A stretch of DNA of 31,742 nt from an uncultured archaeon (GTDB lineage Archaea > Asgardarchaeota > Lokiarchaeia > Sigyniarchaeales > SOKP01). Of the stretch, positions 1 to 31,742 are shown piece after piece. The notes under the pieces were generated by a model, which was not told the DNA's origin, searched no databases, and saw only the letters and a program-made list of their open reading frames with translations. The stretch lies in assembly GCA_964508365.1 (NCBI GenBank), contig CAZDTP010000050.1, positions 1-31,742 on the forward strand. Direction: 5' to 3'. The translations under genes were made by a program, and so were the position numbers. How positions within the stretch are numbered: the first letter of the stretch is position 1; each line of letters begins with the position of its first letter.

Positions 1-38
1 TTTGATTTTTAGGTTTTTCTTTTTATAACGAGACTATT

Positions 39-893
39 TTAACGTAAAGGGTATTTAGGATCTTTCTTCCCAAAAAACGCAGCAGAAGCCTCGTTCATAT
101 CTTTAGAACTAAAGGTAAGAACTATGCTAGAATTCTCTAATTGGCAAATAGTCTCTAAACTCGGAGAATCAAGAGTCAGATTTAACGCTTGTTTTGTCAT
201 TCTTAAACCTAAGGGGCTCTTCTTTAGCATTTCATTAGCTAGCTCCATCCCAGATTCTAACAGATCTTTCGATTCAACGGATCTTAACGCTAATCCAATT
301 TTCACAGCTTCTTCCGCTCCTACAGATCTTCCAGTATACATTATCTCAGAAGCTCTAGCTAATCCTATTAAGCGAGGGAGAAAATAACTACCGCCTACAT
401 CTGCTCCAGATAACCCAATATTGATTGAAGCGTTTATAAAATTAACATCATGGGCTATAATTCGAAAGTCCGCAGCCATGGCAAAACCAAATCCGCCCCC
501 AGCAGCCGCACCTTGAACTAATGCAATAATTGGCTGGCTTATCTTGCGCATTTTTACGAAAATTGAACTAATGCGCCATTGATGATACATTTTTTTTTTA
601 ATCGGTTCTGATACATCAAGAAAATAATATTTCTCGTACCCTTCGGGAATCTTTTTTGTGTTTAAATGTAAACCTTCCTGTAAATCAGTACCAGCGCAAA
701 AAGCTCTTCCTTCAGCCTTTAAAATCAAAACACGGCAATCTAAATTCACCATGAGGTGGTCAAATACCTCGTGTAATTCCTGTTCCATTTGGAAGTTAAT
801 TGCATTTAATTTGTTCGGGCGATTAAGGGATAATATTCCAATCCCATTTTCTTTCAATTCAAATTTTATTGTCTCAAAATTCATTGTTTTCAC
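39..893 (-). CDS. Enoyl-CoA hydratase/isomerase (crotonase superfamily), copy 1
   Basis: LNRPNKLNA, AFCAGTDL oxyanion motif, IALVQGAAAGGG, LPRLIG, AEEAVKIGL. Confidence 0.92.
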   Translation of the reverse strand: MKTMNFETIKFELKENGIGILSLNRPNKLNAINFQMEQELHEVFDHLMVNLDCRVLILKAEGRAFCAGTDLQEGLHLNTKKIPEGYEKYYFLDVSEPIKKKMYHQWRISSIFVKMRKISQPIIALVQGAAAGGGFGFAMAADFRIIAHDVNFINASINIGLSGADVGGSYFLPRLIGLARASEIMYTGRSVGAEEAVKIGLALRSVESKDLLESGMELANEMLKKSPLGLRMTKQALNLTLDSPSLETICQLENSSIVLTFSSKDMNEASAAFFGKKDPKYPLR

Positions 894-926
894 TAATTTT
901 TAATTTGATATTTTATATTCTAATTC

Positions 927-1781
927 TCAACTCAAGGGATATTTTGGCTGTCTTTTTTCGAAAAAGGATTGAATTCCTTCCATTATGTCTTCTGAAGCAG
1001 AACAAAGCATTTGTGCGCGATTTTCTAATTGAAGAATCGTTTCCAGACTTGGAGAATCAAGAGATAAATTGAGTGCTTGTTTCGTCATACGCAACCCTAA
1101 AGGGCTTTTGTGTAGCATATTTTCTGCTAACTCAATAGCAGCATCAAATAATTTTGCTTCTTCAACAACGCTTAATACTAATCCGATCTTTTCAGCTTCA
1201 TATGCGTCTACAAATCTTCCTGTGTATATAATTTCTGCCGCTCTAGACATCCCTATTAGTCGCGGAAGGTGATAACTAGATCCTAAATCTGAGCCAGAAA
1301 ATCCAACATTGATAAATGCGTTATTAAACCTCGCGTTACTGCTGGCAATCCTAATATCTGCTGCCAAAGAAAAAGCGAAACCAGCTCCAGATGCTGCGCC
1401 TTGAATTAAGGCGATGATTGGTTGACTAATCTTACGCATTTTCACGATAATTTGACTTGTGTGCCACTGAGCGTATAATTTTGCCTTTATAATATCTTTA
1501 TCGGGAGCATTTAAAAAATGAAACTTTTCTTTTAATTCTGCTGGCTTCTTTTTAGACTGTAAAATCATCGATTCTTTCAAATCCAAGCCAGCACAGAACG
1601 CTCTCCCTTCTGCTTTTAATATAACAACACGACAATCTAAATTAACCATTAAAGAGTCAAATAAAGAGTGCAAATCTTTAATCATCTGAAAAGACATAGC
1701 ATTTAATTTATCAGGACGATTAAGTGTTAGTATTCCAATTCCGTTTTCTTTTAATTCAAATTTAATGGTCTCAAAATTCAT
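927..1781 (-). CDS. Enoyl-CoA hydratase/isomerase (crotonase superfamily), copy 2 (tandem paralog)
   Basis: LNRPDKLNA, AFCAGLDL, IALIQGAASGAG, LPRLIG; shares blocks such as MNFETIKFELKENGIGIL and KSPLGLRMTKQALNL with 39..893. Confidence 0.92.
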   Translation of the reverse strand: MNFETIKFELKENGIGILTLNRPDKLNAMSFQMIKDLHSLFDSLMVNLDCRVVILKAEGRAFCAGLDLKESMILQSKKKPAELKEKFHFLNAPDKDIIKAKLYAQWHTSQIIVKMRKISQPIIALIQGAASGAGFAFSLAADIRIASSNARFNNAFINVGFSGSDLGSSYHLPRLIGMSRAAEIIYTGRFVDAYEAEKIGLVLSVVEEAKLFDAAIELAENMLHKSPLGLRMTKQALNLSLDSPSLETILQLENRAQMLCSASEDIMEGIQSFFEKRQPKYPLS

Positions 1782-1909
1782 TTTTTTTCACTTTTCCTTT
1801 AATAATTTAATAAAAACACATTTGAATTTATAATTTAAGACTGAACTTGAATCGGGATGAAAACAATCCATTTTAATCATTAAAAATGTAATTGATAATA
1901 TTTATTAAA

Positions 1910-1963
1910 TGTCATTTATCTTATTATAATGACAATTAAAAAAAATAAAATTTTATAATGACA
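1910..1963. promoter_or_regulatory. Putative autoregulatory operator of the AbrB/PIN operon
   Basis: Inverted repeat TGTCATT-N11-AATGACA (1910-1934); direct repeat TTATAATGACA at 1924-1934 and 1953-1963, the latter overlapping the start codon. Confidence 0.5.
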
Positions 1964-2206
1964 GAGAAATTAACCCAAAAAGTTTCTTCAAATGGAAGAA
2001 TAGTCATACCAAAAGAGTGGAGGGATAAATTAGCTATTAACGATACTAATTTGGTTGAAATGGAATTAAATGAGGATAAAGTAATCCTAATTAGAAAAAA
2101 GATTCATCCCCTCGAAATTGAAGATAACCTATTTGAAGGAGTTTCTCCATTCACAGATGAAGAGCTGGAAGAAGTAAAAAGATCGCTATTTCCAATTAAA
2201 GATTAA
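1958..2206 (+). CDS. AbrB/MazE/SpoVT-family antitoxin (VapB-like)
   Basis: KVSSNGRIVIPKEWRDKL AbrB motif; acidic C-terminal tail; lies directly upstream of a PIN gene. Confidence 0.85.
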   Translation: MTEKLTQKVSSNGRIVIPKEWRDKLAINDTNLVEMELNEDKVILIRKKIHPLEIEDNLFEGVSPFTDEELEEVKRSLFPIKD

Positions 2207-2226
2207 TTACTTTTTTTTGATTTAAA

Positions 2227-2631
2227 ATGACAGAAAAAGCAGTAATTGACGCACAAGTCTTATTCTATTTCCATTATGACTATAAAAAAGTCCCGTTAAT
2301 GCTTCAAGAACTGAAAAAAAAAGTAATAGATGGAAAAATAACTGTAATAATTCCTACAATTGCAATATCTGAACTAGTGTGGAAAATGCGAAAAACTGAT
2401 AAAATAGACGCGGTTAAAAGGGCTATTGAAAGATGGGAAAAATCTGAAAATGTGATAATTGATGATTTTGATATTGAGATCATCAAATTAATGCTAAAAA
2501 ACATCGAAAGCCACGAATTACACGACGAGATAATTGCCATGACATGTAAAAAATACAATACATGTATCATTTATTCTACTGATAAAAATTATGAAGAAAT
2601 ATTCAAACTAAAACTAAGATCTTGGAGATAG
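2227..2631 (+). CDS. vapC: PIN-domain toxin (VapC-like)
   Basis: PIN acidic residues in VIDAQ, AISEL, LHDEII, YSTD; 134 aa; follows an AbrB gene. Confidence 0.8.
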   Translation: MTEKAVIDAQVLFYFHYDYKKVPLMLQELKKKVIDGKITVIIPTIAISELVWKMRKTDKIDAVKRAIERWEKSENVIIDDFDIEIIKLMLKNIESHELHDEIIAMTCKKYNTCIIYSTDKNYEEIFKLKLRSWR

Positions 2632-2700
2632 AATATTAGACTAATTTCCTCATATCTTTTTCCTAATAATAATATCCCTTTTTAAAATCGTTGAAATCCA

Positions 2701-3486
2701 TTATATACACCAAATAAGTTCATATAAAGTCTTTTTAGCTAGACTAAATAAAGTATGCAGATGGTCCTCAGTTAAATGAAAGTGTAGCTCCCAATTTTCT
2801 TCAGATAAATAATCGCTAATAGTAAAAATTGCCCCTGCTTCGATATTAAGATACTTTGCTATCACAAATATAGCAGCAGCTTCCATTTCTACCGTTAATA
2901 CACCTTCATCTCTGTAATGTTTTAACTCCGCTAGAGTTTCACGATAAGGGGCATCTGTTGTCCAACTTGTTCCCGTGTGGTAATTTAAATCCATATCTTT
3001 AGCTATCTCAATCAATTTTTCAGTCAAGTCACGAGAAGGATATGAGTACTTCTCGCTTAATGCGTAATGATGCGATGTTCCCTCATCTCTAATTGCTCTC
3101 GTGCAGATAATGGTAGTCCCTAATTGGAGATTTTTCTGTAGAGATCCAGCAGTCCCTATTGAAATGAATGATTTTATACCGAAAGCGTTAAGTTCTTCCA
3201 AGAGAATTCCAACTACTGGAGCTCCAATTCCAAAAGTTCCACAAATAGCAATTTTTTTATCAGAATCGTTTAAAAGAAAGAAATCTTTTCCAAATACATT
3301 ATCAACCTTAGTAAGAGAATAATTTTCTATAATATAGTTTAGTATCGTAGGGGAATAACAAATTATTACTCCTTTTGGAGGTTCAATATCAGGAAATATT
3401 CCAAGATCTTTCTTATACTTCCAGAAATCTTCAGCTTGAACAACAGTTCTCTCACGATGTTTATCTGGAAAATTTGGAAATGTCAT
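2701..3486 (-). CDS. Nucleoside phosphorylase (PNP_UDP_1, uridine phosphorylase-like)
   Basis: FGIGAP, SIGTAGSL, AIRDEGTSHHY, WTTDAPYRET, VEMEAAA motifs. Confidence 0.9.
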   Translation of the reverse strand: MTFPNFPDKHRERTVVQAEDFWKYKKDLGIFPDIEPPKGVIICYSPTILNYIIENYSLTKVDNVFGKDFFLLNDSDKKIAICGTFGIGAPVVGILLEELNAFGIKSFISIGTAGSLQKNLQLGTTIICTRAIRDEGTSHHYALSEKYSYPSRDLTEKLIEIAKDMDLNYHTGTSWTTDAPYRETLAELKHYRDEGVLTVEMEAAAIFVIAKYLNIEAGAIFTISDYLSEENWELHFHLTEDHLHTLFSLAKKTLYELIWCI

Positions 3487-3554
3487 ATTCCTTTTAAAGT
3501 TCTAAAGAATATGAAATTTTTTGAAAAGTCTATCTCTTACAAATTACAGCTGGG

Positions 3555-4352
3555 TTATTTCTGAATAGGATTATTCTGAAAATTAATTTTCTCAATCCAT
3601 CTTAACTCATTCAAGACATCCGGGATCAGTTTAAAGTCGTTCCAACTCAAATCAAGACTTTCAAGATTTGTAAGGTCACTTAAGGTATTTGGTAAATCAG
3701 TTAAATTATTACAACTTAGATTCAAATTTTTTAAGTTCTTCAATAATTTAATAGAGGAAGGAACTTGGTCTCTTAGGGATATACTTAATTCTGATATGTG
3801 TTGGGCTTGAATTTTAAACATTACATCATTATCATAAATCAGCTTACTGTTTGAATTCCAATTAAAACTATTGTAATTGTCAAGATTAAATTCTAAATCT
3901 AATAAGAAAGGAACTTCCTCGGAAATAACATCAAACTTTTCAGCTATTTTCTCTAATCTTTGAAGATAAATTGCATATAAAGTCTTGTATTGGCCAACTT
4001 TTGGATTATTTAACATCTTTCCGAGAGCTTTAAGAAATCTAGACGATTTATCGTTTAATAGAGCCCATTCCAAGCATTTTTCTCCGGCTTGTAAATAATT
4101 TTCAAAAATAATTTTTGCGGAAATTATCCTAATCTCTTCAAATTCGTCAGAAATTACGCAATTTTCTAGGGGTTTAAAAACAATGTAATCTTGAGTTTTC
4201 AGTCTGTATAGAATCTTTAAGCTTTCCAACCTAGCGTTAGTATTATCAGATTTTTCTATGATCAAAATTAGAAACTCAATACCTTCTATCCTGTTGATTT
4301 TATTTTGGAGCATTTTCTGGTAGATGGTGTTTGGGTTTAGTGTAACTTTCAT
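3555..4352 (-). CDS. Leucine-rich repeat protein with helical N-terminal domain
   Basis: C-terminal LRRs (LKNLNLSCNNLTDLP, LESLDLSWNDFKLIP, IEKINFQNNPI); helical HEAT-like N-terminus. Confidence 0.85.
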   Translation of the reverse strand: MKVTLNPNTIYQKMLQNKINRIEGIEFLILIIEKSDNTNARLESLKILYRLKTQDYIVFKPLENCVISDEFEEIRIISAKIIFENYLQAGEKCLEWALLNDKSSRFLKALGKMLNNPKVGQYKTLYAIYLQRLEKIAEKFDVISEEVPFLLDLEFNLDNYNSFNWNSNSKLIYDNDVMFKIQAQHISELSISLRDQVPSSIKLLKNLKNLNLSCNNLTDLPNTLSDLTNLESLDLSWNDFKLIPDVLNELRWIEKINFQNNPIQK

Positions 4353-4482
4353 TTCGAACGATTTGGTAATAAACTTTAATTATACTACTCCACTTATTTT
4401 TTAAAGTTTTAAAATACTTATTAGATTGTGGATTATTATAAACATCATTTACTATTTACAATTTTAAATATCAGAGAAGAAT

Positions 4483-6882
4483 TTGATTGTTAAAGCTCCT
4501 TCTGAACGGATAGATAACCTTAAAGATAACTTGCTATCAAGTAAGTATGAACTGTGTATCGAACGCATGAGATTTTTCACTGAAATCTATAAACAATATC
4601 CATATGATCCCGAAATTATTAAAAGAGCGAAAGCTATAGCACACACTCTAAAAAATATGACCATTTTTATTAGAGACGATGAATTACTGGTTGGAAACGA
4701 AACTAGTAAAAATTTAGGCGAAAAAATCAATCTCGATCTTCAACGTTACGATAACAGCTTAGAGAAGAGAACAACCTATAAGAAGTTAAGAAGAAGGAAA
4801 CTTCAACCTTTTTTTATCGAAGAGCCTGATATTGATGAGTTACTCGAAATAATTCCTTTTTGGAAAGGGAAATCGCTGGCAGACAATCGGATTAATACAA
4901 AATTACGAGAAGAAAAACTTATCACAGGAGAGGGGCAAATTGCTTCCTTAGCTCCAAATATTTCTGTTCAAATTGGAACGACAGAAGGCCATTTATGTGC
5001 TGGCTACGAAAAACTCTTGAATTTAGGATATAAGGGGATAATCGAGGAGGTTGAAGCATATCAATCCCATCTAGATAAAAATAATAAGGATTTTCAAGAT
5101 AAATATCATTTCTACGAGGCTGTTAAAATTTATTACAGAGCAGCTATAGATTTTTCAAACAGATTTTCAACTCTTTCTCTTGAAATGGCAAGAACTCAAA
5201 ACGACGAGAAACGAAAAAAAGAGCTTAATACTATTGGAGTCATGATGAATAAATTTACCCAAACTGCCCCAGAAACTTTTTACGAGGCAGTCCAATTTAT
5301 ATGGTTTACCCAAAATATAATAAATATTATTTATCAGCGAAGCGTTGTGGCTCTTGGTCGATTAGATCAGATTTTATGGCCTTATTATGTTCAAGATCTT
5401 AAAAACGGTGAGATTGATAAGGAACACGCGTTGGAATTAATAGAAGAACTCAATTTAAAATTAACTTGGAATGTTACAATATTACCTACAGACTTTACTT
5501 TAGTAGCTAATGCTCTTGGTCAAAACACCCAAACAATTACTATTGCAGGCATGGATTCAAATGGTAAAGACGCAACAAATGAGTTATCTTACCTTTTTCT
5601 TGAAGCTTATAAGAATGTAAAAGTTTTCACAACTGATCTTTCTGTAAGAATTCATAAGAAAACCCCAAGAGAATTCTTTGAAAACGCTATTAAGGTTTTT
5701 AAACAAACTTCAGGTATTGCGTTTTATAACGATGATGTAATCGTTCCAGCACTTCAAAATACTGGCTACTCTCCCGAAGATGCTCGGAATTACGTTATAA
5801 TAGGATGTGTAGAACCTACAGGTCAAGGAAACAGTTTTTCAGCAACAGCTAGGATGTTCATTAATCTACCCGGAGTATTGGAATTAACTTTAAATAATGG
5901 ATATAGCAATTTCTCAGAAAAAATAGATGGTTTACAGACAGGAAATCCAAGAGAGTTTACCACATATAATCTATTTTACGATGCGTTTACACGCCAACTT
6001 AAACATAATATTGAACTATCTGTGAGGATTGCCGAAGTTGGAGATAAAGTAGCTATGAACTATTTTCAACATCCATTTGTGTCTGCTACGCTTGATGGAT
6101 GCTTGGAAAGTGGAAAAGATTATGTGTGTGGAGGTGCAAAAAATAATTATTCGTCGATTACTGCTTATGGGTTTGCTACTTTAGTTGATTCCATGTATAA
6201 TATTAAAAAAGTTGTGTATGATGAAAAGTTAATGTCTTTATCAGATCTTATAGATATTCTCAATTCAAACTTTGAAGATAATGAAGTTTATCGCCAAAAA
6301 TTAATTAATAATTACGAAAAGTGGGGAAACGATGGTGCTGAGATTGATTCGTTTGCTGTTGAATTATGGGATTTATTCACTCTAGAGGTAGCCAAACACA
6401 AACCTTTAAGAGGAGGTAGATATAGCGCTGGAGCTTATTCAATGGGCATCCATGTAATGGAAGGTATTTTAACCCGACCAACAGCTGATGGTAGAAAAGC
6501 AGGAAGACCCATCTCAAATAGTCTATCTCCCGTGAATAAGGTTGAAAAAAACGGAATTACCGCAACATTGAATTCAATCGCAAAATTAAATTACAACCAT
6601 TCTACGAACGGAGTAGCTGTTAATGTGCGATTACATCCTCAAAACTTGGAAAGTCAAGAAAACATCGAAAAATTTTATCACTTATTAAAAACCTATTTTG
6701 ATAAAGGCGGTATGCAGATTCAACCAAATGTGGTTTCAACTGAAACTTTAAAAGATGCACAGATCCATCCCGAAAATTACGCTGATTTAATTGTAAAAGT
6801 TGGAGGTTATAACGCTACTTTTGTTGATTTAGGAATTCCGATTCAAAACGACATAATAGATAGATTAGAAAACAAATTTTAG
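4483..6882 (+). CDS. Glycyl radical enzyme (PFL2/dehydratase-like GRE), substrate unknown
   Basis: Cys loop IIGCVEP, GRLDQ, ADGRKAG, GGMQIQPNV, glycyl loop LIVKVGGYNA; 799 aa; TTG start. Confidence 0.92.
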   Translation: MIVKAPSERIDNLKDNLLSSKYELCIERMRFFTEIYKQYPYDPEIIKRAKAIAHTLKNMTIFIRDDELLVGNETSKNLGEKINLDLQRYDNSLEKRTTYKKLRRRKLQPFFIEEPDIDELLEIIPFWKGKSLADNRINTKLREEKLITGEGQIASLAPNISVQIGTTEGHLCAGYEKLLNLGYKGIIEEVEAYQSHLDKNNKDFQDKYHFYEAVKIYYRAAIDFSNRFSTLSLEMARTQNDEKRKKELNTIGVMMNKFTQTAPETFYEAVQFIWFTQNIINIIYQRSVVALGRLDQILWPYYVQDLKNGEIDKEHALELIEELNLKLTWNVTILPTDFTLVANALGQNTQTITIAGMDSNGKDATNELSYLFLEAYKNVKVFTTDLSVRIHKKTPREFFENAIKVFKQTSGIAFYNDDVIVPALQNTGYSPEDARNYVIIGCVEPTGQGNSFSATARMFINLPGVLELTLNNGYSNFSEKIDGLQTGNPREFTTYNLFYDAFTRQLKHNIELSVRIAEVGDKVAMNYFQHPFVSATLDGCLESGKDYVCGGAKNNYSSITAYGFATLVDSMYNIKKVVYDEKLMSLSDLIDILNSNFEDNEVYRQKLINNYEKWGNDGAEIDSFAVELWDLFTLEVAKHKPLRGGRYSAGAYSMGIHVMEGILTRPTADGRKAGRPISNSLSPVNKVEKNGITATLNSIAKLNYNHSTNGVAVNVRLHPQNLESQENIEKFYHLLKTYFDKGGMQIQPNVVSTETLKDAQIHPENYADLIVKVGGYNATFVDLGIPIQNDIIDRLENKF

Positions 6883-6903
6883 ATTTACAACAACTTTAAC
6901 CGA

Positions 6904-7338
6904 ATGAAAATGGAGAAATTATTTCCTATAAGTGTTAATCCGCAGTTTTGTGTCCGTTGTGAAAAATGCTCTTATTCTTGTCCAACAAAAGCAATATTTT
7001 TTAGAGATTCACTTCGATACGTCGATTATAATAAATGCAAAGGATGCTTGAAATGTGTAGATGTTTGCGAACACAACGCTATAGTTGTAATTTCGTTAGA
7101 AGAGGGGCGTTTAATTGATTTTAAAATTGATAAAGAGAGATGCATCGTTTGTAAAAAATGTTTAGAGTCAAATTTCTGCTTTCAAAACTTATTTAAGCTT
7201 TGCGTTGAGTCAGATACAAACAAAGAATACATTGAATTTAATAATAACTCAATGGATAAATGTGATAATTGTTTAAAATGTTTTAAAGATTGTCCAAACA
7301 ACGCAATAATCCCAAATATATATATAAATGGAATATAA
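6904..7338 (+). CDS. Polyferredoxin with four [4Fe-4S] motifs
   Basis: CVRCEKCSYSCP, CKGCLKCVDVC, CIVCKKCLESNFC, CDNCLKCFKDCP. Confidence 0.85.
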   Translation: MKMEKLFPISVNPQFCVRCEKCSYSCPTKAIFFRDSLRYVDYNKCKGCLKCVDVCEHNAIVVISLEEGRLIDFKIDKERCIVCKKCLESNFCFQNLFKLCVESDTNKEYIEFNNNSMDKCDNCLKCFKDCPNNAIIPNIYINGI

Positions 7339-7470
7339 CTCTTGTTTAACGAATTTAATTTATAGGTTATTAATTCTTATTTAAGAAATCTATTTATTTA
7401 AGTCTAAGGTTAATTTCCAAAAGATTTTTTACATTTACATATTCTGGGACAATTAATTAATCTTAGAAAA

Positions 7471-7677
7471 CTATTTTAATTTAGAATCCTCGCTCCCATC
7501 TGGAAGAACATAATCAGGCGATACATATCCCTCTTCTTTAAATCTTTTTTTTCGAATACAATTTTTACATTCGTTCCAGCAATAGTTTTTTACCCATTTT
7601 TCATCAATCAAACCTTTATCTTAAGCTCGTTTCATCGCAGATGTCTCATCATACCAGCGACAAAAATTTTTCTTCAT
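7471..7677 (-). pseudogene. Small Cys-containing conserved protein gene interrupted by an in-frame TAA
   Basis: Manual translation MKKNFCRWYDETSAMKRA*DKGLIDEKWVKNYCWNECKNCIRKKRFKEEGYVSPDYVLPDGSEDSKLK; internal TAA at 7621-7623. Confidence 0.6.
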
Positions 7678-7708
7678 ATCACTTATAAACATATTATTAC
7701 TATTATTT

Positions 7709-8476
7709 TTGTCTAAAAGGGAAATTAAATTGAAAATCGATGATTATCAATTAGCTGCAGAATGGATTTTGGAATCGAAGAAGACTATACTTTTTACAGG
7801 AGCAGGAATTTCTGTCGAAAGTGGAATTCCACCTTTTCGTGGTGAGAATGGACTATGGAGTAAATATAATCCAGCTTTTTTATTAATGAGTAATTTTAGG
7901 AGATATCCAAAAAAATCTTGGGAATTGATATATGAGATTTTTTATGAGTTTTTCAATCAAGCAAATCCAAATGAAGCTCATTATATCATCGCAGAACTAG
8001 AAAAAAAAGGATTAATTTATGGAATAATTACCCAAAATATAGATAACCTACATCAAAAGGCAGGGAGCAAAAGTATTGTAGAATATCATGGGACATCAAG
8101 AACCTTAACCTGTTTAAATTGTACTCAAAAATTTAATAGTAATAACCTTATAAATAAAGAAAAATTACCTCCTCACTGTCCCAGTTGTGATGGTTTGTTA
8201 AAACCTGATTTTGTATTTTTTAATGAGCCAATTCCCGCTGAAGCTCAAAATCTTTCGAACAAATATGCTTCGACAGCCGAATTGTTTATGTTAGTAGGAA
8301 CTACTGGAGAGATAATGCCTGCTTCTTTAATTCCATATTTTGCAAGAGAAAATGGTGCACGAATTATTGAAGTCAATATTGAACCTACTAAATACACTCA
8401 GTCAATTGTTGATATTTTTTTAAAAGGAAAAGCTACAGAAGTATTTATAAAACTCAAAAAAATACTTAAATTCTAA
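7709..8476 (+). CDS. cobB: NAD-dependent protein deacylase, Sir2 family
   Basis: TGAGISVESGIPPFRG, TQNIDNLH, HG, Zn-binding CLNC/CPSC, GTTG; start may be TTG 7709 or TTG 7730. Confidence 0.95.
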   Translation: MSKREIKLKIDDYQLAAEWILESKKTILFTGAGISVESGIPPFRGENGLWSKYNPAFLLMSNFRRYPKKSWELIYEIFYEFFNQANPNEAHYIIAELEKKGLIYGIITQNIDNLHQKAGSKSIVEYHGTSRTLTCLNCTQKFNSNNLINKEKLPPHCPSCDGLLKPDFVFFNEPIPAEAQNLSNKYASTAELFMLVGTTGEIMPASLIPYFARENGARIIEVNIEPTKYTQSIVDIFLKGKATEVFIKLKKILKF

Positions 8477-8652
8477 TAAAACTCCTCCTTTCTTAGATAT
8501 TAAATCAGGAGAAAACCCATATTGTAATTAAATATTATAAGAAAAGGTAATAAAAATAAACGATTTAGATTTAAAAAAGTTAGATAAGCTTTTATCTTAT
8601 TGTTATAAGCTTAATAATGAACAATAAAAAATATTAAAAGTGAATTTAAAAA

Positions 8653-9057
8653 ATGGTAGAAACCGTGATATTGTGTAAGGAGGGAACAATTAACTCTTAT
8701 TTAAGTGCCCTCGTTATTGCAATGAATAAAAAGAAGAAAGGAGATGATGTACATGTTGTGTTTATGCAAGAAGGATTGGCAAGTCTTGTGGACAAAAATT
8801 TTAGATTTATGCCTGGCTTGGAACCATATGCGAAAGATATAGAGAAAAATGCTGCTATGATGGGTGTTCCTTCAGATCCTTTCGAATTAATAAAAGAAGC
8901 AAATAAGGTAGGAGTTTCTTTATATGCTTGTCAAGCATGGATGAAACTTTTAGGTGGAAAACCTCCAAAATTTCCAATTCCGGATGGTTTGCAGAAACTG
9001 GAGTTATCAGAATTAATAAAGGCGCTAGATGAAGCAAAAAAAGTGTTTTCAATTTAA
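8653..9057 (+). CDS. DsrE/DsrF-like family protein
   Basis: DDVHVVFMQEG and SLYACQAW with the conserved Cys; 134 aa. Confidence 0.7.
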   Translation: MVETVILCKEGTINSYLSALVIAMNKKKKGDDVHVVFMQEGLASLVDKNFRFMPGLEPYAKDIEKNAAMMGVPSDPFELIKEANKVGVSLYACQAWMKLLGGKPPKFPIPDGLQKLELSELIKALDEAKKVFSI

Positions 9058-9120
9058 ATTGAAATTTAAAATCCGATAATTATTAAAAAAAATAGAAAAA
9101 GAATTATATCTTTAGCTAAT

Positions 9121-9240
9121 CTTATACTGCATGGAACCTCAAAAACATTAACTTGCATAAAATATAATAACAAATATAATAACACTAAACTTCTCGAAGC
9201 ATTTCCACCTTATTCTCCTAAGTGTAATGGTTTGTTAAAA
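9121..9240 (+). pseudogene. Decayed fragment of a Sir2-family gene
   Basis: Translates LILHGTSKTLTCIKYNNKYNNTKLLEAFPPYSPKCNGLLK versus VEYHGTSRTLTCLNC...LPPHCPSCDGLLK in 7709..8476; no start codon; stop at 9250-9252. Confidence 0.75.
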
Positions 9241-9405
9241 AGAATGAGTTAATAAAAACTAATTTGATTTTTTTTTTTACAAAAAAGTAATATATTATTA
9301 ATAGAAAGATCAATATTTAATTATCTAAAAATTAACTTTAGAAACCTAAGGGAGAAATAAAAAAGGTTTCATAATAATTGATGACATATGACCTACTAAT
9401 CTATA

Positions 9406-9897
9406 CTACCATCTCGTTTTAGAACCTAGTTTAATATCTAATACAGGTGTTCCATTTATCGCATCGAGGTTCTTGACGAATAAAGTAGCGTCTTTAATTT
9501 TAACTAATTTAACATTGGTAATACCAATGCGAGATAATCGATTAGGCGTTCGAGAAGCGAAAATACCTACTTTTTTACCATCTATCCCTCGAGGAAAGGT
9601 CGATCGAATCTTACCTTGCTTATGAAAATAATAAACAACAGTAATCCACTTATCCTCTTCTAATTTGTAAAGAAATGGTAGTTGAGATCCAAAAAGGTGG
9701 ATTTTTGAAACATCATTTCTGCTCCCTTTCAACCCAAATCCTTCCCCTCGTTCTAATAAATTTTCCACAAAACCGATTGGAAAGATCTTAAACGGCTTAT
9801 TATTCTGATATAAACAGGAATAGCATATGAATTTATCATCGAATTTATCAAGTTGGTCTAATCCTTTTTCCTTTTTACATTTCGTACAAACTGGCAT
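9406..9897 (-). CDS. TrmO/TsaA(YaeB)-like SAM-binding methyltransferase with an N-terminal CxxC...CxxC zinc finger
   Basis: GIFASRTPNR, IGITNV, LDAINGTPVLDIK; N-terminal CTKC...CYSC. Confidence 0.8.
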   Translation of the reverse strand: MPVCTKCKKEKGLDQLDKFDDKFICYSCLYQNNKPFKIFPIGFVENLLERGEGFGLKGSRNDVSKIHLFGSQLPFLYKLEEDKWITVVYYFHKQGKIRSTFPRGIDGKKVGIFASRTPNRLSRIGITNVKLVKIKDATLFVKNLDAINGTPVLDIKLGSKTRW

Positions 9898-9918
9898 AGC
9901 TACTAATTAGGTTATTGG

Positions 9919-10851
9919 TTAATTTATTAATTTCCAAAAGGTCTGGTTATTGTAAATTACTTTTTTAATCTTATTCTGCGATTCTAGAATATTCAATTGA
10001 AGCAATAAATCTTGCTCGTTAAACTTTTTTGAACTAAATGTTTCAAAAATTTGTTGCTGTCTCATTGGATGTCTTTCAAGTAAAGTCTTTAATTCCATTT
10101 CAAAATTAGAACTAAATACACTAAATACTCCTCGCTCAGGAAAATTAATATTATTATATTCTCCAAAAACATCGTTTAAAATTGGAATAACATTTTTATC
10201 AGGAATTTGCACCCAACCTTCAGTAGGAGGTCTTATTGGAACGTTAATGTCAATTCTATCGGGTTTAATTAAATCTAATTTATTTTTTATTTTTAATAGT
10301 TCTTCTTTAGAATCGTTAATTCCCTTCATTAACATTATTTCTATCCAGAATTTACCGTTAAATTCTTTCCTAAAATCAATGTATCCTTGAATCATTTTTT
10401 CATACTTTATGGAGGGATGAGGACGATTTATTTTAATGAATAATTTTTTATCTCCAGCATCTAAAGTAGGTAAAACTACATCAGAAACTATAATTTCATC
10501 CTTTACATCGTCATTATATAATAAACTACCATTAGTGATTACACAAATCGGTTTTTTAGATAATTCTTTTGCTTTTAAAATCAGTTCTCCTATACTTTTG
10601 CATAATGTAGGTTCGCCGCTACCTACAAATGTTATGTAATCAAATTTTTCTTTGTTTTGGGTAATACTTTCTTCCATTTCTTTATAAATTTCTTCTTTAA
10701 GGTAAAAATCTCTTCTCTCATTTGTAAAATTAGTCGTTTTTCCCAATTGACAATATATACACTGATAATTGCACGTTTTTGAAGGAATAGGGTCAATCCC
10801 TAAAGATCTCCCTAATCGTCTACTAGGAACAGGTCCATATACGTATTTCAT
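9919..10851 (-). CDS. Radical SAM protein (COG0731/Tyw1-related Fe-S oxidoreductase)
   Basis: YGPVPSRRLGRSLGID, CNYQCIYC, TFVGSGEPTL, ITNGSLL. Confidence 0.9.
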   Translation of the reverse strand: MKYVYGPVPSRRLGRSLGIDPIPSKTCNYQCIYCQLGKTTNFTNERRDFYLKEEIYKEMEESITQNKEKFDYITFVGSGEPTLCKSIGELILKAKELSKKPICVITNGSLLYNDDVKDEIIVSDVVLPTLDAGDKKLFIKINRPHPSIKYEKMIQGYIDFRKEFNGKFWIEIMLMKGINDSKEELLKIKNKLDLIKPDRIDINVPIRPPTEGWVQIPDKNVIPILNDVFGEYNNINFPERGVFSVFSSNFEMELKTLLERHPMRQQQIFETFSSKKFNEQDLLLQLNILESQNKIKKVIYNNQTFWKLIN

Positions 10852-10919
10852 TTTCTCTTTTTATAAAAAATCATAATGATGTAATCAGAATCCAGAATTA
10901 ATTGATTGCGTCTCATCAG

Positions 10920-11366
10920 TTATTTTAAATTCATTAATCCTTTATAATCCTCTATCGCTCTTTTTAATGTTCTATATGCTAATTCAGCACAATGTTTGTG
11001 ATTTTCGGGTAGACCATCTAACGCAGCGTCTATGTCTTCTGGTTTTAGTTTTTCAGCATCATTTACCGATTTATTCTCTATGAGAAGAGTCGTTTGGCAT
11101 CCTGTTGCTACTGAAGCTCCGCAACCGTCAGTAAGGAAATTGGCTTTTTCAATAATATTATCTTTTATTTTTAAAAAGAAAGACATTGTATCCCCACATG
11201 GGCCTTCGTAAGTTTTAGAAATAGTAATCTCATCCTCAGGGGGTTTACCCCAGTTTTTTGGATTGTGATATAATTTAACTATGCGTTCGTTATAATCTCT
11301 AATCTCCTCTTCATAAATAATCTTTTGAAGATTTTCTACGTATAAATCAAACTTATCTTTAGACAT
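10920..11366 (-). CDS. IscU/NifU-like Fe-S cluster scaffold
   Basis: Three scaffold cysteines in GPCGD, DGCGASVA, HCAELA. Confidence 0.9.
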   Translation of the reverse strand: MSKDKFDLYVENLQKIIYEEEIRDYNERIVKLYHNPKNWGKPPEDEITISKTYEGPCGDTMSFFLKIKDNIIEKANFLTDGCGASVATGCQTTLLIENKSVNDAEKLKPEDIDAALDGLPENHKHCAELAYRTLKRAIEDYKGLMNLK

Positions 11367-11445
11367 TTAAATTGAACTACTCTTATTAATTTTAATACAA
11401 TTATTATAAAAATTAATTGTTCAAATGTTTTTCGATTTAGTTCGA

Positions 11446-11859
11446 TTAATGCTGATGGCGGTGATGACTGTGATCGTTATTATCATCTGCGGCAGTATGG
11501 ATTTTTGCTACACCATATCCTTCACCGGCACCAGGAGAACAAATGTTTTCACCACCTTCTAATGTCCCATCTAAAACCTTAGCAATAACACCGTCAACAC
11601 TATCAACAATACCTCTAATAACTTCGATTCCGAATTGGTTAAAAAAACCAATTGCTCTATGACCTATTCCCCCGACGATCATACAGGTTGCACCTTGATC
11701 GTTAATAAAGTTTGGAATGCTCCCGACTTCGTGTCCGGGATTAGGTAACACTTTTTTTTCAACTACCTTGTTATTTTCAATTGAAACAAAAGTAAATTCT
11801 GGAGCTCGACCAAAGTGTTGAGAGACACTTCCCATTTCCGTACAGATAGCTATTTTCAA
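11446..11859 (-). CDS. NifB/NifX-family Mo-Fe cluster-binding protein with His-rich tail
   Basis: KIAI...VSQHFGRAPEF, IVGGIGHRA; C-terminal ENICS and DHSHHRHQH. Confidence 0.85.
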   Translation of the reverse strand: MKIAICTEMGSVSQHFGRAPEFTFVSIENNKVVEKKVLPNPGHEVGSIPNFINDQGATCMIVGGIGHRAIGFFNQFGIEVIRGIVDSVDGVIAKVLDGTLEGGENICSPGAGEGYGVAKIHTAADDNNDHSHHRHQH

Positions 11860-11893
11860 CTTTTACATCACTTTTTTTATTTAATTACTTTTA

Positions 11894-11907
11894 AGAATAA
11901 TCATTCA
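11894..11907. promoter_or_regulatory. Palindromic operator AGAATAATCATTCA
   Basis: Identical 14-mer at 21330; lies just downstream of a minus-strand TATA-like TTTATATG (11911-11918) and 35 bp before the NifX start. Confidence 0.7.
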
Positions 11908-11976
11908 AAACATATAAAATTTCCTAGGAAACTAGGCTAGATGACACTGTAATCGCAAAAAAAAGGAAAAAAATTA

Positions 11977-12762
11977 TTAAAATTTGGTTTTTTTTTGGAA
12001 TATAATGATACCAAGAATTATAAAAGCGAGGGTAAATGCAATTATAACTAAAAGTCCACCAAATAATGAAATTGGAAGTTGTTGAGCAGTTCCAGTCGGT
12101 CCAATTAGGGAACTGCTATATAAAGGATCAAACAATCCATCTCCTAGTACAGTTATTTGAAGAAATACCTGCTTAGCCCAGTAAGGAGGAGTGAAAAATA
12201 CCATAACACTTTCAAATGGCCATAAGCTCCCTGAAAGAAATAAAATGGGCAGGTAATAGAATAATGAGATTGCGTTCGCAACTTCTGGAGTTTTTGCTAT
12301 TGCTGAAATAATAATACCAATTCCAACAGATGAAATACCAAATAAAACTGCAATGAAAAATCCGATAAATAATTCAAAAATGCCTTTAAATGGGACTTGT
12401 AGCACAGCATATCCAAGGATGAACATGATGAGAATCTGAAGAGAAATCATGAGAGTTTCAGATAAAAGAGCTCCTAAAAATAGATTTTTTCTTCCTGTGG
12501 GCATTGTATCCAACCGTTCAAGCATACCTGATGTTTTATCTACAGCAAATGATATTGCTGCACTTGTGGTACTTGCTGCTGTTATATATATTATCATTCC
12601 TGGAAAGCTATATTGGAATGTCTCACGACCAAGAAAAGAGTAAAACAGTAATGTAAACATAAACGCAAAGCCTAGAGAAAAAACTAAATACTGCCAATGG
12701 CGCGTCTTATCTTTAACATTTTTGTTTGCTATTTGGATAACTTTATTCTCTAACAAGTTCAT
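11977..12762 (-). CDS. ABC-2 type exporter permease
   Basis: About six hydrophobic segments; DKTSGMLERLDTMP motif; coupled to an upstream ATPase. Confidence 0.88.
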   Translation of the reverse strand: MNLLENKVIQIANKNVKDKTRHWQYLVFSLGFAFMFTLLFYSFLGRETFQYSFPGMIIYITAASTTSAAISFAVDKTSGMLERLDTMPTGRKNLFLGALLSETLMISLQILIMFILGYAVLQVPFKGIFELFIGFFIAVLFGISSVGIGIIISAIAKTPEVANAISLFYYLPILFLSGSLWPFESVMVFFTPPYWAKQVFLQITVLGDGLFDPLYSSSLIGPTGTAQQLPISLFGGLLVIIAFTLAFIILGIIIFQKKTKF

Positions 12763-12763
12763 T

Positions 12764-13735
12764 CTAATCTCTCAACCTCCTTCCTGTTAAATTAAGAAAT
12801 ACATCCTCAAGTGAGTTTTGCCTAAACTTCATATTTTCAACCTCATCAATGTTGTCTATAAGCCCTTGTTGTAATAGTTTCATAAGGTTTTTTAAACCAC
12901 CCTGAAAAGAAATTAATAAGGTATTTCTTTCTTTCCTGCTACTTTCATTCCAATTTACAACAAATGGAATGTTTTTTATATTGTCTCTTACTATCTCAAG
13001 GTCTTCTTGTTCGATGAATGAGACTTCTAACGCGTTATCACTTCCATATTTCTCCTTTAATTCGGTGGGAGTTCCTTCAGCAATTATCTTTCCTTGGTCA
13101 ATAAATGCAATCCGATCACTCAAAGAATCAGCCTCAACCATATCGTGTGTCATAAGAATTATTGTAATATCCTTATTTTTCAAATCTCGAATATAGTCCC
13201 ACACAAGACGTCTTGCTTGAGGATCAAGACCTGCCGTAGGTTCATCAAGAAACAATATTTTCGGTTCAAATACCAAAGACATTGCGAGATTTAAACGTCG
13301 TTGCATACCACCTGAAAAATGTTTAGACCAGTCTTTTCTTCCTGCTATACCAAAGTCTTCTAAGATTTTTCTTGTTTTCTCTTTCGCTTCTTTACGAGTC
13401 ATTCCATGCATAATTGCTATAAACTCAACATTCTCCTCAGCCTTTAGAACTTCATAAATTGTGATAACCTGTGGACACACTCCTATTTTCTTAACAATCT
13501 CTTTTTTCCCAGTTAAGATACTATATCCATAAACATTTGCATCACCTGCAGTTGGAGTTAAAACAGTGGTTAACATGCGTACTAATGTAGTTTTTCCCGC
13601 ACCATTAGGACCAAGAATACTAAATAATTCTCCCTTTCTTATCTTTAAGGATACTCCATCGACTGCTTTAACTTCTTTAAAATGTTTTTTAATATCTTTA
13701 ATTTCAATTGCGATAAATTCTTTACTTACGCTCAT
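12764..13735 (-). CDS. ABC exporter ATP-binding protein (DrrA-like)
   Basis: GPNGAGKTT, FSGGMQRR, LFLDEPTAGLD, MTHDM, SLEDVFLNLTG. Confidence 0.95.
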   Translation of the reverse strand: MSVSKEFIAIEIKDIKKHFKEVKAVDGVSLKIRKGELFSILGPNGAGKTTLVRMLTTVLTPTAGDANVYGYSILTGKKEIVKKIGVCPQVITIYEVLKAEENVEFIAIMHGMTRKEAKEKTRKILEDFGIAGRKDWSKHFSGGMQRRLNLAMSLVFEPKILFLDEPTAGLDPQARRLVWDYIRDLKNKDITIILMTHDMVEADSLSDRIAFIDQGKIIAEGTPTELKEKYGSDNALEVSFIEQEDLEIVRDNIKNIPFVVNWNESSRKERNTLLISFQGGLKNLMKLLQQGLIDNIDEVENMKFRQNSLEDVFLNLTGRRLRD

Positions 13736-13992
13736 TTTTTCATAATCACATTAATTTTTCGTTTTTCATTTTTATTATGAATAATTACTTTATTGTAAAA
13801 AAGAATATATCAGAAGAGGGGTCCAAATTTTGATTTTTTCAAAATCTGTAAACCAATTTATTTAATTTATTACTAGGAATCTTGATTTATTAATACTAAA
13901 GTGGAAAAAGTTTTAGTAAAAATTTATTTACTAAGTTTAAATTGAAAATAATTAACTATTTTTCAATCCGGACTTCATTATGTATATAGATA

Positions 13993-14484
13993 CTAATAAT
14001 TTTTACGGAGGTTCCAAATTATTATCTCATTTATCGTTGAGATAATTGTAATAACAATACTAATATACAAAGCAGTGAAAAGACCAAGATTCGCAACTAA
14101 TATAAAAGGAACAATAGTTGATGCACTTATCCAGCAAAAAACAGTTATATAATAAGCATATAAGAATCTTCTTTTATACCTTGAAATCCTAACCGACTCA
14201 TCAGTTTTACTTAGTAAATTAAAAGCAGCTCCTCCAATCCCCGAAAGTTCGTATTTATTTCCTTTTTGTCTCAGTAATAGTTCTAAACTTTTAAGATGAT
14301 AAGAAAGAGTTGGACTATCAATAGGTTCTATTTTATTTTTAATCTCTGTGAATGATAATTGTTTTTCCCCCAGAAACTTTACAATATCTCTTCTGACCTG
14401 ATGATTTAAAGATTTAAAAATTTCATCTTCATTAGGAATAGATTTTTTCTTCTTTTTTTCCTCTATATCTCTATTATTAAGCAT
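13993..14484 (-). CDS. ArsR-like winged-HTH regulator with two C-terminal transmembrane helices
   Basis: IFKSLNHQVRRDIVKFL, LSFTEI, SPTLSYHLKSL; hydrophobic C-terminus. Confidence 0.8.
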   Translation of the reverse strand: MLNNRDIEEKKKKKSIPNEDEIFKSLNHQVRRDIVKFLGEKQLSFTEIKNKIEPIDSPTLSYHLKSLELLLRQKGNKYELSGIGGAAFNLLSKTDESVRISRYKRRFLYAYYITVFCWISASTIVPFILVANLGLFTALYISIVITIISTINEIIIWNLRKNY

Positions 14485-14652
14485 ATTTGCATCAATAAAT
14501 TCCTTTTTTCTGATATATAAGATTAATCAATTTTGAATAAAAAAGTTTACATAGAATCTTAGATGTAAGCAGACATCCTTGCGAAGGATCAGGATTTAAG
14601 CTTTCACCGAGAATAACGATTATAACGAATGTTTAATGAATGATTTTTTTAG

Positions 14653-14741
14653 TGAATGATTATTCATAATGCTTAAATATTGTGTTTGATATATGATACA
14701 TAGGATGTAATGAATGATTATTGAATAATAATAATTATTCA
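14653..14741. promoter_or_regulatory. Three copies of the palindromic operator upstream of DUF5320
   Basis: TGAATGATTATTCA (14653-14666), TGAATGATTATTGA (14711-14724), ATAATAATTATTCA (14728-14741); TATA-like TTAAATA at 14673. Confidence 0.7.
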
Positions 14742-14795
14742 AAATCTAAATTTCATAAAAAAACACACAAAATATAAGGAGATGAAAATAAAATA

Positions 14796-15173
14796 ATGCC
14801 AGGTGGAGATAGAACTGGCCCTAGAGGTCTTGGAGCAAGAACTGGAAGAGGTTTAGGATATTGTGCAGGATATGATGCTCCAGGATATGCTTACGGTCCA
14901 GGATATGGTTATGGAAGAGGTGGGGGTCGAGGGATGGCGTGGGGTTACGGACGAGGAAGAGGATATGGGCGAGGATGGGCTTATAGAGAGCCTTATTATC
15001 CTCCAATTATGCCTACTGCCCCGGTTTATGCTTCAAGAATCCCTTTAGAGCCAGTAGATAAATTAACAATGCTAAAACAGGAAAAAACTTACTTAGAATC
15101 TGAGTTTAAAGGGATCAGTAATGCTCTTGAAGACATAGCCAAAAGCATTGAAGAATTAGAAAAAAAAGAATAA
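14796..15173 (+). CDS. DUF5320-family protein
   Basis: MPGGDRTGPRGLGARTGRGLGYCAG signature; G/Y/R-rich middle; C-terminal coiled coil. Confidence 0.85.
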   Translation: MPGGDRTGPRGLGARTGRGLGYCAGYDAPGYAYGPGYGYGRGGGRGMAWGYGRGRGYGRGWAYREPYYPPIMPTAPVYASRIPLEPVDKLTMLKQEKTYLESEFKGISNALEDIAKSIEELEKKE

Positions 15174-15223
15174 TTTTTTTTTCATTTTTTAAAAATTAAC
15201 AAATAAGAAGTCCAGAATATTTA

Positions 15224-15631
15224 ATGTTGAGTACGATGCCGCAAATTAATAATACCCACGAAGATTATCTTAAAGCAATTTATATGATATCTAGGAAAAA
15301 CAGGGGCGGATGGGTCTCAAATTCAGAAATTTCTAACATTCTTAAAGTTAAGCCCGCATCAGTGTCAAATATGTTATATAGACTAAAAGAGAATAATTAC
15401 ATAAATTGGTATCCAAGGAAATCAGTAAGACTAACTGCGAAAGGCAAAAGAATCGCGTTAACAACTATTAATAAGTTTAACCAATTGAAGCATTTCTTTG
15501 AAGATGTTTTAGGCGTGGATAATACATATGAACTCGACGAACTTTGCTGCAAAATAGAGCATACTATAACGCCAGAAATATCAGATGCTATAGAACACCT
15601 TTCTCTTAAAGTAATTCAAGAAAATATTTAA
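15224..15631 (+). CDS. DtxR/MntR-family metal-dependent regulator (no FeoA domain)
   Basis: HEDYLKAIY, VKPASVSNMLYRL, VRLTAKG, CCKIEH; true start may be ATG 15236. Confidence 0.88.
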   Translation: MLSTMPQINNTHEDYLKAIYMISRKNRGGWVSNSEISNILKVKPASVSNMLYRLKENNYINWYPRKSVRLTAKGKRIALTTINKFNQLKHFFEDVLGVDNTYELDELCCKIEHTITPEISDAIEHLSLKVIQENI

Positions 15632-15676
15632 AAAATAAACTCAAAATTTAAATTTTTTACTATTCATTTAGAAATC

Positions 15677-15829
15677 ATGTCAGATGTTAATTTAAAAGTA
15701 AACGATGAAAAAGTTCCTTTAAACGATTTTATGGAAGAAATGTTGAAGAATTTGATGTTGGCATATTTAAAAGCAGCAAAAGGCATCCCTGAAGACATAA
15801 AATCGATTAATATTGAAATAGAGCTTTAA
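15677..15829 (+). CDS. 50-aa protein resembling the C-terminal domain of archaeal MobB
   Basis: Manual translation MSDVNLKVNDEKVPLNDFMEEMLKNLMLAYLKAAKGIPEDIKSINIEIEL; below the ORF-track cutoff; followed by a T-rich tract. Confidence 0.7.
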   Translation: MSDVNLKVNDEKVPLNDFMEEMLKNLMLAYLKAAKGIPEDIKSINIEIEL

Positions 15830-15916
15830 TTCTTTTTTCTTTATTATCAAAATTCAGAATCTAAAATACCGTAATCAAGAATATCTTTAGTTGAAACTAT
15901 CTTTCTCATAGATTTT

Positions 15917-15933
15917 AAAAAAAAAAAAAAAAA
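15917..15933 (-). terminator. Oligo-T (T17 on minus strand) terminator of the MFS gene
   Basis: A17 run on + strand 12 bp past the stop codon at 15945. Confidence 0.55.
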
Positions 15934-15944
15934 GGATAGAATTA

Positions 15945-17282
15945 TTATAATTCTTGGATGGTTTTTTGCCTTGCTAATTTTTCTTCTTCCGTAAGTTCAA
16001 TTTCGCCTCTTTTTACGAACATCATCATAACAAATGCTAAGATGAAGAATATGGAACCATTAAGAAGTAAGAATGGTATTCCTAATAAATCAGTAAGACC
16101 GCCTACGAACATCGGACCTAATATAGCAGCAAAGTAACTGAAAAAGTAATACAGTCCTGTATATGTCCCAATTTTTTTTTCACTAGGAGCTAATTCCCAT
16201 ACAATCACGATAGAATTGGTGTTAATCATTGCCCATCCGATTCCAAGTAAGGCAAGTGGAATTGCCATTATGGCTAATGCAACTTTGGCGAGCCCCATGA
16301 AGAATCCTATTATCAACATAACCGTCCAAATTATAACTCCTATTTTAATTGTTTTTCTTCTCCCAATTTTAGCAGGAAGTAACGATAGAGGATATATTGA
16401 TATCAAAAGAGGAATAGTAACTATAAAAGGTAAGAATCCCGCAAGACCTGGGCTGTAACCTAACACCTGCACTCCATAAATTGAAATAAGCGCAACAATT
16501 CCCTGATATCCGATGAACCAAAAGAAGATCGCTAATAACATAAAAATGGTGCTCTTATCTTCCTCAGAGGCTATGTCCTTAATACTCTCGATCAACCCAG
16601 GAGTAGTCTTTTCTTTTTTGACTTTTTCTCCTTCCTTTCCCTCCATTTCTAGAATTAACTGATAACTGTATGAATCTTTTTCTTTAATTCGCCATAATAG
16701 TACCACTAAAGCAACTACCATTATTACTGAAATAATAAGAAATAATAGTTGTAGTCCAACGGTATCAACTAAGATACTGAACCCATATCCGATTGCAACT
16801 CCAAAGCCCCCCATAAGATTTATTATTGCGTTTCCTTTACTTCTATTGACTGGTCTTACGAAATCTGGCATCAATGAAACAGCTTGTGCCCTATAAAAAC
16901 CCATACTTAATCCAAAACAGAACATATAGATTATTAGCATTATTATCGAAGTTTGTGTTGGAATTAAAGAGAAAAATAGCGCGCCTAAAGGAACTCCAAT
17001 AATCAAATATGGTATTCTTCTTCCGAATTTAGTACGTGTGTTATCGGAGATTGAACCCATAATTGGTTGAATTATTACTCCAATAATGTTATCTAGTGCC
17101 ATCAGTAACCCAACGAGAAATAAGGAGGTTAAATACCCAGTCATTTTAATGGGATCATATATTAATAATAAAGGAACTTGTGCGTTATATAGTGCCCAGG
17201 CAATTTCAGAAGAAAAAAAAGCTAATCCAATTGTAAAAGTCTGTCCAACTCTAAATTTTGATGTTTCTGACATTTTTATCAC
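15945..17282 (-). CDS. MFS transporter (SLC45/maltose-sucrose-like)
   Basis: About 12 TMs; QPIMGSISDNTRTKFGRRIPY, LMPDFV, GTYTGLYY; ATG at 17273 is a likely start. Confidence 0.9.
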   Translation of the reverse strand: MIKMSETSKFRVGQTFTIGLAFFSSEIAWALYNAQVPLLLIYDPIKMTGYLTSLFLVGLLMALDNIIGVIIQPIMGSISDNTRTKFGRRIPYLIIGVPLGALFFSLIPTQTSIIMLIIYMFCFGLSMGFYRAQAVSLMPDFVRPVNRSKGNAIINLMGGFGVAIGYGFSILVDTVGLQLLFLIISVIMVVALVVLLWRIKEKDSYSYQLILEMEGKEGEKVKKEKTTPGLIESIKDIASEEDKSTIFMLLAIFFWFIGYQGIVALISIYGVQVLGYSPGLAGFLPFIVTIPLLISIYPLSLLPAKIGRRKTIKIGVIIWTVMLIIGFFMGLAKVALAIMAIPLALLGIGWAMINTNSIVIVWELAPSEKKIGTYTGLYYFFSYFAAILGPMFVGGLTDLLGIPFLLLNGSIFFILAFVMMMFVKRGEIELTEEEKLARQKTIQEL

Positions 17283-17423
17283 ATTTTTATTTTAAAGTAG
17301 ATTTTTAAGATAATATACAATAATTTTCTTTTGTTATATAAAATTCTTTTTTTTTATATAATTAAAAGGATTTATAATTTTTCTTAATTTTTTCTTATAA
17401 TAAGACTAAAAGGATATATAGAA

Positions 17424-18308
17424 ATGCACATAGAACCCGAATGTATACCGTGTCTTTTTAATCAAGTGTTAAGAGCCTTTCGATTGTTGAAACCTGATAT
17501 ATCCCGTAAAATCGTATTAGATACTCAGAAGAAGTTAATGGAATATCTTATAAATTTTGATATAGAAAAAAAAGCATCTCCGATAATCGGTAAAGTAGCA
17601 TATAATCTTGTTGCTGAAGCTTTAGGTGTAAAGGATCCTTACGCTTCAATAAAGAAACAATACAATCAATTAGCTTTACAATTCTACGATGAGGCTAGAA
17701 AAATCGTTAATAGCGCTAAAGATCCTTTATTTAAGGCAATTATAGTTGCTGCTCTTGGGAATACAATAGATTTAGGCACCAATCATAAAATTGACTTCAT
17801 AAACGATATTAAAAACTTTACGCCAGACAATTTAGCAATAAACGACTACGAAACATTTAAACAATCACTTCTGGATACTGACCACTTACTTATTTTATTA
17901 GATAATGCAGGGGAGATTGTATTTGATAAGTTATTGGTAGAAACTATGCTAAAGATTTTTCCAGAGTTAGAAATTACGTGTTCGGTTAGATCAGCCCCAA
18001 TTATCAACGACGCAACCATAGAAGATGCGAAATTCGTTGGTTTAACTGATCTAGTTCAGGTTATAGAAGCAAGTGACACGCCGGGTATTGACATTCCAAC
18101 AACCACAGATGAGTTCAAGAAGCACTTTTTTCTAAAGGATGGCGTGATTTTATCAAAAGGTCAAGGTAATTTCGAAAGCTTATACGGTATGGAAATTCCA
18201 GATAAAGAAGTCTATTATTTACTAAAAGCAAAATGTTCATTAATGGAAAGACTGTTTTCCGTTAAAGAAGGAAACATAATTTTTAAGAGAAAAACTGAGA
18301 ATTTTTAA
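17424..18308 (+). CDS. DUF89/ARMT1-like metal-dependent phosphatase
   Basis: ECIPCL, GNTID, LDNAGEIVFD, PIINDAT, SKGQGNFESL. Confidence 0.9.
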   Translation: MHIEPECIPCLFNQVLRAFRLLKPDISRKIVLDTQKKLMEYLINFDIEKKASPIIGKVAYNLVAEALGVKDPYASIKKQYNQLALQFYDEARKIVNSAKDPLFKAIIVAALGNTIDLGTNHKIDFINDIKNFTPDNLAINDYETFKQSLLDTDHLLILLDNAGEIVFDKLLVETMLKIFPELEITCSVRSAPIINDATIEDAKFVGLTDLVQVIEASDTPGIDIPTTTDEFKKHFFLKDGVILSKGQGNFESLYGMEIPDKEVYYLLKAKCSLMERLFSVKEGNIIFKRKTENF

Positions 18309-18354
18309 AGTTGTATAAAGAGAAAAAGGTTGCAAATCAGGATTTAGCTTAGTT

Positions 18355-18849
18355 CTATTTATTTCTCGATTTTGCAATTGCTTCAGTGAAAAATCCAAAG
18401 TCTCGAATTTCTTTTTTATTATTTTCGCCATTAACTCGGTTAAAGTACTCAACAATTTGGTCGTATAAGATTTTTTTAAAAGATTCAAACTGAGAAACAT
18501 CGGTATAATCGCTGATCTCGTTTTGGTAAAGGTGATAAAACATGTCGAGTGCTTTTTCTGCTTCTTCCCTCATATCTTCTTTGACAAAATCTTTATCCAT
18601 TATCGCAATTAAAACTAGGTCAAATTTATTCACAATTATCATCTGGATCGACAAACCTTTAATTGTAATTTCCTCAATCTTTCCCAGGCTCTCCGAACCG
18701 AATAAGGACAACGCCCCTACAAACGATGAGAGCAACATAGGATTAATTTCAGAATCCAAAATGAGATCTAATAAATAAATACCAGTTTCCTTACAAATAA
18801 CGATTCCTTTTAAAAGTTTTGATACATCTGATTTTTGAGCTAAGTTGAT
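18355..18849 (-). CDS. Longin-like domain protein (start uncertain; frame open to 18855)
   Basis: LLKGIVICKETGIYLL-DL...INPMLLSSFVGALSLFG...IIVNKFDLVLIAIMD...ALDMFYHLY...FESFKKIL matches the beta-beta-alpha-beta-beta-beta-alpha-alpha longin pattern; the track's TTG start (18759) omits the first two strands. Confidence 0.6.
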   Translation of the reverse strand: MNLAQKSDVSKLLKGIVICKETGIYLLDLILDSEINPMLLSSFVGALSLFGSESLGKIEEITIKGLSIQMIIVNKFDLVLIAIMDKDFVKEDMREEAEKALDMFYHLYQNEISDYTDVSQFESFKKILYDQIVEYFNRVNGENNKKEIRDFGFFTEAIAKSRNK

Positions 18850-19090
18850 TTTAGATTACCTTTAACCTGTTATTATGAAGATTTTCAAATTCTCCAATTG
18901 AGTAATAAAATTAAATAGTTGTTCGTATAAATTCTTTTATAATTTATCAGACTATATATTATGGTAATATATACTCCCAGAATTCATAGGACTTTAAGGA
19001 CTTTTAACTTTTTGTCGGTTATAGCACATTATTAATTTTTTTTTACAGATAAAGACTTGATAATTTATAATCGTTAACTTTATCTTCTTA

Positions 19091-19104
19091 CGAATATTCA
19101 TTCA
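19091..19104. promoter_or_regulatory. Operator copy CGAATATTCATTCA
   Basis: 12/14 match to AGAATAATCATTCA; 32 bp before the NifX frame at 19137. Confidence 0.6.
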
Positions 19105-19136
19105 ATTAAATAATAATATAAGTAGAGCTGATATAA

Positions 19137-19520
19137 ATAAATAAAGTTATAGGAATTCCTTCCGATGGACCAGAACTATCCGATACAATATCAGATCATT
19201 TTGGTCATTGTAATTATTTCGTAGGAATCGAAATTGACGAAGGAAAAAACATAAAAAAGCTATTTTCTTTACAAAATAATGGGCATACAGGTTGTATGGA
19301 ACCAGTTAATAACATGAAAGAAAGAAAAATAACAGACATGATTGTAGGGGGAATAGGTGGGCGACCATACGCTGGGTTCACTCAATATAGAATTGGATTA
19401 TATAAAGGGGTAAAGGGAACTCTGTCTGAGAATATCCAACTATTTTTACAAGGTAATTTGCAATCCTTAAATGAACCCATATGTGCAGGTGGCGATAGCC
19501 CAAATCATGCCTACGATTAA
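19137..19520 (+). CDS. NifB/NifX-family protein (5' end at ATA; ORF track gives only its C-terminal half)
   Basis: Frame reads INKVIGIPSDGPELSDTISDHFGHCNYF...NNGHTGCMEPV...IVGGIGGRP...ICAGG; in-frame TAA at 19134; first canonical start is ATG 19296. Confidence 0.75.
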   Translation: MNKVIGIPSDGPELSDTISDHFGHCNYFVGIEIDEGKNIKKLFSLQNNGHTGCMEPVNNMKERKITDMIVGGIGGRPYAGFTQYRIGLYKGVKGTLSENIQLFLQGNLQSLNEPICAGGDSPNHAYD

Positions 19521-19548
19521 GAAATCAAAATAAAAAATTATAAAAAAA

Positions 19549-20421
19549 TTATTTTTCTAATTCTTCTCTTATTTTAGATACAGCTACTTTGAATGCCCTA
19601 GTACTTTCGCTTTCAGGGTATTTTAAAACAAACGGTAAACCCCGATCTCCCTGTTGACTAACTTCGATCTCAAAAGGAATTTGTCCTAAAAATTTAATAT
19701 TAAAATCTTTGGAAGCCTTTTCTGCGCCACCAGGAGGGTAAAGATCAATATATTCGCTACAGTGAGGGCATTTAAAACCGGACATATTTTCAATTATCCC
19801 CATGACATGTCTTTCCATTGTTTTTGCCATTACAATTGTCTTTCGAGCATCCATAAGCGCAACTTCTTGCGGTGTGGATACTACAATTACATTCTCGTCG
19901 GGGATAAGCTGTAAAATATCAAGAGTTTCGTCAGAAGTGCCAGGAGGTAAATCGCAGATTAGGTAATCAAGGTCTCCCCATTTTGCTTCTCCCAAAAATT
20001 GCCTTACAGCTGACATTTTCATTGGACCTCGCCAAATAACTGGAGTATCGCTATTTTCTATTAAAAAAGCCATACTAACGACTTTTGTATTTAAGGGCCC
20101 ATCAACGGGGTAAAACTTCTTTGCGTCTGGGTCAACTCGAGGTCTAACATTAGGGTCAATACCTAACATCTTATTTACATTCGGCCCCGTTATGTCTACA
20201 TCTAATATCCCTACGCGTAAACCTACACTTGCCAAGCTCATCGCTAGGTTTACTGCTACAGTTGTTTTACCAACACCGCCCTTCCCTGATATGATCACAA
20301 TCTTATGCTTTATTTTAGCCATATTATTATGAATATTCACCATTTGCTGGTCTAATAATTCTTGCTTGCCTTGGTTCACTGTTTCTTTTAAATCAATATC
20401 TGGTATTTCATCTTCTCCCAT
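19549..20421 (-). CDS. mrp: Mrp/ApbC/NBP35 Fe-S cluster carrier ATPase
   Basis: SGKGGVGKTT, WRGP, DLPPGTSD, ENMSGFKCPHC. Confidence 0.95.
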   Translation of the reverse strand: MGEDEIPDIDLKETVNQGKQELLDQQMVNIHNNMAKIKHKIVIISGKGGVGKTTVAVNLAMSLASVGLRVGILDVDITGPNVNKMLGIDPNVRPRVDPDAKKFYPVDGPLNTKVVSMAFLIENSDTPVIWRGPMKMSAVRQFLGEAKWGDLDYLICDLPPGTSDETLDILQLIPDENVIVVSTPQEVALMDARKTIVMAKTMERHVMGIIENMSGFKCPHCSEYIDLYPPGGAEKASKDFNIKFLGQIPFEIEVSQQGDRGLPFVLKYPESESTRAFKVAVSKIREELEK

Positions 20422-20598
20422 AATTCATTCACTTTTTCATTTGTTATTTACTATTATTTTCTTTAAGTTATGCTTATGATTTTAAAAATACAAATATCTC
20501 CTTTAATTTATCGTTAATATTCTGAAAAGGTTTACATACTTTCAATTATATTTCAGATTAATTTATCCAGTTATAATTATAAAATTAAAATCACTTTA

Positions 20599-20612
20599 TG
20601 AATAATTATTCT
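20599..20612. promoter_or_regulatory. Operator copy TGAATAATTATTCT in the divergent mrp/NifX spacer
   Basis: Perfect 12-bp palindrome GAATAATTATTC at 20600-20611. Confidence 0.65.
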
Positions 20613-20795
20613 TTATTTTTTAATTTTTCCCTCATATTATATAAGGAATTGGCATAGAAGAAATTTATAAAGAATCAGAAGATGGTTTTATAATAATCTT
20701 AAAATTTTTAGTTAATTATTCAAGTCTATAACCACATATTTGGTTAAATATAAATCAAATTAATATTAAGATTAGTATAGAGAGGTTATATTAAA

Positions 20796-21182
20796 ATGGA
20801 AATAGTAGCAGTACCGAGTTATAGGGAGGGAGGATTAAATGAAATAGTCCATCCCAAATTTGGAAGATGTGATAGTTTTACTTTCATTACTATAGATAAT
20901 AATGAAATTACGCAAGTTAAAGTAATTGAAAATTCTGCAGCTGATGAAACCCGAAGTGCCGCAACTCTAGCAGCTAAGATTGTTAGAAATAATGGCGCCG
21001 AAAAGCTGATTGTTAACAAATTGGGATTAAATGCTTCCATGGCACTAAATTCATTAAAGATTAAAACATTCCGCGCTCCTGATGGAAAAATATTAGTAAA
21101 AGATTTATTAGCCCTTTACTTGGATGGAAAAATAAAAATGGCCCCGTCAGAGGATCTTGTATTTGATAAATTTCTGGATTAA
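20796..21182 (+). CDS. NifB/NifX-family protein
   Basis: IVAVPS...VHPKFGRCDSF, LIVNKLGLNA. Confidence 0.85.
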   Translation: MEIVAVPSYREGGLNEIVHPKFGRCDSFTFITIDNNEITQVKVIENSAADETRSAATLAAKIVRNNGAEKLIVNKLGLNASMALNSLKIKTFRAPDGKILVKDLLALYLDGKIKMAPSEDLVFDKFLD

Positions 21183-21329
21183 ACGGTATTCCTTTGTGGA
21201 ATTTTTTTAATTGCTCGTTTTTTTGAAATCAGAACCCAATAAATTGCAATTTTAAGCAAACAAGCCGATAATTCTCCTTAATTTTAAGAAGAGGGATTAT
21301 AAGTTATTTGTTCTTTATAGTGATTATTT

Positions 21330-21343
21330 AGAATAATCATTCA
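21330..21343. promoter_or_regulatory. Operator copy AGAATAATCATTCA
   Basis: Identical to 11894-11907; lies downstream of TATA-like TTTATAG (21314-21320) and upstream of the NifX-MinD-MinD genes. Confidence 0.7.
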
Positions 21344-21403
21344 TTAATTATTTAAACAAACAAAAATTAGCTTACTCATACTTTAAAAGGTGATATATAA
21401 AAA

Positions 21404-21850
21404 ATGGTAATAATTGGTATTCCTACCTTTGGAAATAAAGGCTTGAATGAGGTTATTAATAATCGTTTTGGAAGGTGCAACAGCTTCACATTTGTTACAA
21501 TTGAGAATAACGAGATAGTAGAAGTTAAATCCGTTGCAAATGATGCGCAGGGTGCGATGGGTGGTGCGGGAATTCAAGCGGCTCAAATCATTGGTAATAA
21601 CGGAGCCACAGAGGTTATTGTAGGCAATTTAGGTCCTAACGCGATGAATTCTTTAAGCGCTTTAAATCTTAAAGTTTATCAATCACAGGGTGGAAGTTTA
21701 ACTGTGAAAGAATTAATAGATTTGCGTTTAAGTGGTAAATTGCAAGTGCTTACGTCTTCAAATGTTGGAGCTCACGCAGGTATGGGCGGTGGTATGGGCG
21801 GTGGCAGAGGCGGTGGTATGGGTGGTGGCGGTAGAGGAAGACAAATTTAA
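21404..21850 (+). CDS. NifB/NifX-family protein with Gly/Met/Arg-rich tail
   Basis: IIGIPT...NNRFGRCNSF, GGAGIQAAQ, IVGNLGPNA; SD-like GGTGA upstream. Confidence 0.9.
   Translation: MVIIGIPTFGNKGLNEVINNRFGRCNSFTFVTIENNEIVEVKSVANDAQGAMGGAGIQAAQIIGNNGATEVIVGNLGPNAMNSLSALNLKVYQSQGGSLTVKELIDLRLSGKLQVLTSSNVGAHAGMGGGMGGGRGGGMGGGGRGRQI
21779..21826 (+). repeat. 12-bp coding tandem repeat (4 units) encoding GMGG/GRGG
   Basis: GGTATGGGCGGT GGTATGGGCGGT GGCAGAGGCGGT GGTATGGGTGGT. Confidence 0.8.
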
Positions 21851-21900
21851 TTGAGTAAAATTAATTTGAATAGCTTAGTAAATAAAACGCAAGATTAAGA

Positions 21901-22818
21901 ATGCTCAAATCAAAAATTATTTGTGTTACAGGTGGCAAAGGCGGGACGGGGAAAACGCTGGTTGCCGTAAATTTGGCAATAATGTTTAAGAATCGAGGAT
22001 ATAAAGTACTTCTTATCGACGGAGATGTTGAGAACCCTAATACTTTTTTATTATTAAACGCAAAGCTTAAGAATAAAACAGAAGTTCATTATTTCCTACC
22101 TAAAATCATTGAAGATAAATGTACTAGGTGTGGGTTGTGTGCAGAAAATTGTGAAACACACGCACTCTTATACATAAAAAATTCTTATCCAATTCCGATG
22201 TCGACGGTCTGTTCAGGTTGCAAATTATGTTATAAGATTTGTCCGACTAACGCCATTGAACCCGACTTAAAAGTTATTGGATGGATTTACACAGCCTCCG
22301 CATTTAAAATTGATCTTTTTCTAGGCGAGTTGAAGCCATCCGAAGCGCGCTCAGCCGTAATTGTAAATAAATTGATTAAAAATTTAGAAGGAGTTATAAA
22401 AACAGAGCCAGAAAAATATGACATCGTTATATTGGATACAGCGCCTGGAGCTCATTGTGACGTAGAAGCATTAATTAATAGTGCTGATCTTGTCATACCA
22501 GTTACAGAACCCACGAGATTCGGAAAGCTTGATTTATTGAGAATCATAGAATTGATTGATTTATTGAAGAAAGAATACAAGACAATTGTGAATCGATCAT
22601 CGCTACTGGGTTATAAAGAGAAATTTCTATTAGAATTGGAAGAAAAAGGTATAGAAGTTTTAGGTGATATCCCCTTAGACGAAGATATTGTGAGATCATA
22701 TTGCCAAGGTATTCCTTTAATGGAAAAAAGCAGAAATTCTGATAAGAATGGGATGGGATATAAATCGTTTAACGAAATTTTTGAAAATCTAATGGAGTGG
22801 GGTGAATTTTCAAAGTGA
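21901..22818 (+). CDS. MinD-superfamily P-loop ATPase with inserted ferredoxin domain (COG1149)
   Basis: GGKGGTGKT, DGDVENPN, CTRCGLCAENC, CSGCKLCYKICP, VTEPT. Confidence 0.92.
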   Translation: MLKSKIICVTGGKGGTGKTLVAVNLAIMFKNRGYKVLLIDGDVENPNTFLLLNAKLKNKTEVHYFLPKIIEDKCTRCGLCAENCETHALLYIKNSYPIPMSTVCSGCKLCYKICPTNAIEPDLKVIGWIYTASAFKIDLFLGELKPSEARSAVIVNKLIKNLEGVIKTEPEKYDIVILDTAPGAHCDVEALINSADLVIPVTEPTRFGKLDLLRIIELIDLLKKEYKTIVNRSSLLGYKEKFLLELEEKGIEVLGDIPLDEDIVRSYCQGIPLMEKSRNSDKNGMGYKSFNEIFENLMEWGEFSK

Positions 22819-23738
22819 ATAGAAAGAAGATTGCCGTTATCTCTGGAAAAGGAGGAGTAGGAAAAACTTCACTCGTAGCTTCGCTAGCTAGTATAGCTCA
22901 TAAAGATCACGATGTTAATCTAATAGTATTAGACTGTGATGTCGATGCCCCTAATTTAGCCCTAATATTACCACCTAAGTCTAAGGAAGATATAATAACC
23001 CAAGACATGTATACTACAAAAAAAGCCACGTTCTTAGAGGAAAAATGCACACAATGCAAACAATGTTATAACGAGCATTTTTGTGAATTTAACGCGTTAA
23101 ATTGGGACGAAAATAATAATATTCCTGTTATCGACTATTTAGCGTGTGAGGGGTGTGGAGCGTGTAAAGTTTTATGCCCTGAAAGTGCTTTTGAAATTAA
23201 TCCTGTTAAAAGCGGAGAAATAATATCTTATGAAACCAGCAGCGAATTACCTTTAATTTATGGAAAAACTAAATTGGGAAGTACTACTTCTGGGTTATTG
23301 GTTTCAGAGGTTAAGGAACACACCCAAAATCTCGAAAAATATAATGATACTAATTTAATTCTAATTGATGGTCCACCAGGAATAGGTTGTCCCGTAATTG
23401 CTACAGTTTCAGGTTTAGACTATGTTGTTGCAATAACAGAGCCAACACCTTCAGGTTTGCACGATTTAAAACGAGCACTTGAAATGGTTAACCAGTTTAA
23501 CATACCTTTCGGGATCGTGATCAACAAAGCAGATTTAAAAAGCGCATCTCAGAAGCAATTAAACAGATATATTCAAAAATCGAGTCATGAAATTTTAGGC
23601 AGAATTAACTTCGACCTGTCCATTCCAGAAGCAATGTCATACGCAGAACCTGTTGTAGATTATGCCCCAGAATCAGTGTCCAGTCAGGCAATTAACAAAA
23701 TATACGCAAAATTAAAATCTATTCTCTTACAATTATAA
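22815..23738 (+). CDS. MinD-superfamily P-loop ATPase with inserted ferredoxin domain (COG1149), partner copy
   Basis: SGKGGVGKT, DCDVDAPN, CEGCGACKVLCP, DGPPGIGCP, TEPTPSGLHDL; GTGA overlap with the previous gene. Confidence 0.92.
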   Translation: MNRKKIAVISGKGGVGKTSLVASLASIAHKDHDVNLIVLDCDVDAPNLALILPPKSKEDIITQDMYTTKKATFLEEKCTQCKQCYNEHFCEFNALNWDENNNIPVIDYLACEGCGACKVLCPESAFEINPVKSGEIISYETSSELPLIYGKTKLGSTTSGLLVSEVKEHTQNLEKYNDTNLILIDGPPGIGCPVIATVSGLDYVVAITEPTPSGLHDLKRALEMVNQFNIPFGIVINKADLKSASQKQLNRYIQKSSHEILGRINFDLSIPEAMSYAEPVVDYAPESVSSQAINKIYAKLKSILLQL

Positions 23739-23778
23739 CAAATTAATAAAAAAAAAAAGAATTAAAATTATTATTTAA

Positions 23779-25173
23779 CTAAAACCCAAGTTCTTTGAGC
23801 TTTTTCTTATTTTCCATCCATATTTGTGGCGTAATAGGATAATACTTCCAATATATGAAAGTACATATCGCTAAAATTATAGCGGGTATGACGCTCATAT
23901 GAAGGCGTACCCCGAGCTTTGCTAATTCTGTTTGAACGGTTTGACCTTCTACGAATCCAGTGAGCATATGGACAATCGCAAAAGTTGCAATTTGAACTCC
24001 TCGAGACAACCTTGAGAAGAATGATTGAACCCCTATAGTCGCTCCTCTTATATCTGATTTGGTTATTATCATTCTTTCATCCATAACATCTGCTAAGTAT
24101 ATTGTCATTAACGCCCAGAAATTCCCCATCATAAATCCTAGAATTGTAATGTAAATTATAGAATCGATAAGCCCTACATAAAATGTGGTTAGTAAGGCTG
24201 CAAGGGTTAAAGTCACACCACCGATGACAGCGGTTTTTTTGTTATTTCTTATTTTCTTAGCAAGAAATATCCACACTATTGCACCTATTATTGCTCCTTG
24301 AAGGAAAAATGCAAAAAGGAGGATGGTATTACCTTCTGGATCGGGTCCACCTAACACAATTTGAACGGCGTAAGGAATTGAGGCAGTTAACGAACCAGTC
24401 ACGATTTGAAATCCAAAAAATAAGATAATATATATAACAAAGCTTTTTTGCTTCAAGGACGATTTAAGCGTGTTTACAAAACTTTCTCTTTCAACTTTAC
24501 TTACAAAGTATCTATCTTTGATTTCCTTGTTCTCATACATACCAGGAAGGAATAATATTGCCATCGTTGCGAGTATACCAACGCACAACCAAGCTAATGG
24601 GATATAAGTAATAGGATTTTTTAAAGTAATGATGAATGGAGGAATTATACTTGCAAAAGGAAGAGCTAAAATCGATAGAGGTGTGCCCCAACCTCTTGCT
24701 TTTCTACGTGCTGAATCAGTTCGAAATTTATCTGGGAAGAGTGCGTCAACATTAACGAAACATAGTGTCGTTATAGTATCAAATAAACAGGTCGTAAATA
24801 CGATCCATCCAAAAAGCACCCAAGGATTTGAAGTATCGTAAGTAGGTGGCATGAACAATAAAACAAACACAAAATTAGCAGGTAGGATTCCTATGACAAT
24901 CCACGGAAATCTTTTTCCAATCTTTTTTGTGAATTTGAAAATACGATCAGTTAAAAAGCCAACGAGAGGATCGTTAACAGCGTCCCATATTGTAAAAATT
25001 ATCATGGCAAAAGCGATATAACCCGCACTTAATCCCACTGCGACTTCATAAAAGAAGAATACATAAGAACCAAAAACAGACCAAGCAAACATGCTCCAAA
25101 AACCGGCAGTACTATACGAAAGAATGTTTAATACTGACGGTGTTTTATATGTTCTTTCCGTTTTTTCAGTCAT
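23779..25173 (-). CDS. MFS transporter, GPH/MelB-like
   Basis: WDAVNDPLVGFLTD, GKRFPWI, ADVMDE; about 12 TMs. Confidence 0.9.
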   Translation of the reverse strand: MTEKTERTYKTPSVLNILSYSTAGFWSMFAWSVFGSYVFFFYEVAVGLSAGYIAFAMIIFTIWDAVNDPLVGFLTDRIFKFTKKIGKRFPWIVIGILPANFVFVLLFMPPTYDTSNPWVLFGWIVFTTCLFDTITTLCFVNVDALFPDKFRTDSARRKARGWGTPLSILALPFASIIPPFIITLKNPITYIPLAWLCVGILATMAILFLPGMYENKEIKDRYFVSKVERESFVNTLKSSLKQKSFVIYIILFFGFQIVTGSLTASIPYAVQIVLGGPDPEGNTILLFAFFLQGAIIGAIVWIFLAKKIRNNKKTAVIGGVTLTLAALLTTFYVGLIDSIIYITILGFMMGNFWALMTIYLADVMDERMIITKSDIRGATIGVQSFFSRLSRGVQIATFAIVHMLTGFVEGQTVQTELAKLGVRLHMSVIPAIILAICTFIYWKYYPITPQIWMENKKKLKELGF

Positions 25174-25320
25174 TTTTATTTAACTCCTTATTTACTTATA
25201 ATTTTTCTTTTAAAATTTAAAGTTAAAATATATTATGAGGAATTTATATATAAAGATTTAAATCATTTTTTATCAAATTGAAGAAATAAAAAAAAGAATA
25301 ATTTTAATCTCAAAAGCATC

Positions 25321-26163
25321 TTAATAGATTTTCGGCTTTTCTGGGGGATTTCCTAACATTTCTGAGGTTAATTGTTGGAAGTTATCAAAATGCCCAGGTA
25401 GGGTTTTTTGAACAAAAAAGGCTTCAGATGCTTTTAAATCAACTTTACTTCCAATTGCTTCTGCCATCGAACGATAAAGTCTATTTGCGTATTTTGTAAG
25501 TTTCCTAAGTTCATCTGGAGAAACATTGGCAGGATCGATTTTTGGGGCGAATAAATTTGCAAGAAGTTCAAGAGTTGCTTCAAATTTTAAAGCGGCTTCT
25601 ATTTTTTTTTCTAAAGTTGAGCTAATATCAACAAAATAATTAGGTTTGTGACCTAGGAGCCCCATAAACCAAACTTCTGAACATTCATAGGGTTCTACAC
25701 CATTTTTAATTTGATCAGTATAGAGTAAAGGAAATGCGGCAAAAGCTGCTGCTTCAGCTGCCATCCGCCCCACTATTACATGATCCGGGTGAACCTCATA
25801 AGCAACCCAAGGATCAAAGGTTACCACGCGATCTGCTTTTAACTTCCTAACAAAATAAACGAGCTTCTCTCGTAACTCAGCACCATTAATAAATCCCGCA
25901 TCGGGGTAATCAAGGATTATGGTTTCTTTTACTCCAATCATTTCGTTAGCAGCCTTTAATTCTTTTTCCCGAGTAGCGGCAACTTGTTCTTTGGTTAAAT
26001 CTCGCCTTAAGGTTCCCACTTCACCGCTAGTACAACATAATGCATAAATATTATGGCCTTCTTCTGCCCATCTCGCTAGTGTCCCGGCACAAAATATAGA
26101 AAGATCGTCAGGGTGGGCAAATATCGCAACAATATTCAAATTTTTAGAATTTATAATAATCAC
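25321..26163 (-). CDS. PIG-L/LmbE-family deacetylase
   Basis: AIFAHPDD, TSGEVG, REKE, HPDH metal-binding motifs. Confidence 0.9.
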   Translation of the reverse strand: MIIINSKNLNIVAIFAHPDDLSIFCAGTLARWAEEGHNIYALCCTSGEVGTLRRDLTKEQVAATREKELKAANEMIGVKETIILDYPDAGFINGAELREKLVYFVRKLKADRVVTFDPWVAYEVHPDHVIVGRMAAEAAAFAAFPLLYTDQIKNGVEPYECSEVWFMGLLGHKPNYFVDISSTLEKKIEAALKFEATLELLANLFAPKIDPANVSPDELRKLTKYANRLYRSMAEAIGSKVDLKASEAFFVQKTLPGHFDNFQQLTSEMLGNPPEKPKIY

Positions 26164-26185
26164 CTTTCTTATTTATATTTTTAAC

Positions 26186-27631
26186 TCACTTATAAGATTT
26201 TTTCGTAAAACTTTTTTTTGCTCTATCTATTATTCTTTCGAGGTCGTTCTTCATGTCATCGGGCAAGGGTACTGGTTCATGCTTTGCTAGTATCTCTTCT
26301 TTAATCAAACGACATCGATCTTCCATACTTTTTGCTCCTTTTTTTACCCATGTATCGTAATTATTCCTATCTAAGATTTTTGGGATCCATAAAGACCTTC
26401 TAACATTCTTAGCAGTGTGTCGCTTATTGAGGAAACTCCCTTTAGGACCCGCTTCGCTAATTATATCGAAAGCGAAGTCGTCTTCATCGAAATTAAGAGT
26501 TCTATTTGTGCTTTCAATATAAGAAATAATTTCAGATTGCATTACCAAGATTTCTAAAGACGTACCTTGATCCATACCCCCTATACCCATATGGCCAAAT
26601 ATGTCAGCTCCAGAAGCTCTTCCCATAGATAGAGTAATTCCGGTCTCAAATCCTGCTTGAGCATCGGGTATTTTAGAATCTGTTAATCCAGCATTAATGT
26701 ATACGGGAAAACCGTACGACTTTCCCATTTCACACATAGCAACGCTAAAAATAGTTTGTTCCGGACCACCAAAGATTATTTGGGCAGTTCTCATGTCAAA
26801 AGCGTGGCAGATTCCACCGTAGCATACGGGCATTCCTTCTTTAATTAGTTGAGTTATACATATTGCAGCTAAAATTTCTGCGTTTTCTTGAGCCATGGTT
26901 CCAGCTATAGTAGCGGGAGCGGAAACTCCCATTTGAGCCATCGGTCCGATATGTACAGGAAGGTTGAGCCGAGCAGTCTCGAATAATAAATCGATTCCAT
27001 TGAATGGAAAACTTAAAGGACTAACAGGCTCAAACAACGGATAGAACAACGGATATTTCTGAGCTTCTTTTTGACCTCCTCTAAGAGACACAAGAAAATC
27101 AACGAGATATTTAGCTGATAACCGATCGTAAAACCAAAAAGTAATTGGTTTATCTGTGTTTTTGACCATTTCTAATGCTACTTGCATACTTCGCCATTCT
27201 ACGGGGATTTCAAGAGGATCTGACATGGCACCTGGTATATTTATTTGATCTAAAGCATCCGCTAATCGAACAGCGGTCTCAACATCTTTCAAAGTAGTAT
27301 GCCTGCGCGTTTTCCCACTATTTTCAATAAAAAATGATTGTCCTGCAGAAGAGTTGTAATTATGTTTTCCTAATCCAAATTCTGCTTTTTTTGAAACATC
27401 ACGCCCATAAAGAGTGAACTTTTTACCCGCTTTAGAGACGAGTTCCATAACTATTTCTGAAGGAATTTTCACAATTTTATTATTTTTTTCCTTGTGTGCG
27501 CCGTAATCTATAAACCGAGACAGGATTTCTTCATGAGGTATGTAAACTCCAATATTTTCAAGAATGGTAAGAGAATTGGTATGAATTTTATCAATTTGTT
27601 GTTTATCAAGTATTTTAACTTGCATAATCAC
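26186..27631 (-). CDS. MttB-superfamily (trimethylamine methyltransferase-like) protein, non-pyrrolysine
   Basis: SPLSF, APATIAGTMAQENAEILA, AGLTDSKIPDAQAGFE, PKILDRNNYDTW; no in-frame TAG; ATG at 27625 is a likely start. Confidence 0.9.
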   Translation of the reverse strand: MIMQVKILDKQQIDKIHTNSLTILENIGVYIPHEEILSRFIDYGAHKEKNNKIVKIPSEIVMELVSKAGKKFTLYGRDVSKKAEFGLGKHNYNSSAGQSFFIENSGKTRRHTTLKDVETAVRLADALDQINIPGAMSDPLEIPVEWRSMQVALEMVKNTDKPITFWFYDRLSAKYLVDFLVSLRGGQKEAQKYPLFYPLFEPVSPLSFPFNGIDLLFETARLNLPVHIGPMAQMGVSAPATIAGTMAQENAEILAAICITQLIKEGMPVCYGGICHAFDMRTAQIIFGGPEQTIFSVAMCEMGKSYGFPVYINAGLTDSKIPDAQAGFETGITLSMGRASGADIFGHMGIGGMDQGTSLEILVMQSEIISYIESTNRTLNFDEDDFAFDIISEAGPKGSFLNKRHTAKNVRRSLWIPKILDRNNYDTWVKKGAKSMEDRCRLIKEEILAKHEPVPLPDDMKNDLERIIDRAKKSFTKKSYK

Positions 27632-27886
27632 TCACTAGTAGTAATATCTAGAGAGTTAAAAACCCATATTAAATAATACAAATACTATTTGTTTTGGATT
27701 TTTTATACTATTAATATAAAACACTCTTCCGCAAACTTATTTCGTTATAAAATTGACGTCAACAAGAGCGAGAATATTTATATTCAATAATCTAAAGAAA
27801 TTAATAAGTATCTAAATATTATTCACTCGTGAGAGTCTATATTAATAATACTTTTAAGGTGAATTAATTTACCAGTTCAAAACTTT

Positions 27887-28354
27887 ATGGAATTGTATAA
27901 ATTTCTACCAAAAACCAACTGTAAAAAATGCGGAAAGCCTACATGTATGGCGTTTAGTTTAGATTTATTGCAAGGAAAAGTTAAAGTAGATGATTGTCCT
28001 CCATTATTGGAACCCAAATATAAAAAACAATACGATGCATTAAAGGAACTATTAGGTTCTGAAGAAGGACAACAGAAAGAACTAAAGATAAATATAGATG
28101 ATAAGCTTTGTGATGGTTGTGGAATTTGTGTTACCGTATGCCCCGTAAACGCGAGATATTGTCCATCAAGTCTAAGTGGAAAAGCTCCAGAGTATCCCCC
28201 TGAGGAACACCAGCTATTTCAAGTAATTGGAGGAAAATGTGAATTGTTAAAAATCGAACACTGTAGAAGATTAGACGCAGAAGGGAGAGAGAGGGAGTGT
28301 CGCGTTTGTGAGACTTATTGCCCTCGCGAAGCAGTTAAAATTGAATATGTATAA
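27887..28354 (+). CDS. Fe-S binding domain (RnfB/AcsC N-terminal type) fused to a ferredoxin
   Basis: LYKFLPKTNCKKCGKPTCMAF...CPPL, then CDGCGICVTVCP and CRVCETYCP. Confidence 0.85.
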   Translation: MELYKFLPKTNCKKCGKPTCMAFSLDLLQGKVKVDDCPPLLEPKYKKQYDALKELLGSEEGQQKELKINIDDKLCDGCGICVTVCPVNARYCPSSLSGKAPEYPPEEHQLFQVIGGKCELLKIEHCRRLDAEGRERECRVCETYCPREAVKIEYV

Positions 28355-28389
28355 TTAGTAATTCATTAAAACCAGTTGATGAATAGATA

Positions 28390-29697
28390 ATGAAAAGATT
28401 TACTTGTTCAGGTTGTTCGCTCCTATGCGATGATATCATCGTTCAAAGCGATGGATTATTTATTAGTGAAGTTATAGGGGCTTGTTTAAAGGGAAAAGAA
28501 AGGTTCGATCTAGTGAGTGCTAAAAACAGGATTATAAGTCCTTTGATTAGAAAAGATGGAGAATTAAAAGAAGCATCATGGGATGAAGCTATTAAGAAAG
28601 CTATAGAAATCATTAAAAACTCTTCTATTCCACTACTATATGGTTTTTCAAATGTATCCTGTGAAGCTCAAGATGCAGGAATTAAGTTAGCGCAAAAAAT
28701 TGATGGTTTCATAGACTCAAACGCTTCAATTTGTCAGGGGAAGATCTTTAATAAAGCAAAAAGTCTTGGAATAAACCTAACGACTATTACAGAGATTATT
28801 AATAAGGGAGATTTAATTATTTTATGGGGAGCTAATCCAGCAGAAACGGTCCCTCGCTTATTAAATAAAGTTCTCTTTTCTCGGGGTAAATTTCGCATGA
28901 CGGGAAGAGAAATTAAAACATTAGTGATAGTGGATCCTATAAAAACAGCATCTTTTAGAGTAATGGGTGTAAGAGATCTTCCTTTAATCATAGAGCCAAA
29001 TAAGGATATTGACTTAATTCGTATGTTAAAAGAAGAATGTTGTACTGCAAATAGTATCCCATCTCAAGGGGTCGCTGGAATAGATAAGAATGATCTTAAG
29101 AGACTATTACTCCATCTTACAGGTGCTGAAAACGGTGTGATAATTCTTGGCCAAGGGGTTATACAACCTCACCCCGATTATGATCTGGTTGAAGAATTAT
29201 TGGAATTATTACAAATGATAAATAAAAGGCAAGAAAAAGGTCGAATATCGTTGCTTATAATGGGAGGTCATTTTAACATGGCAGGATTCGATCATGTAGC
29301 GCTCTCTGCTTATGGAGTTTCGGGTCATTTAGAATTCAAACACAATCAAATGGTGAAAACAGAGGATACATTGGTTTCTAAAATTGAAAAAGAAGACTTC
29401 GATAGTTCTATCATCGTTGGGACAGACCCTATTTCTCATTTACCTCATTCATTAAGCTCTAAAATAGCGAAAAAACCACTTATTCTTATAGATAACCACA
29501 GCACAGCAACTTCACATATAGCAGATGTAGTGTTACCAACAGCAATAACGGGAATTGAAAGCGGTGGATTAGCTTATCGCCTAGATCAAGTACCCATTGA
29601 GTTAAATAAATTATTAAATCCACCTAATAATCTTCCTTCAGATGAGGAATTACTCAATCAATTACATGGATTATTAAATAAAGGGGGGTCGGAATAA
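28390..29697 (+). CDS. fwdB: Formylmethanofuran dehydrogenase subunit B-like (divergent)
   Basis: CSGCSLLCDD...GAC Fe-S motif, NASIC, WGANP, GHFN, VGTDP, ADVVLPTAITGIESGG.AYRLD. Confidence 0.85.
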   Translation: MKRFTCSGCSLLCDDIIVQSDGLFISEVIGACLKGKERFDLVSAKNRIISPLIRKDGELKEASWDEAIKKAIEIIKNSSIPLLYGFSNVSCEAQDAGIKLAQKIDGFIDSNASICQGKIFNKAKSLGINLTTITEIINKGDLIILWGANPAETVPRLLNKVLFSRGKFRMTGREIKTLVIVDPIKTASFRVMGVRDLPLIIEPNKDIDLIRMLKEECCTANSIPSQGVAGIDKNDLKRLLLHLTGAENGVIILGQGVIQPHPDYDLVEELLELLQMINKRQEKGRISLLIMGGHFNMAGFDHVALSAYGVSGHLEFKHNQMVKTEDTLVSKIEKEDFDSSIIVGTDPISHLPHSLSSKIAKKPLILIDNHSTATSHIADVVLPTAITGIESGGLAYRLDQVPIELNKLLNPPNNLPSDEELLNQLHGLLNKGGSE

Positions 29698-29698
29698 C

Positions 29699-30076
29699 AT
29701 GGAATTTATATTAAACTCGATGAGAAAAATCGATAATGATCAAGCAAAAGAACATGCTTTCGGGACAGAACAATCCTTAGAAGAGAATTTAGCTATTTGT
29801 TTTATTAATCCTAAAGATTTTGAAAAATTAAAGTTAGTTTCCAGCCTACAACTAAAAATATCGAATGAAGAAAAGTATGTTATAGTTAAAGTTGAGAAAG
29901 ATGATAACATTCCTGAAGGAATGGTTGCAATGCCCGTTTCTATATGGTCAAATCGGTTATCAGTAGTTCAAAATAATGAACTTCAAACCAAAAACATCGT
30001 TGTGAATGTGGAAGCTACACATGAACCAATAATGAAATTTAAAGAAATAATACAAGAACTTTTGGTGAAAAAATAA
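29699..30076 (+). CDS. fwdD: Formylmethanofuran dehydrogenase subunit D-like (molybdopterin dinucleotide-binding fold)
   Basis: FILNS.R, CFINPKD, IPEGMVAMP..WSN; lies between fwdB and fwdA. Confidence 0.75.
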   Translation: MEFILNSMRKIDNDQAKEHAFGTEQSLEENLAICFINPKDFEKLKLVSSLQLKISNEEKYVIVKVEKDDNIPEGMVAMPVSIWSNRLSVVQNNELQTKNIVVNVEATHEPIMKFKEIIQELLVKK

Positions 30077-30077
30077 G

Positions 30078-31742
30078 ATGACAAAACTTCTTGTAAAAAA
30101 CGGTTTTGTGTTTGACCCCTTTAATAACATTGAAGGCGATAAAAAGGACATTTTAATTGATGAAGGAAAAGTTATAGATAAATTCGTAAGCGGTAAAGAT
30201 ATTAAAGAAATAGACGCAAAAGGGAAAACTGTTATTCCCGCAGCAGTAGAAATTCACGCTCATGTAGCCTCCCAACAACTTAATTGGGTTCGATTATTAG
30301 GTTCTGCTAATCACAATTTTCAGAATCTATGGAATGGCTTGACTCTAAATGCTATTGCTAAAGACTATGTTTCAAACGGATATACTTTTATTCTTGAAGC
30401 TAACGTTTTTCCATCGCTAACAAAACAGACTATTTTTGACTTAAAACGATTACCCGTGTTAGATAAAGCGTTCTTATTAAATACCAGTAATTTATGGGCC
30501 TTAGAACTTGAGTTTCAGAAAAAGATGGTTGAAGAAGGTGCTGTTTTTTTATCAAATCTATTGGAGAAAGTTAAGGGTTTTGGTTTGAAAGTCTACAATC
30601 CTTTCGAAGCAGAAGATTGGAATTGGAAAGTGATTAGAAAAAACTTAACAGAAAAAGGAAGGTTATTCAACTTCACTCCTATGGATGTGTATGAAAAACT
30701 CCCTATATTTGTAGAGCATTTAGGATTACCTCATTCGATTCATGCTCATGTTGAAGGGTACGAGACCCAATATTCAAAAGAAAACTTACTCGCAACTTTA
30801 AACAAAGTAAGATCGCTTGGATTAAAACCCAATCCAAAAAGCGATTTTGGAATAAAGCGATCTCAAATATTTCATCTCGCACATGGCTCAAGTTATAATA
30901 TAGACGGGGATAATTCTGAGTTGATTAAATTTTATAACGAAAATCAAGATTTTGACATGGATTTGGGATTTATAGGTTTTAACGCTCTAAACCCTTTGAT
31001 TACTTCCGATCGGCATCTTATAAACAAACTAATTAATTCAGCAGACACTTACAAACTAATTAGATCTTCTGTAGAATCTGAAGGAGACTCCTTCGCAACC
31101 CTCAGAAAATTCAGTAAAAAAAAGAAAGATGATTGCGAAATGTGGGCAAACGCGATTGATTTAGCATTAAACATAACTCCCTGGCAATTACAATTTTCAA
31201 TAAATTATCCAAACTACGCAGATATTATAAATCTTCCTGAAATCGCAAGCTGGTTAATTAGTAATAAAGCCCGCGAACAATTTATGAATGATATGGAAGC
31301 TAGCTTCTTGAAGGACAACTCTCTAATTAGTAACAGTAAAGTATTAACATTTAATGATTTTATTATTTTAACTCGGTCGAGTCCTGCTAAATCTCTAGGT
31401 ATTGGGAGTATCAAGGGGAACTTAGGTTTAGGAGCTGACGGTGACCTCAACATTCTAAATTTGAATTTAAATGATACAGATATTTCAAAAAACTATAAAG
31501 ATTTCAAATCTGCTCTCGGTAATATAGAATATGTAATAAAAGCAGGCGAAGTAATAAAAGACCATGAAAAAATTAACCTAAACAGTTCTGGAAAAATCTT
31601 TTGGGCTTCTGGCAAACCTGAAAAAGAAGACATTAAATCTATCTTAACAAAGAAAGAAGCCTTTTACCAAAAATATAATTCTAATTTCTACAATTCCTAC
31701 AACACAGATATCAATAAAGAAATATTGAGAAAGATAGTTTAA
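30078..31742 (+). CDS. fwdA: Formylmethanofuran dehydrogenase subunit A-like amidohydrolase (divergent)
   Basis: KNGFVFDP, EIHAH, GLKVYNP, LGLPHSIH, TRSSPAKSLG, GNLGLGADGD; complete, with TAA at the window end. Confidence 0.85.
   Translation: MTKLLVKNGFVFDPFNNIEGDKKDILIDEGKVIDKFVSGKDIKEIDAKGKTVIPAAVEIHAHVASQQLNWVRLLGSANHNFQNLWNGLTLNAIAKDYVSNGYTFILEANVFPSLTKQTIFDLKRLPVLDKAFLLNTSNLWALELEFQKKMVEEGAVFLSNLLEKVKGFGLKVYNPFEAEDWNWKVIRKNLTEKGRLFNFTPMDVYEKLPIFVEHLGLPHSIHAHVEGYETQYSKENLLATLNKVRSLGLKPNPKSDFGIKRSQIFHLAHGSSYNIDGDNSELIKFYNENQDFDMDLGFIGFNALNPLITSDRHLINKLINSADTYKLIRSSVESEGDSFATLRKFSKKKKDDCEMWANAIDLALNITPWQLQFSINYPNYADIINLPEIASWLISNKAREQFMNDMEASFLKDNSLISNSKVLTFNDFIILTRSSPAKSLGIGSIKGNLGLGADGDLNILNLNLNDTDISKNYKDFKSALGNIEYVIKAGEVIKDHEKINLNSSGKIFWASGKPEKEDIKSILTKKEAFYQKYNSNFYNSYNTDINKEILRKIV

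Follow-up and report, generated by a model that had tools for sequence, protein, structure and literature searches.

A 14-base palindrome recurs in the window (the whole stretch of lokiarchaeial DNA analysed here, 31,742 nucleotides) and, judged by its sequence and distribution, is a real and conserved genetic switch. As a whole it is best explained as the operator of a dimeric helix-turn-helix repressor whose reader would most likely be the DUF134 protein, a reading to which we assign a probability of about three in four. The sites themselves, their enrichment and conservation, their placement at promoters, the families of the genes behind them and their association with DUF134 genes are matters of observation. 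Gene regulation in Asgard archaea, the prokaryotes most closely related to eukaryotes, is to our knowledge almost wholly uncharted; the palindrome provides a conserved operator and defines its targets, about a dozen transcription units.

Distribution of the operator in the contig

The sequence-only reading had listed seven near-identical 14-mers, and all of them were found where it had placed them (Table 1), each in intergenic DNA (7/7), with the outermost two sharing the same sequence. Five copies are strong, the copy at 14711 is moderate and the one at 14728 weak. The weaker matches also proposed, at 13779, 14637 and 20711, do not reach 8 bits when scored with the independent matrix described below and are indistinguishable from background. 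The extended consensus of the palindrome reads TTnTGAATAATTATTCAnAA.

Several of the sites had further been described as lying at or just downstream of TATA-like boxes, which is correct for 11894, for 14711/14728 and for 21330, whereas 14653 lies instead just upstream of such a box. The TATA-like boxes adjoining the sites are conserved. Given its spacing from the box, the operator at 21330 should cover the transcription start, and 12 out of 13 close orthologues retain it at -74; the position of 14711 carries a full site in orthologues, and that of 14728 a perfect second site in the relative L013. The DUF5320-dtxR promoter showed no conserved palindrome of a second kind. Because the palindrome flanks or follows TATA-like boxes, it most likely represses.

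Table 1. Operator copies and neighbouring genes in the window
Feature	Positions	Strand	Sequence	Score (bits)	Remarks
Operator	11894..11907		AGAATAATCATTCA	15.6 (independent matrix)	Strong; 35 bp upstream of the TTG start of NifX-like gene 1 (minus strand); 4 bp downstream of TATA-like TTTTATAT (minus strand, 11912-11919)
Operator	14653..14666		TGAATGATTATTCA	21.2	Top match of the genome; ends 6 bp upstream of conserved TATA-like TTAAATAT (14673-14680), DUF5320-dtxR promoter
Operator	14711..14724		TGAATGATTATTGA	11.2	Moderate, C13 to G; ~30 bp downstream of TATA-like box, at the expected transcription start
Operator	14728..14741		ATAATAATTATTCA	8.7	Weak, half-degenerate, G2 lost; 55 bp upstream of DUF5320 start
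Operator	19091..19104		CGAATATTCATTCA	13.5	Upstream of NifX-like gene 2
Operator	20599..20612		TGAATAATTATTCT	17.0	Divergent spacer between mrp (minus) and NifX-like gene 3 (plus), ~180 bp from either start
Operator	21330..21343		AGAATAATCATTCA		61 bp upstream of NifX-like gene 4; starts 24 bp past conserved TTATAAGT box (21298-21305)
Probable operon	9406..11859	-			Four genes below (Pfam)
NifX-like 1	11446-11859	-			Pfam
NifU_N/IscU-like	10920-11366	-			Pfam
Radical SAM	9919-10851	-			Pfam
TrmO_N-like	9406-9897	-			Pfam
ArsR/DUF7347, membrane-anchored	13993-14484				
DUF5320	14796..15173	+			First gene of the DUF5320-dtxR operon
DtxR-A, DtxR/MntR-family regulator	15224..15631	+			135 aa
NifX-like gene 2	19137..19520	+			
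Mrp/NBP35 iron-sulfur carrier ATPase	19549..20421	-			Matches N-terminal part of MrpORP
NifX-like gene 3	20796..21182	+			
NifX-like 4 operon	21404..23738	+			NifX-like 4 plus two MinD/CbiA ATPases
NifX-like 4	21404-21850	+			In one operon with the MinD/CbiA pair
MinD/CbiA ATPases with 2x[4Fe-4S] ferredoxin inserts	21901-22818, 22815-23738	+			With NifX-like 4, resemble Orp8 and Orp3/Orp4

Enrichment and conservation

Counted loosely (TGAAT-N4-ATTCA with at most one mismatch), the pattern occurs nine times in the window against 4.2 +/- 1.9 in shuffled sequence, a weak enrichment of about 2-fold, and 2 of 100 shuffles reached the count of nine. The refined core GAAT[AG]AT[TC]ATTC is present in ten copies in the 4.07-Mb genome, four of them in the 31.7-kb contig where 0.08 would be expected, a 50-fold enrichment. 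Together with the sites on other contigs, this disposes of the objection that the motif might occur genome-wide at background frequency.

The matrix scan proposed in the sequence-only reading gave top hits that are intergenic; the regulon reaches other contigs and is conserved in related genomes. A first matrix, made from the seven window sites and run genome-wide, gave ten hits of at least 15 bits, all ten in intergenic DNA, which makes up ~14% of the genome, and four of them outside the window. With an independent matrix, made only from the sites of other genomes, all seven window sites score at least 8.7 bits and five of them at least 13.5 bits, and 5 of the 18 best genome hits fall in the window. 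Within the genome a site accompanies every stand-alone NifX-like (PF02579) gene (4/4) and every DUF5320 (PF17253) gene (2/2); further copies on other contigs precede the second DUF5320 gene, a 63-aa CxxC protein, a [NiFe] hydrogenase and a membrane protein.

Conservation upstream of orthologous DUF5320 and NifX genes holds across the family and the order. The site lies within ~150 bp upstream in 28 of the 29 DUF5320 loci of the order, down to 38% protein identity, and is found before DUF5320 in five more genera of the family. Among 40 relatives, the forward pattern has 84 matches and its reversed control 11, and two complete genomes gave 14 and 22 matches against 2 and 2. The proposal that one operator links the NifX-like, DUF5320 and Mrp units on both strands is borne out by site conservation and by the copies on other contigs, and extends to the MinD-ferredoxin unit.

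The controlled genes

By their domain content, the genes predicted to be controlled are the archaeal equivalents of the iron-sulfur complex known in Desulfovibrio as 'orange protein' (ORP), and of its Mrp carrier. In Desulfovibrio vulgaris the orp operons (DVU2103-2109) have sigma54-dependent promoters and encode two MinD-like ATPases with 2x[4Fe-4S] motifs (Orp3/4), the single-domain NifX-like 'Di-Nase' Orp8 and the Mrp/NBP35 carrier Orp9/MrpORP (PMC6345978). Measured against that definition with Pfam and NCBIfam, the window encodes both Orp3/Orp4-like MinD ATPases with two [4Fe-4S] motifs and an Orp8-like single-domain NifX protein. The Mrp protein (290 aa) covers only residues 1-251 of MrpORP, lacks the C-terminal Di-Nase domain and scores 322 bits against the MrpORP model, under its 450-bit cut-off; the Mrp and NifX domains, fused in D. 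vulgaris, are separate genes here. The two systems share the gene set and its arrangement in divergent, co-regulated units, but here there are four NifX paralogues as well as DUF5320, DtxR and a CxxC miniprotein, and a palindromic operator at TATA promoters takes the place of sigma54 control. We know of no sigma54 at archaeal promoters.

The four genes behind the operator at 11894 probably form an operon, as suggested by their common strand and gaps of 22-80 bp. The frame of NifX-like gene 2 contains no ATG, GTG or TTG until codon 54. The DUF5320 protein has an RGG-rich N-terminus and a coiled-coil C-terminus.

DUF134 as the probable reader

The genome has a single DUF134 gene (PF02001, 6e-20; G000:C14:25381-25794), located on a different contig and encoding a protein of 137 aa with a DeoR-type helix-turn-helix and a C-terminal CxxC...CxxC metal ribbon; in the host family as a whole, too, DUF134 is encoded apart from the regulon. 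Its helix-turn-helix profile matches the DNA-binding domain of Bacillus subtilis DeoR (7bhy, 8r7y) with an E value of 3e-6, and the helices ISRPTVSRLL (DeoR) and VSQPTFSRIL (DUF134) can be aligned. The left operator of DeoR, ATTGAACAAAATTTCAAT, is palindromic around a TGAA-N6-TTCA core, and two DNA-binding domains occupy it as a dimer (PMC11229326); it shares this core and its spacing with the consensus TGAATAATTATTCA. The core noted in the sequence-only reading is real, but it fits the operator of a DeoR-type helix-turn-helix, to which DUF134 is homologous, rather than the ArsR/SmtB type then suggested. The likeness is confined to the DNA-binding part: DeoR, a SorC-family protein with a sigma-70-region-4-type helix-turn-helix acting at the dra-nupC-pdp operator, has a sugar-phosphate effector domain, in place of which DUF134 has the C-terminal Cys4 ribbon. 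As a tetramer, DeoR occupies a bipartite 39-bp operator that serves a bacterial nucleoside catabolic operon (PMC11229326), whereas the present sites are single or tandem, 14 bp long and located at archaeal TATA promoters of iron-sulfur genes. Among the papers searched, none was found that characterises DUF134 or DUF5320.

Sites at DUF134 genes themselves point to the same protein. In the Asgard families f21, f14 and f9 (GC 42-50%), DUF134 genes encoding a helix of the form [IV]SQPT..R have a perfect TGAAT-N4-ATTCA palindrome immediately in front of them, with promoters such as TTTAAATAT-tta-TGAATATATATTCA-12 nt-ATG; TGAATATATATTCA thus stands between TATA and the DUF134 start in distant Asgard families, and no DtxR gene was found near these DUF134 genes. 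In families f24, f23 and f26 a TGTGC-N4-GCACA palindrome of unchanged geometry occupies the operator's position before DUF5320, and in f24 a DUF134 gene of the SRGT.WR type lies within the DUF5320 locus. In the host genus, the DUF134 gene is preceded by a weak TGAATAATTATT.. site at -34 to -54. An alignment search for loci related to DUF134 gave matches confined to Promethearchaeota relatives.

DUF134 is present in 13 of the 14 relatives that have at least three forward-strand matches. It was not found in the site-bearing G023, G109 and G179, and its apparent absence from G015 and G021 reflects a contig break; the phyletic comparison of DtxR-A with DUF134 within the genus is likewise one of fragmented assemblies. 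G012 (100% complete) has kept DUF134 and has almost no sites, NifX and DUF5320 being absent. G043 (family f8) combines an SRGT-type helix with a TGAAT-type site, a pairing that speaks against the DUF134 reading.

Alternative readers

The sequence-only reading had named two local regulators as candidates, of which the DtxR protein is the stronger. DtxR-A would read the palindrome and, when loaded with Fe(II) or another metal, repress both the DUF5320-dtxR operon that encodes it and the remaining units, as classical autoregulated metalloregulators do; archaeal MDR1-type autorepression is comparable. In ~15 genomes of the genus, and in a further four genera, it follows DUF5320 behind the sites, and wherever it was found it belongs to an operon under site control. 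Strong sites precede it in 4/4 gene contexts, including relocated copies behind the 63-aa CxxC gene (G006, G016), opposite a divergent NifX gene (G024) and standing alone behind two sites (G001), although a role as target explains this equally well. DtxR-A, DUF5320 and the motif are jointly absent from G003, G009, G012 and G020; its metal site, Cys109-x2-Glu112-His113, resembles C102/E105/H106 of DtxR; and no Fur-family gene (PF01475), as a Fur box would imply, was found in the 100%-complete host genome. As in known DtxR systems, the operators are palindromes at metal-related promoters, the dtxR gene lies inside the controlled operon, and feoAB, a typical target, is preceded by the motif in family f2.

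Nevertheless, TGAAT-N4-ATTCA is unrelated in sequence to the TTAGG...CCTAA type of DtxR, IdeR and TroR boxes, exemplified by TTTAGGC-N3-CCTAAA of Haloferax TroR (PMC10783522), and 11 relatives carry a separate TTAG-N6-CTAA box at feoA, in some of them in one spacer with TGAAT sites. In G022 the sole DtxR found is the DUF5320-linked one, which adjoins a feoA-type box, with both box types in one spacer. G007 (98% complete) has nine perfect sites without DtxR-A; a search for its DUF134 locus showed no synteny. The palindrome precedes DUF134 genes in families without a nearby DtxR, and in genomes that yielded no true DtxR (G168, G166, G160, G092) DUF5320 is preceded by a palindrome of equal geometry. 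In view of the distinct box at feoA, the families without DtxR and the sites linked to DUF134, we consider DtxR-A unlikely to be the reader and probably a target, as a conserved member of the regulon.

The feoA gene of the host genome has no clear box of either kind, and searches of that genome for TTAGACATGTCTAA with mismatches, TTAG-N6-CTAA and TTA[AG]-N5-ACTAA returned background-level counts. A few TTAGATG..CCTAAAA sites stand out, one of them before an MgtE-like gene.

That some other transcription factor reads the sites, or that two share them (for instance DUF134 and DtxR-A), appears quite improbable. The phyletic fit of both proteins is imperfect and the G032 cluster contains an AsnC-type regulator; however, no regulator gene other than the candidates recurs beside the sites in the ~150 loci inspected, and the match to the DeoR operator, like the sites at DUF134 genes, favours DUF134.

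The second local candidate, the membrane-anchored ArsR/DUF7347 protein acting as an SmtB/CzrA-type repressor, was rejected on synteny, phyletic pattern and site-free orthologues, and is very improbable. ArsR/SmtB 12-2-12 operators have a TGAA-N6-TTCA core, alike in letters and spacing, and the gene adjoins and diverges from the triple site. It does so, however, only in the host genome and its closest relative (G011); no ArsR-family gene is conserved beside the sites, the site is missing from ten orthologous loci, many operator-bearing genomes (G002, G008, G014, G017, G032 and G037, among others) yielded no clear orthologue, and orthologues occur in G012 and G020, both without the operator.

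Finally, that the sites are chance products of AT-rich spacers, as the weak enrichment of the loose pattern and an intergenic GC of 23% might suggest, is next to impossible in view of the 50-fold enriched core, reversed-pattern controls 7 to 11 times lower, site positions kept before orthologues in several families and perfect copies in genomes with 45-50% GC.

Proposed mechanism and implications

Returning to DUF134, we infer binding, repression and the sensed signal from sequence as follows. A dimeric helix-turn-helix repressor would bind the 14-bp palindrome at no fewer than five contig promoters (nifX1-iscU-rSAM, DUF5320-dtxR, nifX2, the divergent mrp/nifX3 pair and nifX4-minD/fer4 x2) and, since the operators lie beside or just downstream of TATA, would block machinery assembly or transcription start. 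The C-terminal ribbon could act as a gauge of iron or iron-sulfur status. DtxR-A would be a target of the switch and probably reads the TTAG-N6-CTAA box at iron-uptake genes. DUF134 would then be assigned as a regulator and DUF5320 as a core member of the iron-sulfur regulon, both being widespread 'unknown' families, and the poorly understood, anaerobe-specific ORP complex would be tied to a dedicated control circuit, unlike the sigma54 control of Desulfovibrio.

A wider reading, somewhat less likely than not, is that DUF134 proteins are a hitherto undescribed family of metal- or iron-sulfur-sensing master repressors of ORP-type iron-sulfur trafficking genes across Asgard archaea and perhaps other anaerobes, with a helix switch setting parallel regulons. 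Recognition helices of the SQPT..R type would then pair with TGAAT-N4-ATTCA and those of the SRGT.WR type with TGTGC-N4-GCACA, and in Lokiarchaeia the repressor would stand above the DtxR iron regulator, coupling iron uptake to the demand for iron-sulfur clusters.

Operator Sites and Their Conservation

All seven 14-bp palindromes (TGAAT-N4-ATTCA) that the sequence-only reading had placed at 11894, 14653, 14711, 14728, 19091, 20599 and 21330 are present at these coordinates, all seven are intergenic, and the copies at 11894 and 21330 are indeed identical. The window spans the entire contig C50 (31,742 bp) of a genome (G000) that comprises 4.07 Mb in 149 contigs at 31.8% GC, with an intergenic share of 13.6% at 23.5% GC on a crude ORF map. 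The loose pattern is enriched only about 2-fold in the window. Of the 10 genomic copies of the refined core GAAT[AG]AT[TC]ATTC, four are in the window, versus 0.08 expected there. The ten best genome matches to a matrix built from the seven sites were all intergenic, four of them on other contigs. Using a matrix derived exclusively from sites of other genomes, the window sites scored 8.7 to 21.2 bits, the window held 5 of the 18 best genome matches, and the consensus extended to a 20-bp palindrome, TTnTGAATAATTATTCAnAA. The weaker matches previously listed at 13779, 14637 and 20711 did not hold up, scoring at background level.

Among 40 relatives, 28 of 29 DUF5320 loci carried a site no more than about 150 bp before the gene start, usually at -42 to -50 and -95 to -105. 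The same link was found in five further genera of the family and reaches other families of the order, at protein identities as low as 38%. Of 13 close relatives, 12 retain the site of the fourth NifX-like gene at -74, with diverged DNA further upstream. Across the 40 relatives, TGAATRWTYATTCA gave 84 forward matches versus 11 with a reversed, non-complemented control; in two complete genomes of a sister family, allowing at most one mismatch, there were 14 and 22 matches versus 2 and 2, and the sites precede DUF5320, NifX and feoAB. The motif is thus more frequent than background, both in genome counts and against reversed-pattern controls, and is kept before orthologous DUF5320 and NifX genes, which bears out the proposal that one regulon lies behind the scattered sites; this is almost certainly a real operator and regulon.

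TATA-like boxes, noticed earlier beside several sites, were seen at nifX1, DUF5320-dtxR and nifX4. At nifX1 (minus strand), TTTTATAT is followed after 4 nt by the operator and, about 35 nt later, by a TTG start. The DUF5320-dtxR promoter, as aligned among relatives, consists of an operator, 6 bp, a conserved CTTAAATAT, about 30 bp, one or more operators and a leader with GGAGATGA; the operator of nifX4 follows a conserved TTATAARTTAT box at a distance of 24 bp. Operators of archaeal repressors typically flank the TATA box or overlap the start point, and the operators described here, judged against predicted start points, appear to be arranged in the same way. In other Asgard families a second operator class, TTTGTGC-N4-GCACAAA, occupies -45 to -60 of DUF5320 at loci L131, L132, L133, L139, L147 and L152. 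The otherwise AT-rich spacer between ArsR and DUF5320 also contains a GC-rich inverted repeat, ATCCTTGCGAAGGAT, at 14575-14589; this part of the spacer fails to align with six more distant relatives (G011 lying outside the alignment) and may be part of the inserted ArsR/DUF7347 gene.

Genes under Probable Operator Control

Gene products were assigned using Pfam and NCBIfam.

Regulon-associated genes in the window
Feature	Position	Strand	Assignment
NifX-like (PF02579) gene 1	11446-11859	-	Pfam/NCBIfam
DUF5320	14796-15173		Pfam/NCBIfam
DtxR/MntR-type regulator (DtxR-A), 135 aa	15224-15631		Pfam/NCBIfam
NifX-like (PF02579) gene 2	about 19137-19520		Pfam/NCBIfam
Mrp/NBP35	19549-20421	-	Pfam/NCBIfam
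NifX-like (PF02579) gene 3	20796-21182		Pfam/NCBIfam
NifX-like (PF02579) gene 4	21404-21850		Pfam/NCBIfam
MinD/CbiA ATPases with 2x[4Fe-4S] inserts	21901-23738		Pfam/NCBIfam

The genome has no stand-alone PF02579 genes besides the four NifX-like ones, each of which is accompanied by a site. The frame of gene 2 opens just after a TAA at 19134, with the next ATG, GTG or TTG only at 19296, and encodes a family-typical N-terminus (..KVIGIPSDG..) ahead of this first standard start codon; this could reflect gene decay, a sequencing error or a non-canonical start, possibly ATA at 19137.

Outside the window, the second DUF5320 gene of the genome, on contig C79, has a site 80 bp upstream. The same contig carries a strong site (C79:11568) 43 bp upstream of the gene for a 63-aa CxxC...CxxC protein (C79:11334-11525, L001). 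This protein (CWGC...CxxC) has no Pfam match but is conserved (also at L055:814-1005 and L057:1920-2120), its gene forms an operon with DtxR-A in G006 and G016, and it is a regulon member. Further strong sites lie at C8:48881 and C8:49013 (L003), 200-330 bp upstream of an operon for the small and large subunits of a [NiFe] hydrogenase, and at C9:20623, preceding a gene for a four-helix membrane protein; an aldehyde:ferredoxin oxidoreductase gene begins 75 bp downstream of a weaker site at C22:50425 (L009). The hydrogenase and the oxidoreductase, both iron-sulfur-rich, are possible additional members. Next to a proteasome beta-subunit gene, a spacer of 560 bp or more that holds no ORF of 40 aa or longer contains two motif-like sites, AGGATGATCATTCA and TGAATGATCATACA, at C21:55830 and C21:56010 (L006 5830-6025); their target could be a small gene or RNA.

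NCBIfam matches to MrpORP in the window led us to the Desulfovibrio "orange protein" (ORP) iron-sulfur complex, in which Orp3 and Orp4 are MinD-like with ferredoxin motifs, Orp8 is a single NifX-like domain and Orp9 is Mrp fused to a NifX-like domain, the genes forming two divergent, sigma54-controlled operons (PMC6345978). The window holds the archaeal counterpart of this gene set, although Mrp and NifX-like domains are encoded by separate genes here rather than fused as in Orp9.

Candidate Regulators

Comparative inference underlies all our regulator assignments and favors DUF134 (G000:C14:25381-25794) as the probable reader of the operator (probability roughly 0.75-0.8). The DUF134 profile matches the DNA-binding domain of Bacillus subtilis DeoR (7bhy, 8r7y; E 3e-6), whose left operator, solved in complex (ATTGAACAAAATTTCAAT), matches the operator here in its TGAA-N6-TTCA core and spacing (PMC11229326). 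In the Asgard families f24, f23 and f26, positions -45 to -60 of DUF5320 hold TTTGTGCATATGCACAAA, a palindrome that has its 5-4-5 geometry and outer TG...CA in common with the TGAAT operator; the DUF134 gene is part of the DUF5320 locus in f24 and f26. A phylum-wide sample of DUF134 genes revealed that those with an [IV]SQPT..R helix (f21, f14 and some of f9, at 42-50% GC) have a perfect TGAAT-N4-ATTCA directly upstream, arranged in f21 as TTTAAATAT, 3 nt, TGAATATATATTCA, 12 nt and ATG. Genes with an SRGT.WR helix are paired with TGTGC-type palindromes, G043 being the exception, and G000 lacks both this helix type and any intergenic TGTGC-N4-GCACA. Helix type thus tracks the putative half-site. 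Two arginines of the DeoR domain are reported to make base contacts, one of them to the G of TTGAA (PMC11229326); in DUF134, one of these positions would be an invariant Arg and the other Gln or Arg according to type.

The sequence-only reading had also named the local DtxR as a candidate. DtxR-A follows DUF5320 in many genomes, and where relocated it still lies behind strong sites: in G006 and G016 it comes after the CxxC gene, in G024 it diverges from a NifX gene, and in G001 it stands alone. It carries a Cys-x2-Glu-His metal site, and a Fur protein is absent from the genome. However, a distinct box, TTAG-N6-CTAA, of the DtxR/IdeR/TroR type (cf. PMC10783522), occurs at the feoA promoter in 11 relatives from three families (e.g., TTAGACATGTCTAA, TTAGGTGCACCTAA, TTAGGTATAACTAA). 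In G032, G025 and G037 a TGAAT site lies upstream of this feoA-proximal box, at a distance of about 120-170 bp. In G022, G019 and G013, feoA and DUF5320-dtxR are arranged divergently around one spacer that holds both box types (L331, L342, L343, L345). The single DtxR found in G022 is the DUF5320-linked one, and the common spacer there (L331 1840-2120) runs from feoA through TTAGGTATAACTAA and two TGAAT sites to DUF5320-dtxR. Because both boxes coexist, they constitute two operator classes, the DtxR type having its own. Moreover, DUF5320 operators of the same geometry occur in genomes where no true DtxR was found (none in G168, 96% complete, G166, G160 or G092, all four of which encode DUF134), and the palindrome stands at DUF134 genes of distant families (f21, f14, f9) in loci where no DtxR gene was found. 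It is therefore unlikely that DtxR-A reads the palindrome.

Less probable still is that another factor, or a second one beside the main reader, acts on these sites. Some findings still point to DtxR-A or cast doubt on DUF134. The DUF134 gene of this family lies apart from the regulon, and its own site in this genus, TGAATAATTATT.. at -34 to -54, is weak, though as a putative remnant of autoregulation it also speaks for DUF134. G012 keeps DUF134 with the regulon absent, DUF134 was not found in the fragmented MAGs G023, G109 and G179, G043 breaks the helix-motif pairing, and the feoA gene of G000 has only a degenerate TTAACTAAAACTAA beside its TATA box. The seeming lack of DUF134 in G015 and G021 is an assembly break, since contigs G015:C49 and G021:C86 (L190, L191) end exactly at the gene adjoining DUF134 in G000. 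The ArsR/DUF7347 protein (13993-14484), proposed earlier as one candidate repressor, is contradicted by synteny (it adjoins sites only in G000 and its nearest relative), by 10 orthologous loci without a site and by a distribution that does not match that of the operator.

Proposed Mechanism

We propose that a DUF134 dimer would bind the palindrome, in operator form TGAATAATTATTCA, and block the core promoter. The CxxC-N15-17-CxxC ribbon at the C-terminus of DUF134, weakly similar in profile searches to HypA, Rpo12 and rubredoxin-type sites, may be structural or may sense iron or iron-sulfur status. Release would jointly induce the NifX-like carriers, Mrp, the MinD-ferredoxin pair, DUF5320, the CxxC miniprotein and DtxR-A, which would then act on iron-uptake genes via TTAG boxes. 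A search of the accessible literature returned no characterization of DUF134, DUF5320 or such an Asgard regulon. The window contributes an independent genome, the elimination of the ArsR candidate, two box types at feoA and operator copies at the DUF134 genes of several families. In G000, three intergenic boxes resembling one another, TTAGATG(C/T)NCCTAAAA, occur at C23:12820, C82:12095 and C74:1446, one of them some 190 bp ahead of an MgtE-like cation transporter gene, and possibly represent the DtxR-type box of this genome.
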